Assembly (NCBI GenBank): GCA_963747235.1
Contig: CAVVEU010000027.1
Span: 1 to 64,000 of the forward strand
From: an uncultured Candidatus Rokubacteria bacterium
GTDB lineage: Bacteria; Methylomirabilota; Methylomirabilia; Rokubacteriales; CSP1-6
Length of the DNA: 64,000 nt
Direction: 5' to 3'
How positions within the stretch are numbered: the first letter of the stretch is position 1; every line of letters begins with the position of its first letter. Position numbers and translations under genes: made by a program. Below the pieces are notes generated by a model. The model was not told where the DNA came from, did not search any database, and was given only the letters and a program-made list of their open reading frames with translations. This document shows, in pieces, positions 1-64,000 of the stretch.

Positions 1-258
1 GTGATGATCGGCGCCGCCGAGTCGGGGTTCGCCGCGATGCAGAGCACCCTGGTGCTGCTCTCGGCGCCGGAAGCGAACCGGGGACGGGCCATGGGCATCC
101 TGTCGGCCTGCATCGGCACCCAACCCGCCGGCACCCTCTGGATCGGCTTCCTGGCCACCGGCATCGGGGTGCCCGCCGCGATGGCGATCAACGGCCTCGC
201 CGCGCTCATCGCCATGCTCCCGGTGGCCTGGCCGCTGGTCCGCCGGGGGCGGGTTTGA
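1..258 (+). CDS. MFS transporter, C-terminal part (truncated by window edge)
   Basis: Hydrophobic helices with APEANRGRAMG, typical of the MFS C-terminal half. Confidence 0.7.
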   Translation: MMIGAAESGFAAMQSTLVLLSAPEANRGRAMGILSACIGTQPAGTLWIGFLATGIGVPAAMAINGLAALIAMLPVAWPLVRRGRV

Positions 259-366
259 CCCGCTATTGACCGGGTTTACGAAGTACCCTAAGTTGGTGGC
301 CGATCGCCGCGATCGCCGGGATGGTCCCGGCCGGTCCCGACCGTTTCCCGTCGCCCAGGAGGGCTC

Positions 367-1149
367 ATGAAGAGGATGCGCGCCGTGCTGGTTCTGATCC
401 TGGTGGTCGCCGTCAGCCTGTCGCTGCCGGGCGCCACCTCGCTCGCTCAGGAAGTGCTCACGAACGACTCCGTGGTCCAGATGGTCAAGGCGGGGCTGCC
501 CGAGGCGATCGTCATCGCCAAGATCAAGGGGACCGCGACCAAGTTCGATCTCAAGACCGACTCGCTGGTGAACCTCAAGAAGGCCGGCGTCTCGGACAAG
601 GTCCTGGAGGCCATGGTCGCGGCCGGCTCCGTCACCGCCGCGCCGACCACCGCGATGCCCGCCCCGCCGGCGCCCGCGGTCGCGGCCGGGTCGATCAAGA
701 ACCAGGACGTGATCTACCAGCTCGTCGGCGACAAGTACGTCGAGATGTTCGCGACCTCGGCCAATCTCGAGACCAACATGGCGTTCTTCCAGAGCAAGAG
801 CGAGGTCGTGCTGGAGGGACGGAAGGCGCAGTACCGGATCAAGGAGAAGCAGCCGGTCTTCCTCAGCACGTACTCCTCGACGGACGCGCCCCTGGTGAAG
901 CTCAAGCCGGGTGACAGCAACAACGATCGCAACCTGAAGATCGGCAGCGGCGCGTTCATGCCCTTCGGCGGCACCCAGAAGATGGGCGTGCGCAACGAGG
1001 ACAAGATCGCGATCAACATCGAGCGCGACGCGCGCGGCTTCTACAAGGTGACGCCGGCCTCTCCGCTCCCGCCCGGCGAGTACGGCTTCATCCTCGCCAC
1101 CGGCTTCGGGGCGGGCTCGGGCAAGATCTACGACTTCGGAGTGGACTAA
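367..1149 (+). CDS. Secreted hypothetical protein
   Basis: AGGAGG SD, signal peptide, LTNDSVVQMVKAGL helical domain, Ala/Pro linker, C-terminal PPGEYGF; strong codon bias. Confidence 0.75.
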   Translation: MKRMRAVLVLILVVAVSLSLPGATSLAQEVLTNDSVVQMVKAGLPEAIVIAKIKGTATKFDLKTDSLVNLKKAGVSDKVLEAMVAAGSVTAAPTTAMPAPPAPAVAAGSIKNQDVIYQLVGDKYVEMFATSANLETNMAFFQSKSEVVLEGRKAQYRIKEKQPVFLSTYSSTDAPLVKLKPGDSNNDRNLKIGSGAFMPFGGTQKMGVRNEDKIAINIERDARGFYKVTPASPLPPGEYGFILATGFGAGSGKIYDFGVD

Positions 1150-1150
1150 G

Positions 1151-2326
1151 ACGGACTCCCGCGAGCCGGCGGGCCCGCTCGAGCGGGCCCGCGCGCTGGC
1201 GCCGCTCCTCGAGGACCTGAGCGAGCGGACGGAGCAGGAGCGCCGGCTCCCCGAGCCGGTGCAGCGGGCGCTCTTCGACGCCTCGCTGTTCCGGCTGCTC
1301 CTCCCTCGCTTCCTCGACGGGGGCGAGGTGGATCCCCTCACGTTCGTCCAGGTCATCGAGGAGATCGCCAGGCACGACGCGAGCGCGGCGTGGTGCCTCT
1401 GCCAGGCCTCCGGCTGCTCCATGACCGCGGCCTATCTCCCGCCGGAGACCGCGCGCGAGATCTTCGGGGCTCCCCGCTCCGTGCTGGCCTGGGGCCCGAG
1501 CAATGACGCGACGGCGGTCGCGGTGGACGGCGGCTATCGCATCAACGGCACGTGGAGCTTCGCCAGCGGCTGCCGCCACGCCACGTGGCTCGGGGGCTAC
1601 TGTCCCATCCAGGAGCCCGACGGCAAGACCCGGCGCCGCCCGGACGGCACCGCCGACGGCCGCACCATGCTCTTCCCGGCCGGGCAGGCCACCATCGTGG
1701 ACGTCTGGCACGTGACCGGGCTGCGCGGCACCGGCAGCGACGCGTTCACGGTGACGGACCTCTTCGTGCCCCACGCGCACTCGGTCTCGCGCGACGATCC
1801 GGCCGAGCGGCGCCACCCCGGCCCACTCTACTGCTTCCCGTCGGGCAGCCTCTACGCGTCGGGCTTCTCCGGGGTGGCGATGGGCCTCGCGCGCAGCAGC
1901 CTCGACGCCTTCATCGAGCTGGCCCGCGACAAGGAGCCGCGCTCCTCCAAGCGCCTCGTGCGCGACAGCGCGCTCATCCAGTTCCAGGTGGCCGAGGCCG
2001 AGGCGAAGCTGGGCGCGGCGCGCGTGTACCTGCACGACACCCTCGGGCGCATCTGGGCCGACGTGAGCCGGTCCGGCCTCCCGCTCAGCGTGGAGCAGCG
2101 GGTGGCCATCCGGCTCGCGTCCACCTACGGCATCCACCAGGCCAAGCAGGTGGTGGACACCGTCCACCACGCGGCCGGGTCGAGCGCGATCTTCACCAGC
2201 AGCGCCTTCGAGCGGCGCTTCCGCGACATCCACACCGTGACCCAGCAGCTCCAGGGCCGCCAGGCCCACCTCGAGACCGTCGGCCGCTACCTGCTGGGCC
2301 TCGAGCCCGACCAGACCTTCTTGTAG
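1151..2326 (+). CDS. Acyl-CoA dehydrogenase-fold flavin-dependent monooxygenase (HsaA/DszC-like)
   Basis: WSFASGC, GLRGTGS and ERRFRDIH motifs. The frame stays open upstream of GTG 1259 (ERARALAPLL...ERRLPEPV); no ATG there, so the start is uncertain. Confidence 0.8.
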   Translation, partial: TDSREPAGPLERARALAPLLEDLSERTEQERRLPEPVQRALFDASLFRLLLPRFLDGGEVDPLTFVQVIEEIARHDASAAWCLCQASGCSMTAAYLPPETAREIFGAPRSVLAWGPSNDATAVAVDGGYRINGTWSFASGCRHATWLGGYCPIQEPDGKTRRRPDGTADGRTMLFPAGQATIVDVWHVTGLRGTGSDAFTVTDLFVPHAHSVSRDDPAERRHPGPLYCFPSGSLYASGFSGVAMGLARSSLDAFIELARDKEPRSSKRLVRDSALIQFQVAEAEAKLGAARVYLHDTLGRIWADVSRSGLPLSVEQRVAIRLASTYGIHQAKQVVDTVHHAAGSSAIFTSSAFERRFRDIHTVTQQLQGRQAHLETVGRYLLGLEPDQTFL

Positions 2327-2503
2327 GCACCCTCCCCCGCCTGGCGAGCCAGGCGGGCCCGGCCGCCGCAGAATTAGGAGCCAAATAATCTCGTGTGTAG
2401 AATGAACGTGAGCCTCGAGCCGGGTCCGGCACACTGGACAGGAGGGCGATATCGCTCGAAACTCGCGACGAAGTTTCGCAGTCTTCCTGCCTGGGGGACT
2501 GCC

Positions 2504-2797
2504 ATGAGCGACATGCCGGCCGAAACCCCCCGTATTGCCCGCGCTTACTGCCCCGCCTGCGAGCCCGACGCCGACACGCTGCTGGAAATCCTCGAAGTGC
2601 AATGGTGCAACGTCCACATGCCGATGCGCGAAGGCCTCGACGACGCCCGCGTCATGTCGGACGCCATGCTGACCGGGAGCGCGGAGGCGGGCGGCGATGA
2701 GAACCGGCGCTGGTGCGACATCATTCATGGCGACAATCGGGCACGGCGGACTCGCACCGCAGCACGCAGCGACCACTCACGCGCGGCAATGTCGTAA
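2504..2797 (+). CDS. Small hypothetical Cys/His protein
   Basis: ATG after GGGGA; YCPAC, WCNVH and WCDIIH motifs. Confidence 0.6.
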   Translation: MSDMPAETPRIARAYCPACEPDADTLLEILEVQWCNVHMPMREGLDDARVMSDAMLTGSAEAGGDENRRWCDIIHGDNRARRTRTAARSDHSRAAMS

Positions 2798-2819
2798 TGC
2801 AAGACCTGACCCTCAGGGG

Positions 2820-3536
2820 TCAGATCAGCGGCCAGGGGTAGCGCAGGCCGCTCTTGTCCACCGGATACTGCCCCGTGCGGAGGAGTCCGCGCGCGCGGCG
2901 CTTGAGCGCGCGCTGCTCGTCGGGATCGAGCAGCGCGGCCAGGGCGGGCGGGAGATCGTCGCCCAGCACGCGGCGCAGATCCTCCTGCAGCGCGGGCGCG
3001 ATCGGCTCCTCGCCGAAGTCCCAGATCACGGTGCGCAGCTTCGGCTCGGCGTGGAAGGTCAGGCCGTTGTCGATCGCGTAGATCCGGTCGTCGGGCACGA
3101 GCAGGCAGTGGCCGCTCTTGCGGTCGGCATTGTTGGCCACCAGGTCGAAGAGACAGATGCGCTGGAGCGTCTCGCGGTGCTCGCCCGACTCCACCAGGGT
3201 GAAGTAGTGCTGGCGGAAATCGGCCGGGACGAAGAGCTGCAGCGACCCTTCGCCCAGCGGGCCGTCGCCGCGCGGCGCGGTCGGCGGCACGAGGCCCCAG
3301 CCGAGCGCCTCGGAGAGCAGGTACGCGGCGATCTCGCGCCGGAAGAGGCCGGGCGGGAAATCCCAGAGCGGCCGCTCGCCCTGCTCGGGCTTGTAGACGG
3401 CCAGGGCGGTGGCGCCGTCGAGGGCCAGCTCCACCAGGAAGGTGGCGTTGCTGCTGCGCGGCATCCGCCCCTTCACCGTGATGTCACCGCGGGCCAGCAG
3501 ATCGAGGGCGATCGCCGGATCCGCTCGCTCCGACAT
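2820..3536 (-). CDS. SCO1664 family PI3/PI4-kinase-like protein
   Basis: SSNATFL, YKP..GERPLWDFP, NNADRKSGH, IDNGLTFH, KLRTVIW, PWPLI. Confidence 0.9.
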   Translation of the reverse strand: MSERADPAIALDLLARGDITVKGRMPRSSNATFLVELALDGATALAVYKPEQGERPLWDFPPGLFRREIAAYLLSEALGWGLVPPTAPRGDGPLGEGSLQLFVPADFRQHYFTLVESGEHRETLQRICLFDLVANNADRKSGHCLLVPDDRIYAIDNGLTFHAEPKLRTVIWDFGEEPIAPALQEDLRRVLGDDLPPALAALLDPDEQRALKRRARGLLRTGQYPVDKSGLRYPWPLI

Positions 3537-3538
3537 GG

Positions 3539-4078
3539 CTAGTGCTTCACGTGCCCATTGGCCCGCGGGCAGACGTGCCCTTCGGGATCCATGGGACGGC
3601 TGCACACCGGGCAGGTCGGGCGTCCCCCCTTCATGAGCTCGTTCGCCCGCTCCACGAAGGCGGCGGCCTGGGCGCGGGTGATGCGGAAGCGGGCCATGGC
3701 GGGGTCGGGCTCGCGCTCGGGCCCGGGCGCGCCCTCCTCCTCCGCCTCCTCCGGCTCGATCAGCTCGCTCGCCTCGACGACCACCCGATCCTGGCTCTCA
3801 TCGTACCCCACCGCGAGCGAGCCCACGTCCCACGCGACCTCGAGCGGCTCGATCAGCTCGGCCGCGCCGCGCGCGGCGCCCGGCGCGGCCTTCACGCGGG
3901 CGAGCAGGCCGCTCACGTACTCGGCGAGCGCGCGCACGTGCTCCTTCTCGACCTTCAAGGTGATGAGGCGGACGCCGTCGCGCGATTGCAGGTAGAAGAC
4001 GCGCTGGCCCGGCGGCCCGACCGCGCCGGCCGTGAAGTGGTCCGGCGAGTCGACCTCGAAGGACGGGTTGTCGCTCAT
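3539..4078 (-). CDS. DUF3090 family protein
   Basis: FTAGAVGPPGQRVFYLQ and C-terminal GRPTCPVC..MDPEGHVCPRANGH. Confidence 0.9.
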   Translation of the reverse strand: MSDNPSFEVDSPDHFTAGAVGPPGQRVFYLQSRDGVRLITLKVEKEHVRALAEYVSGLLARVKAAPGAARGAAELIEPLEVAWDVGSLAVGYDESQDRVVVEASELIEPEEAEEEGAPGPEREPDPAMARFRITRAQAAAFVERANELMKGGRPTCPVCSRPMDPEGHVCPRANGHVKH

Positions 4079-4716
4079 GCCTTGCCCCCGCCGAGCCAGG
4101 TCGTGAGGTCGCCCGCGAGCGAGTTCACGGTGAGGACGGCGGGGCCGCCGCGCCGGTAGGCCACCGCGGTGATGGACGTGGGCGCGATCATGATGCGCTG
4201 GAAGAGGTCGAGCGGGGTGCCGAGGGCCTGGGCCACCGCCGCCTTGATCGGATCGGCGTGCGACACCGCCACCACGATCTGCCCCGGGAAGCGGGCCACC
4301 AGGCGGCCGAGGGCGGAGGTGATGCGCGCCTGCATCTCCGGGAAGGACTCGCCGTCGGGGAACCGGAAGCCGCTCGGATTGCGCTGCACCGTCTCCCACT
4401 CGGGCCGCCGGGCCGCCTGCTTGAGGCTCAGGCCGGTCCACGAGCCGATGTCGAGATCGGCCAGGTCCCGGTCGATGCGAAGCGCGAGCCCGCGGACCCG
4501 GGCGATGGGCGCGGCGGTCTCGCGCGCGCGCTCGAGATGCGAGGAGTAGACCGCGGCGACCTTGGGCAGCGCCTTGATGCGCGCGGCGGCGGCCTCGGCC
4601 TGGCGCCGGCCCTCGTCGGTGAGGTGCAGGCCCGGGGCCTGGCCGGGCAGCTTGATCCCGGTGGTGGGCGTCAGCCCGTGGCGTACGAGCAGGACGACCG
4701 TCGCGGCGTCCGCCAT
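4075..4716 (-). CDS. Histidine phosphatase, MSMEG_4193 family
   Basis: RHG motif, GESF, SHADPIK, LDLFQRI. Confidence 0.9.
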   Translation of the reverse strand: MADAATVVLLVRHGLTPTTGIKLPGQAPGLHLTDEGRRQAEAAAARIKALPKVAAVYSSHLERARETAAPIARVRGLALRIDRDLADLDIGSWTGLSLKQAARRPEWETVQRNPSGFRFPDGESFPEMQARITSALGRLVARFPGQIVVAVSHADPIKAAVAQALGTPLDLFQRIMIAPTSITAVAYRRGGPAVLTVNSLAGDLTTWLGGGKA

Positions 4717-4728
4717 CGGGCGCGCCGG

Positions 4729-6738
4729 CTAGGAAACAGCCCGGCGCTTCGCGCGGACGAAGTCCACCAGCACGTACTCGCCGAGGCGATCGGACGTCGC
4801 GAAGAAGGCGCGGCCGCGATTGATGCGGGTCATCTGCTCGACGAAGGCGGCCAGGGCGTGGCTCTGCTCGAGCATGAACGTGTTGATCGTGATGCCGTCG
4901 CGCGTGCAGCGCTGGACTTCCTTGAGCGTCTCCTGGAGCGTCCGCCGCGTGGGCGGGTAGGCGAACTCGGGCTCGCTCCCCTCCATGTGCGCGGTGGGCT
5001 CGCCGTCGGTGATCATGATCACCTGCTTGTTGCCGCCCTTGTGGCGGGCCAGGAGCTGGCGCGCGAGGAGGAAGCCCGCGTGCATGTTGGTGCCCACGCT
5101 CCACTCGCCGGGGGCCAGGTGGGGGAGCTGGGCCGCGGAGAACTCGCGCGCGTAGAGCGAGAAGCCCACGATGTAGAGGCTGTCGCGCGGGAACTGGCCC
5201 CGGATCAGCGCGTTGAGCGCGAGCGCGACCTTCTTGGCGGGCAGGAAGCAGCCGTTGAAGATCATCGAGCGGCTCATGTCGAGCATGAGCACGGTGGCCG
5301 CGTGGGTCTGGGTCTCGGTGCGCACCACCTCGAAGTCGTCGGGGGCCAGCCGCACCGGGACGCCGGCGCCGTTGCGCTCCACCGCGTTCATCAGGGTCTC
5401 GCGCAGCTCGAGCAGGAACGGGTCGCCGAACTCGTAGGGCTTGGTCTGGTCGGTGCGGTCGCCGCCCGCGCCCCGCCGCTCGAGGGCGTGGCCGCCGAAG
5501 CGGTCGCGCTTGAGGTGCCCGAAGATGTCGCGCAGGGCCTTGTCGCCGATCTTGCGCATCGCCCGCGCGGTCAGCTCGAGCCGGTCGCCCTTCCGCTCGA
5601 GGTAGCCGGCCTCTTCCAGCTTCTTGGTCATCTCGCGCAGGCGCTCGAGGTCGCGCGCCGCCTCCTCGCCCAGGAGCTGCTCGACCTGCTGCGGGTCGAT
5701 CTTCTCGAGGTCGTTGGGGTCGCGCACCTTCTGGATCTGCCGCTCGAGCTCGTCGAGCTGCCGGAGCTCGTCCATCAGGTCCATCGCCTGCTTCATGGTG
5801 AGGTCGTCGTTGCCGCGGAAGTTGTAGCGCTGCCCGTCGGGCGGCGGCATGAGCTGGGAGAGATTCATGCCGAGCTGGCGCAGCTCGGCCTCGAGCCGCT
5901 CGTCCTGCATGAAGAGCGACTGCATCATGTCCTGGAGCTGGCCGCGCTGCCCGGGCGACATGCTCGAGAGCAGCGACTGCATCTGGCCGGCCTGCTGGGC
6001 GATCTGCTCCATGAGCTGGTCGAGGTTCTGGGCGCCCGGAAAGTGATCGCCCCACTTCTGCTTGAAGGCCTCGAAGTCCGGCTCGCGCCCCTCGGCCCGG
6101 TCCTGGAGCATGCGGTTGAGGTCCCGCATCATCTCCCGCATCCGCTCCAGATCCTGGGGGGTCATGTTGCCGAGCTGCTTCTGCATGTTGGAGAGGAACG
6201 GCTGCAGCATCTGCTGCTGCAGGCCCTTCATCAGCTCCCAGAACATGCGGTGCGCATCGGGATCCATGAACTCGTAGTTCTGCAGGCCCTGGATGCGCCC
6301 GGCGGGCGACTCCGGCATCTCGTCGAGCGTCTTCTTGTGCTCGGCGGCCGCCTGCTCCATGCCCTGCCGGAACGATTCGGGCGCCTCGCCCTTCTCGGCC
6401 CGCTCCTTGGCGTCGCCCACCCGCCGCTCGATGCCCTCGCGCTCGGTCTTCAGGATGTTGTCGAGCTTCTGCTTGATGTCGTCGAGCACCGAGGAGAGAT
6501 CGTAGCGGTCGAGCTGCTGCTGGCGCTGCCGGCGCAGCCGGTTCAGCAGATCTTGAAGTCCGGGGAGGTTGGCCCCGTCCGGATTCTTGGCGCCGCGCTG
6601 GAAGAGGCGCCGCAGCGCGCTCCACGGGTCGCCGTCCGACAGGAGATCGTCGGCCATCGCGTCGAGGAGCTGATCGGCGTCGAGATCGTCGAGGCGCTGG
6701 GAGCCGTCCCAGCGCGAGTACCAGCTCAGGGGCGACAC
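4729..6738 (-). CDS. VWA domain-containing protein
   Basis: YSRWDGSQ N-terminus, coiled coil, MIDAS DMSRSM, GTN, ITDGEPT. Confidence 0.9.
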   Translation of the reverse strand: MSPLSWYSRWDGSQRLDDLDADQLLDAMADDLLSDGDPWSALRRLFQRGAKNPDGANLPGLQDLLNRLRRQRQQQLDRYDLSSVLDDIKQKLDNILKTEREGIERRVGDAKERAEKGEAPESFRQGMEQAAAEHKKTLDEMPESPAGRIQGLQNYEFMDPDAHRMFWELMKGLQQQMLQPFLSNMQKQLGNMTPQDLERMREMMRDLNRMLQDRAEGREPDFEAFKQKWGDHFPGAQNLDQLMEQIAQQAGQMQSLLSSMSPGQRGQLQDMMQSLFMQDERLEAELRQLGMNLSQLMPPPDGQRYNFRGNDDLTMKQAMDLMDELRQLDELERQIQKVRDPNDLEKIDPQQVEQLLGEEAARDLERLREMTKKLEEAGYLERKGDRLELTARAMRKIGDKALRDIFGHLKRDRFGGHALERRGAGGDRTDQTKPYEFGDPFLLELRETLMNAVERNGAGVPVRLAPDDFEVVRTETQTHAATVLMLDMSRSMIFNGCFLPAKKVALALNALIRGQFPRDSLYIVGFSLYAREFSAAQLPHLAPGEWSVGTNMHAGFLLARQLLARHKGGNKQVIMITDGEPTAHMEGSEPEFAYPPTRRTLQETLKEVQRCTRDGITINTFMLEQSHALAAFVEQMTRINRGRAFFATSDRLGEYVLVDFVRAKRRAVS

Positions 6739-6745
6739 GCGCGCC

Positions 6746-8140
6746 TCACGCCACCCGGTAGCGCGCCTGCCCGGCCTGCACGTCCTTGTTCAGCTTCTTG
6801 CTGAGGTGCAGGCCCTCCAGCACGAACTCGACGGCCGCGGCCACGCTCGCCGGATCCTGCGCCCCGAGCTTGCGCACCGCGGCCTGCAGCGGGCGCACCT
6901 GGCCGAGGTGCCGGAGGTAGAGATCGGCGGGCATGGAGTCGGAGACCTCGATCTTGAGCCCGTCCTGGAACGCGCCCACCACCTCGTCCAGCTCGCCGGA
7001 GGTGAAGCTGCGGTTGAACACGTTGAGCAGCGCACGCTGCATGATCTTGCCCATGACCTTGTCCTCGGTCGCGTCGCCGAGGCTCTCCATCTCGATCTTG
7101 CCGCCGGTGGAGGCGGCGATGGCGCTGAGGTCGCTCACCCGCGGGGCGGCCACCGCCTCGCCGAGGCGAATCGCCCGCTTCACCGCGTTCGACAGGAGGT
7201 TCTCGTAGTTGCAGATCGTCACGCGCACCGACACCCCGGAGCGCTGGCTGATCTCGGGCGAGCGGCGGGCGAGGTGGGTGACCTCGGCCACGAGCTGCTT
7301 CATGAACTCCGGGCTCCGGGTCTCGAGTCCCGCGTCGACGTAGGTGGTGCGCTCCGCCTCCATGATCGCGATCTCGTCCTCCACCCGCCGGGGGTAGTGG
7401 GTGCGGATCTGCGAGCCGAAGCGGTCCTTGAGCGGGGTGATGATGCGCCCGCGGTTGGTGTAGTCCTCCGGGTTCGCGCTCGCCACCACGTAGAGGTCGA
7501 TCGGCAGCCGCACCTTGTAGCCGCGGATCTGCACGTCGCGCTCTTCCATGATGTTGAGCAGGCCCACCTGGATGCGCTCGGCCAGGTCGGGCAGCTCGTT
7601 GAGCGCGAAGATGCCGCGGTTGGTGCGGGGCAGGAGCCCGTAGTGGATGGTGAGCTCGTCGGAGAGGTAGCGGCCCTCCGCCACCTTGATCGGATCCACC
7701 TCGCCGATCAGGTCGGCGATCGTGATGTCCGGGGTGGCGAGCTTCTCTCCGTAGCGCCGGTCGCGCGGGATCCACGCGATCGCCGCCTTGTCTCCCTGCT
7801 CGCCGACGCGCTGGCGGCACGCCGAGCAGATCGGGGCGAGCGGCTCGTCGCTGATCTCGCAGCCGGCCAGCGCGGGCATCTCCTCGTCGAGCAGCCCGAC
7901 CAGGAGGCGGGCCATGCGGGTCTTGGCCTGGCCGCGCTCGCCCAGGAAGACGATGTCCTGGCCGCTCAGCACCGCGTTCTCGATCTGGGGCACGACGGTC
8001 TGCTCGTAGCCCACGATGCCGGAGAAGAGGCTCTCGCCGCGGCGCAGGCGGGCGATCAGGTTGTCGCGCAGCTCCTGCTTGACGGAGCGGGACACGTACC
8101 CGCTGTCGCGCAGCTCTCGAATCGTGGTCGGCTTCGCCAT
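6746..8140 (-). CDS. AAA+ ATPase, Mg-chelatase ChlI/MoxR-like
   Basis: Walker A GERGQAKT, LNELPDL, ANPEDYTNRGRIITPLKDRFG. Confidence 0.9.
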   Translation of the reverse strand: MAKPTTIRELRDSGYVSRSVKQELRDNLIARLRRGESLFSGIVGYEQTVVPQIENAVLSGQDIVFLGERGQAKTRMARLLVGLLDEEMPALAGCEISDEPLAPICSACRQRVGEQGDKAAIAWIPRDRRYGEKLATPDITIADLIGEVDPIKVAEGRYLSDELTIHYGLLPRTNRGIFALNELPDLAERIQVGLLNIMEERDVQIRGYKVRLPIDLYVVASANPEDYTNRGRIITPLKDRFGSQIRTHYPRRVEDEIAIMEAERTTYVDAGLETRSPEFMKQLVAEVTHLARRSPEISQRSGVSVRVTICNYENLLSNAVKRAIRLGEAVAAPRVSDLSAIAASTGGKIEMESLGDATEDKVMGKIMQRALLNVFNRSFTSGELDEVVGAFQDGLKIEVSDSMPADLYLRHLGQVRPLQAAVRKLGAQDPASVAAAVEFVLEGLHLSKKLNKDVQAGQARYRVA

Positions 8141-8167
8141 GAGGGCTCCCTTTGCTGTGGTGGGCTC

Positions 8168-8196
8168 ACTATGCGGCGGGCGCTGGCCGCTGTCAA
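8168..8196 (-). promoter_or_regulatory. Sigma70-type promoter for the AAA+/VWA operon
   Basis: Minus strand TTGACA (8196-8191), 17 nt spacer, CATAGT (8173-8168). Confidence 0.65.
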
Positions 8197-8208
8197 TCCG
8201 AGCACAGC

Positions 8209-8237
8209 TTGACACGCGGCGGGAGGCCGGTCAGGAT
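8209..8237 (+). promoter_or_regulatory. Sigma70-type promoter for the RAPP leader (likely leaderless)
   Basis: TTGACA (8209-8214), 17 nt spacer, CAGGAT (8232-8237), ATG 6 nt downstream. Confidence 0.65.
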
Positions 8238-8243
8238 CAGCCC

Positions 8244-8541
8244 ATGCCGATGGGACCGGGCGGGGCGCGGTGGTGCCGGCTCCTCCTGATCGTCCTGCTC
8301 GTGCTGCCCATTCCCGCGGCGATCGGCATGTACGCCGACGACGGCTGGATGGCCGTCTCCGACCCCGCCGAGAGCGACGAGAGCCGGCTCCGTATCGCCG
8401 CGGGCGTGCTGCCCGACTCCGCGTGGATCCTGCCCGCGCCCACGTCCGCTGGCGGCGGGCCGTCCCGTTCGCCCGCCGACCCCGATCGTCGCCGGCTGGA
8501 CCTGTCTCACCCCGCCCGACCGCGCGCCTCCTCGCGCCTGA
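8244..8541 (+). CDS. Putative RAPP-motif ribosome-arrest leader peptide (one frameshift)
   Basis: N-terminal hydrophobic segment RLLLIVLLVLPIPAAIG in frame 3; Pro-rich tail ...TPPDRAPPRA* in frame 1. Confidence 0.6.
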
Positions 8542-8604
8542 TCGTTTCGCGCGCTCCGTTCCCGTCGCTCGATTCATTCCCATTCACGCGAGGAGACCCA
8601 AGAC

Positions 8605-8859
8605 ATGAAGACCATTCTGCTGACGATCACCGCGCTCGGATTTGCCGTTTCGCCCGCAATCGCCAATGAGTGCCCCCTGCTGCACAAGCAGGTGATGGCC
8701 GCCGCCGAGTACCGGCTGGACGACGCCGCCTACAAGGCGAGGATGATGGCCGCCGAGGGTGACGCCCTCCACAAGGCGGGCAAGCACGCCGAGTCCGCGG
8801 CCAAGTACGACGAGGCCGCGAAGGCGATGGGCATCACGCTCACCCACAAGCCGCACTGA
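8605..8859 (+). CDS. Small secreted helical Cys/His protein, possibly metal-binding
   Basis: AGGAG SD, signal peptide, mature N-terminus NECP, EGDALHKAGKHAES, C-terminal HKPH. Confidence 0.8.
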   Translation: MKTILLTITALGFAVSPAIANECPLLHKQVMAAAEYRLDDAAYKARMMAAEGDALHKAGKHAESAAKYDEAAKAMGITLTHKPH

Positions 8860-8923
8860 GCCACCCCGGAAGCCAGCGACGCGCCCCGGAAGCCGATCGG
8901 GCCCCGGGGCGCGCTGTCTCGCC

Positions 8924-9481
8924 TCAGGCGGTCTTGCGCGGCGGCAGCAGGTAGCCGATCAGCAGCACGTTCAGGTGGAGCAGCAGCAGCTTGTTCCACG
9001 CCACCGCCGCCCGGAGCGCCGCCGCCGGGTCACCCAGCTCGTCGCGAAAGATGCCGGCGAGCGCGGTCTGGGTGAGGCTCATCGCGGCCACCATGAACTG
9101 CGGGGGGATCTTGCCGCCCGGCCCGTAGTCGCGGTGGCTGTGGGCGAGGCCGACCGAGAGCAGGTAGTACACGAAGTCGTGGGTCAGCGCGGCCTCGGCG
9201 GTCTCGCGCAGCCATCGGGCGAGACTGTGCTTGCGCCGGTCGATCCGGGTGCGGTCCGGCGCCCCGTCCGGGCCCAGGAAGAAGCGCGCGGTCGCGGGAA
9301 AGCGCAGGAAGTGCTCGTAGAGGGCGCTGGTGAGCGCGGCCTCGTGCTTCAGGATCGCGGGCGCGCTCGCGCGGATGGCGGCCGTGTCCGCCTCGTCCAG
9401 GCCGACGAATTCGGCCAGCTCCCGGACGTATCGCTCGAGATCGGCTCCCGGGGGTACTCGCTCGTCTTCCTCGCCGCTCAT
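8924..9481 (-). CDS. Standalone protoglobin / globin-sensor domain protein
   Basis: FVGLDEAD, LYEHFLRFPATARFF, VGLAH (proximal His), AWNKLL. Confidence 0.8.
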   Translation of the reverse strand: MSGEEDERVPPGADLERYVRELAEFVGLDEADTAAIRASAPAILKHEAALTSALYEHFLRFPATARFFLGPDGAPDRTRIDRRKHSLARWLRETAEAALTHDFVYYLLSVGLAHSHRDYGPGGKIPPQFMVAAMSLTQTALAGIFRDELGDPAAALRAAVAWNKLLLLHLNVLLIGYLLPPRKTA

Positions 9482-9515
9482 GGGTCCCTCCTGTTCGCGT
9501 GCGATAATACCGTGC

Positions 9516-10031
9516 ATGCGAACCACCGTCGCGTCCGTGCTGGTGGGGCTGCTGGCGGGCGTCCTCGCCGCGTGCGCGTCGTCCTCGGCCGGCCTGCCCT
9601 ACAAGCCCGCGGTGCAGCCGCCGGGCGCCACCGTATCCGCCGCCTACACGATCGTGAGCGACCGGCTCCGGGTCGAGATCGACGGCCGCGGGCGCCGCGT
9701 CGAGCGGGCGCAGATCGTGAAGCCCGACGGCGCCGTGCTCGAGGCGCAGACCATCGAGTACACCCCGGCCGCGGGCGGCGGGGGCAGCCCGGTCAGCATC
9801 GGCTTCGGGATCGGCAGCTTCGGGAGCATGGGCGGCGGGGTGAGCACGGGGGTCGGCGTGTCGACGGGCGGGGTGGTGGGCGGCGGCGGGAGCAGCAGTG
9901 AGGTCGGGAGCAGCATCGCCTCCTTCCCGCTCGCCCAGGCCGGGCCGAGCCCCTGGCGGGTACGCGTCAAGCTCCAGGGCACCGATCCGGCCGACATCCT
10001 GGTCGGCGAGCCCGGGCCCGCTCCGCGCTGA
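9516..10031 (+). CDS. Lipoprotein with Gly-rich segment
   Basis: Lipobox LAAC; SIGFGIGSFG..GVGVSTG. Confidence 0.7.
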   Translation: MRTTVASVLVGLLAGVLAACASSSAGLPYKPAVQPPGATVSAAYTIVSDRLRVEIDGRGRRVERAQIVKPDGAVLEAQTIEYTPAAGGGGSPVSIGFGIGSFGSMGGGVSTGVGVSTGGVVGGGGSSSEVGSSIASFPLAQAGPSPWRVRVKLQGTDPADILVGEPGPAPR

Positions 10032-10046
10032 GCGACCGGACGCCGG

Positions 10047-10998
10047 TCAGCGCCGGCGGCGGGCCCGCGGTGGCGCCGGGGCGGTGAGCGCGGGCGCGCC
10101 GGCGGGCCGCCGCTCTTCCATCTCCTCGAGCGTGCGCGGCCAGTCCTGGTGCAGCAGCCGCGAGAGCGCGCGGTCGGCCAGGAGGCGCCCGGCGGTCTGG
10201 CACCGCGCGCAGTAGTTGGTCTCGTTCTCCGCGTGCACGATGCGCTGCACCGGCGCGCCGCAGTCGGGGCAGGGCCGGCCGTAGCGGCCGTGCACCGCCA
10301 TGTCGGGGCGGAACGCGGTCACGCCCTCCGGGAACTCGCCCCCCGCCTCCCGCCGCAGCCGCTCGATCCAGTCGGCCAGCGTGGCCTTCGCCGCCTCGAA
10401 GAGCCGCGCGCTCTCCTCCTCGGAGAGCTGGCGCGTCATGCGCACCGGCGAGAGCCGGGCCCGGTGCAGGATCTCGTCGGAGTAGGCGTTGCCGATGCCG
10501 CTCAGGATGCGCGGGTCGGTCAGCGTCCGCTTGAGCGTGTGGGACTCGCGGGTGATCGCGTCCCGGAAGGCGTCCGCGTCCGCGGTCCAGAGCTCGAGGC
10601 CGCCCGGATCGTGGGCGGCGAGGGCGGCCTCGCCGCGAACCAGATGGAGGGCGGCGCGGCGCTTCGATCCCGCCTCGGTGAGGGTGACCGTGCCGGTCGA
10701 GAAGTCGAGCGCGGCCAGCCCGATCTTGCCGGGCAGCTTCGCGCCGGCGTCCTTCCAGTGCAGCCGGCCCGCGATCATCAGGTGGACGAGCACGAAGAGC
10801 TCGCCCTCGAGCGCGATCACGATGCGCTTGCCCAGGCGCCGGACGCCGGTCACCGCGCGGCCCACCGACCTCGGCGGGTGGCGGATCCACGGAGCGCAGC
10901 ACGAAGGGGTTGGCGAGCCGGATGCGCTCGAGCCGCGCGCCGCCGATGCGCGCGGCCAGCGCTTCGAGGTAGACGGTGACGTCGGGCAGCTCGGGCAT
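10047..10998 (-). CDS. Fpg/Nei family DNA glycosylase (frameshift near 10860)
   Basis: MPELPDV start, RRLGKR, HLMIAGRL, GIGNAYSDEIL, C4 zinc finger. Confidence 0.9.
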
Positions 10999-11070
10999 GG
11001 CCGGATCGCGCCAGTGTAGAGACCGAGCGCGTGGCCGCGCAAGCGGGGCCCCTGTGGTACGGTGCGGAGC

Positions 11071-13163
<2,093 letters not shown>

Positions 13164-13167
<4 letters not shown>

Positions 13168-14242
13168 GGGGGCGACGTCGACGTCGGACGTAGCGCCCGC
13201 TCTCCTCGCTCACCTTCGTCGCGAGCTGCACGCGGCCGATCTCGCCTACGCCGAGCCGCCGGCCCCGATCAGCGGCGGCTTCGACACCTCCATCTACGCC
13301 TTCCGCCTGAGCGCCGGGCCCGCCGCGTGGTCGGGCCCGCTCATCCTGCGCGTGCTGAGCCCGGGCCACGATCCGGTGCGCGCGCTCCGGGAGCGCGCCA
13401 CCCAGAACGCGCTCGCCGGGCTCGGATATCCGGTGCCGCGCGTGCTCATCGCCAGCGCCGACCGCGGGCCACTCGGCACCGGGTTCCTCGTGATGGAGCG
13501 CGCGGCCGGCCGCCCGCTCCTGGCCAGCCGCCGGCCCGGGATCGGGCGGATGCTCGCCGAGGCGCAGGCGCGCCTGCACGGGCTCAACGCCGAGGCGCTC
13601 CTGCGTACGCTGGACGACGAGGGCCGCGCGGCCGGCTGGGTCTTCGATCGTGACGCGGTCGGCTTCGAGAGCCATCTCGCCTCGCTCGACCGGCGCATCC
13701 AGGCGGCCGGGCTCGCCGGCCTGGCGGACGGGATGCGCTGGCTCCGCACGCGCCAGCCCGCCGAGCGGTCCGCGCGCGTGATCTGTCACGGCGATTTCCA
13801 CCCGCAGAACCTGCTCGCGGAGAACGGGCGGGTGACCGCGGTGCTCGACTGGCCCAACGTGCTGGTGGCCGCGCCCGAGTACGACGTGGCCGCGACGCGC
13901 GTCATCCTCACCCAGACGCCGCTCGCCCTGCTGCCGATGCCCGCCGCGCTCCGGCCGCTCGCCGCCGCGGGACGGCGGCTCCTGGCCGCGCGCTACCTGG
14001 CGGTCTACCGCAAGCTGCGCCCGCTCGATCGGACGCGGCTGCCGTACTTCGAGGCGGCGGGGTGCATGCGCGGGCTGGTGCGCGCCGGGGAGGCGCGCGT
14101 GGGGGCGGGCGCGGCGCCGAGCCCGCTCGACGCCTCGTCGTTCGGCGAGCGGCTCGCCGCGCGCTTCGGGCGCGCCAGCGGCGTCCCGGTGACGCTGCCG
14201 CCGCCGCCGCCGCTGACCGTGCTACCATTCCCGCGAAAATAG
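13164..14242 (+). CDS. Aminoglycoside phosphotransferase / choline kinase family protein
   Basis: GGFDT, CHGDFHPQN, VLDW. The frame is open upstream of 13352; a start at GTG 13164 needs one extra G in a homopolymer. Confidence 0.8.
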
Positions 14243-14264
14243 ATCACCCGGCTCCGGAGGCCCC

Positions 14265-15673
14265 ATGAACGCGACCGATCTGGCCTACACGCCCGCAACC
14301 GAGCTCATTCCCCAGATCCGGTCGAAGGCGCTGTCGCCGGTGGAGCTGACCCGGGCCGTGCTCGAGCGCATCGAGCAGGTGAACCCGAAGATCAACGCGT
14401 TCTGCACGGTGACCGCGGACGCGGCGCTCGCCGCCGCGCGCGCCGCCGAGGACGCGGTGATGAAGGGCGGGCGGCTCGGCCCGCTCCACGGCATCCCGGT
14501 CTCGATCAAGGATCTGGCCCTGGTGCACGGCGTGCCCGCGCGCTTCGGCTCCCACATCTTCGCCACAGCGCGTCGGCGAGGTGGACGCGCCGTACGTGCG
14601 CCGGCTCAAGGAGGCGGGCGCCATCCTCACCGGCAAGACCAGCCACGCCGGAGTTCGGCTGGAAGGCGCTCGGCGATAGCCCGCTCACCGGGATCACGCG
14701 CAATCCGTGGAACCTCGGCATGACGTCGGGCGGCTCGAGCGCGGGCGCCGGCGCGGCGACCGCGGCGGGGCTGGGGCCGCTCCACCAGGGCTCGGACGGC
14801 GCCGGCTCGGTGCGGGTGCCGTCGGCCTTCTGCGGGATCTACGGGCTCAAGCCCACCTTCGGGCGCGTGCCCATGTGGCCGGTGTCCAACACCGACAGCG
14901 CCTCGCACACCGGGCCGATGACGCGCACGGTGGCCGACGCCGCGCTGATGCTGGGCGTGATGGCGGGACCCGATGACTGGGATCGCCAGTCGCTCGACGC
15001 CGCCCCTGACGATTACGCGGGCCGCCTGCGCACCGGCATCAAGGGGCTGCGCGTGGGATGGAGCCTCGATCTGGGGTGCCTGCAGGTGGATCCCGAGGTG
15101 GGGCAGGTGGCGAAGCGCGCCGCGCTCGCGTTCCAGGAGCTGGGCTGCGTGGTCGAGGACGTGAAGGTGAGCTGGCCGGACACGCGCGAGATGATTCACC
15201 TGATGTGGAACGCGCACTATGCCGGCAACTACGGGCAGTACCTCGACGAGTTCCGCTCGCGCATGGACCCGGGCCTGGTGGCGGCCCTCGAGGACGGCCG
15301 CCGCTACAGCGCGGAGGCCTACGTGGCGATGCGCGGTCGCAAGCACGTCTACTGCGACGCGGTGCGCGCGACCTTCGACACCTACGATCTGCTGCTCACC
15401 CCGACGGTGTCGGTCGCGGCCTTCGAGGTCGGGCGGCTCAACCCGGTGGGCTTCCCGCAGCATCCGTGGGACTGGTTCCCGTGGGCCGGCTTCAGCTACC
15501 CGTTCAACTTCACCGGGCAGCCCGCCGCCACCGTCCCCGCCGGCTTCACCGCCTCGGGCATGCCGGTGGGCCTGCAGATCGTCGGTCGCCGCCTGGCCGA
15601 CCTTCAGGTATTGCAGGCCTCGGCCGCCTTCGAGCAGGCGCGGCCGTGGGCCCAGAAGCGGCCCAGCGTCTGA
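14265..15673 (+). CDS. Amidase, amidase-signature family (frameshifts near 14570 and 14640)
   Basis: GPLHGIPVSIKD, GGSSAG, GSDGAGSVRVP, GLKPTFGR, MPVGLQIVG. Confidence 0.9.
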
Positions 15674-15719
15674 GCGCGCGGCCGGTCTACGCGGCGCTCG
15701 AGGAGGTGCCCGCCGCCCG

Positions 15720-16392
15720 ATGAGCGCGCGCCCGTACGACATCATCACGTTCGACTGCTACGGCACGCTGATCGACTGGGAGGGCGGCATCGCGGGCGCG
15801 TTCACGCGCGCGGTGGTCGGGACCGGCAGCCGGCTCGATCCCCACACGGTGCTGGCGGCCTACGAGCGGATCGAGCCGGTGGTGCAGGCCGAGTCGTACC
15901 AGAGCTATCGCGAGGTGCTCACGGAGAGCGCGCGGCGGGTGGCCCGGGAGCTCGGCTGGGCCCTGCCCGAGGCGCGCGTGGGCTTCCTGGCCGAGAGCCT
16001 GCCGCTCTGGATCCCGTTCCCGGACACCAACGCGGCCCTCGAGCGTCTCTTCCGCGCGGGCTATCAGCTCGGCATCCTCTCCAACGTGGACGACGATCTG
16101 CTCGTGGAGACCCGCAAGCACTTCACGGTGCCCGTTCGACCTCATCGTCACCGCGCAGCAGGTGGGCTCCTACAAGCCGGCCGACGGGCACTTCACGACC
16201 GCGCGCGAGCGCGTCGGCGGGCGTCGGTGGCTGCACGCGGCCCGGAGCCACTTTCACGACGTGACGCCGTGCAAGCGTCTGGGCGTGCCGGTGGCCTGGA
16301 TCAATCGCGCGCGGGAGACGCGCGGCGAGCCCCGGCCGGACCGCGAGCTCGCCACCCTCACCGAGCTGGCCGACTGGCTCACCATTAGCTGA
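15720..16392 (+). CDS. HAD hydrolase, haloacid dehalogenase type II (frameshift near 16130)
   Basis: [24 protein letters not shown]. Confidence 0.85.
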
Positions 16393-16410
16393 GCCCGCGA
16401 GAGGATTCCC

Positions 16411-16869
16411 ATGGCACTCGAGCAGACGCTGAACGAGACGCTCACCCAGGCGATCAAGGCCAAGGACGCGCGGACCGCCGACGTGGTGCGCATGCTCAAG
16501 ACCAAGGTGCAGGAGCGCCGCACCGCCAAGGGCTTCGCGGGCGTGGTGGACGACGCCCTCGTCCTCGACGTGATCGGCGCCTACCGCAAGCTGCTGCAGA
16601 AGGCGGTGGCCGAGTACGACAAGCTCGGGGAGCGCGGCGCCGGGCCGGCCGCCCAGCTCCGCTTCGAGATCGACTTCTGCGAGCGCTACCTGCCGAAGAC
16701 GATGGACGACGCGGGGGTGCGCGCGCTCGTGAAGGAGCGCATCGGCACTCTCGGGATCACCGACCCCAAGCAGGCCGGCCGCCTGGTCGGCGAGATCATG
16801 AAGACCCACAAGGGCCAGGTGGACGCGGGCGACGTCAAGCGCGTCGCCGAGGAGCTGCTGAAGGGCTAG
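16411..16869 (+). CDS. GatB/YqeY domain protein
   Basis: AIKAKD..VVRMLK, YLPK, GEIMK..KGQVD. Confidence 0.85.
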
Positions 16870-17339
16870 CGGAAGCGGGCGCGCGGCTCGTTCCGCAGCG
16901 CGTCGATTATTCGCATGTGATGACGACGCGGCATGGCGGGCAGGGCGTCCGGCGCGAAGTAGCGGATCTCGAGCGACTCGTCGTCGTTGACGCGGGGCTC
17001 GCCCGCGACCGGCCGGCACGCGAAGGTGATGCTCAGGATCGCGGCCTCGTCGCCGTTCGGGTAGCGCACGACGAACTCCGGTCCGCTGTAGACCCCGACG
17101 ATGCGCTCGGGGACGACCTCGAGGGCGGTCTCCTCGCGGATCTCCCGCACCAGGGTCTCCGCGGGCTCCTCCCCCGGCTCCATGATCCCGCCCGGCAGCC
17201 CCCACTCGCCGTTGTCGCTGCGGCGCTGCAGCAGCACCTGGCCGGCCGCGTCGAAGATGATCGCGGCGACTCCGGGCTGCAGGATGACGTCGTGGCCGAT
17301 CTTGGCGCGCAGATCGCGCATGTACGGCGAGATGGGCAT
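16866..17339 (-). CDS. NUDIX hydrolase
   Basis: Nudix box [22 protein letters not shown]. Confidence 0.9.
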
Positions 17340-17366
17340 GGCGGGAGCTCCGACGTGGGCGCGCCG

Positions 17367-18577
17367 CTACTTGCGGCTGCCCGCGTAGCGCTTCTCGACG
17401 TAGTCGTCGAGGATCTTCAGGAAGTCGGCGACGATGGCGTCGCCCTTGAGCGTGAGCTTGAGCGCGCCGTCCACGAAGACGGGGGCCTTGGGCTCCTCGA
17501 AGGTGCCGGGCAGCGAGATGCCGATGTCGGCGTGCTTGGACTCGCCCGGCCCGTTGACCACGCAGCCCATCACCGCGACCTTCAGCTCCTCCACGCCCGT
17601 GAAGCGGTTCTTCCACACCGGCATCTGGTCGCGCAGGTAGGTCTGGATCTGCTCGGCCATCTCCTGGAAGAAGGTCGAGGTGGTGCGCCCGCAGCCGGGG
17701 CACGCGGTCACCAGGGGCAGGAAGCTCCGGATCCCGAGCGACTGGAGGATGAGCTGGGCGACCTGCACCTCCTCGGTGCGATCGCCGTTGGGCTTCGGCG
17801 TGAGCGAGACGCGAATCGTGTCGCCGATGCCCTCCTGCAGCAGGATCGCGAGCCCCGCGGTGCTCGCCACGATGCCCTTGGCGCCCATGCCCGCCTCGGT
17901 GAGGCCGAGATGCAGCGGGTAGTCGGAGCGGGGGGCGAGCTTGCGGTACACGTCCACCAGGTCCTGCACGCCCGAGACCTTGGCCGAGAGGATGATGCGG
18001 TCGTGGCCGAGGCCGGTCTGCTCGGCGAGCTCGGCGGACTGGATCGCGCTCTCCACCATCGCGTTCATGGTGACGTCGCGCGCGTCGAGCGGCTCCGTGC
18101 TCCTGGCGTTGGCGTCCATCATCTGGGTGAGCAGGTTCTGGTCGAGGCTCCCCCAGTTGACGCCGATGCGCACCGGCTTGCCGTTGTCGATCGCGACCTC
18201 GGACGATCGCGCTGAAGTTCTCGTCGTGGTGCTTGCCGCCCACGTTGCCCGGGTTGATGCGGTACTTGGCGAGCGCCCGGGCGCAGTCGGGATACTTGGT
18301 CAGCAGCACGTGGCCGTTGTAGTGGAAGTCGCCGATCACCGGCACCGTCGACCTGCTTGACGATCTCGGGAACGGCGCGCGCCGCCGCCTCGGTGTTCAC
18401 GGTGACGCGCACCAGCTCGCTGCCCGCGGCGTGGAGCGCGTTGACCTGGGCCACCGTGCCGGCCACGTCGGCGGTGTCGGTGTTGGTCATGGACTGGACG
18501 ATGATCGGCCGCGGGCCACCGACCTTGACCCCACCCACGTCCACCGAGATCGTCTTGCGGCGCTGCGGCGCACTCAT
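17367..18577 (-). CDS. ispG: HMBPP synthase (frameshifts near 18200 and 18345)
   Basis: [44 protein letters not shown]. Confidence 0.93.
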
Positions 18578-18640
18578 GGCGTGCCACTCATCATATGGCC
18601 GTCATGATAGCACCGTCACCCCCGGAGTATGATGACGGCC

Positions 18641-19969
18641 ATGTCATCTTCCGAGGAGGCCCTCGTGGCCGGGACCGCCGGCCTCTTCGAGGCGCCGCGA
18701 TCCGCGCTCGAGCCCATGGCCCGGGATCTCACCCGGCAGATGGCGCGAGGGCTGGTGGGCGAGCCCAGCTCGCTCAAGATGTTACACACCTTCACGCGGC
18801 AGCCCTCCGGGCGGGAACGGGGGCAGGTGGTGGTGGTGGACTGGGGGGGCACCAAGGCCCGGGCCGGCCTGGTCGAGCTCGGCGGGGACGGGGTGGTCCG
18901 CTTGGCTGCGGAGGAGGCTCTCACCTTCTCCGAGGCGGACAAGCGCGGCGCGCCGGAGCCGGTCTTCGATCTGATCGCGCGCGCGGTCGCCCGCGTGGTC
19001 CGGGCGCGGGGCGTCGTCGTGGCGCCGCTGGCGTTCGTCTATTCCTATCCGGCCCGTCTCGAGCGCATCGATCGGGCGGTGGCGCTGGCCTCGACCAAGG
19101 GCTGGCAGCTCCAGGGCCTCGAGGGCCAGGACGTGGCCGCGCTGCTCGCCGCCGCGCTCCTCCGCGCCGGCCTCGCGCGGATCCGGCTCGCCGCGGTGGC
19201 CAATGACACGGTGGCCACGCTGATGCTGCAGAGCTACCGGGCGCGGGGTCGCGACGCGGGCGCGCGCCCGGCCGACGTGGGGCTGATCCTGGGCACCGGG
19301 ACCAACCTGGCCGCGGACCTGGGGCCGGCGGGCATCCGGAATCTCGAATCCGGGAACTTCGACGGGGTGGCCGCCGTCGAAACCCCGTACGACGCCGCGC
19401 TCGACCGCGAGATCGACGAGCCGGCGCCGGGCGCGCAGCGCTTCGAGAAGATGGTCTCCGGCCACTACCTGGGCGAGATCCTGCGCCGCGCGCTGCGGGA
19501 CCTGGGGCCGCGCGCGGCGCGGGAGCACTGGTCGGCGCCGTCCGCGCTCGCCACCCCGTTCGCGCTCGACAGCGCGCACCTCTCGCGCATCGCCGCGGAT
19601 CGCACCGGCGGGCTCGACGACGTGGACGCGCTGCTCCGCTCGCTCGGCGTGCCGAGCACGGTGGAGGAGCGGCAGGAGGTCCGCGCGCTCGGCGCGGCGA
19701 TCGCCCGCCGCGCGGCGCGGCTGGTCGGCACGGCGCTCGTCGGCACGCTGCGCTTCCTCGACGCGGAGCTCGCGGACCGGCGTACCATCGCGGTGGACGG
19801 CAGCCTCTGGGGCGGCTACCCGGGCTTCGAGGCGCTCGTGCGCGAGGCCATCGTCGAGCTGCTCGGCGGGGAGCGCGCGGCGCGGATCGAGACCGCGTAC
19901 GTGAAGGATTCCACCAGCGCCGGCGCGGCGGTCATCGCAGCCGTGGCGGCCACGCAAAGGAGCGAGTGA
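18641..19969 (+). CDS. Hexokinase (Hexokinase_1/_2 family)
   Basis: DWGGT, YSYP, TKGW, NDTVATL, ILGTGTN, FEKMVSGHYLGEILR, DGSL. Confidence 0.85.
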   Translation: MSSSEEALVAGTAGLFEAPRSALEPMARDLTRQMARGLVGEPSSLKMLHTFTRQPSGRERGQVVVVDWGGTKARAGLVELGGDGVVRLAAEEALTFSEADKRGAPEPVFDLIARAVARVVRARGVVVAPLAFVYSYPARLERIDRAVALASTKGWQLQGLEGQDVAALLAAALLRAGLARIRLAAVANDTVATLMLQSYRARGRDAGARPADVGLILGTGTNLAADLGPAGIRNLESGNFDGVAAVETPYDAALDREIDEPAPGAQRFEKMVSGHYLGEILRRALRDLGPRAAREHWSAPSALATPFALDSAHLSRIAADRTGGLDDVDALLRSLGVPSTVEERQEVRALGAAIARRAARLVGTALVGTLRFLDAELADRRTIAVDGSLWGGYPGFEALVREAIVELLGGERAARIETAYVKDSTSAGAAVIAAVAATQRSE

Positions 19970-21007
19970 TGCAGCTCGGCATGATCGGTCTCGGGCGCAT
20001 GGGCGCCAACATGGTGCGGCGGCTCAGCCGGGCCGGGCCACGACTGCGTGGTCTACGACGTCTCCGCCCCCGCGGTGCAGGCGCTCGCCCGCGAGGGCGT
20101 CACCGGGGCCGGCTCGCTCCAGGCGTTCGTCCAGGCGCTGGCCCGCCCCCGCACGGTGTGGATCATGGTGCCGGCCGCGGTGGTGGACCAGACGCTCGCC
20201 TCGCTCGCGCCGCTGCTCGAGCGCGACGACGCGATCATCGACGGCGGCAACTCGCACTACCACGACGACATCCGGCGCGCCGGCGAGCTGGGCGCCCGCG
20301 GCCTCCACTACGTGGACGTGGGCACCAGCGGCGGGGTGTGGGGGCTCGAGCGCGGCTTCTGCCTCATGATCGGCGGCGAGGCCGCGGTGGTGAAGCGCCT
20401 CGACCCGATCTTCGCGTCGCTGGCCCCCGGCCTCGGGAGCATCCCGCGCACCCCGGGCCGCGAGAAGATCGGCGGCACCGCCGAGCACGGGTACCTGCAC
20501 TGCGGCCCGAACGGGGCCGGGCACTTCGTGAAGATGGTCCACAACGGCATCGAGTACGGGCTGATGGCGGCCTACGCGGAAGGGCTCAACATCCTCCGCC
20601 ACGCCAACGCGGGGGCGGCGACGGCGGGCGCCGCGGACGCCGAGACCACGCCGCTCCGGACCCCGGAGCACTACCGCTACGACCTGGACCTGCGCGACAT
20701 CGCGGAGGTCTGGCGCCGCGGCAGCGTGGTCGCCTCGTGGCTGCTCGATCTCACCGCGAGCGCGCTCACCAAGAGCCGGGATCTGGGCGGCTTCTCGGGC
20801 CGCGTCTCCGATTCGGGGGAGGGGCGCTGGACCATCGCGGCCGCCATCGACGAGGGCGTGCCGGTGCCGGTGCTGAGCGCCGCGCTCTACGAGCGGTTCA
20901 GCTCGCGCGGCAACGGCGAGTTCGCGGCCAAGGTGCTCTCCGCGCTGCGCTTCGAGTTCGGCGGGCACCAGGAGAAGCCCGCCGAGGACGGGCCCAAGCG
21001 CGCGTGA
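19969..21007 (+). CDS. gnd: 6-phosphogluconate dehydrogenase, short decarboxylating type (frameshift near 20035)
   Basis: GMIGLGRMG, DGGNS, DVGTSGG, KMVHNGIEY, SDSGEGRW, FGGH. Confidence 0.92.
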
Positions 21008-21720
21008 GCGCCGCCGCGCGCGCGCCGGTGGTGTTCCTGGTGGACGTGGACAACACCCTGCTCGACAACGACTGCGTCACCGCCGACCTGCGGCGGCACC
21101 TGGACGAGGCGGTCGGGCCGGAGGGCCGGGCGCGCTACTGGTCCCTCTTCGAGCAGCTCCGCGCGGAGCTGGGCTACGCGGACTATTTGGGCGCGCTGCA
21201 GCGCTACCGGCTCGAGTTCCCGCACGATCTGCGTCTGCTGACCGTATCCGGCTTCCTGGTGGACTACCCGTTCGCGAATCGGCTCTATCCGGGCTCCCTC
21301 GACGTGCTCGAGCGCTTCCGGGGCTGGGGGCCGACCGTGATCCTCTCCGACGGGGACGTGGTGTTCCAGCCGCGCAAGGTGGAGCGCTCCGGCCTGGGCC
21401 GGGCGGTGGACGGCGTGCTGATCTACGTGCACAAGGAGCGCGAGCTCGACGACGTGGAGCGCCGGTATCCGGCCGACCACTACGTGCTGGTGGACGACAA
21501 GCTCCGCGTGCTCACCGCGGTGAAGCGCGCGTGGGGCCCGCGCGTCACCACCGTGTTCCCGCGGCAGGGGCACTACGCGCACGATCCGGAGACCCTCGCC
21601 ACGAATCCGGCCGCCGACCTCACCGTCGAGCGCATCGGCGACCTCATGGACCACGATCTCTCCACGCCACGGGCGCGCGCCGCGGCCGGCGCGGCCGCCG
21701 GGCCGGCCACCGGGAGATGA
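21004..21720 (+). CDS. HAD family hydrolase
   Basis: [22 protein letters not shown]. Confidence 0.85.
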
Positions 21721-21724
21721 CCGC

Positions 21725-24094
21725 ATGGCGCTGTCGGCCGAGCAGATCCGGCTCCTCGACGCGTACTGGCGGGCCGCGAACTACCTGACCGTCGGCCAGA
21801 TCTACCTCCGGGACAACCCGCTGCTGCGGGAGCCGCTCACGCCCGCGCACGTCAAGCCGCGGCTCCTCGGCCACTGGGGTACCTCGCCGGGGCTCTCCTT
21901 CATCTACGCGCATCTGAACCGCCTCGTGCGCGAGGCCGACGCGGACGTGATCTACCTGGCCGGCCCGGGCCACGGCGGGCCCGCGATCGTGGCCAACGTG
22001 TACCTCGAGGGCACGTACTCCGAGATCTACCCGGATGTCTCGAAGGACACGGCGGGCCTGCGGCGCCTCTTCCGGCAGTTCTCCACCCCCGGCGGCATCC
22101 CGAGCCACGTGAGCGTGCCGACGCCCGGCTCCATCCACGAGGGGGGCGAGCTCGGCTACGTGCTGGTCCACGCCTTCGGCGCCGCCTTCGACAACCCGGA
22201 GCTGATCGTGGCCGCGGTGGTGGGCGACGGCGAGGCCGAGACCGGGCCGCTCGCCGGAAGCTGGACCGGCGTGGACTTCCTGAACCCGGCGCGGGACGGG
22301 GCGGTGCTGCCCATCCTGCACCTCAACGGCTACAAGATCGGCGGACCCACGGTGCTCGGCCGCATCGGCGACGACGACATCGTGAGCCTGCTGCGCGGCC
22401 ACGGCTGGGAGCCCCACGTCGTGACGGGCGCCGATCCCGCCGTGATGCACGCGCGCTTCGCCCAGGTGCTCGACGAGTGCCACGCGCGCATCCGGGCCAT
22501 CCGCGCGGAGGCCCGGCGCCCCGGCGTCGGTCCCGCTCGCGCCACGCGCCCGCGCTGGCCCGCGATCGTGCTCCGCACGCCCAAGGGCTGGACCGGGCCC
22601 AAGGTGGTGGACGGCCTGCCGGTCGAGGGCACGTTCCGCGCCCACCAGGTGCCGGTGGACCGCGTGCGGGAGGATCCCGCGCACCTGGCGCTGCTCGAGG
22701 CCTGGCTGCGCAGCTACCGGCCGGAGGAGCTCTTCGACGAGCGGGGATGTTTCCGCGCCGAGCTGGCCGCGCTCGCGCCCACCGGCGACCGCCGGCTCGG
22801 CGCGAATCCCCACGCCAACGGCGGCCGCATGCTCCGGCCGCTCGACCTGCCGGACTTCGCCGACTACGCCCTGCCGGTGCCACGGCCGGCCACCGAGCTG
22901 CACGGCTCGACCCGCCAGCTCGGCAAGTTCATGCGCGACATCTTCACGCGCAACCGCGCGGCGGCCAACTTCCGCCTCTTCTGCCCGGACGAGACCAACT
23001 CCAACCGGCTCGGCGACGTGTTCGAGGTGGAGCGCCGCTGCTCCGTCCTTCCGCTCCAGGGCGACGACGATCACGTGGCGCCGGACGGTCGCGTGATGGA
23101 GATCCTGAGCGAGCACTGCTGCCAGGGCTGGCTCGAGGGCTACCTGCTCACCGGCCGCCACGGGCTCTTCGCGAGCTACGAGGCGTTCGCGATGGTCTCG
23201 GCGTCCATGACCGTGCAGCACGCCAAGTGGCTGCAGGAGGCCGATCGGCTGGCGTGGCGGGCGCCGGTCGCTTCGCTCAACATCCTGCTCACGTCCACCT
23301 CGTGGCGCCAGGACCACAACGGCTTCAGCCACCAGGGCCCGGGCCTGATCGACGTGGTGCTCTCGAAGAAGGGGACGGTGTCGCGGATCTACCTGCCGCC
23401 CGACGCCAACAGCCTGCTCTCGGTGGCCGACCACTGCTTCCGCAGCCGTAACTACGTGAACCTGATCGTCATCGACAAGCAGCCGCAGCTGCAGTGGCTC
23501 GATCTCGAGACGGCGCGCGCGCATTGCGCGCGCGGCGCGTCGGTCTGGCCCTGGGCGGGCAGCCCCGGCGGCGAGCCCCCCGATGTCGTGCTGGCCGCCG
23601 CCGGCGACGTGCCGACGCTCGAGGTGATCGCGGCGGCCTGGCTGCTGCGCCGCCACGCGCCCTCGCTCCGCGTGCGGGTGGTCAACGTGGTGGACCTCAT
23701 GACGCTCTTCGCCCCGCGCTTCCACCCGCACGGCCTCACCGACGAGGCGTTCGTCGCGCTGTTCACCGCGGCGGCGCCGGTGGTCTTCGCCTTCCACGGC
23801 TATCAGCGCGCGATCCACGAGCTGGTCCACGGCCGCCCGGGGGCCGAGCGCTTCCACGTGCGCGGCTTTAACGAGGAGGGGACGACCACCACGCCCTTCG
23901 ACATGGTGGTGCGCAACGAGATGAGCCGCTACGATCTCTGCCTCGAGGCGGTCCGCCGCGCCCCGCAGGGCGAGGCGCGCGGCGCCGCCCTCGTCGCGCA
24001 CTGCCGCGCCATGCTCGATCGACACCGCGGCTACATCCGTGAGCACTTCGAGGACATGCCGGAGGTGCGGGACTGGCGCTGGAGCGCGCCCTGA
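21725..24094 (+). CDS. xfp: Phosphoketolase
   Basis: [44 protein letters not shown]. Confidence 0.95.
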
Positions 24095-25275
24095 TGGCCG
24101 CCGCGCCGATCGTGCTCTGCCTGAACGCGGGCTCGTCCTCGCTCAAGTTCTCGGTGTGGGACGACGCCGAGTGCCTCGGCGAGGGCGAGGTGGAGGAGAT
24201 CGGCCGCCCCGAGGCGTTCGCCTGGGTGCGGACGCCCGGCGCGCCGCCGCGCCGGCTGCCGGGCCAGTGGGCCGATCACGGCGACGCTGCCGCCGGGGTG
24301 TTCGCCCTGCTGGGCGAGCACGCGCTGCCCGCGCCGGCGGGCGTAGGGCACCGCCTGGTGCACGGCGGACAGCGCCACGTGGCCCCGGAGCGCGTGACGG
24401 CGGCCCTGATCGCCGAGCTGCGCGCGCTCATCCCGCTGGCCCCGCTCCATTTGCCGAGCGGCCTCGCCGGCGTGGAGGCGGTGGCCGCGCGCTTCCCCAC
24501 GCTGCCGCAGGCCGTCTGCTTCGACACCGCGTTCCATCGTGACCTGCCGGAGATCGCCCGCCGCTTCCCCCTGCCGCGGGCCCTGGCCGACGCGGCCGGC
24601 ATCGAGCGCTTCGGCTTCCACGGGCTCTCCTACGAGTACGTGCTGGAGCGGCTGGGCGCGGCCGGGCGCGGCCGGGTGGTGATCGCGCACCTGGGCAACG
24701 GGGCGAGCATGGCGGCGGTGCACGCGGGGCGCGCGATGGACACGACCATGGGGCTGACCCCGACCGGCGGGTTCATGATGGGCACGCGCACCGGCGATCT
24801 CGATCCGGGCGTGCTCCTCTACCTGATGCGGGAGCAGGGCTACGACGCCGCGCGCCTGGACCGGCTGGTGAACAAGGAGTCGGGCCTGCTCGGGGTGTCC
24901 GGGGCGAGCGCGGACATGAAGACGCTGCTGGAGCGACGGGAGCGCGACGAGGCCGCCGCGGTGGCGGTGGCGATGTTCTGCTACCAGGCGCGCAAGCAGG
25001 TGGGAGCGCTCGCGGCGGCGATGGGCGGGCTCGACACGCTGGTGTTCACGGGCGGCATCGGGGAGCGGGCGGCGCCGGTGCGCGCGGAGATCTGCGACGG
25101 GCTCGGGCATCTGGGCGTCCGCCTCGATCCGGCGCGGAACGCGGCCCACGACGATCCGCTGAGCGCCCCGGGCGGCGGCTGCGCGGTGCGGGTCGTGCCC
25201 ACCCGGGAGGACCTGATGATCGCGCGGCACAGCCGGGCGGTCCTGTTCGCGCGAGGGCGAGAGGAGGCACGGTGA
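24094..25275 (+). CDS. ackA: Acetate kinase
   Basis: [37 protein letters not shown]. Confidence 0.93.
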
Positions 25276-26897
25276 TCAGCCAGAGCGAGGCGTGGGCGGC
25301 GCTGCGGAAGCACCACGGGCAGATGCGGGACCTCCATCTGAGGACGCTCTTCGCGGAGGACCCGAAGCGGGGCGAGCGGCTGGTCCTCGAGGCGGTCTCC
25401 CTCTATCTGGACTACTCGAAGAACCGGGTCACCGACGAGACCCTGCGGCTCCTGCTCGCGCTGGCCGAGACGGCCGGCCTGCGGGCGCGCATCGATGCCA
25501 TGTTCTCGGGCGAGAAGATCAACGTGACCGAGCAGCGCGCGGTGCTCCACGTGGCCCTGCGCGCGCCCCGGGGGACGCGCATCCTGGTGGACGGCCAGGA
25601 CGTGGTGCCGGGCGTGCACGCGGTGCTCGATCGCATGGCCGACTTCTCCACCCGCGTGCGCACCGGGGCCTGGACCGGCTTCACCGGCAAGGCCATCCGC
25701 AACGTGGTCAACATCGGGATCGGCGGCTCCGACCTGGGTCCGGTCATGGCCTACGAGGCCCTGCGCCACTACAGCGACCGCGGTCTCACGCTGCGCTTCG
25801 TCTCCAACGTGGACGGCACCGACTTCGTCGAGGCCACCCGCGACCTGAATCCGGCCGAGACGCTCTTCGTCATCTCCTCGAAGACCTTCACCACCCAGGA
25901 GACGCTCGCCAACGCCCACGCGGCGCGGGACTGGGCCCTGCGCGCGCTCCGTGACCCGAAGGCGGTCGCGCGGCACTTCGTGGCGGTGTCCACCAACGCG
26001 GTGGAGGTGGCGAAGTTCGGGATCGACACCGCCAACATGTTCGAGTTCTGGGACTGGGTGGGCGGCCGCTACTCCTACGACTCGGCCATCGGGCTCTCGC
26101 TGATGATCGCGATCGGCCCCGAGCACTTCCGGGCCATGCTCGCGGGCTTCCACGAGATGGACGAGCACTTCCGCACCGCGCCGTTCGAGCGCAACCTCCC
26201 GGTGCTGCTCGGCCTCCTCGGCATCTGGTACGTGAACTTCTTCGGCGCGGAGAGCCACGCGGTGCTGCCCTACAGCCACTACCTGGCGCGGCTGCCGTTC
26301 TATCTCCAGCAGCTCGACATGGAATCGAACGGCAAGTCGGTGGACCTGGACGGCCGGCGCGTGGACTACCAGACCGGCCCGGTCATCTGGGGGACGCCGG
26401 GCACCAACGGCCAGCACGCCTACTACCAGCTCATGCACCAGGGCACGCGGCTCATCCCGGCCGACTTCATCGGCTTCGCGCGGACGCTCAACCCGCTCGG
26501 CCGGCACCAGGATCTGCTCACCGCGAACCTGATCGCGCAGACCGAGGCGCTCGCCTTCGGCAAGACCGCGGCCGAGGTCGCCGCCGAGGGCGTGCCCGCC
26601 GCGCAGGTGCCGCACCGCACCTTCGAGGGCAACCGGCCGAGCAATACGATCCTGGCCGACGCGCTGACCCCGGCCGCGCTCGGGCGACTGGTCGCGCTCT
26701 ACGAGCACAAGGTGTTCGTGCAGGGCTCCATCTGGCGCGTCAACTCGTTCGACCAGTGGGGCGTGGAGCTGGGCAAGGCGCTCGCCGGCCGGGTCGCGCC
26801 GGAGCTCGAGAGCCGCGAGGAGCCCACGCTCCGGCACGACGGCTCCACCAACGCGCTGATCCGCCGCTACCGCCGCCTGCGCGACGGCGGCACGTGA
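25272..26897 (+). CDS. pgi: Glucose-6-phosphate isomerase
   Basis: [36 protein letters not shown]. Confidence 0.96.
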
Positions 26898-26910
26898 GTC
26901 GCGGCCGCTC

Positions 26911-28128
26911 GTGGTCGCCCAGCCCGGAGCCCACGCGCCGCTCGGCTTCGATCCCGCCGATCCCGGCCTCAAGTACGAGCTGGTGATCGCCAACGGTGAC
27001 GTGGTGGATCCGGTGCAGAAGACGCGCGCGAAGCGCGACATCGGCATCCGCTTCGGCCAGATCGCGGCGGTGGCCGCGAGCATCCCGCCCGACCGGGCCG
27101 TCCAGCGCATCGACGCGGCCGGCAAGCTGGTGACGCCGGGGCTCATCGACCTGCACACGCACCTCTGCCCGCATCTCGGCATCGGGCTGCCCGCCGACGA
27201 GCTGGTGCCGATCACCGCGACCACCACCGCGGTGTCGGCGGGCGACGCGGGCGCGTACACCTTCGGCAACTTCCGCCACGGAGTCGTTCCCCAGTCGCGC
27301 ACGCGCCTGTTCGGGTTCGTGCACATCTCCTCCATCGGGCTGGCCGGCGGGCTCGCGCCGGGCGAGATGCTCAACATCGACTACGCCAACGTGGAGGCCT
27401 GCGCCAAGGTCGTGGCCGAGAACGCCGACCTCACGCTGGGCGTCAAGGTGCGCATCACCGACTCGGTGGTGGGCGGCAACGGCCTCGAGCCGCTGCGGCG
27501 CGCGATCCGCGCGGCCGAGATGGCGGGCAAGCAATTCCGCGTGATGTGCCACATCGGCTCGGCGCCCGGCAATCTCTCCGACCTGCTCGACCTGCTGCGC
27601 CCCGGCGACGTGCTCACCCACGCCTACAGCGGGGCCGGCAACAACACGGTGCAGAACGGTCGCGTGATCCCCGCGGCGCTGGCGGCCAAGCAGCGCGGCG
27701 TCATCATCGACGTCGGGCACGGCGGGGGCAGCTTCGACTACACGGTGTGCGAGCCGGCGCTCCAGCAGGGGTTCGGCCCCGACACCATCTCGAGCGACAT
27801 CCATGCCGTCTCCATCAATACCCCCGGCTATCCGACGCTCCCCTGGGTGATGTCGAAGTTCCTGGGGATGGGCATGCCGCTCGAGGAGGTCGTGGCCCGG
27901 GCCACCTCCGAGCCCGGCCGCATCATCGGCAAGGTGCCGGGCCTGGGTACCCTGGCGGTGGGGGCCCCCGCCGACCTGGCCATCTTCGACCTGGTGGACG
28001 GGCCGGTCGACTTCGTGGACACCCGGAATAACCGGCGCGCCGGCACCCGCAAGCTGGTGCCGGTACTGACCGTCCGGGCCGGGCGGCCCTACGGGCGGCC
28101 GCCGCTGCCGGTCCCCTTCCTCTATTAG
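26911..28128 (+). CDS. Amidohydrolase/deacetylase family metallohydrolase (dihydroorotase-like)
   Basis: PGLIDLHTH, GVKVR, DVGHGGGSF, ISSDIH. Confidence 0.85.
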   Translation: MVAQPGAHAPLGFDPADPGLKYELVIANGDVVDPVQKTRAKRDIGIRFGQIAAVAASIPPDRAVQRIDAAGKLVTPGLIDLHTHLCPHLGIGLPADELVPITATTTAVSAGDAGAYTFGNFRHGVVPQSRTRLFGFVHISSIGLAGGLAPGEMLNIDYANVEACAKVVAENADLTLGVKVRITDSVVGGNGLEPLRRAIRAAEMAGKQFRVMCHIGSAPGNLSDLLDLLRPGDVLTHAYSGAGNNTVQNGRVIPAALAAKQRGVIIDVGHGGGSFDYTVCEPALQQGFGPDTISSDIHAVSINTPGYPTLPWVMSKFLGMGMPLEEVVARATSEPGRIIGKVPGLGTLAVGAPADLAIFDLVDGPVDFVDTRNNRRAGTRKLVPVLTVRAGRPYGRPPLPVPFLY

Positions 28129-28190
28129 GGCCTTGTGTTATCCTTCCCTGGCCTGATCCTCCCCGCGCCGAGATACCCGCGACCCGTCGT

Positions 28191-28275
28191 GCGAGAGTGG
28201 CGGAACTGGCAGACGCGCTGGACTTAGGATCCAGAGGGGCAACCCGTGGGGGTTCAACTCCCCCCTCTCGCACCA
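28191..28275 (+). tRNA. tRNA-Leu (anticodon TAG)
   Basis: Acceptor stem GCGAGAG/CTCTCGC, anticodon arm CTGGA-cttagga-TCCAG, long variable arm, GGTTCAA T-loop, encoded CCA. Confidence 0.96.
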
Positions 28276-28308
28276 GAACCCGAAAATCGTCATGAAGGTG
28301 GAACGGCC

Positions 28309-29585
28309 ATGAAGGTGGAGATCGAAGAGCTGGGGGGCTGCAAGCGGCGCCTGCAGGTCGAGGAAGCCCCCGAGGTCGTCTCGAAAGCCTGGGAACAGGC
28401 CTTCGATCGCGTGCAGCGCGAGGCGAAGCTTCCCGGATTCCGCAAGGGCAAGGTCCCGCGCAGCATGATCAAGCTGCACTTCGCGGACGACGTGCGGCAG
28501 GAGGTGGCCCGCCACCTGATCCCCGACGTGTACCGCCAGGCCCTCGCCGAGACGCGCATCGAGCCGGTGGAGGAGCCCGATCTGCAGGAGGTCACGCTCG
28601 AGGAGAACGCGGCGTTGAAGTTCGCCGCGGTGGTCGAGGTCAAGCCGGTCATCACCCTGGGCGCCTACGACCGGCCTCGCGGTCGAGCACACGCCCAAGC
28701 CCTTCGCGGAGACCGAGGTGGACGAGGCGCTCGGCACCCTGCAGGAGCAGCACGCGGAGTACCGCGCGGTCGAGCGGGCCGCCGATCCCGGCGACCTCGT
28801 GATCGTGGACTACACGCTCACCCCCGAGGGGCAGGAGGCCCGCTCCGAGACCGGCTACGGCTTCGTCATCGGCGGCGGCAGCGTGCTGCCCGAGATGGAA
28901 GAGGCGGTGATCGGGCTGACCGCGGGCGGCTCGCGCCAGACGCGGGTGCGCTTCGGCGACGACCACCGCAACGAGGCGCTGCGGGGCAAGTCGGCCGAGG
29001 CCAGCGTGACGGTGACCGAGGTGAAGGAGAAGGTGCTGCCCGCGCTCGACGACGAGCTGGCCAAGACGGTGGGCGGCAACTTCGAGACGCTGGACGCCCT
29101 CCGGACCGAGGTCCGCACCGGGCTCGCGGCGCGGCGCGACGCGGACAACCGCCGCGCGCTGGAGACCGCGGTGCTCGACGCGGTCATGGCCGGCCACACC
29201 TTCGAGGTGCCGGAGGCGCTCATCCTGCGCCAGGTGGGGCACCAGATCGAGCACGCCCGGGAGCACATGCGCCGGCAGGGGGTGGACCCGGACAAGGTGC
29301 CGTGGGACTACAAGAAGCTCCTGGAGGACCTGCGTCCCGGGGGCCGAGAAGGCGGTCAAGCGCGCCCTGCTCATCGAGGCCATCGCGGAGAAGGAGGGCC
29401 TCGCCGCGGCCGACGCGGACGTGGACGCCGAGATCGAGCGCGTGGCCCAGGCCAGCCAGCGGCCGGCGCCCGCCGTCCGGCGGATGCTCGAGCAGAGCGG
29501 TGACCTGGAGGGGATCCGGCACTCCCTGGGCGAGCGCCGGACCATTGATTTCCTCATCGAAAAGAATCAGGCAAAGACCGCCTGA
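28309..29585 (+). CDS. tig: Trigger factor (frameshifts near 28670 and 29340)
   Basis: PGFRKGKVP motif, FKBP domain, canonical tRNA-Leu-tig-clpP-clpX order. Confidence 0.92.
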
Positions 29586-29617
29586 GGTACACTACGAGCA
29601 TGGCAAGGAGGCGCCCG

Positions 29618-30241
29618 ATGGGATTGGTCCCGATGGTGGTGGAGCAGACCCCGCGCGGCGAGCGGGCGTTCGACATCTTCTCCCGGCTCCTCAAGGAGCG
29701 GATCATCTTCCTCCCGACCTATATCGAGGATGAGATCGCCAACCTGGTCATCGCCCAGATGCTGTTCCTGGAAGCCGAGGACCCGGACAAGGACATCTAC
29801 CTCTACGTCAATTCGCCCGGCGGGTCGGTGACCGCGGGCATGGCCATCTACGACACGATGCAGTACGTGAAGCCGGCCATCTCGACCATCTGCATGGGCC
29901 AGGCCGCCTCGATGGGCGCGCTGCTGCTGGCCGCGGGCGGGAAGGGCAAGCGCTTCGCGCTGCCCCACGCGCGCATCATGATCCACCAGCCGCTGGGCGG
30001 CGTGCAGGGCCAGGCCACCGACATCGACATCCAGGCCAGGGAGATCCTCCGGATGCGCGAGGAGCTGAACCGCATCCTGGTGCACCACACCGGCCAGTCC
30101 ATGGAGAAGATCCAGAAGGACACGGATCGCGACTTCTTCATGACCGCCGAGCAGGCCAAGGAATACCGGATCGTGGACGAGGTCATCTCCTCCAAGCCGA
30201 CCACGCGGTCCGTCGCCGAAGTGGTCGTCACCACCAAGTAA
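29618..30241 (+). CDS. clpP: Clp protease proteolytic subunit
   Basis: [33 protein letters not shown]. Confidence 0.97.
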
Positions 30242-30250
30242 GGACCGGCC

Positions 30251-31498
<1,248 letters not shown>

Positions 31499-31505
31499 CT
31501 CTCTT

Positions 31506-31542
31506 CACCCTCTCCCCGGTGGGGAGAGGGCAGGGTGAGGGG
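31506..31542 (+). repeat. REP-like hairpin, copy 2
   Basis: CCCTCTCCCCggtGGGGAGAGGGCAGGGTGAGGGG. Confidence 0.8.
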
Positions 31543-31549
31543 CTCTCCG

Positions 31550-32152
31550 ATGACGTCGCTCCGAGCCGCCCTCTGTTTCGTTCTGCTGTTCCCGCTCGGT
31601 CCCGCTGCCGCCCAGCCCGTCGCGCTCGATGACTACCTTCAGATGCGCCGCTCCCTGGACATGGCCCGGGACGGCGCCGCGCGCGCCGCGCTCGAGCCAC
31701 AGGCGGCCGCGGCCCTCGACACGCTGCTGGCCACGGCCCGCCGGAGCTCACGCCTCGTGATCCTGATGGAGCGCCGCCCCGGCTACGAGACGACGCCCGC
31801 GGTGCAGACGGCCCGGCTGGTGGCCCGCGAGGGCCGCGTCACCCTGCAGGCGCTGGCGGGCCCGCGGCCGCAGTCGCCGGACTGGGAGCGCGCGGGGGTG
31901 GTGGAGACGGACGCGTACCTGGCGGTGCTGGACCGGCTGCTGCGCGACCCGGTGCTGGCCGCCGACTGGCCCGCGCCGCGCTTCGACCCGAACGCCCCCG
32001 GTCCGCGCCAGGCGATCGTCGTGCGGCTGGCCATCGGGGAGGACGAGCGGGAGATGCAGGCGCTCGCGGGCGCGCCCTACGAGCGGCTGGCCGCGCTGGC
32101 GAGCGCGCTCCTGGAATTCTGCCGCTCCGTGCCGCTGCACGCGACGCCCTGA
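31550..32152 (+). CDS. Exported hypothetical protein
   Basis: Signal-peptide-like N-terminus; fills the clpX-rsmI gap. Confidence 0.6.
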   Translation: MTSLRAALCFVLLFPLGPAAAQPVALDDYLQMRRSLDMARDGAARAALEPQAAAALDTLLATARRSSRLVILMERRPGYETTPAVQTARLVAREGRVTLQALAGPRPQSPDWERAGVVETDAYLAVLDRLLRDPVLAADWPAPRFDPNAPGPRQAIVVRLAIGEDEREMQALAGAPYERLAALASALLEFCRSVPLHATP

Positions 32153-32156
32153 TCCG

Positions 32157-32855
32157 ATGGCCGGCACCCTCTACGTGGTGGCGACCCCGCTGGGCAATCT
32201 GGAGGACATCACGCTGCGCGCGCTCCGCGTCCTGAAGGAGGTCGCGCTCATCGCCTGCGAGGACACGCGCCGCACCCGCATCCTCCTCACCCACTTCGGC
32301 ATCCACGCGCCGGTCACGAGCTACTTCGAGCACAACAAGCTCCGCAAGGCGGCGCGCCTGCTCGAGACGCTCCAGGCCGGCCAGTCGGTGGCCCTGGTCA
32401 CCGACGCGGGCACCCCCGGCATCTCGGACCCCGGCTTTCTCCTCGTCAAGCAGGCGCGGGAGGCCGGCATCCCGGTGGTGCCGGTGCCGGGCCCCTCGGC
32501 GGTGGCGGCGGCGCTGTCCGCGGCCGGGGTGCCCGCCGACCGCTTCCTCTTCGAGGGGTTCCTGCCCGTGAAGCCGGGCCGGCGCCTGCATCGGCTGGAA
32601 GCCCTGCGCGATCTCGAGCTGACCGTGGTCTGCTACGAGTCGCCGCACCGCATCCTCGCCTCGCTGGAGGCGATCGCGCAGGTCTTCGGCGAGCGCGAGA
32701 TCGTGGTGGCGCGGGAGATGACCAAGACGTTCGAGGAGATCGTGCGCGGTCCCGCGGCGGCGCTGCGCGAGCGCTTCGCGGCGGGGACGGCGCGGGGCGA
32801 GTTCACGGTGATCATTCCCGTCCCCTCACGGATGCCCGCCGCGCCTTTGGAGTAG
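32157..32855 (+). CDS. rsmI: 16S rRNA C1402 2'-O-methyltransferase
   Basis: LYVVATPLGNLEDIT, EDTR, DAGTPGISDPG, YESPHR. Confidence 0.95.
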   Translation: MAGTLYVVATPLGNLEDITLRALRVLKEVALIACEDTRRTRILLTHFGIHAPVTSYFEHNKLRKAARLLETLQAGQSVALVTDAGTPGISDPGFLLVKQAREAGIPVVPVPGPSAVAAALSAAGVPADRFLFEGFLPVKPGRRLHRLEALRDLELTVVCYESPHRILASLEAIAQVFGEREIVVAREMTKTFEEIVRGPAAALRERFAAGTARGEFTVIIPVPSRMPAAPLE

Positions 32856-32887
32856 CGCGGCCGCGCCGCGGTGGTAGAGTGACGGCA

Positions 32888-33622
32888 GTGGCTACGCGAA
32901 CGGCGCTCCGGTGGATGGTGATGGCCGCGGTCCTGGCGAGCGTCGCGCTCGGTGGCCGCCCCGCCGCCGCCGAGTGGTTCGCCGACCTCTACGCGGGGTC
33001 GAGCTTCACCCAGAAGAGCGATCTCAAGCTGAACGACCAGGGCATCGGTCCCGGCACCTACGAGGACGTGGAGTTCGATCGATCGCTGGCCTGGGGCGGC
33101 CGCGCCGGCCGCTTCTTCGACACCGTGCCCTTCCTGGGCCTGGGTCTCGACTTCTTCCGGTACTACCCGTATCTCGGCCCGCAGTCGGTCCAGCTCCGCG
33201 GGTGCTTCTACCCGGGCGGTTGCGGCAGCGGGCGCGGCGGGACCGGCTCGTTCGACGTGGAGACCACCGCGGTGTCGGTGGACCTGATGCTGCGGCTGCC
33301 CCTGCTCAAGAGCGAGGACGCCCCCCAGGGCCGGGTGCAGCCCTACGTGGCCGCGGGCCCGCCGCTCTTCATGACCACGATCACCCCGCGGCACACGCGG
33401 AGCTTCCGGAACCACGATTCCGACACCGACTTCTCGTTCGGCTACAAGCTGGCCGGGGGTGTCGCGGTCCAGATCGTCAGGAACCTCGCCCTGTTCGGAG
33501 AATACCGCTTCACCCACGTCTCCCCCGAGGTGGAGCTGCGCGACGCCTCCAACCGCAAGACCACGCTGCGGGCGGATCTCGACACCCACTCCGCCCTCTT
33601 CGGCCTCTCCGCGCGCTGGTAG
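32888..33622 (+). CDS. Outer-membrane beta-barrel protein (OmpA-like 8-strand)
   Basis: Signal peptide, QPYVAAG, LFGEYRFTH, terminal aromatic residue. Confidence 0.8.
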   Translation: MATRTALRWMVMAAVLASVALGGRPAAAEWFADLYAGSSFTQKSDLKLNDQGIGPGTYEDVEFDRSLAWGGRAGRFFDTVPFLGLGLDFFRYYPYLGPQSVQLRGCFYPGGCGSGRGGTGSFDVETTAVSVDLMLRLPLLKSEDAPQGRVQPYVAAGPPLFMTTITPRHTRSFRNHDSDTDFSFGYKLAGGVAVQIVRNLALFGEYRFTHVSPEVELRDASNRKTTLRADLDTHSALFGLSARW

Positions 33623-33686
33623 CCATCGCGCCGGGCGGGCAGGTTCTTCCCGCCGCCCCCGGAGGTATCCCGTATACTAGGGCGCC

Positions 33687-34475
33687 ATGTTGATCCCCAA
33701 GGCCCTCACCATCGCCGGCTCCGATTCCGGCGGCGGCGCGGGAATCCAGGCGGATCTCAAGACGTTCTCCGCGTTCCGGGTGTTCGGCATGTCGGTGATC
33801 ACCGCGGTGACGGCGCAGAACTCGCTCGGGGTCCAGGGTGTGGAGAACCTGCCGCCCGCGTTCGTGGCGCGGCAGCTTCGCTCCGTCCTGGAGGACTTCG
33901 GCGCCGACGCGGCCAAGTGCGGCATGCTCTCGACCGCGCCCATCATCGAAGCGGTGGCGGCCGAGCTCACCGGCCACCGCATCGAGAAGCTGGTGGTGGA
34001 CCCGGTCATGGTCGCCAAGTCGGGTGACCAGCTCCTGCAGCCCGAGGCCCGCGCGGCCCTCGCCGACCGCATCCTCCCGCTGGCCTTGCTCGTCACCCCC
34101 AACCTGCCGGAGGCGGAAGTGCTCGCCGGGATGCGGGTCGCCGAGCCCGAGGACATGGAAGAGGCGGCCCGGCGCATCCATCTGATGGGCCCGCGGTACG
34201 TGCTGGTGAAGGGGGGCCATCTGAAGGGCGACGCGACCGACCTGCTCTGGAACGGACGCGAGTTCACGCGATTCTCCACGCCTCGGATCGATTCGCAGAA
34301 CACCCACGGCACCGGCTGCACCTTCTCGGCCGCCATCGCGGCCGGGCTCGCGCGCGGCCAGGCGCTGGGCGACGCGATCCGGTCGGCCAAGGCGTACGTC
34401 ACGCGGGCGATCCGCGAGGGCTTCCAGGCGGGCCGCGGCGTGGGCCAGCTCCGCCACTTCATCCCGGACTGGTGA
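33687..34475 (+). CDS. thiD: Hydroxymethylpyrimidine / phosphomethylpyrimidine kinase
   Basis: TIAGSDSGGGAGIQADLK, DPVM, TPNLPEA, THGTGC. Confidence 0.96.
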   Translation: MLIPKALTIAGSDSGGGAGIQADLKTFSAFRVFGMSVITAVTAQNSLGVQGVENLPPAFVARQLRSVLEDFGADAAKCGMLSTAPIIEAVAAELTGHRIEKLVVDPVMVAKSGDQLLQPEARAALADRILPLALLVTPNLPEAEVLAGMRVAEPEDMEEAARRIHLMGPRYVLVKGGHLKGDATDLLWNGREFTRFSTPRIDSQNTHGTGCTFSAAIAAGLARGQALGDAIRSAKAYVTRAIREGFQAGRGVGQLRHFIPDW

Positions 34476-35260
34476 TGAGCGAGCCCGAGGCGAACGCCAG
34501 CCCCGAGGCCGCGGGGATCGATGAGCACGGCAAGATGTCGTTCTTCGACCACCTGACGGAGCTGCGCACCCGCATCGTCTGGAGCCTCATCCCCTCGGCC
34601 ATCGGACTCGGCATCTCGCTGTACTTCACCACCGCGGTGATGAAGTTCCTCACGCGCGATCTCAAGACCGAGCTGGTCTTCACCACGCCCACCGAGGCCT
34701 TCTGGACGTACATGAAGGTGGCCATGATCATGGGCCTCTTCATCGCGATGCCGATCATCCTCTGGAACGTGTGGGCCTTCGTGGCCCCGGGCCTGCACAA
34801 GCACGAGCGCAAGTACGCGGCGCCCTTCGTGATCGTCGGGTCGCTGCTCTTCATCGCGGGCGGGGCGTTCGCGCTCTTCGTGATCGTGCCCTTCGCGATC
34901 GACTTCCTGGTGAGCTTCGGGCAGGACCAGGGCCTCAAGGCCATGATCACGGTCTCGAGCTACGTCGACTTCATCTTGAAGTTCACGCTGGCCTTCGGGG
35001 TGGTGTTCGAGATGCCGGTGGTGATCACGCTGCTGTCCATGCTCGGCATCGTGACGCCCCAGTTCCTCTCCAAGAACCGGAAGTACGCGATCCTGATCAA
35101 CTTCATCATCGCGGCCGTGCTGACCCCGACCCCCGACATCGTGAACCAGTCCCTGATGGCCGGCCCGCTCATCATCCTGTACGAGATCGGCATCATCTGC
35201 GCCCGCGTGGTCACGCGGAGGAAGGCCAGGCCGCCGAAGGCCGAGGAGGTCGCGAAGTGA
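34475..35260 (+). CDS. tatC: Twin-arginine translocase subunit TatC
   Basis: HLTELRTR, FVAPGL..HE, FEMP, AVLTPTPD, LYEIG. Confidence 0.95.
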   Translation: MSEPEANASPEAAGIDEHGKMSFFDHLTELRTRIVWSLIPSAIGLGISLYFTTAVMKFLTRDLKTELVFTTPTEAFWTYMKVAMIMGLFIAMPIILWNVWAFVAPGLHKHERKYAAPFVIVGSLLFIAGGAFALFVIVPFAIDFLVSFGQDQGLKAMITVSSYVDFILKFTLAFGVVFEMPVVITLLSMLGIVTPQFLSKNRKYAILINFIIAAVLTPTPDIVNQSLMAGPLIILYEIGIICARVVTRRKARPPKAEEVAK

Positions 35261-36585
35261 GCCCGCTCTCGTTCTCGGCGCTGGACCTGCCCGGGCCGGT
35301 GCGCCGCGGCATCGAGGACGCGGGCTTCGCCGCCACCACCGCCATCCAGGAGGCGGCCCTGCCGCTCGCCCTGCGGGGCAAGGACGTGGCCGGCCAGTCC
35401 CAGACCGGCACCGGCAAGACCGCCGCCTTCCTGATCGCGGCCTTCACGCGTTGCCTGACCTACCCCGCCCCCGCCCGCAGCGGCGCGACCGCGCCCCGCG
35501 TGCTCATCATCGCGCCCACCCGCGAGCTGGTGGTGCAGATCGAGGCGGACGCGCGGCTGCTCGGCGCGCACACCGGCCTGCGTATCCTCTCGGTCTACGG
35601 GGGCATCGACTACAACAAGCAGCGCGAGGACCTCCGGGAGGGCTGCGACGTGCTGGTCGGCACGCCGGGCCGGCTCATCGACTATCTGAAACAGCACGTG
35701 TGGTCGCCGGCCCGCGTCGAGGTGCTCGTCATCGACGAGGCCGACCGGATGTTCGACATGGGGTTCATCGCCGACCTCCGCTTCATCCTGCGGCGGCTGC
35801 CCAAGCCGGAGAAGCGGCAGTCGTTCCTGTTCTCGGCCACGCTTTCGTTCCGGGTGATGGAGCTGACCTGGGAGTTCATGAACAATCCGGTCCAGATCAG
35901 CATCACCCCGCAGCAGAAGACGGTGGAGAAGGCGGAGCAGGTGCTCTACCACGTCGGCCGGGAGGAGAAGTTCAATCTTCTCCTGGGGCTCCTGCGCCGC
36001 GAGGGCGGCAGCCGCATCCTGATCTTCTCGAACACGCGCGAGGAAGCGCGGCGGCTCGAGGATCGCCTGGGCCGGAACGGCTGGCAGGCCCGCGCGCTGA
36101 CCGGCGACGTGGACCAGAAGAAGCGGCTCAAGATCCTGAACGACTTCAAGGACGGGCAGCTCCCGATCCTGGTCGCCACCGACGTGGCGTCGCGGGGTCT
36201 CCACATCGAGGGCGTGAGCCACGTCGTCAACTGGGACATGCCGCAGGACGCCGAGGACTACGTGCACCGCATCGGGCGCACCGCGCGGGCGGGCGCGGCC
36301 GGCAAGGCGATCAGCCTGGTGGACGAGGCGGGCGCGCTCGCGCTCGAGCCCATCGAGAAGTTCATCAGCCAGAAGATCCACGTGGACTGGGCGGAGGACG
36401 AGCTCTACCTGCCCGAGATCAAGCCCACCAGCGAGGAGCGCCGTCGCTACGCCGAGGAGAAGCGCGCGCGCATGGCGGCCCGCGGCGGCAGCGGTGGGCG
36501 GGGCGGCGGCCCGGGACGTCCGGGCGGTGGCGGCGGGGGCGGCCGGCGCGACGGGCGCTCCTCCGGCCGCGGCCCGCGCCGCTAG
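35257..36585 (+). CDS. DEAD-box RNA helicase (RhlB-like) with RGG tail
   Basis: QTGTGKT, PTREL, DEADRMFD, SAT, HRIGRTAR. Confidence 0.93.
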   Translation: MSPLSFSALDLPGPVRRGIEDAGFAATTAIQEAALPLALRGKDVAGQSQTGTGKTAAFLIAAFTRCLTYPAPARSGATAPRVLIIAPTRELVVQIEADARLLGAHTGLRILSVYGGIDYNKQREDLREGCDVLVGTPGRLIDYLKQHVWSPARVEVLVIDEADRMFDMGFIADLRFILRRLPKPEKRQSFLFSATLSFRVMELTWEFMNNPVQISITPQQKTVEKAEQVLYHVGREEKFNLLLGLLRREGGSRILIFSNTREEARRLEDRLGRNGWQARALTGDVDQKKRLKILNDFKDGQLPILVATDVASRGLHIEGVSHVVNWDMPQDAEDYVHRIGRTARAGAAGKAISLVDEAGALALEPIEKFISQKIHVDWAEDELYLPEIKPTSEERRRYAEEKRARMAARGGSGGRGGGPGRPGGGGGGGRRDGRSSGRGPRR

Positions 36586-36589
36586 CTCC

Positions 36590-37284
36590 CCTCTCCCCGC
36601 GGGCGCGCGATCGACCTCCGCCTGCGACTGCCGACCCGGAGCGTCGCCTCGCCGCCACGCTGGCCACCGGGTGGCGCGACTTCCTCTACGCCCCCGGTCC
36701 CGGCTTCATCTCGCCGCTCGATCCCGGGCGCCTACCGCTCGAGCTTCGTGGTCGTCCCGACCCAGCGGCCCGGCGGTCCGCGTCTCGTCTCTCGTCGTGC
36801 CCGCCTTCGGCGGCGACCTGTGTCGCCTTCGGCTCGAGGCGCTCGAGCGCGACCCCTCCGAGAGCTTCGGCTCCTTCTTCGAGGTCACGCGGACCGGCCG
36901 CGTCTACGCGCTGACGCCCGATCGCTCGGCGGCGGCCGCGCGGGCTCCCGAGCGGGCGGAGTGGCGCTACGAGGGCCCGGCGCTGGCCTCCCGGCTCGGT
37001 CGGATCAGCGGCCTGCGGCTGCTTCGCGAGCGGGTCCGCGGCCGGGACTTTTCCTGGCAGGCGGACCGCGGGCCGTGCTCACGGACGCCGCCGGCGGGCG
37101 AGTGTCTTCTGCTGAGCGGGGCGAGCCGTCGGAGACCGCGCTCTTCCTGCCGTCGCCCGGTCTGTTCCGCGCCGTCCTCGACCCGGGCGCTCCGCCAACC
37201 CCCGGGGTGACGTGCGCGACCTGCTCGGCTACGGCGCGTGGCCCGGCGACCTCGATGATCACGGTGGAGCTGCTCCCCTTGTAA
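36590..37284 (+). CDS. Hypothetical protein, several frameshifts, start unclear
   Basis: Protein-like segments switch frames (GWRDFLYAPG; VVPAFGGDLCRLRLE; ETALFLPSPGLFR). Confidence 0.35.
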
Positions 37285-37380
37285 CCGGGTGGGCGCGGGG
37301 TCGAGGCTGGCACGGTCGCACGGGGAGGTGTAGGGTGACCCCGATCATCCGCGAGCCATTCCTGTGACAAGGAGGAATCC

Positions 37381-37893
37381 ATGGCGACCAAGACCAAGGC
37401 GACGGCGTCGAAGAGGCCGGTGTCGCGAAAGCCGGCCAAGGTGAAGCCGATCCCCGACGGATACCATTCGATCACGCCGTACGTGATCATCGACGGCGCC
37501 GCCCGCGCCATCGAGTTCTACAAGCAGGCCTTCGGCGCGAAGGAGCTCATGCGCATCCCGTCGCCCGGCGACGGATCGGGCACGCCGAGATCAAGGTCGG
37601 CGACTCCGTGATCATGCTGGCCGACGAGCACCCCGAGATGGACGCGCGGGCCCCACGCACTACGGCGGCTCCCCGGTCAGCCTCTGATCTACGTGACGGA
37701 CGTGGACAAGCAGTTCAAGCAGGCCCTCGCCGCCGGCGGCACCGAGGTGCGGCCGGTGACGGACCAGTTCTACGGCGATCGCTCGGGCACGCTCCGGGAT
37801 CCCTTCGGCCACACCTGGCACATCTACACGCACACCGAGGACGTCAGCCCGGCCGAGCTGAAGCGCCGCATGGCGGCGATGAAGAAGGACTAG
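37381..37893 (+). CDS. VOC / glyoxalase (PhnB-like) protein, frameshifted
   Basis: AAGGAGG SD, IPDGYHSITPY, FYKQAFGA, DQFYGDRSG..DPFGH. Confidence 0.88.
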
Positions 37894-37895
37894 CC

Positions 37896-38287
37896 GGGGT
37901 CAGGTCTTGAATTACGACATTTCCTGACTGGTGGGTGTGCCTTGATTGGCACACTTGAGGGCGCAGACGCCGGAGCGGTAGCGTGGACGCCATGTCCCGG
38001 CCGCTCCGGCTCCAGCTCCCTGGCGGGTTTTGGCAGCCACCGTCGCCCGCTATCGCGTGCTGTGTCACGCTAAGGCCGAGCGGAATGCCCGCGTTGTCGT
38101 GGCGGTTCGGTACCACGGGTACTCGATGAGGGAGGTCGCGGAATTTCTAGGCCGCCACTACGCCACGGTAAGCCGCATCCTGGCCCACGCGGCCGGAATG
38201 TCGTATCGCAAGACCTGACCCAAGATCTAGAACCTGGACAGGCCTCCGCGCCTGGGTCGAAAATGTCGCAATTCAAGACCTGACCCC
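37896..38287. mobile_element. Internally deleted RAYT (Y1 HUH transposase) element with terminal inverted repeats
   Basis: 27 bp inverted repeats 37896-37922 and 38261-38287 (one mismatch); third partial copy near 38197-38221; fragments MSRPLRLQLPGGFW, LAATVARYRVLCHA and [20 protein letters not shown]. Confidence 0.8.
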
Positions 38288-38290
38288 GGG

Positions 38291-40091
<1,801 letters not shown>

Positions 40092-40190
40092 GGCTTTCAC
40101 TGTACCACGGATGGAGTGGCGAACCAGCGCGCGGCTGGGGCATAATGACGAGTCCAATCCGGCGTCCCACGTTGCCAAGGAGGCTCATTC

Positions 40191-40772
40191 GTGAAGGCTC
40201 GCGTCGCCATCATCGCGCTCGTCGCGCTGTTCGTCACGCTCGTGCTGCCCGTCCCCGGCCCGATCGGGCCCGTCGGCGCCCAGCAGCCGACCCCACCCGC
40301 ACCCAAGGAAGCCCCCAAAGGAGGCAAGAAGGTGAAACAGACGGCCGTCATCACCATGGAGAAGGGCGGCGAGATCGCGCTCGAGTTCTTTCCGGAGGAT
40401 GCGCCCAAGACGGTGGAGAACTTCGTGACGCTGGCCAAGAAGGGCTACTACGACGGGGTGACCTTCCACCGCGTGGAGCCGAACTTCGTGGTCCAGGGCG
40501 GCGATCCCAAGGGCAACGGCACCGGGGGCCCCGGCTACACCATCAAGGACGAGTTCAACAAGCAGAAGCACGTCCGCGGCGTGCTGGCGATGGCGCGCAC
40601 CCAGGCCCCGAACTCGGCGGGCAGCCAGTTCTACATCACGCTGGCCCCCGCCCACTTCCTGGACGGCCAGTACACCGTCTTCGGGCGGGTGACCTCGGGC
40701 ATGGAGATCGTGGACAAGATCAAGGTGGGCGACAAGATGAAGTCGGTGAAGATCACCGAAGCCCCCCAGTAA
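40191..40772 (+). CDS. Cyclophilin-type peptidyl-prolyl isomerase with signal/anchor
   Basis: APKTVENF, FHRV, QGGDP, GSQFYI, LDGQYTVFG. Confidence 0.93.
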   Translation: MKARVAIIALVALFVTLVLPVPGPIGPVGAQQPTPPAPKEAPKGGKKVKQTAVITMEKGGEIALEFFPEDAPKTVENFVTLAKKGYYDGVTFHRVEPNFVVQGGDPKGNGTGGPGYTIKDEFNKQKHVRGVLAMARTQAPNSAGSQFYITLAPAHFLDGQYTVFGRVTSGMEIVDKIKVGDKMKSVKITEAPQ

Positions 40773-40776
40773 CGCC

Positions 40777-42376
40777 ATGCCCTGGTCGCTCCTGATCCGG
40801 AACGGCACGGTGGTGGACGGCAGCGGCGCGCCCGCGCGCGCCGCCGACGTCGCGGTGGAGGGCGATCGCATCGCGGCGGTGGGGCCGGGGCTGGCCGGCG
40901 AGGCGGATCGGGTGATCGACGCCAAGGGCCTGATGGTCGCCCCCGGCTTCATCGACATCCACTCGCACTCGGACCTGGTCTACGACAAGTGCCCGTCGGC
41001 CGAGTCCAAGGTGCGCCAGGGCGTCACCACCGAGGTGGTCGGCATGTGCAGCTTCTCGCCGGCCCCGGTCGCCCCGGGCCGCGCGGATCTGGTGCAGGAG
41101 TGGGCGGGTGGCATCGGCGGCAAGATCCCCATCACCTGGAACACCTTCGGCGAGTACCTCGATCACCTGCGGGCGCTCGGCCCCTCGGTGAACATCGTGC
41201 AGTTCGTGGGCCACGGGGCGCTGCGGCTGGCCGCGGTCGGGGCCGCGGCGCGCGCGGTGACGCCGGAGGAGCAGCAGGGCATGGAGCGGCTGCTCGCGGA
41301 AGCGCTCGACGCGGGCGCCTTCGGCTTCTCCACCGGGCTCGTGTACGCGCCCAGCGTCTACGGCAACACCGACGAGCTGGTGGGGCTCGCCCGCAGCATG
41401 GCGAGCCGCGGCGGGCTCTACTTCTCGCACATCCGGGGCGAGGCGGCCACGCTCGAGCAGGCGGCCGAGGAAGCCATCACGATCGGCGAGCGGGGCGGGG
41501 TGCCGGTGCAGATCGCCCACGTGAAGGCCTCGGGCCGCGAGAACTGGGGCAAGATGGACCGCGTCCTGCGCCTGATCGACGGCGCCCGCGCCCGCGGCGT
41601 GGACGTGACCGGCGACGTCTATCCCTACCCGGCGGGCAGCACCAAGATGGACAACCTGCTCCCGTCGTGGATGCACGACGGCGGCATCTCGAAGCTGCTC
41701 GAGCGGCTCACCGATCCCAAGGCGCGGCAGCGCGCGATCGGCGACTGCCTGGTGGACGGCGAGCGCTGGCGCACCGGCTCGGGCGGCATGGGCTGGGACG
41801 AGATCATGATCGCCACGTGCTCGAAGCCGGAGCTGGCCGGCATCCACATCGCGGAGCTGGCCCGGCGCACCGGCAAGGAGCCGGCCCAGGCCATGATGGA
41901 TCTGGTGATGGAGGAGCGCGCCGGCGTCTCGATGGTGGTCTTCTCCCAGAGCGAGGAGAACGTGGGCACCGCGCTCGAGCTACGCCCACAACATGGTGGG
42001 CTCGGACTCGCTGTCGCTGCACGCCGGCCCGGGTCCGCATCCCGGCAAGCCCCACCCGCGCAGCTACGGGACGTTCCCGCGCGTGCTCGGCGTCTACTGC
42101 CGCGAGAAGCGGCTCTTCTCCTGGGAGACCGCGGTGCACAAGATGACCGGCATGCCCGCGACCAAGCTCGGCCTGAAGGACCGCGGGGTGGTGCAGGGCG
42201 GCCGCGCCGCCGACCTGACGCTCTTCGATCCGGCCACGGTGCGCGACGAGGCGACGTTCCCGGATCCGCACCGCCATCCGGTCGGCATCCCCTACGTCAT
42301 CGTCAACGGCCGGGTGGTGGTGGACGGCGCCCGCTACCACGCGGTGCCGGCCGGCCGCGTGCTGACGCCTCAGTAG
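40777..42376 (+). CDS. N-acyl-D-amino-acid deacylase (frameshift near 41980)
   Basis: PGFIDIHSHSD, STGLVYAP, DVYPY, HPRSYGTFPR. Confidence 0.9.
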
Positions 42377-42732
42377 CTCACGCAGGGAGTGCCGTCGGAG
42401 AGAAACTCGACGAGCTTGGCGCCGCCCCCGATCGTGGCGCCGGCCACCAGGTTGTTCTCGTCGAGCTTGCGCTTCTTGAAGCAGGGCGAGCAGACCAGCA
42501 TCGAGCCGCCCGCCTTGACCAGGTTCTCCATCAGCTCCTTGAGCGGGGCGAAGCCCTCTTCGCGGATGTCATCCGCGTAGCCCTTCTGAGCAAGGCGGAC
42601 TCCCTCGATGCTGAGAAAGACCAGGGTCTCCTTGCCGGATCCGGCGGCCGCATTGGCGATGACGAAGGCCACCGTCGCCTTGTCGGGGTTGTCCTTGGCA
42701 CAGGTGAGGTTCACGCAGAACTTGGTGGCCAT
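42370..42732 (-). CDS. DsrE family protein
   Basis: ATVAFVIANAA, FLSIEGV, VCSPC. Confidence 0.85.
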   Translation of the reverse strand: MATKFCVNLTCAKDNPDKATVAFVIANAAAGSGKETLVFLSIEGVRLAQKGYADDIREEGFAPLKELMENLVKAGGSMLVCSPCFKKRKLDENNLVAGATIGGGAKLVEFLSDGTPCVSY

Positions 42733-42735
42733 GGC

Positions 42736-42972
42736 TCAATTCTCCTTGCGCTGGATGAGGTAGACCGGGGGCTGTCCCCCGACCAGCGCGTGTCCGGTCA
42801 TCCGGCACCAGGCCGGGATGTCGGCCGGCGCGCCCGGATCGCGGGCCGTCAGCCTCATGATCTGCCCCGGCTTCATGGTGTCAAGACGGAAGCGCAGCTC
42901 GAGGATCAGCTCTCCGCATCCGAGGTGGCCGGCGTCCCATTCGGCGCCCATCCGGGCCGCCGCGTGACCCAC
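42736..42972 (-). CDS. TusA/SirA family sulfurtransferase
   Basis: DAGHLGCGE, DPGAPADIPAWCRMTGH; alternative start ATG 42951. Confidence 0.85.
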   Translation of the reverse strand: MGHAAARMGAEWDAGHLGCGELILELRFRLDTMKPGQIMRLTARDPGAPADIPAWCRMTGHALVGGQPPVYLIQRKEN

Positions 42973-43905
42973 TAGGCGGCCCAGCGGTGGTCGCGCAGGT
43001 ACTCGACCGCGGCGAGGGCGGCGGTGGCCCCGTCGCCGGCCGAGGTCACGAGCTGGCGCGCGGACTCGGCGCGCACGTCGCCCGCGGCGAGGATGCCCGG
43101 GACCCGCGTGCGCATGCGCAGGTCGGTCACGATCTGCCCGCGCGCGTCGAGCGGCACGAGGCCGCCCAGGAACTCGGTGTTGGGCGTGAGCCCCGCGTAG
43201 ATGAACACGCCGCTGGCCGCGCAGGGTGGCGGTCTTGCCGCTCGTCAGGTCCTCGACCTGCACGCGCTCGACGCCGTCCGCGCCCTCGATCGCACGGAGC
43301 GCGGTGTTCCACCGGAAGGAGATCTTGCGCTCGCCGCGCCCCCGCTCCTGGAGGCTCGCGCAGGCGCGCAGGGTGTCGCGGCGGTGCAGCACGGTGACCG
43401 AGGAGGCGTACTGGGTGAGATGGATCGCCTCGTCCACCGCCGCGTCGCCGCCGCCCACCACGATCACCGGCTTCTCCATGAAGAAGGAGCCGTCGCAGGA
43501 GGCGCAGTGCGAGAGGCCGCGCCCCAGGAACTCCTCCTCGCCCGGGACGCCGAGCGTGGTGAAGCGCGAGCCGCTCGCGACGATCAGCGTCCGCGTCGTG
43601 TGGGCGCCACCGTCCGTCTCGACGTGCAGCAGGTCGCCGTCGCGATGCACCGCGGTGACCTCGTTCATCGCGATCTGGAGCCCGGCCGCGGTGGCCTGCT
43701 CCTGGAGCAGCGGGCCCAGGGTGTAGCCGGCCACGCCCTGGGGGAAGCCGGGGAAGTTGGTGATGTGCTCGCAGTTGAGCACCTGGCCCCCGGAGGAGAA
43801 CTTCTCGAGCAGCAGCGCGCGGCGGCGATCGCGGGCGGCGAAGATGCCGGCGGTGTAGCCGGCGGCCCCGCCGCCCACGATCAGGACGTCCAGGACGTCC
43901 GCCAT
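42972..43905 (-). CDS. Thioredoxin reductase-like flavoprotein (frameshift near 43220)
   Basis: GGGAAG, CASCD redox motif, GGGDAA, HRRD, AAGDVR. Confidence 0.9.
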
Positions 43906-43920
43906 GCGCTGGGTCGCGGC

Positions 43921-44424
43921 CTAGAGCTGCTTCAGCATCGAGTCGGCGTCGCTCACCTCGAACTTGCCGGGCGCCTCGACGTTCAGCGACTTGACCACGC
44001 CGTTGTCCAGCAGCATCGAGTAGCGCTGCGAGCGCACCCCCATGCCGCGGGCGGTGAGATCCATCTCGAGGCCCATCGCCTTCGTGAGCGCGGCGCTGCC
44101 GTCGGCCATCATCCGGACCTTGCCGGTGCTCTTCTGATCCTTGGCCCACGCGCCCATGACGAAGGCGTCGTTGACCGACACGCACCACACTTCGTCGACG
44201 CCCTTGCCCTTGAGCTTGTCGATGTTGGCCACGTAGCTCGGCACGTGCTTGGCCGAGCAGGTGGGGGTGAAGGCGCCCGGCAGGCCGAAGACCACGATCT
44301 TCTTGCCCTTGGTCAGGTCGCCCACCTGGAAGGCGTTCGGGCCCACGGTGCAGCCCGGGGTCTCCTGCTCGATGAACTCCGTCAGCGTGCCATCCGGCAC
44401 GCGGTCACCAACTTTGATCGCCAT
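43921..44424 (-). CDS. Peroxiredoxin, Prx5 type
   Basis: PGAFTPTCS, VNDAFVM, RSQRY. Confidence 0.93.
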   Translation of the reverse strand: MAIKVGDRVPDGTLTEFIEQETPGCTVGPNAFQVGDLTKGKKIVVFGLPGAFTPTCSAKHVPSYVANIDKLKGKGVDEVWCVSVNDAFVMGAWAKDQKSTGKVRMMADGSAALTKAMGLEMDLTARGMGVRSQRYSMLLDNGVVKSLNVEAPGKFEVSDADSMLKQL

Positions 44425-44563
44425 GAGTGTCTCCTCCTCGAGGGTGGTGAGTGCGCGGCGGCCCGCTCGCGCGTTTCAGCGGGCGGCGGTTAGGGTACCA
44501 CAGCCGACCCGTGGCTGTCGGGCTCGTGTCGTGCGCCGGGCGACGCCCGGCGGGGCGCGGAGC

Positions 44564-44821
44564 TCATGTAAATCCGCGTTTCCGCTGGCGATGAGCGCGC
44601 CGACTCGCCGGGCCGCGAGCATCCTTCACCCGCCGCGCGCCGGCCCCGGCGAAGAACGCAAGCAGGCGCAGCCTGATAGTCCGGGAGATCGTGCCGCGGG
44701 CCGCGCGCAGGAGCTCGTTCCGGCGCACCCCGACGCGGGCGGCCTTCTCCTCCAGAGAGGCGCCGGGCTCGGCCACGTAGGCCTGGACCAGGCGCGCGAG
44801 CTGGATGCTGGAGAGGGCCAT
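44564..44821 (-). CDS. Small basic HTH-like hypothetical protein
   Basis: SLEEKAARVGVRRNELLRAARG resembles an HTH; TACCAT -10 element upstream. Confidence 0.5.
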   Translation of the reverse strand: MALSSIQLARLVQAYVAEPGASLEEKAARVGVRRNELLRAARGTISRTIRLRLLAFFAGAGARRVKDARGPASRRAHRQRKRGFT

Positions 44822-44876
44822 CCCAGGCGGATGGTAGCGGCTTCAGGGCGCCTTCGGGCGGGGAATCTGCTATAAG

Positions 44877-44894
44877 TATGCTCCATGAAGCATA
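44877..44894. promoter_or_regulatory. Palindromic operator candidate, site 1
   Basis: TATGC-tccatgaa-GCATA overlapping the start of the MucR-like gene. Confidence 0.55.
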
Positions 44895-45169
44895 GTGTCG
44901 AGATCGAGCCGATCCGGGCCGAGCTCGCCGAGCTGCGGCGCGACCCGCGGCGGGCGGTACGCGAGGACGAGATCGTCTGCCTGGTGTGCGGGCGGGCCTT
45001 CCGCCAGATCACGAACACGCACTTGCTCTCGCACGGCCTGACCTCGGCCGACTACAAGCGCGAGCACGGCTACAATCCGGGCCGCGCGATGATGTGTCAC
45101 GCCCTGCGCCGTGTCTACACGGCGCGCGCGGGACGTTTCGCCAGCGAGTCTCCCGCCCCCGACGTCTGA
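44885..45169 (+). CDS. MucR/Ros family zinc-finger protein
   Basis: IVCLVCGRAFRQITNTHLLSHGLTSADYK. Confidence 0.8.
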   Translation: MKHSVEIEPIRAELAELRRDPRRAVREDEIVCLVCGRAFRQITNTHLLSHGLTSADYKREHGYNPGRAMMCHALRRVYTARAGRFASESPAPDV

Positions 45170-45224
45170 GCTCGGCCCGGCCCCGACTGGCCGACGCCTG
45201 CGCCCTTCAGTAAGATGCGCCCTG

Positions 45225-45557
45225 ATGAAGCCCAAGCTCCGGGTGTGGGTCACGTTCGGCGAGGATCTCAAGTTCGGGGACGGGCGCGCCCGTCTCCTCG
45301 CGCTGATCGACGAGCGCGGCTCGCTCAAGAAGGCGGCCCAGGAGCTCGAGATGTCCTACCGCAACGCGTGGGGCTACCTGCGCGATCTCGAGGAGGCGGC
45401 CGGCTTCAAGTTCGTCGAGCGGGTGCCGGGGGGCGGGCCCGAGAGCGGCATGCGGCTCACCAAGGCCGGCAAGCGCTTCCTGGAGCGCTACCAGAAGTTC
45501 CGGAGCGGCCTCGACGAGGCGGCCCGGAAGCAGTTCGACCGCGCCTTCGGCGCGTGA
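45225..45557 (+). CDS. ModE-like winged-helix regulator lacking TOBE domains
   Basis: KLRVW, FGDGRARLL, GSLKKAAQELEMSYRNAW, GGG, LTKAG. Confidence 0.88.
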   Translation: MKPKLRVWVTFGEDLKFGDGRARLLALIDERGSLKKAAQELEMSYRNAWGYLRDLEEAAGFKFVERVPGGGPESGMRLTKAGKRFLERYQKFRSGLDEAARKQFDRAFGA

Positions 45558-45899
45558 GCCCCGAGGCGAAGTATCTCTACCTGACCACGATCGGCCGGCG
45601 TAGCGGGCTTCCGCGGCAGATCGAGATCTGGTTCACGCGCCATGCGCGGCCGCTACTACCTGGTCGCCGAGCACGGACTGAGGGCGCACTGGGTGCGGAA
45701 TCTCCTCGCGGAGCCCGCGGTGCGCGCGCGCGTCGGCCGCCGGTCCTTCCGCGGGCGCGCCCGCGTGGTGGATGCGCGGGCGGAGCGCGAGCTCGTCGCG
45801 GCCATCCGGGAGCGGTCGGAGGCCAAGTACGGCTGGGGCGCCGGCCTCGTCGTCGAGATCGCCCCGGCGGCGCGCCGCGGGCGGGCGGCGAAGCGCTAG
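45554..45899 (+). CDS. Deazaflavin-dependent nitroreductase (DDN-like) family protein, frameshifted
   Basis: LTTIGRRSGLPR, WVRNLLAEP.V. Confidence 0.75.
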
Positions 45900-45912
45900 C
45901 CGTGCGCCTGGA

Positions 45913-48149
45913 TCAACGCGTCGCCACCACCCGGATCAGCGCGCCGTCGGATCGGGGCGGCGTGACCTCGCCGATGATCGCGGCGGCCCCGTCGCCGGCC
46001 GCCCGCACCGCGCTCAGCATCGCCGGGCCGCGCTCCCGGGGCACCGCGAGCAGCAGGCCGCCCGAGGTCTGGGGATCGAAGAGCAGGTCGAGCGCTGCCC
46101 GTCGCGCCGCGTCCGGCTCCACGAGCATCGCGCGCCGCGCGCGGGCGTTCTCGGGGTGCGCGGTGCTCCGGATGCCGCGGCCGAGCAGCGCCACCGCGCC
46201 GGGCAGGGCAGGGATCGTGGCGAGGTCGAGCACCGCCGAGGCCTTGCTCGCCGCGCAGCATCTCGCCCAGGTGCCCGGCCAGGCCGAAGCCGGTGACGTC
46301 GGTGGCGGCGGAGGGCCGCAGCGCGAGCATCGCGCGCGCGGCCGCGCCATTGGAGCGGAGCATCGAGGCGGCGGCCGCCTCCACCCACTCGCCGCGCGCG
46401 AGGGCGCGCATGTCGGCCTGCAGGATGACGCCGGTGCCGAGTGGCTTGGTCAGGATGAGCTGGTCGCCGGGCGCGGCGCCGCCGATGCGGATCAGCGCAT
46501 CGGCCGAGGCCGCGAAGCCCCAGACCGCGAAGCCCACCACCAGCTCGGGCCCCGTGGTGGTGTGGCCGCCCACGAGCGTGACGCCGTCGGCCTCGAGCGC
46601 GGCGCGGGCGCCCGCCATCACCTGGTAGAGCGTCTCCTCCGCGCGCGCCGGCTCGGCCTCGGGCACGCTCACCTGGGCCAGGGCGAAGCGCGGCGTCACG
46701 CCCTTGGCCCAGAGATCGCTGACCGCGTTGACCGCGGCGACGCGCCCGACCAGGTAGGGATCGTCGGCGAAGGCGCGGAAGGAGTCCACCGTGGCCGCGA
46801 CGATCTCGCCGCGCTCGGTCTCCACCGCCGCGGCGTCGTCGGGCTGGGCCAGGCCCAGGACGACGGCGGGATGGCTCGGGACGCCGAGGCGCTCGAGCGC
46901 GCGGGTCAGCGAGGATTCGCCCACCTTGGCCGCGCAGCCGCCGCAGAGCATGTCCCCGCCGGGCATCGGGCCGCCGCGAAGTCCGGCGTGACGGCGCCGT
47001 CCTGATCCAGCACCTGGAAGCGGCGCACGAAGCGGCGATCGATCCAGTCCTTGAGCGCGAATACCGCGCGGCCTTCGACCGAGGCGCCCCACTTGGTGCC
47101 GATCGCCCCGCCGTCCCCCAGGTTCAGCAGGGAGAGGAAGTCGACGCTGCGGGCGATACGCGCGGAGGCGCTCGCCGCGGATGCGCGCGATCAGGTTGTG
47201 CGCGAGCACCGGGCCCTGGCGGACCGCGTACACGCCGGCCTTGGCGAGGCCGGGGCCCGTCGGTCCACGCCGCGCAGTCGCCCACCGCGAAGACGTCGTC
47301 GTGCCCCACGCACTGCAGCGTCGGGCGGATCCGGACGAAGCCGCCCTCGTCGGTCTCGAGCCCGGAGCCGTCGAAGAGCGGCAGCGCGGCGGCGCCCGCC
47401 ACCCAGACCACCGCGTCGGCGGGCAGCCGCTCGCCGCCTTCCAGGTGCACCGCGCCGGCCTCGACGCGCGTCACGCGCGTGCCCGTGCGGATCGCGATCC
47501 CGCGCGCCGCGGCCGCGGCCTGGACGCGGGCCGCCGCGCTCGCCGCGTAGCCCGGCAGCACGCGGGGGCCGGACTCGAGCAGGAGCACCTCGACGCGCCC
47601 GGCGCGCTCACCGCGGAGCCGCGCCGCGAGCGCGAAGGCCACCTCGACGCCGCCCGCGCCCGCGCCGACCACGACGAGGCGCGCGGCGTCTCGGCCCCGC
47701 GCCGCGGCCAGCAGCTCGTCCACCCGGCGGACGAACTCGCCGATGGGGCGCGTGGGGATCGCGTGCTCGGCGACGCCGCGCAGCCCGAGCCCCGCCACCG
47801 TGGAGCCCACGTCGAAGGACACGGTGTCGTAGGCGATCGGCGGCCGGGCTTCCAGGACGAGGCGCCGTGCGGTGGTGTCGAGCCCGGTGGCCGGGGCGAC
47901 GATGCAGCGGGCGCCCGCGCGCAGCGCCAGCGGCCGCACGTCGATCTCGAGGGCTTCCCGCGGGTACTGGCCGGCCACGAAGCCGGGCACCATGCCGGAG
48001 TAGACCGCGACCGGCCGATCCACCACGAGGGTGAGGCGCGCCCCGGGGACGGGCGCCATGGCCCAGCGCTTGAGCACCTGGATGTGGGCGTGGCCGCCGC
48101 CCACGAGGACCAGGTCGTGCCGGATGGGAGCCGCGGACGGCGAGCGCAT
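45913..48149 (-). CDS. selD: FAD/NADH oxidoreductase-selenophosphate synthetase fusion (several frameshifts)
   Basis: LVLVGGGHAH, YSGMVPG, VFAVGDC, VYAVRQGP, then CGGCAAKV, DDAA, GGHT, LTKPLGTG, TDVTGFGLAGHL, DPQTSGGLL. Confidence 0.9.
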
Positions 48150-48169
48150 GCCCGTCCGCGGTGGAGCCG

Positions 48170-50480
48170 TCAGTGCTTGCCGTTGACCAGGGACAGCGCG
48201 ATGCGCTCCGGGCTCATCGGCAGCTCGGTCAGGCGCACCCCGGTCGCGTTCTGGATGGCGTTGGCGATCGCGGCGGGCGCCGGGATGATGGGCGGCTCGC
48301 CGACGCCGCGGGCGCCGAAGGGACCGGCGGGCGCGGGCACCTCGACGATGATGGTCTCGAGATTGGGCAGGTCCGCCGCGGTCAGCTTGCGGTAGTCGAG
48401 CAGGCTCGGATTCGTGAGCCGCCCGACGTCGTCGAAGAGCAGCCCTTCCGTCAGCGCCATGCCGATGGACTGCACGGCCCCGCCCTGCATCTGGCCCGCG
48501 ACGCCCATCGGGTTGATCGCCTTGCCCACGTCCTGCACGACCACGAAGTCCAGCAGCGTCACCTCGCCGGTGTCCGGATCGAGCTCGAGCCGCGCGAGCT
48601 GGGCCGCGAAGCCGGGGGCCTGCTGGGTGAACGCCGGGTTGGCCTTGCCGAGCACCGGCGGCGTCTTCGACATGTAGAGGTTGCCCTTCTTGCCGATGGA
48701 GGCCAGCGTGATGCCCTTGCTCGGCGCGCCGCGCACCGTGACCTTGCCGTCCACCAGCTCGAGGTCGTGCACCGAGGCCTCGAGCTCCGCCGCCGCGATC
48801 TCGAACGTCTGCCGCCGCGCGTCTTCCGCCGCCTGCAGCACCGCGGCGCCGACCGTGTAGATGGTCTTGCTGCCCGCGCTCAGCCCGGTCATCGGGCGCC
48901 ACGTCGGTGTCGCCGGTGGTGATGCGCACCAGGTCGGTGTCCACGCCGTAGGCGGACGCCGCGATCTGGGCCAGCGAGATGTTGGTGCCCGCGATGTCCA
49001 CCTGGCCGGTGAGCACCGCGAGCGTGCCATCGGGATTCAGTCGGACCGTCGCGCCGGTGGGCTGGAGCCCGCCGAGCCAGCCGCCGAGGGCCAGGCCCAC
49101 GCCGCGGCGCTTGCCGTTCTTGCTCCCGGTGATCCACTGCTTGCGGCTCTTCCAGTGCGGGTGCTCGGCGATGCGGGCGAGCACCTGCTTGGCCCCGTTG
49201 TTCTGCCAGGGCTGGCCGTTCACCATCGGATCGCCTTCCTGGATCAGGTGGCGCATCCGGAACTCGACCGAATCGAGATCGAGATCGCGGGCGATCTGCT
49301 CCATCTGCGACTCGATCGCGAAGATGGTCTGCGGCGCCACCGGCGCGCGGTAGGCGGCCACGCTCGGCTTGTGGGTCAGCACCTCGAAGCCGCGGATGTC
49401 GAACGACGGCCACTTGTACATGCTGCCGAGGAAGACCGCGCTCACCGCGAGCACCGCGCCGGAGTACGCGCCGGAGTCGATGACGGTCTCCGCGTCGAGG
49501 GCCATGAGGGTGCCGTCGCGCTTGACGCCGGTCTTGAGCTTGATGATGACCTGCGGGGCGGGCATGCCCGCCTGCAGCTCTTCCCGCCGCGTCATGACGT
49601 AGCGCACCGGGCGCTTGGTGACCTGCGCCAGCACCGCGGTGATCGGCTCGCAGAGCGCGCGGATCTTGCCGCCGAAGCCGCCGCCGCACTCCACCGGGAT
49701 GACCCGGATCGAGTTCTCGGGGATGCCGAGCACGTCGGCCACCTCGGAGCGCGTGTTGAACGAGCCCTGGGTGCTGGCCCAGAGCGTGAGCAGCCCGTTG
49801 CGGTCCCACTCGGCCAGGACCGCGTGCGGCTCGAGGTAGCCCTGGTGCACCATCGGCACGCGGTAGGTCTTCTCGAGGATGTGATCCGACTCCGCGAAGC
49901 CCTTGGCCGGGTCGCCGCGCTGCAGCCGGGCCTGCTGCGAGATGTTCACCGCCTTCGCGGGCGTGTCGCTCTTGGCGATGGCCACCGCGGAGTGGGCGAG
50001 CGCCTCGCTGGTGTCGGCCTCGGTGCCCGCGTCGGCCACCGGCGGCGCGCCGGGCAGCATGGCCTTGAGCGGATCGATCGAGGCGGCCAGCACCTGGTAC
50101 TCGACCTTGATGAGGTCGAGCGCTTCCTCGGCGATGGACGGCTCGTCCGCGGCCACCGCGGCCACCGGCTGGCCCATGAACACCACGCGGTCGATGGCGA
50201 GCACGGCGTGGGCGCGCGTCGGCGCCTTCTTCTTGAGATGCGGGATGTCCTTGGCGGTGATGACCGCGCGCACGCCGGGCAGCGCCTTGGCCGCGCTGGT
50301 GTCGATCGAGACGATCTTGGCGTGGGCGTGCGGGCTGCGCAGCAGCTTGGCGTGCAGCAGGCCCTTGGCCTGGATGTCGGCCACGTACTGCACGCGGCCG
50401 GTGACCTTCTCGGGGCCGTCCGGCCGCGGAATCGAGATGCCGACTCCCTTGACGTCGCGCGTGGTCTTCATCGTGCTCAT
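48170..50480 (-). CDS. Xanthine dehydrogenase family molybdopterin-binding large subunit (frameshift near 48895)
   Basis: LRSPHAHA, HQGYLEP, GGGFGGK, AYRAPVAPQ, GQMQGG, RGVGEPP. Confidence 0.92.
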
Positions 50481-50968
50481 CGAGCGCTCCTCTGCGAGGC
50501 GAGGGTGCCCGCCGCCTCGCTGATCGCGGCCACCATCGCGGTGTAGCCGGTGCAGCGGCACAGGTTGCCGGCGATGCCGTAGCGGATCTCCTCCTCGGAG
50601 GGCCGCGGGTTCTCCTCGAGCAGCGCGGTCGCCGCCATCAGCACGCCCGGGATGCAGAAGCCGCACTGGGGCACGCCGTGCCGGACGAACGCTTCCTGCA
50701 GCGGGTGCAGGGTGGTGTCCGCGGCCGCGAGGCCCTCGATGGTGCGGACCTTGCGGCCGCGCACCTGCATCGCCAGCATCAGGCAGCTCGCCACCACCTT
50801 GCCGTCCACGTGGACGGTGCAGGCGCCGCAGTCGCCGGTGCCGCAGCCTTCCTTGGGGCCGGTGAGCCCCAGGTTCTCGCGCAGGGCATCGAGCAGGTTG
50901 ACGTAGGGCTGGACGAGCACCTCGACGGCCTCGCCGTTCACGGTGCAGCTCAGGAGCTGTTTGGCCAC
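50477..50968 (-). CDS. XDH family 2Fe-2S subunit
   Basis: GCGTGDCGAC, QCGFC, GNLCRCTGY. Confidence 0.93.
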   Translation of the reverse strand: MAKQLLSCTVNGEAVEVLVQPYVNLLDALRENLGLTGPKEGCGTGDCGACTVHVDGKVVASCLMLAMQVRGRKVRTIEGLAAADTTLHPLQEAFVRHGVPQCGFCIPGVLMAATALLEENPRPSEEEIRYGIAGNLCRCTGYTAMVAAISEAAGTLASQRSAR

Positions 50969-50985
50969 GGTGATCTGCCTCCGGA

Positions 50986-51846
50986 TCAGGCGTTCGCGCG
51001 CAGGAGCGCGGTCGTGAGCGTGCGACGGGTGAGGACGCGGACGAGGTGCTTGCGGAACTCGATGGAGCCGCGCTGGTCGTCGATGGGCCGGGCCGCCTCG
51101 ATCGCCAGCGTGGCCGCGCGCTCGATGGCCTCGGGCGTCACCGCCTGGCCCTCGAGCGAGCGCTCGGCCGCGGTCGCGCGGACCGGCGTGGGCGCCACCG
51201 AGGCCAGCGCGATGCGCGCCTTGGTGCAGCGGCCGTCGGCCATGGTGAGCTGGGACGCCACCCCGACGACGGCGATGTCGAGCTCGCGCCGCGGGGTGTG
51301 CCGCAGGTACTGGCCGCCGCTGTGGGCGCCCGGCGGCGGCACGATCAGCTCGACCAGCATCTCGTTGGGCGCGACCACCGTCTTGCGGACCCCGGTGAAG
51401 AAGTCGGCCATCGGCACGCGCCGCTCGCCGCCCGGCCCCGCGATGACCGCCAGGGCCTCGAGCGCCACCAGCGGCGGCGCCATGTCGGCCGACGGCGCGG
51501 CGTTGCAGAGGTTGCCGCCCACCGTGGCCAGGTTGCGCACCTGCAGCGAGCCGACCATGGCCGCGCTCTCCGCGATCGCGAGATAGGGCCCGCGCAGCGC
51601 CGGGCTCTGCTCGAGCTCGCGCGCGGTGACCGCGGCGCCGATGCGGAGGCCGCTGCCGTTCTGCACCTGGCGCACCCGGGCGATCCCGGAAAGGTCCACC
51701 ACCAGGCCGGGATGCAGCGCGCCGTTCTTCATCTGGGGCAGGAGATCGGTGCCGCCCGCGATCAGCTTGGCCCGCCCTCCGTGCTCCGCCAGGATCTTCA
51801 GGCAGTCTTCGAGGGTGTTCGGCAGAACGAGATCGAATCGTCGCAT
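50986..51846 (-). CDS. XDH family FAD-binding subunit
   Basis: IAGGTDL, RNLATVGGNLCNAAPSAD. Confidence 0.93.
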   Translation of the reverse strand: MRRFDLVLPNTLEDCLKILAEHGGRAKLIAGGTDLLPQMKNGALHPGLVVDLSGIARVRQVQNGSGLRIGAAVTARELEQSPALRGPYLAIAESAAMVGSLQVRNLATVGGNLCNAAPSADMAPPLVALEALAVIAGPGGERRVPMADFFTGVRKTVVAPNEMLVELIVPPPGAHSGGQYLRHTPRRELDIAVVGVASQLTMADGRCTKARIALASVAPTPVRATAAERSLEGQAVTPEAIERAATLAIEAARPIDDQRGSIEFRKHLVRVLTRRTLTTALLRANA

Positions 51847-51907
51847 CAGTGTCTCCTGGGGGTTGGGCGCGCGCTCGCATGATACACCGAGTCGCCCCTC
51901 CCGTCGT

Positions 51908-51951
51908 TGACTATGCTCGGTTGAGCCTGTATGCTCCCCGTCGCATAGTCA
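51908..51951. promoter_or_regulatory. Palindromic operator candidate, site 2 (tandem)
   Basis: TATGC-tccccgtc-GCATA at 51930-51947 and a weaker TATGC-tcggttga-GCCTG at 51912-51929, between the divergent XDH and tup genes. Confidence 0.55.
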
Positions 51952-51969
51952 CACGATTGGATCCCTGCC

Positions 51970-52669
51970 ATGACATCGCGCCTTCTGTTCCTGACGATCC
52001 TGGTCGCCGGCTTCGCCGCCGTGGTGGATCACGTGCGCCCCGCGGGCGCCCAGCCGCGCGCGCGCTCGAGGACCAGTTCGTGGCGGACGGGTTCGGGTCG
52101 GGGTGAATCGCCGCGACGTCATGTACAACGACTTCGTCATCCTGGGCCCCGCGGGCGATCCCGCCCGCATCCGGGGTGAGAAGAAGGCGGTCGACGCTCT
52201 GCGCAAGATCGCCGGCGCCCAGGCCCCGTTTCTCACTCGGGGGGACCGCTCCGGCACCCACGTCAAGGAAGTGGAGCTGTGGGAGGCGGCCGGGGTCAAG
52301 CCGCAGGGGGCGTGGTACGTGACGTCCGAGCGGGGCGCGGCGGGCAATGTCGCGACTACCCGGGACGCGAACACGCGCCAGGCCTACGTGCTGATGGACC
52401 GGGCGACGTATCTCACGCTCAGGAGGGAGATCACGCTCGCGGTGCTGGTGGAGCGGGATCCGGTCCTGCTGAACTACATCGCGGTGATCCGGGTGAATCC
52501 GGCGAAGCTGCCCAGGGTGAACGCGGACGGCGCGCGGGCCTTCCAGGACTGGCTCGTGGCCGAGGAAGCGCAGCGCATCATCAAGGGCTTCGAGGTGGAT
52601 CGCTACGGCGAGCCGCTCTTCTTCCCCAACTCCGACGACTGGCGCAAGCGCTCTGGAGGCTCCTCATGA
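51970..52669 (+). pseudogene. TupA-like tungstate-binding protein with internal deletion
   Basis: Signal peptide joins directly to ALEDQFVADG..RRDVMYNDF; RGDRSGTH is present but the TTTS segment is missing. Confidence 0.65.
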
Positions 52670-53509
52670 TGGCTCGATTCGCCGCGCTGCTGCTGCTCGC
52701 GCTGGCCGGCCTGCTCCCGTCCGCGACGGGGCCGGCGGTCGCCCAGTCCAACGTCGTCATCGTGTCCACCACCACCAGCACCCAGGACTCGGGGCTGCTC
52801 GACGTGCTGGTGCCCATGTTCGAGAAGCAGACCGGGCTCACCGTGAAGACCATCTCGGTCGGCACCGGGCAGGCCCTGGCCCTGGCGGCCCGCGGCGAGG
52901 CCGACGTGACGCTCGCGCACGCGCCGGGCCTCGAGAAGAAGTACGTGGACGAGGGCAAGATGACGAACCGGCGCCTCGTCATGTACAACGACTTCATCGT
53001 CATCGGCCCGCCCGACGATCCGGCGAAGATCAAGGGGCTGCCGAAGGCGCTGGACGCGCTCAAGCGCATCGCGGAGAGCCAGTCGCGCTTCGTCTCGCGC
53101 GGCGACAAGTCGGGGACGCACGCTGCTCGAGCTGGCGCTCTGGAAGCAGGCCGGCGTCGAGCCGAAGGGCGCCTGGTACATCGAGTCCGGGCAGGGCATG
53201 GGACAGACCCTCGGCATCGCCAACGACCGGCGCGCCTACGCGCTGACCGATCGGGCCACGTTCCTCGCGTTCCAGAAGCGGGTGGACCTGCCGATCCTCG
53301 TCGAGAAGGATCGCCCGCTGCTGAACATCTACTCGGTGATGGAAGTGAACCCGGCCAATGGCCCGCGCGTCAATCCGAGGGGCGGCAAGGCCTTCGCGGA
53401 CTTCATGCTGGCGCCCGAGACGCAGGCGGTGATCAAGAGCTTCGGCGTGGACAAGTACGGCCAGCCGCTCTTCGTCCCGGTGGCCGGCAAGAAGGACGAG
53501 GACCTCTAG
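52666..53509 (+). CDS. tupA: Tungstate ABC transporter binding protein (frameshift near 53125)
   Basis: TTTSTQDSGLL, VGTGQAL, MYNDF, SRGDKSGTH, GQGMG. Confidence 0.9.
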
Positions 53510-53526
53510 CCGCCCGGGCGTCCACG

Positions 53527-54224
53527 GTGGGGCTCTTCGGGCAAGGCGTTCTCGAAGCGTTCCGCCTGCTGCTGGCGGGTGACGCGGAGGTCTGGCAGAT
53601 CACCTGGCTGTCGCTGCAGGTCTCCGCGGGCGCGACCGCGCTCTCGCTGCTGGTCGGCATCCCGCTGGGCGCGCTGCTCGCGCTCGCGCGCTTCCCCGGC
53701 CGGGCGCTCGTGGTCAGCCTCGTGAACACCGGCATGGGACTCCCGCCGGTGGTGGTGGGCCTGTTCGTGACGATCCTCCTCTGGCGCAACGGCGCGCTCG
53801 GCTTTCTCGAGCTGCTCTACACGCCGTCGGCGATGGTGACCGGCCAGTTCGTGATCGCGGCCCCCATCGTCACCGGGCTCACCCTGGCCGCGGTGCAGCA
53901 GGTGCCGGAGACCTTCCGGCTGCAGATGCTGGGGCTCGGCGCCTCGCGCGCGCAGATGCTCTGGGTGCTGCTCAAGGAAGCGCGCCTGCCGATGCTGGCC
54001 GCGGTGATGGCGGGCTTCGGCGGCGTGATCTCCGAGGTGGGCGCCTCCATGATGCTGGGCGGCAATATCCGCGGCTCCACGCGCGTGCTCACCACCGCCA
54101 CCGTGCTCGAGACCGGCAAGGGCAACTTCGACGTCGCCATCGCGCTCTCGGTGATCCTGCTGCTGATCACCTTCCTGGTGAACTGGGCGCTGAGCTTCAT
54201 CCAGCAGCGCCGCCGCGCGGCTGA
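53527..54224 (+). CDS. tupB: Tungstate ABC transporter permease (3' end uncertain; the frame as given runs to 54363)
   Basis: GLPPVVVGL, GFGGVISEVGA, GGNI...TRVLTT. Confidence 0.88.
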
Positions 54225-54296
54225 CGGCGGCCACGGTCGAGCAGGCACCGCCAAACCGTTTGATCGGCGGTTTCTCTTGCAGGCAGAATCGCGCCG

Positions 54297-55088
54297 ATGC
54301 GGCACCGATCGGCGCTGGCGGTGGCGGTTGCGGGCGCCGGGGTTGGAGTCCTGGGCGGCCTGATCGGTCTTGGGGGCGCGGAGTTCCGCCTCCCGCTCCT
54401 GGTCGGGTTCTTCGCGAATCCACTCCGGCGGGCCATCGGGCTGAACCTTGGGATGAGCTTGATCACGGTTCTGGCGGCGCTCGCCGGGCGGCTCGCCGCG
54501 GGCTCGGCGGCACCTTCGGTGCCTCTTCACGTCATCGTGGCCGTGATAGGTGGAGGCGTGGCCGGAGCCTACGTCGGCGCGTCATGGTTGATCGGCGCGT
54601 CGAGTCACGTCCTCTGGCGGGGGGTTCGTGGGCTGCTGGCGCTGATCGGCGTGTTGTTACTCACCGAGGCATTCGTACCTTGGGGATCGGGCGGCCTGGT
54701 CACTGCTCCGATCGTCCAGGCAACGGTGGGCGTGGTGGCGGGCGTATTGATCGGCGTCGTCAGCAGTCTGCTCGGCGTCGCCGGCGGCGAGCTCATCATC
54801 CCGACCCTGGTGTTCGGGTTCGGGGTTGACATCAAGGCGGCGGGGACGGCCAGCTTGATGATCAGCGTTCCCACGGTTCTGATGGGATTGTGGCGTCAGG
54901 CGTCTTCTGGTCTGCGACCGACCGCCGAAGAGCTCACGCGAATCGTCCTGCCGATGAGCGCGGGCTCGATGGTCGGAGCGGTGGTCGGGGCCATGCTGAT
55001 CGGGGTCGTTCCGGGACCATTCCTGAAGGCGGTGCTTGGGTTGGTGCTCGTCTGGTCGGCGGCTCGGCTCCGAGGTCATGCCCCGTGA
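54297..55088 (+). CDS. TauE/SafE (TSUP) family permease
   Basis: GGLIGLGGAEFRLP, SSLLGVAGGELIIP. Confidence 0.85.
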   Translation: MRHRSALAVAVAGAGVGVLGGLIGLGGAEFRLPLLVGFFANPLRRAIGLNLGMSLITVLAALAGRLAAGSAAPSVPLHVIVAVIGGGVAGAYVGASWLIGASSHVLWRGVRGLLALIGVLLLTEAFVPWGSGGLVTAPIVQATVGVVAGVLIGVVSSLLGVAGGELIIPTLVFGFGVDIKAAGTASLMISVPTVLMGLWRQASSGLRPTAEELTRIVLPMSAGSMVGAVVGAMLIGVVPGPFLKAVLGLVLVWSAARLRGHAP

Positions 55089-55540
55089 GGCGGAGGGATG
55101 ACACGAGGTGGGTCGACGAAGGGCGGGGCTCGGGCTCAGCGAGATCCTCGCCGAGGTCTTCGGCGTCCGCGGGCGGGCGCGCGGCCTCCGGCCGGCCCCA
55201 CGCCCGCGCGCGGCTACCTCCGCGAGAGTGGGTCCACTCGGGCCGAGCGCATCGTCGATGCGGTCACGCAAGGCGCGCAGGCGCTCGAGGAGCAGAAGAC
55301 CTGTCTCGGTCAATTCCATTCCCCGGGCGGCGCCGCGTCCAGGCCGATTGCGAACGATGGGGGTCTTGAGCGCGACCTCCGCCCGCCGCAGGTAGCCCCA
55401 CGCGTGCCGATAGGACCAGCCGATCTCCCGGACCGCCTGCGCGAGTGAGCCGTGCTGAACGATGCCCCGCAGCAGGTGAAGGCCGCCGTCTCCCATCATG
55501 AATTCACCGCCCAGCTCGAGCCAGACCTTCGTCTTGACCT
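55085..55540 (-). CDS. Second ModE-like winged-helix regulator (boundaries uncertain)
   Basis: KTKVWLE, MGDGG, GSLAQAVREIGWSYRHAWGY, ELTETG. Confidence 0.75.
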
Positions 55541-55550
55541 GGGCCGCGAT

Positions 55551-55568
55551 TATGCTCTCGTGAGCACT
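55551..55568. promoter_or_regulatory. Palindromic operator candidate, site 3
   Basis: TATGC-tctcgtga-GCACT between the divergent modE-like and modA genes. Confidence 0.45.
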
Positions 55569-55685
55569 TTGAAGAGCCGCGGCGCGCTCGGTAGCATGGG
55601 ACGTCGGCCGCAGAGGGGCGTCGCACGGCTTCTCGACACGTTAACACGGTGTCACGGAGCACGCAGCTCGTCGGAGGCAAGGATC

Positions 55686-56468
55686 ATGCGTCTCATCCGG
55701 TGTGTTGCGATTGCCTTGGCGCTGGTCTGGCTGGGCTCGGCCGAGGTTGGCGCACAGGAGATCACCGTGTCGGTGGCGGTCAGTCTCAAGGACGCGGTGG
55801 AGGAGCTGGGGCGCGGCTTCATGGCCGCGCGCCCTGGCGTCACGTTGCGCTACAACTTCGGTGCCTCGGGCGAGCTGCAGAAGCAGATCGAAGCGGGCGC
55901 GCCGATCGACGTCTTCTTGTCGGCCGCGCAGCGGCAGATGGATGAGCTGGAGAAGGCAGAGCTTGATCGTCCCCGCGAGTCGGCGGGTCTTCGCCCGTAA
56001 CGTGCTCACCGTGATCAAGCCCGCCGACTCGCGGATCGACATCGCCAAGCCGGCTGACTTGCTGGAAGCGCGGGTGGGCCGCATCGTCGTCGGCAACCCC
56101 AAGACGGTTCCGGCCGGGCCAGTACGCCGAGGAGAGCCTACGGGCGCTGGGCCTCTGGGAGCGGCTGCAGCCCAAGCTCGTCTTCTCGGAGAACGTGCGC
56201 CAGGCGCTGGACTACGTGGCGCGCGGCGAGGTCGACGCCGGGCTTCGTCTATACCACCGATGCGGCGACGTCGCGCCCAGGGCGGTGAAGGAAGCCTTCC
56301 GGCCGCCCGAGGACAGCTATCGTCCGATCGTGTACCCCGGTGCGGTGGTGGCGGCCTCGAAGCAGCAGACCCTCGGCCAGGCCTTCCTTGATCTGCTGGG
56401 TGGTCGCACAAGGCCGGGCCGTGCTGGGCCGATTCGGATTCCAGCCGCCGCCGACCGGCGTGCGCTGA
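55686..56468 (+). CDS. modA: Molybdate ABC transporter binding protein (several frameshifts)
   Basis: AVSLKDA, NFGASGELQKQIEAGAP, GNPKTVPAG, NVRQAL..V..GEVDAG, PIVYP. Confidence 0.88.
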
Positions 56469-56592
56469 TTCAACCTGCGGCAGGGCGCGCCGCTCGCAGC
56501 CGGGCCGCGACGGGCGCGTGACGCGCGTCTGCGTTCCGGCCGTCGGGCGCATCCGGGCATGGCATACTACCGGGGCATCGCGTCGATCCATC

Positions 56593-57254
56593 ATGAGCCC
56601 CGACAATCTCTCCGCCCTCCGGTTGTCGCTCCAGGTCGCGGTGGCGGCCACCGCGCTGAACGCGCTGGTGGGCATTCCCATCGCCTACGCGCTGGCGCGG
56701 CGCCGCTTCTGGGGCAAGAGCCTCGTGGACCTGCTGGTGACGCTGCCGCTGGTCCTGCCGCCCACCGTGGTCGGCTACTACCTGATCGTGCTGCTGGGCC
56801 GTCGCGGCGTGCTCGGCGCGCCGCTCTACGAGGCGACCGGCTTCACGGTGGCCTTCACCTGGTACGCGGCGGTGATCGCGGCCACCGTGATGGCGCTGCC
56901 GCTCCTGGTGCGCACGGTGCGCGCGGCCATCGAGTCGGTGGATCGCGATCTCGAGCGCGCGGCCTACACCCTCGGCCGCTCCGAGCTGCGCACCGTGCTC
57001 GAGGTCACGCTGCCGCTCGCCCGCAACGGCATCCTGGCCGGGCTCGTGCTCGCGTTCGCCCGCGCGCTCGGCGAGTTCGGCGCCACCCTGATGCTCGCGG
57101 GCAATATCCCGGGCCGGACCCAGACGGTGCCGCTCTCCATCTACACCGCGGTGCAGACCGGCGAGAGCGGCGAGGCGCTCGGGCTGGTCGCGGTGCTCAC
57201 CGCGCTGTCCTGTCTCGTGCTGATCGTGGCCAATCGCCTGGGCGCGCGCGCGGC

Positions 57255-57258
<4 letters not shown>
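56593..57258 (+). CDS. modB: Molybdate ABC transporter permease
   Basis: LPLVLPPTVVGY, FARALGEFGAT, GNIPGRTQT. Confidence 0.93.
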
Positions 57259-58381
<1,123 letters not shown>

Positions 58382-58385
<4 letters not shown>

Positions 58386-59480
58386 CGCCGCTGCCGGTCG
58401 TGGCGCTGCACGGCGTGCAGGTCTCCCGCGCGGGGCGAATCATTCTGGAGATCCCCGAGCTGGCGGTGGACGCGGGCCAGGTCCTCGCGGTCATCGGGCC
58501 CAACGGCGCGGGCAAGTCCACCCTGCTCCGGGTGATGGGCCTCCTCGAGCCGGCGACGGCGGGCAGCGTGCGCTTCCAGGGCGAGCGCGTGAGCCCGGCC
58601 AAGGGCCTCGCGGTGCGGCGGCGCATGGCCAGCGTCTTCCAGGAGCCCCTCCTTGCCGACACCACGGTCCGGGACGAACGTGACCCTCGGTCTCCGCTTC
58701 CGCGGGGTGGACGGCGGGCGCGTCGCGCCGCGGGTGGACGCGTGGCTCGCGCGGCTCGGCATCGGGCATCTGGCATCCCGCCAGGCGCGCACGCTCTCGG
58801 GGGGCGAGGCGCAGCGGACCGCGCTGGCCCGCGCGCTCGTGCTCGAGCCCGAGCTGCTGCTGCTCGACGAGCCGTTCTCGGCGCTGGACCAGCCCACTCG
58901 CGAGGCGCTGCTCGACGACTTCGCCCGGATCCTGCGCCAGGAGCGCACCACCACCGTGCTGGTGACGCACGATCGCGCCGAGGCCATGACCCTGGGGGAC
59001 CGGGTCGGCGTCCTCATGGGCGGTCGCCTCGTGCAGCTCGACGACGCGGCCCAGGTGTTCCGGGCGCCCGCCTCCGAGGACGTGGCGCGCTTCGTGGGCG
59101 TCGAGACCATCCTCGACGGGCAGGTCGTCGAGTGGACGCGGGACCTGGCCCTGGTGGACGTCGGGGGCCAGATGGTCGAGGTCGCGCAGCGGGCCGAGCC
59201 GGGCGAGCGCGTGCGTCTCTGCGTGAGGCCGGAGGACGTGACCATCTTCCCCGGTGTCCCCAAGCCCGGGGGGACGCGTGAGTTCAACCGGCTGGGTGGC
59301 ACGGTGCAGCGCCTGGTGCCGAGTGGGCCCCATGTCCGCGTCGTGATTGACTGTGGGTTCCCCCTCGTCGCCCTGGTCACGCAACGCTCCGTGGAGGAGC
59401 TGGGCTTCGTCGCGGGCAGCCCGGTGACCGCGCATTTCAAGGCCACCGCCCCCCATCTCCTGCGCCACGCCAAGCCTTGA
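58382..59480 (+). CDS. TupC-like ABC ATPase with TOBE domain (frameshift near 58675)
   Basis: GPNGAGKS, LSGGEAQR, C-terminal ALVT..S..ELG..FKATA. Confidence 0.85.
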
Positions 59481-59506
59481 CAGTCCGAAGAGGCGGGGAG
59501 TATAAC
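59477..59506 (+). promoter_or_regulatory. Sigma70-type promoter
   Basis: TTGACA, 18 nt spacer, TATAAC upstream of DUF465-moaC. Confidence 0.7.
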
Positions 59507-59559
59507 GCGGGTACTGGCGCTGGTTGGGGCAGGGTCAACCGCCTCGCAAGGAGGTCCGC

Positions 59560-59790
59560 ATGCCCGACACGGAAGCTTTCATCGAGCGACTCACCGCCGA
59601 GAACCACGACTTCCGCACCCTCCGCGAAGAGCACCACCGCTACGAGCGGGAGCTGGACGCGCTGAACACGCGCGGGTTCCTGGCCCCCGATCAGCAGTGG
59701 CGCGTGAGCGAGCTGAAGAAGCTCAAGCTCATCGCGAAGGATCGGATGGAGACCCTGCTCCGGCACGCGCGCGCCGCGACCCACGCCTGA
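59560..59790 (+). CDS. DUF465 / YdcH family protein
   Basis: AAGGAGG SD; FRTLREEH...[12 protein letters not shown]. Confidence 0.85.
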
Positions 59791-59828
59791 GTCGGGTTCC
59801 CACCCGACCGATGTCCCCGTCCCGGGAG

Positions 59829-60321
59829 ATGCCGGGCTTTCGTGGCCTCTCCCACCTGAATCCTGCCGGTGAAGCCCGGATGGTGGACGTCTCCGCCAAG
59901 TCGGAGACCGTCCGGGAGGCCACCGCCCGCGTCACCATCAAGATGAAGGCGGCCACCCTGGCCGCGGTGCGCGCCGGCCAGCTCGCGAAGGGCGACGTGC
60001 TCGGGGTCGCCCGCACCGCCGGCATCATGGCGGCCAAGCGCACGCCCGACCTGATTCCCCTCTGCCACCCGCTGCGCATCACCGGCGTGGACGTGGAGTT
60101 CGCGCTCGACGCGCGCCGCTCCACGATCACGGTGCACGCGCGGGTGCGCACGGTGGACAAGACCGGCGTGGAGATGGAAGCGCTGACCGCGGCCGCGGTG
60201 GCCGGCCTCACCGTGTACGACATGGTCAAGGCGGTGGACAAGGGGATCGTCCTCACCGACCTCTGCCTCGTGCGAAAAATCAGGCGGCAAGTCCGGTCCC
60301 TGGACCCGCAAGAAATCATGA
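59829..60321 (+). CDS. moaC: Cyclic pyranopterin monophosphate synthase (frameshift near 60280)
   Basis: [32 protein letters not shown]; KSGGKSG tail in the shifted frame. Confidence 0.93.
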
Positions 60322-61448
60322 CCACCACCGCGATCATCTACTCCGACGAGTGGCGCCAGTTCGACTACGGGCCCGAGCATCCGCTTCGCATGGAGCGGCT
60401 CGGGCTCACCTGGCGGCTGATGGAGGCCTACGGCCTCACCGCGCTGCCGCGCGCGAAGGTCTGGGCCCCCGAGCGCGCCGAGCTCGACGAGATCGCCCGC
60501 TTCCACTCGCGCGAGTACATCGAGATCCTGCGCGCGGTGAGCGCGGGCGACTGGGTGCCGCACGCGGCCAGCTACGGGCTCGGCCCCGGCGACAACCCGA
60601 TCTTCCCGGGGCTCTGGGAGGCCGCGCAGCTCGGCGCCGGGGGCTCGCTGCTGGCGGCCCGGCTGGTCGCCGACGGGGAGGCCACGCGGGCTTTCCACTT
60701 CGCGGGCGGGCTCCATCACGCCATGCCCGGGCGCGCGTCCGGGTTCTGCTACGTCAACGACGCGGTCCTGGCCATCATGCGCCTCCGGCAGCGGGGCCTG
60801 CGGGTCGCCTACGTGGACATCGACGCGCATCACGGCGACGGGGTGCAGTTCGCGTTCTACGACGATCCCAACGTGCTCACCATCTCCACCCACGAGCGCG
60901 GCGACCGGCTCTTCCCGGGCACCGGCTTCGTGGTGGAGATGGGCGAGGGCGCGGGCCTCGGGTACTCGGTCAACGTGCCGCTCCAGCCGCTCACCGACGA
61001 CGCGGTCTACCACGAGGCCTTCGAGGCGGTGGTCCCGCCGCTGGTGACCGCGTTCAAGCCCGACGCCCTGGTCATCCAGCTCGGCATCGATTCGCACCGG
61101 ACCGATCCGCTCACCCACCTGAGCCTCACCGTGCAGGGCTTCACCCGCGCGGTGAAGCGCCTGCTGCCCCTGGCGCCCCGGGTGGTCGCGCTGGGCGGCG
61201 GCGGCTACGACCTGACCAACGTGGCCCGGGCCTGGACGGCGGCGTGGGCGGCCATGAACGACGTGGACCTGCCCCCGGACCTGCCGCGCGAGAGCCACCG
61301 GGACATGCAGCGGCTCGGGCTGGGGACCCTGTCCCTGAACGACCCGGTCGAGGTCCTGCCCCCCGACACCCGCCGCTGGGCCGAGGAGTACGCGCGCCGC
61401 CAGGTGGGGGAGATCCAGGACAGGATATTCCCGCTGCACGGGCTGTAG
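60318..61448 (+). CDS. Histone deacetylase family protein (AcuC-like)
   Basis: [35 protein letters not shown]. Confidence 0.92.
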
Positions 61449-61457
61449 AATCGGGGG

Positions 61458-62915
61458 GTGGATACGACCCCCGTCACCGCGACCGTGGCCCCCGCCGCCC
61501 CTGAGATGATCGCGGCCACGGCGGCTCCGCCGGATCAGATCGCCATCCGCGTGCCCCTGAAGGTCAAGCTGAGCCTCCTGATCACCGCGCTCGTGGTCCT
61601 GGCCGTCGCCCTGGTCGGCCTCTTCCTCCTCCGCCAGCAGCAGCAGAGCCTGACCGCGGAGATGACCAAGCGCGGGCTCACCATGGCGGAGAACTTCGCG
61701 GCGGGGGCCAAGACCCCGCTGCTCACCAATGACGAGCTGACGCTCGGCGTGCTGGTGACCGACGCGATGAAGGATCCGGACGTGGCCTACGTGATCGTCT
61801 CGGACCAGGACGGCAACGTGCTCGCCCACTCCGACGCCCGCGCGGTGAAGACCGCGGTGGTGCGGCCCAAGGAGCTCGAGCCGCTCAAGAACCGGGTGCT
61901 GGTCCAGACCTACAAGACGCCGCAGGGCCGCATCATCGACTTCGCGGTGCCGCTGGTCTACGGCGGCGTGCCGGTCGGCGCGCTCTACCTGGGCTTCAGC
62001 GAGGAGGCGATCAACGCCGCGCTCGCGAGCGCGCGCAACCAGGCCCTGCTGATCACGCTGCTCATGGTCCTGGCCGGGCTCGGCGGCGCGGTGGGCCTGG
62101 CCGCGCTGCTCTCGCGCCCGATCTTCCGCCTCGTGCAGGCCACCGGGGCGATCGCGGCCGGCAACTTCAACATCGCGCTGCCGGTCGCCTCCCGCGACGA
62201 GCTGGGCGTGCTGACCGACTCCTTCAACCGCATGGCGCGCAGCCTCCGCGAGAAGGAGATGATCAAGCGCGCGTTCACGCGCTACGTGGCGCGCGAGGTG
62301 GTGGAGGAGATCCTGAAGGATCCGGAGAACCTGGTGCTCTCCGGCGAGCGGCGCCAGGTCACCGTGCTCTTCTGCGACGTCCGCGGGTTCACGCCGATGT
62401 CGGAGCGGCTCGCCCCGGAAGAGGTCGTGCTGCTGCTCAACGACTTCTACACCCTGATGATCGAGACCACCTTCAAGTACGACGGCACCCTCGACAAGTT
62501 CCTGGGCGACGCGGTGATGGCGGTCTTCGGGGCGCCCATGGCCCATCCCGACCACTCCGCGCGCGCCATCCGGACCGCGCTCGCCATGCAGGAAGGGATT
62601 ACCGGCCTCAACGAGCGCCGGCTCCGTGACGGCAAGGAGTCCATCTCGGTCGGCATCGGGGTCAGCGCGGGCGAGGCGGTGGCGGGCACGGTGGGCACCG
62701 AGGACCGCATGGAGTACACCGTGATCGGCGACAGCGTGAACCTCGCGGCCCGGCTCGAGTCCAACGCCAAGCCCGGGCAGATCCTCATCAGCCACCGCAC
62801 CTACGAGCGGGTGCGCGACCTGGTGGACGCGCGCCCGCTGGGGCGCATCCGGGTCAAGGGCAAGGAAGAGGAGGTCGAGGTCTACGAGGTGCTCGGCCTG
62901 ACGCCCGTAGTGTGA
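61458..62915 (+). CDS. Membrane class III adenylate cyclase with periplasmic sensor and HAMP domain
   Basis: Two TM helices, DELGVL, LFCDVRGFT, DKFLGDA, YTVIGDSVNLAARLE. Confidence 0.92.
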   Translation: MDTTPVTATVAPAAPEMIAATAAPPDQIAIRVPLKVKLSLLITALVVLAVALVGLFLLRQQQQSLTAEMTKRGLTMAENFAAGAKTPLLTNDELTLGVLVTDAMKDPDVAYVIVSDQDGNVLAHSDARAVKTAVVRPKELEPLKNRVLVQTYKTPQGRIIDFAVPLVYGGVPVGALYLGFSEEAINAALASARNQALLITLLMVLAGLGGAVGLAALLSRPIFRLVQATGAIAAGNFNIALPVASRDELGVLTDSFNRMARSLREKEMIKRAFTRYVAREVVEEILKDPENLVLSGERRQVTVLFCDVRGFTPMSERLAPEEVVLLLNDFYTLMIETTFKYDGTLDKFLGDAVMAVFGAPMAHPDHSARAIRTALAMQEGITGLNERRLRDGKESISVGIGVSAGEAVAGTVGTEDRMEYTVIGDSVNLAARLESNAKPGQILISHRTYERVRDLVDARPLGRIRVKGKEEEVEVYEVLGLTPVV

Positions 62916-62949
62916 GCCGGTTCTCGTCCCGGCAGCGTAGGATATGGGG

Positions 62950-63990
62950 ATGATGATGCGACGCGTGCGTGGATCGAGCCTCCTGGTGAGCGCCGCCGCG
63001 CTGTGGCTGACCGCGTGCGCCACCGCGAGCGCGCCCGCGCCCGGCCCGGCGCCCGCCGCCGCGCCCGCGAAGGCGCCGCCGCGTCCCGCCGCGTATCAGT
63101 CGGAAGACTTCATCGTCACCTTCGCCCAGCCCGGCGACACGCCCGAGACGCTCGCCGAGCGCTACCTGGGCGGCGCCGACAAGGGCTGGATGATCGAGGA
63201 CTACACCGGGCTCCGCGCCTTCGCGCCCGGCCAGGAGGTCGTGATCCCGCGCCGGCCGTGGAACCCGGCCGGGGTGACGCCGGGCGGCTACCAGATCGTG
63301 CCGATCCTCACCTATCACAACCTGGGCGAGCAGGCGAAGGGCCGGCTGGTGCTGGCCGCCGCGAGCTTCCGCGAGCAGATGCGGTATCTGAAGACCAACG
63401 GCTACCGCGTGGTGAGCCTCGCCGACTTCGTCGAGTTCACCCGCCTCAACCGCCAGCTCCCGCAGCGCGCCGTCGTGCTCACCTTCGACGACGGCTACCA
63501 TGCGTTCAAGGACCACGCCTATCCGGTCCTCAAGGAGCTGGGCTTCACCGCCACCCTCTTCATCTACACGGACTGGGTTGGCGCGGGCCGGGCCGCGCTC
63601 TCCTGGGCGGAGCTACGCGAGCTGTCCGCCGCGGGCATGGACATCCAGGCCCACAGCAAGACCCACGCGGACCTGCGTCGCGCGCAGGGCGAGACGGAGG
63701 CCCAGTACGCGCGGCGGATGCAGGCGGAGCTCGAGCAGCCGCAGGATCTCTTCAACCGCAACCTCGGCCGCCGGAGCCAGATCCTGGCCTATCCGTATGG
63801 GCGCTGGGAGGAAGGCCTGCTGCCCAAGGTGAGGGAGTACGGCTACATCGCCGCCTTCTCGGTGCGCCGGCAGGGCAATGCCGCGTTCGTGCGGCCGCTC
63901 GCGGGGCACCGGAGCCAGATCTACTCCGAGATGACGCTCGACGACTTCGTCAAGAACCTGAACGTCTTCCAGGAGGAGAACCTGAGGTGA
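62950..63990 (+). CDS. Lipoprotein polysaccharide deacetylase with LysM-like domain
   Basis: Lipobox LTAC, QPGDT..TLAERYLG, ILTYH, LTFDDG, HSKTH, AYPYG. Confidence 0.88.
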   Translation: MMMRRVRGSSLLVSAAALWLTACATASAPAPGPAPAAAPAKAPPRPAAYQSEDFIVTFAQPGDTPETLAERYLGGADKGWMIEDYTGLRAFAPGQEVVIPRRPWNPAGVTPGGYQIVPILTYHNLGEQAKGRLVLAAASFREQMRYLKTNGYRVVSLADFVEFTRLNRQLPQRAVVLTFDDGYHAFKDHAYPVLKELGFTATLFIYTDWVGAGRAALSWAELRELSAAGMDIQAHSKTHADLRRAQGETEAQYARRMQAELEQPQDLFNRNLGRRSQILAYPYGRWEEGLLPKVREYGYIAAFSVRRQGNAAFVRPLAGHRSQIYSEMTLDDFVKNLNVFQEENLR

Positions 63991-64000
63991 TCGCCGCGGG

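Follow-up and report, generated by a model that had tools for sequence, protein, structure and literature searches.

A conserved RAPP leader with a putative anti-Shine–Dalgarno element upstream of a small secreted protein gene in Rokubacteria

Layout of the locus

The window analyzed here is a 64,000-nucleotide stretch of an assembly (GCA_963747235.1; G000 in our locus handles) from an uncultured Rokubacteria bacterium. Within it, a putative promoter, a short leader open reading frame (ORF) and the gene for a small secreted protein, hereafter the target, follow one another with these features:

8209..8237, plus strand: putative sigma-70-type promoter with a perfect −35 and a weak −10 box, 6 nt before the leader start (from sequence and alignment)
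8244..8541, plus strand: RAPP leader ORF, ~98 aa in relatives, interrupted here by a net +1 frame change
8280..8327, plus strand: hydrophobic segment (signal peptide or signal anchor) with Arg residues in front, assigned by hydropathy only
8337..8381, plus strand: acidic patch with Trp35 (D32, D33, W35, D40, E43, D45, E46), homologous to the W...D-x-x-D-x-D motif of a wider family
8450..8485, plus strand: frame-change zone with small indels, net +1, probably an assembly error
8521..8541, plus strand: RAPP-R-A-stop codons, putative arrest site with Pro3 in the P-site and Pro4 in the A-site (sites assigned after PMC12992588)
8528..8536, plus strand: anti-Shine–Dalgarno (anti-SD) strand inside the Pro-Pro-Arg codons, containing the rare CCT-CCT
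8542..8586, plus strand: pyrimidine-rich (C/T-rich) spacer, its length not restricted to multiples of three; possibly a Rho-loading tract
8587..8595, plus strand: strand containing the SD (AGGAG, 9 nt before ATG 8605), pairing with the anti-SD
8605..8859, plus strand: 84-aa secreted protein with a signal peptide, a three-helix bundle and conserved Cys23-Pro24, His56 and His61

A preliminary description of this DNA had located the promoter elements, the ORF, the RAPP tail and the stop codon, and all of them lie where it placed them. On the plus strand, TTGACA (8209-8214) is followed after 17 nt by CAGGAT (8232-8237) and, 6 nt further on, by ATG 8244; the mRNA is likely leaderless or near-leaderless, starting at the leader ATG. 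The promoter had been called a consensus one, which holds for the −35 box, the spacing and the 6 nt to the ATG but not for the −10 box, where only 3/6 positions match, and a promoter scanner made no call for it, reporting only a divergent promoter at 8196-8168. TTGAC and the −10 positions A2/T6 are kept 6–7 nt upstream of the leader start in 11/11 aligned genomes. A terminator scan of the region found none. A divergent gene pair encoding an AAA ATPase (ChlI/MoxR-like) and a VWA protein (window 4729-8140, minus strand) has a good promoter match at 8168-8196 and adjoins the leader in relatives too. Directly after the target gene lies a convergent protoglobin gene (window 8924-9526, minus strand), with a GC-rich inverted repeat between the two (~8880-8915).

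The hydrophobic and acidic parts of the leader share one frame, while its tail, RAPP-R-A-stop (8521-8541), is in the next. Intact leaders of relatives measure 91–101 aa, run on the same strand as the target and carry a hydrophobic segment with Kyte–Doolittle values of 2.3–3.2, separated from the RAPP motif by 54–65 aa (>30 aa). The leader gave no Pfam or NCBIfam match above cut-off, and Rfam, searched at E up to 0.5, returned no family except one chance snoRNA match in 8 loci. It had been described as missed by ORF calling, which is true of this frameshifted copy but not of the intact relatives, which are called as hypothetical proteins. Taken alone, the RAPP motif is at chance level, with 414 occurrences within five residues of a stop in the six frames of this genome (71% GC); that it is real is indicated by its conservation in relatives and not by its occurrence in a single sequence. 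Long ORFs of the genome contain RAPP/RGPP only rarely (3, compared to 48 AAPP/AGPP).

Conservation of the leader among relatives

The leader proved to be widespread next to close homologues of the target. An unbroken ORF comprising the hydrophobic segment, the acidic patch and RAPP-R-[AV]-stop was present in 10 of the 11 other genomes with a close orthologue, while the eleventh (L008) has 104 nt upstream and a truncated remnant of the leader. With metagenome loci included, RAPP was located 77–91 nt before the target ATG in 39/43 close loci, all of them kin and some near-duplicates. Three of these 39 loci are cut by contig ends and our own was set aside, leaving 35 assessable non-self loci, 32 of which carry the hydrophobic segment and RAPP in one frame; of the other three, the leader of L063 is frameshifted and those of L044 and L059 carry internal deletions. 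At the protein level, each of the 39 homologues of an intact leader has RAPP followed by two final residues. The expectation of an intact RAPP ORF upstream of homologues was thus borne out, which supports the proposal of a RAPP leader with an export segment before a gene for a small secreted protein.

Counting against the switch proposed below, the leader was lost or degenerate in 4/43 loci (lost in L049 and L051, degenerate in L060, a remnant in L008). In L049 and L051, the whole leader is gone and the promoter is fused to the target gene, while L036, L040, L041 and L043 retain RAPP and have lost the anti-SD. The leader profile matched in 6/151 genomes of the class, five of which belong to the host genus. 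Together, the comparative data indicate that the RAPP leader with its anti-SD is genuine and conserved; evidence from a single sequence is weak.

The frame break in the window copy

The frame change reported in the leader is present, although it maps to ~8450–8485 rather than to the suggested 8400–8460. Programmed frameshifting was ruled out, as relatives carry the leader in one frame. Single-base indels are frequent in this assembly. Among ORFs orthologous to relative G013, 13/44 are split here compared to 5/37 in the reverse direction, and for nine of the 13 the break falls in the middle of a named gene, among them leuS, ispG, tig, typA and trxB; compared to a second relative, G015, 0/7 ORFs are split, a point against an assembly error. 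Frameshifts were located in the genes for an amidase, IspG, Tig, TypA, an amidohydrolase and TrxB (window 14217-15664, 17370-18577, 28228-29582, 38294-40103, 40750-42373 and 42975-43914) and in leuS at G000:C8:711051. With splits in leuS, ispG, tig and typA as well, an assembly error is the probable cause of the break, and we consider it quite likely that this leader copy is intact in the organism.

A system that is real in the genus and dead in this strain would instead require a recent true frameshift, after which ribosomes would read through the anti-SD out of frame and terminate at 8669. The break is, after all, present in the sequence and looks like more than one small indel, and natural losses of the leader are known from L049, L051 and L008. 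We nevertheless regard this scenario as unlikely, though worth keeping in mind: essential genes are split in the same way, and the surroundings of the break show no decay, with 65 identical residues in the N-terminal 72 compared to the intact P0243 and a perfect tail and anti-SD. It concerns this copy alone and is compatible with any of the mechanisms discussed below.

Selection on the anti-SD and on the RAPP codons

As previously described, 8528-8536 and 8587-8595 are exact reverse complements of each other, and the second contains the SD of the gene at 8605. Folding 8515-8610 recovered the 9-bp helix in both the minimum free energy and the centroid structure, but the energy was no better than that of shuffled sequences (z −0.28; 73/200 shuffles as good). 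The case for the helix is therefore built on conservation and codon choice. Of the two Pro codons in RAPP, one is CCT in 35/39 loci and the other in 31/39; both are CCT in 31/39. In the genomic background, CCT accounts for 1.4% in 1,405 long ORFs and CCT-CCT for 4/1,666 Pro-Pro pairs; among the other Pro codons of the leaders, 2/226 are CCT. The two wobble U residues of CCT-CCT pair with A residues of the SD. This preference points to selection at the RNA (nucleotide) level on the anti-SD. Across the helix, 97.5% of 243 cells pair, including five changes from G-C to G-U. None of the 243 cells showed two-sided covariation, and pair shuffles performed equally well; this is what one would expect of a helix that joins an SD to codons for Pro-Pro-Arg.

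Placing the footprint of a stalled ribosome on the mRNA reduced the computed opening cost of the start region from 15.2 to 12.1 kcal/mol, with a decrease in 29/31 loci; synonymous recoding of the anti-SD gave a computed cost of 12.0 kcal/mol. Two observations weigh against a strong effect: in the eight of 39 loci without CCT-CCT, the cost hardly moves (12.7 to 12.2), and even with the footprint the start region stays structured at ~12 kcal/mol.

The encoded peptide also appears to be under selection at its end. The ratio pN/pS was 0.04 for the D-R-A codons, 1.02 for the whole leader, 1.19 for the acidic region and 0.33 for the target gene. The value for D-R-A shows protein-level selection; those for the whole leader and its acidic region weigh against the switch proposed below. 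The linker is free in sequence, yet kept in frame and length; the distance from the Trp of the acidic patch to the Arg of RAPP is 58 aa in 15 of the 24 relatives measured.

An acidic Trp/Asp motif shared with a wider leader family

The acidic patch lies 46–63 residues from the P-site. The earlier statement that the leader has no clear DUF2946-type CxxC held: CxxC was found in 0/31 intact leaders, and four intact leaders did not match the DUF2946 profile at E up to 1. CxxxC was not seen in the leader alignment and occurred in 1/120 members of the wider family described below. Metal sensing of the Cys/His type, also considered earlier, found no sequence support, as the leader has no invariant His and its sole near-invariant Cys precedes the hydrophobic segment.

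We scanned the genome for ORFs with a hydrophobic segment, the motif and a downstream gene. The scan returned four RAPP, three RGPP and one RSPP leader and none with AAPP, AGPP or ASPP; two or three of these are frameshift debris. Two leaders, one of them before tatA, carry W...D-x-x-D-x-D 60–61 residues before RAPP. Such W...D leaders occur in 16/41 genomes of the taxonomic family, often in several copies, with 935 matches among 8,000 candidates. The residues D26, W29, D35, D38 and D40 are invariant in the wider family, in which the Trp-to-Arg distance is fixed at 58–61 residues; in the 120 best members, it could be measured in 116 and is 60–61 in 115 of these, a count biased by the profile. 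AlphaFold modeled a wider-family leader with confidence only in the N-terminal helix, and the motif has a pLDDT of ~50. Genes after W...D leaders include tatA (3/14 neighbors scanned, not always adjacent) and those for an RND pump, two glycosyltransferases, an HTH protein and unnamed secreted proteins. In L246 (G000:C14, minus strand, RAPP at 152303), a 97-aa W...D RAPP leader lies 99 nt before a 66-aa TatA-like gene, and similar leaders are located before or near tatA in L279, L262 and L276.

Our leader aligns with this family over the hydrophobic segment and motif (hhalign probability 88–90%, E 2–3e-6), and its profile has one match outside the genus, a W...D leader; its Asp pattern is looser than that of the wider family. 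It is thus best described as a putative diverged member of an unnamed and apparently new family of W...D RAPP leaders, with the acidic motif at a fixed distance from RAPP as the conserved candidate sensor. Since the motif is common to leaders of tatA and other envelope genes, it favors an export/envelope or hard-cation signal over Cu, Zn or Ni.

The small secreted target protein

Secretion and conserved His56 and His61 agree with the earlier label of a small secreted Cys/His protein, which fits less well in that the protein has just one Cys. Its model (pLDDT 84) contains three helices (17–34, 40–57 and 61–75) after the signal peptide. Over 114 sequences, Cys23 is conserved at 96%, Pro24 at 89%, His56 at 92% and His61 at 89%. 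From the up-down-up topology, these residues would lie at one end of the bundle, which suggests a soft-metal or heme site, and a role as a periplasmic helper that binds metal or heme is probable. Its best fold matches were LanD (9c8w; Z 9.2, rmsd 1.9, 59 aligned) and SmbP (3u8v; Z 7.0), both in the range below Z ~13 that is unspecific for helical bundles. The target resembles these small periplasmic helical metal-binding proteins in three-helix arrangement and size, but shares just 17% and 8% identity with them. Sequence searches of the PDB gave no match, and Foldseek gave none at E 0.001.

Matches to the target gene occur in 39/61 relatives and 130/151 phylum genomes, and Atlas clusters place its relatives in Rokuibacteriota/Methylomirabilota. 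The target has no Pfam or NCBIfam match above cut-off, the Pfam set searched being one without the PF27144 model. Its Atlas cluster (0.94, 208 shared features) has 42% of members carrying PF27144 (PA14_33160), to which the target is probably related on this cluster likeness. PA2433 is presumably the PAO1 counterpart of PA14_33160; we found no paper on the function of the latter. Proteobacterial relatives were recovered by tblastn from a paralogue, and one of their four annotated neighborhoods contains copper genes. There, in Sinorhizobium sp. M14 pSinB (L239, 3950-6975), the homologue lies near genes for Spy/CpxP, a heavy-metal-associated domain and a copper nitrite reductase; the other three show no metal link.

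Other leaders of target paralogues and further RAPP leaders

Most target paralogues have no leader; these sit after what we take, from the translations, to be uvrC or a Rieske-like ferredoxin gene. A second paralogue group is preceded by an RGPP-type leader 154–188 nt upstream, in G000:C8 and five of six fetched relatives, and four loci of other genera carry a T-R[AS]PP-type leader before a paralogue. In L251 (G000:C8:561716-562417), the RGPP leader, which is unrelated, lies 163 nt upstream and has a long tail, and its motif codons form no clear anti-SD. A common origin of the three leader types was rejected, as they are not alignable (hhalign probability 0.2–3%). They occupy three separate subclades of the target tree, which was tested for groups without leaderless rows, with 56/172 rows thinned out and just 86 columns, and which does not fix the number of leader gains.

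Several further leaders came to light in the same genome. L247:1712-1990 (G000:C13, minus strand, RAPP at 324028) is a 93-aa RAPP leader with CxxxC and His; it precedes a 475-aa secreted, probably outer-membrane protein, is CutF-like and has no Pfam match. RAPP/RSPP leaders were also located at G000:C22:13762-14046 (L245), G000:C29:93498-93776 (L250), G000:C8 minus 171236 (L249), G000:C31 minus 78898 (L248) and G000:C35 minus 9307. Two of these five are of the W...D type (the C29 copy is frameshifted), one has a His, one precedes a TonB-like gene and one is a His/Cys RSPP leader. In L025, L070 and L152, a common element ~100–170 nt upstream of a small-protein paralogue can be read as a short ORF ending in F-[RK]-L-x-G-R-G-[VL]-F-stop or as a GC hairpin, and has no Rfam match.

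Relation to known arrest peptides

Small RAPP/RGPP upstream ORFs before diverse genes were described by Fujiwara et al. (EMBO J 2025, PMC12992588). Our leader shares with them the small ORF, localization signal, C-terminal RAPP and same-strand downstream gene. Their screen passed over genes of unknown function in the downstream position, and the authors name stall release in systems other than Sec monitoring and copper sensing as a question still to be answered. The tail of our leader is absent among the rows listed in supplement 8, which include one row of the wider PPDPTW family, and the main text makes no mention of an acidic motif, tatA or a stem-loop. The design also resembles SecM, ApdA and ApdP in export signal, spacer of >30 aa and RAP[P/G]-type motif, and in the expectation, shared with Sec/YidC monitoring substrates, that a stall exposes a sequestered SD (PMC7897499, PMC10987492). 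It differs in the downstream gene, which is secA, secDF or yidC in those systems and here encodes an 84-aa secreted protein that is not a Sec, YidC or Tat component. We found no sequence family match to SecM, ApdA or ApdP; the nearest named Atlas cluster is SecM_small (0.90, 107/256 features).

CutF-cutO of Rhodobacter (bioRxiv 10.1101/2025.02.05.636593) and CruR-bfrG of Bordetella (PMC9426467) share with our leader an exported peptide, a Pro-rich arrest end and a conserved motif at a fixed distance; CutF opens an SD stem-loop, while CruR has a fixed 45-residue CxxC-RAPP spacing and acts through Rho. In contrast to these DUF2946 leaders, ours has the Asp/Trp motif in place of CxxC or CxxxC. 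The leader thus appears to be neither CruR/CutF nor located upstream of sec/yidC genes, and its distinguishing marks compared to known RAPP leaders would be a cysteine-free aspartate motif common to a large unnamed family and an uncharacterized target. Our literature search found no paper on arrest peptides in Rokubacteria, on a RAPP arrest peptide linked with tatA or on a monitoring-substrate arrest peptide linked with proton motive force and acidic residues.

Proposed mechanism and alternatives

The leader fits the known design of RAPP arrest peptides in which a stall would open the SD. We hold it to be probable, on balance, that a RAPP arrest-peptide leader switches on translation of the next gene, with the acidic patch reporting the state of export or of the envelope. 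A near-leaderless mRNA would begin at the leader ATG, and the N-terminal segment, judging from its hydrophobicity, would insert the growing chain into the Sec translocon, its C-terminal part pointing outward. By analogy with ApdA, ApdP and CruR, the ribosome would stall at RAPP unless the chain is pulled. Our computations suggest that the stalled ribosome, by covering the anti-SD in the Pro-Pro-Arg codons, would free the SD 55–60 nt downstream, so that the small secreted protein is made; with efficient pulling, it would finish two codons later and the helix would re-form. Since the acidic W...D patch would sit at or just past the translocon exit, it may tune the pull and provide a readout of protein export or envelope state. 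RAPP alone is insufficient for arrest (PMC7897499), which counts against stalling here. An acidic peak lies at 46–55 residues in four leader sets, of which three are unrelated; for the three leader types before the target and its paralogues, the Asp/Glu peak is ~41–55 residues from the P-site, with only 5 and 4 sequences for the RGPP and T-R[AS]PP types. Nascent-chain segments reach the translocon ~45 residues from the peptidyl transferase center (PMC7886326), and the pull of the membrane potential on acidic residues is strong enough to relieve SecM arrest (reviewed in PMC6028853). Because of these distances and this pull, we infer that monitoring of export or membrane potential is the leading reading of the signal, with a carboxylate-bound ion second.

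In that second reading, the leader would sense a ligand as CruR and CutF do, but through carboxylates: outside the membrane, a hard cation (Ca, Mg, Mn or a lanthanide) would bind to the Asp cluster, whose ion-dependent folding would make or break the stall, so that the amount of periplasmic metal-binding protein made follows the supply of the ion. The clustered Cys/His/His of the target counts in favor; against it, ligands of the Cys/His type suit soft metals rather than the ions preferred by Asp. The invariant Asp and Trp residues and their fixed distance from RAPP resemble the CruR spacing (PMC9426467), and LanD is the best fold match of the target, although at an unspecific Z. The genes controlled by the family (tatA, RND, glycosyltransferase, HTH) are mixed rather than metal genes, the Asp pattern is looser in our leader and the motif is unfolded in the model. 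We consider this reading unlikely.

Improbable in our view is that the stalled ribosome acts mainly on transcription by keeping Rho off a loading tract in the end of the leader and the spacer, with the anti-SD secondary. CruR sets a precedent (PMC9426467), the spacer is C/T-rich and the sub-lineage of L036, L040, L041 and L043 keeps RAPP without the anti-SD, but the rare CCT-CCT of most loci occurs exactly where its two wobble positions pair with the A residues of the SD. The slimmest chance falls to an absence of stalling, be it translational coupling only, with terminating ribosomes opening the helix, or a small membrane protein with a chance anti-SD: the stop two codons past RAPP means that terminating ribosomes would cover the anti-SD too, and most of the leader evolves neutrally, but the Arg and Ala of RAPP vary only synonymously despite lying outside the helix, RAPP is retained where the anti-SD is lost and R[AGS]PP is the ending of each of three unrelated leaders.

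Implications

Returning to the arrest-peptide switch, the W...D family offers a candidate sensor that is free of cysteine, sharply delimited and held at a constant spacing from RAPP, with hundreds of natural variants; together with natural losses of the leader or the anti-SD, these make the question of stall release testable. For the uncharacterized secreted protein family of this abundant, uncultured soil phylum and of Proteobacteria, the leader is a first regulatory clue, while the W...D leaders point to possible arrest-peptide control of tatA. A broader and rather speculative picture is that Rokubacteria run a multigene envelope regulon through a large arrest-peptide family, in which an Asp cluster ~50–60 residues from the stall site would sense membrane-potential pull, or a hard periplasmic cation, and control tatA, efflux and secreted proteins, the phylum-wide Cys/His three-helix protein having been put under such control three times independently. 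If true, this would be the first natural arrest peptide to read membrane potential or a carboxylate-bound ion.
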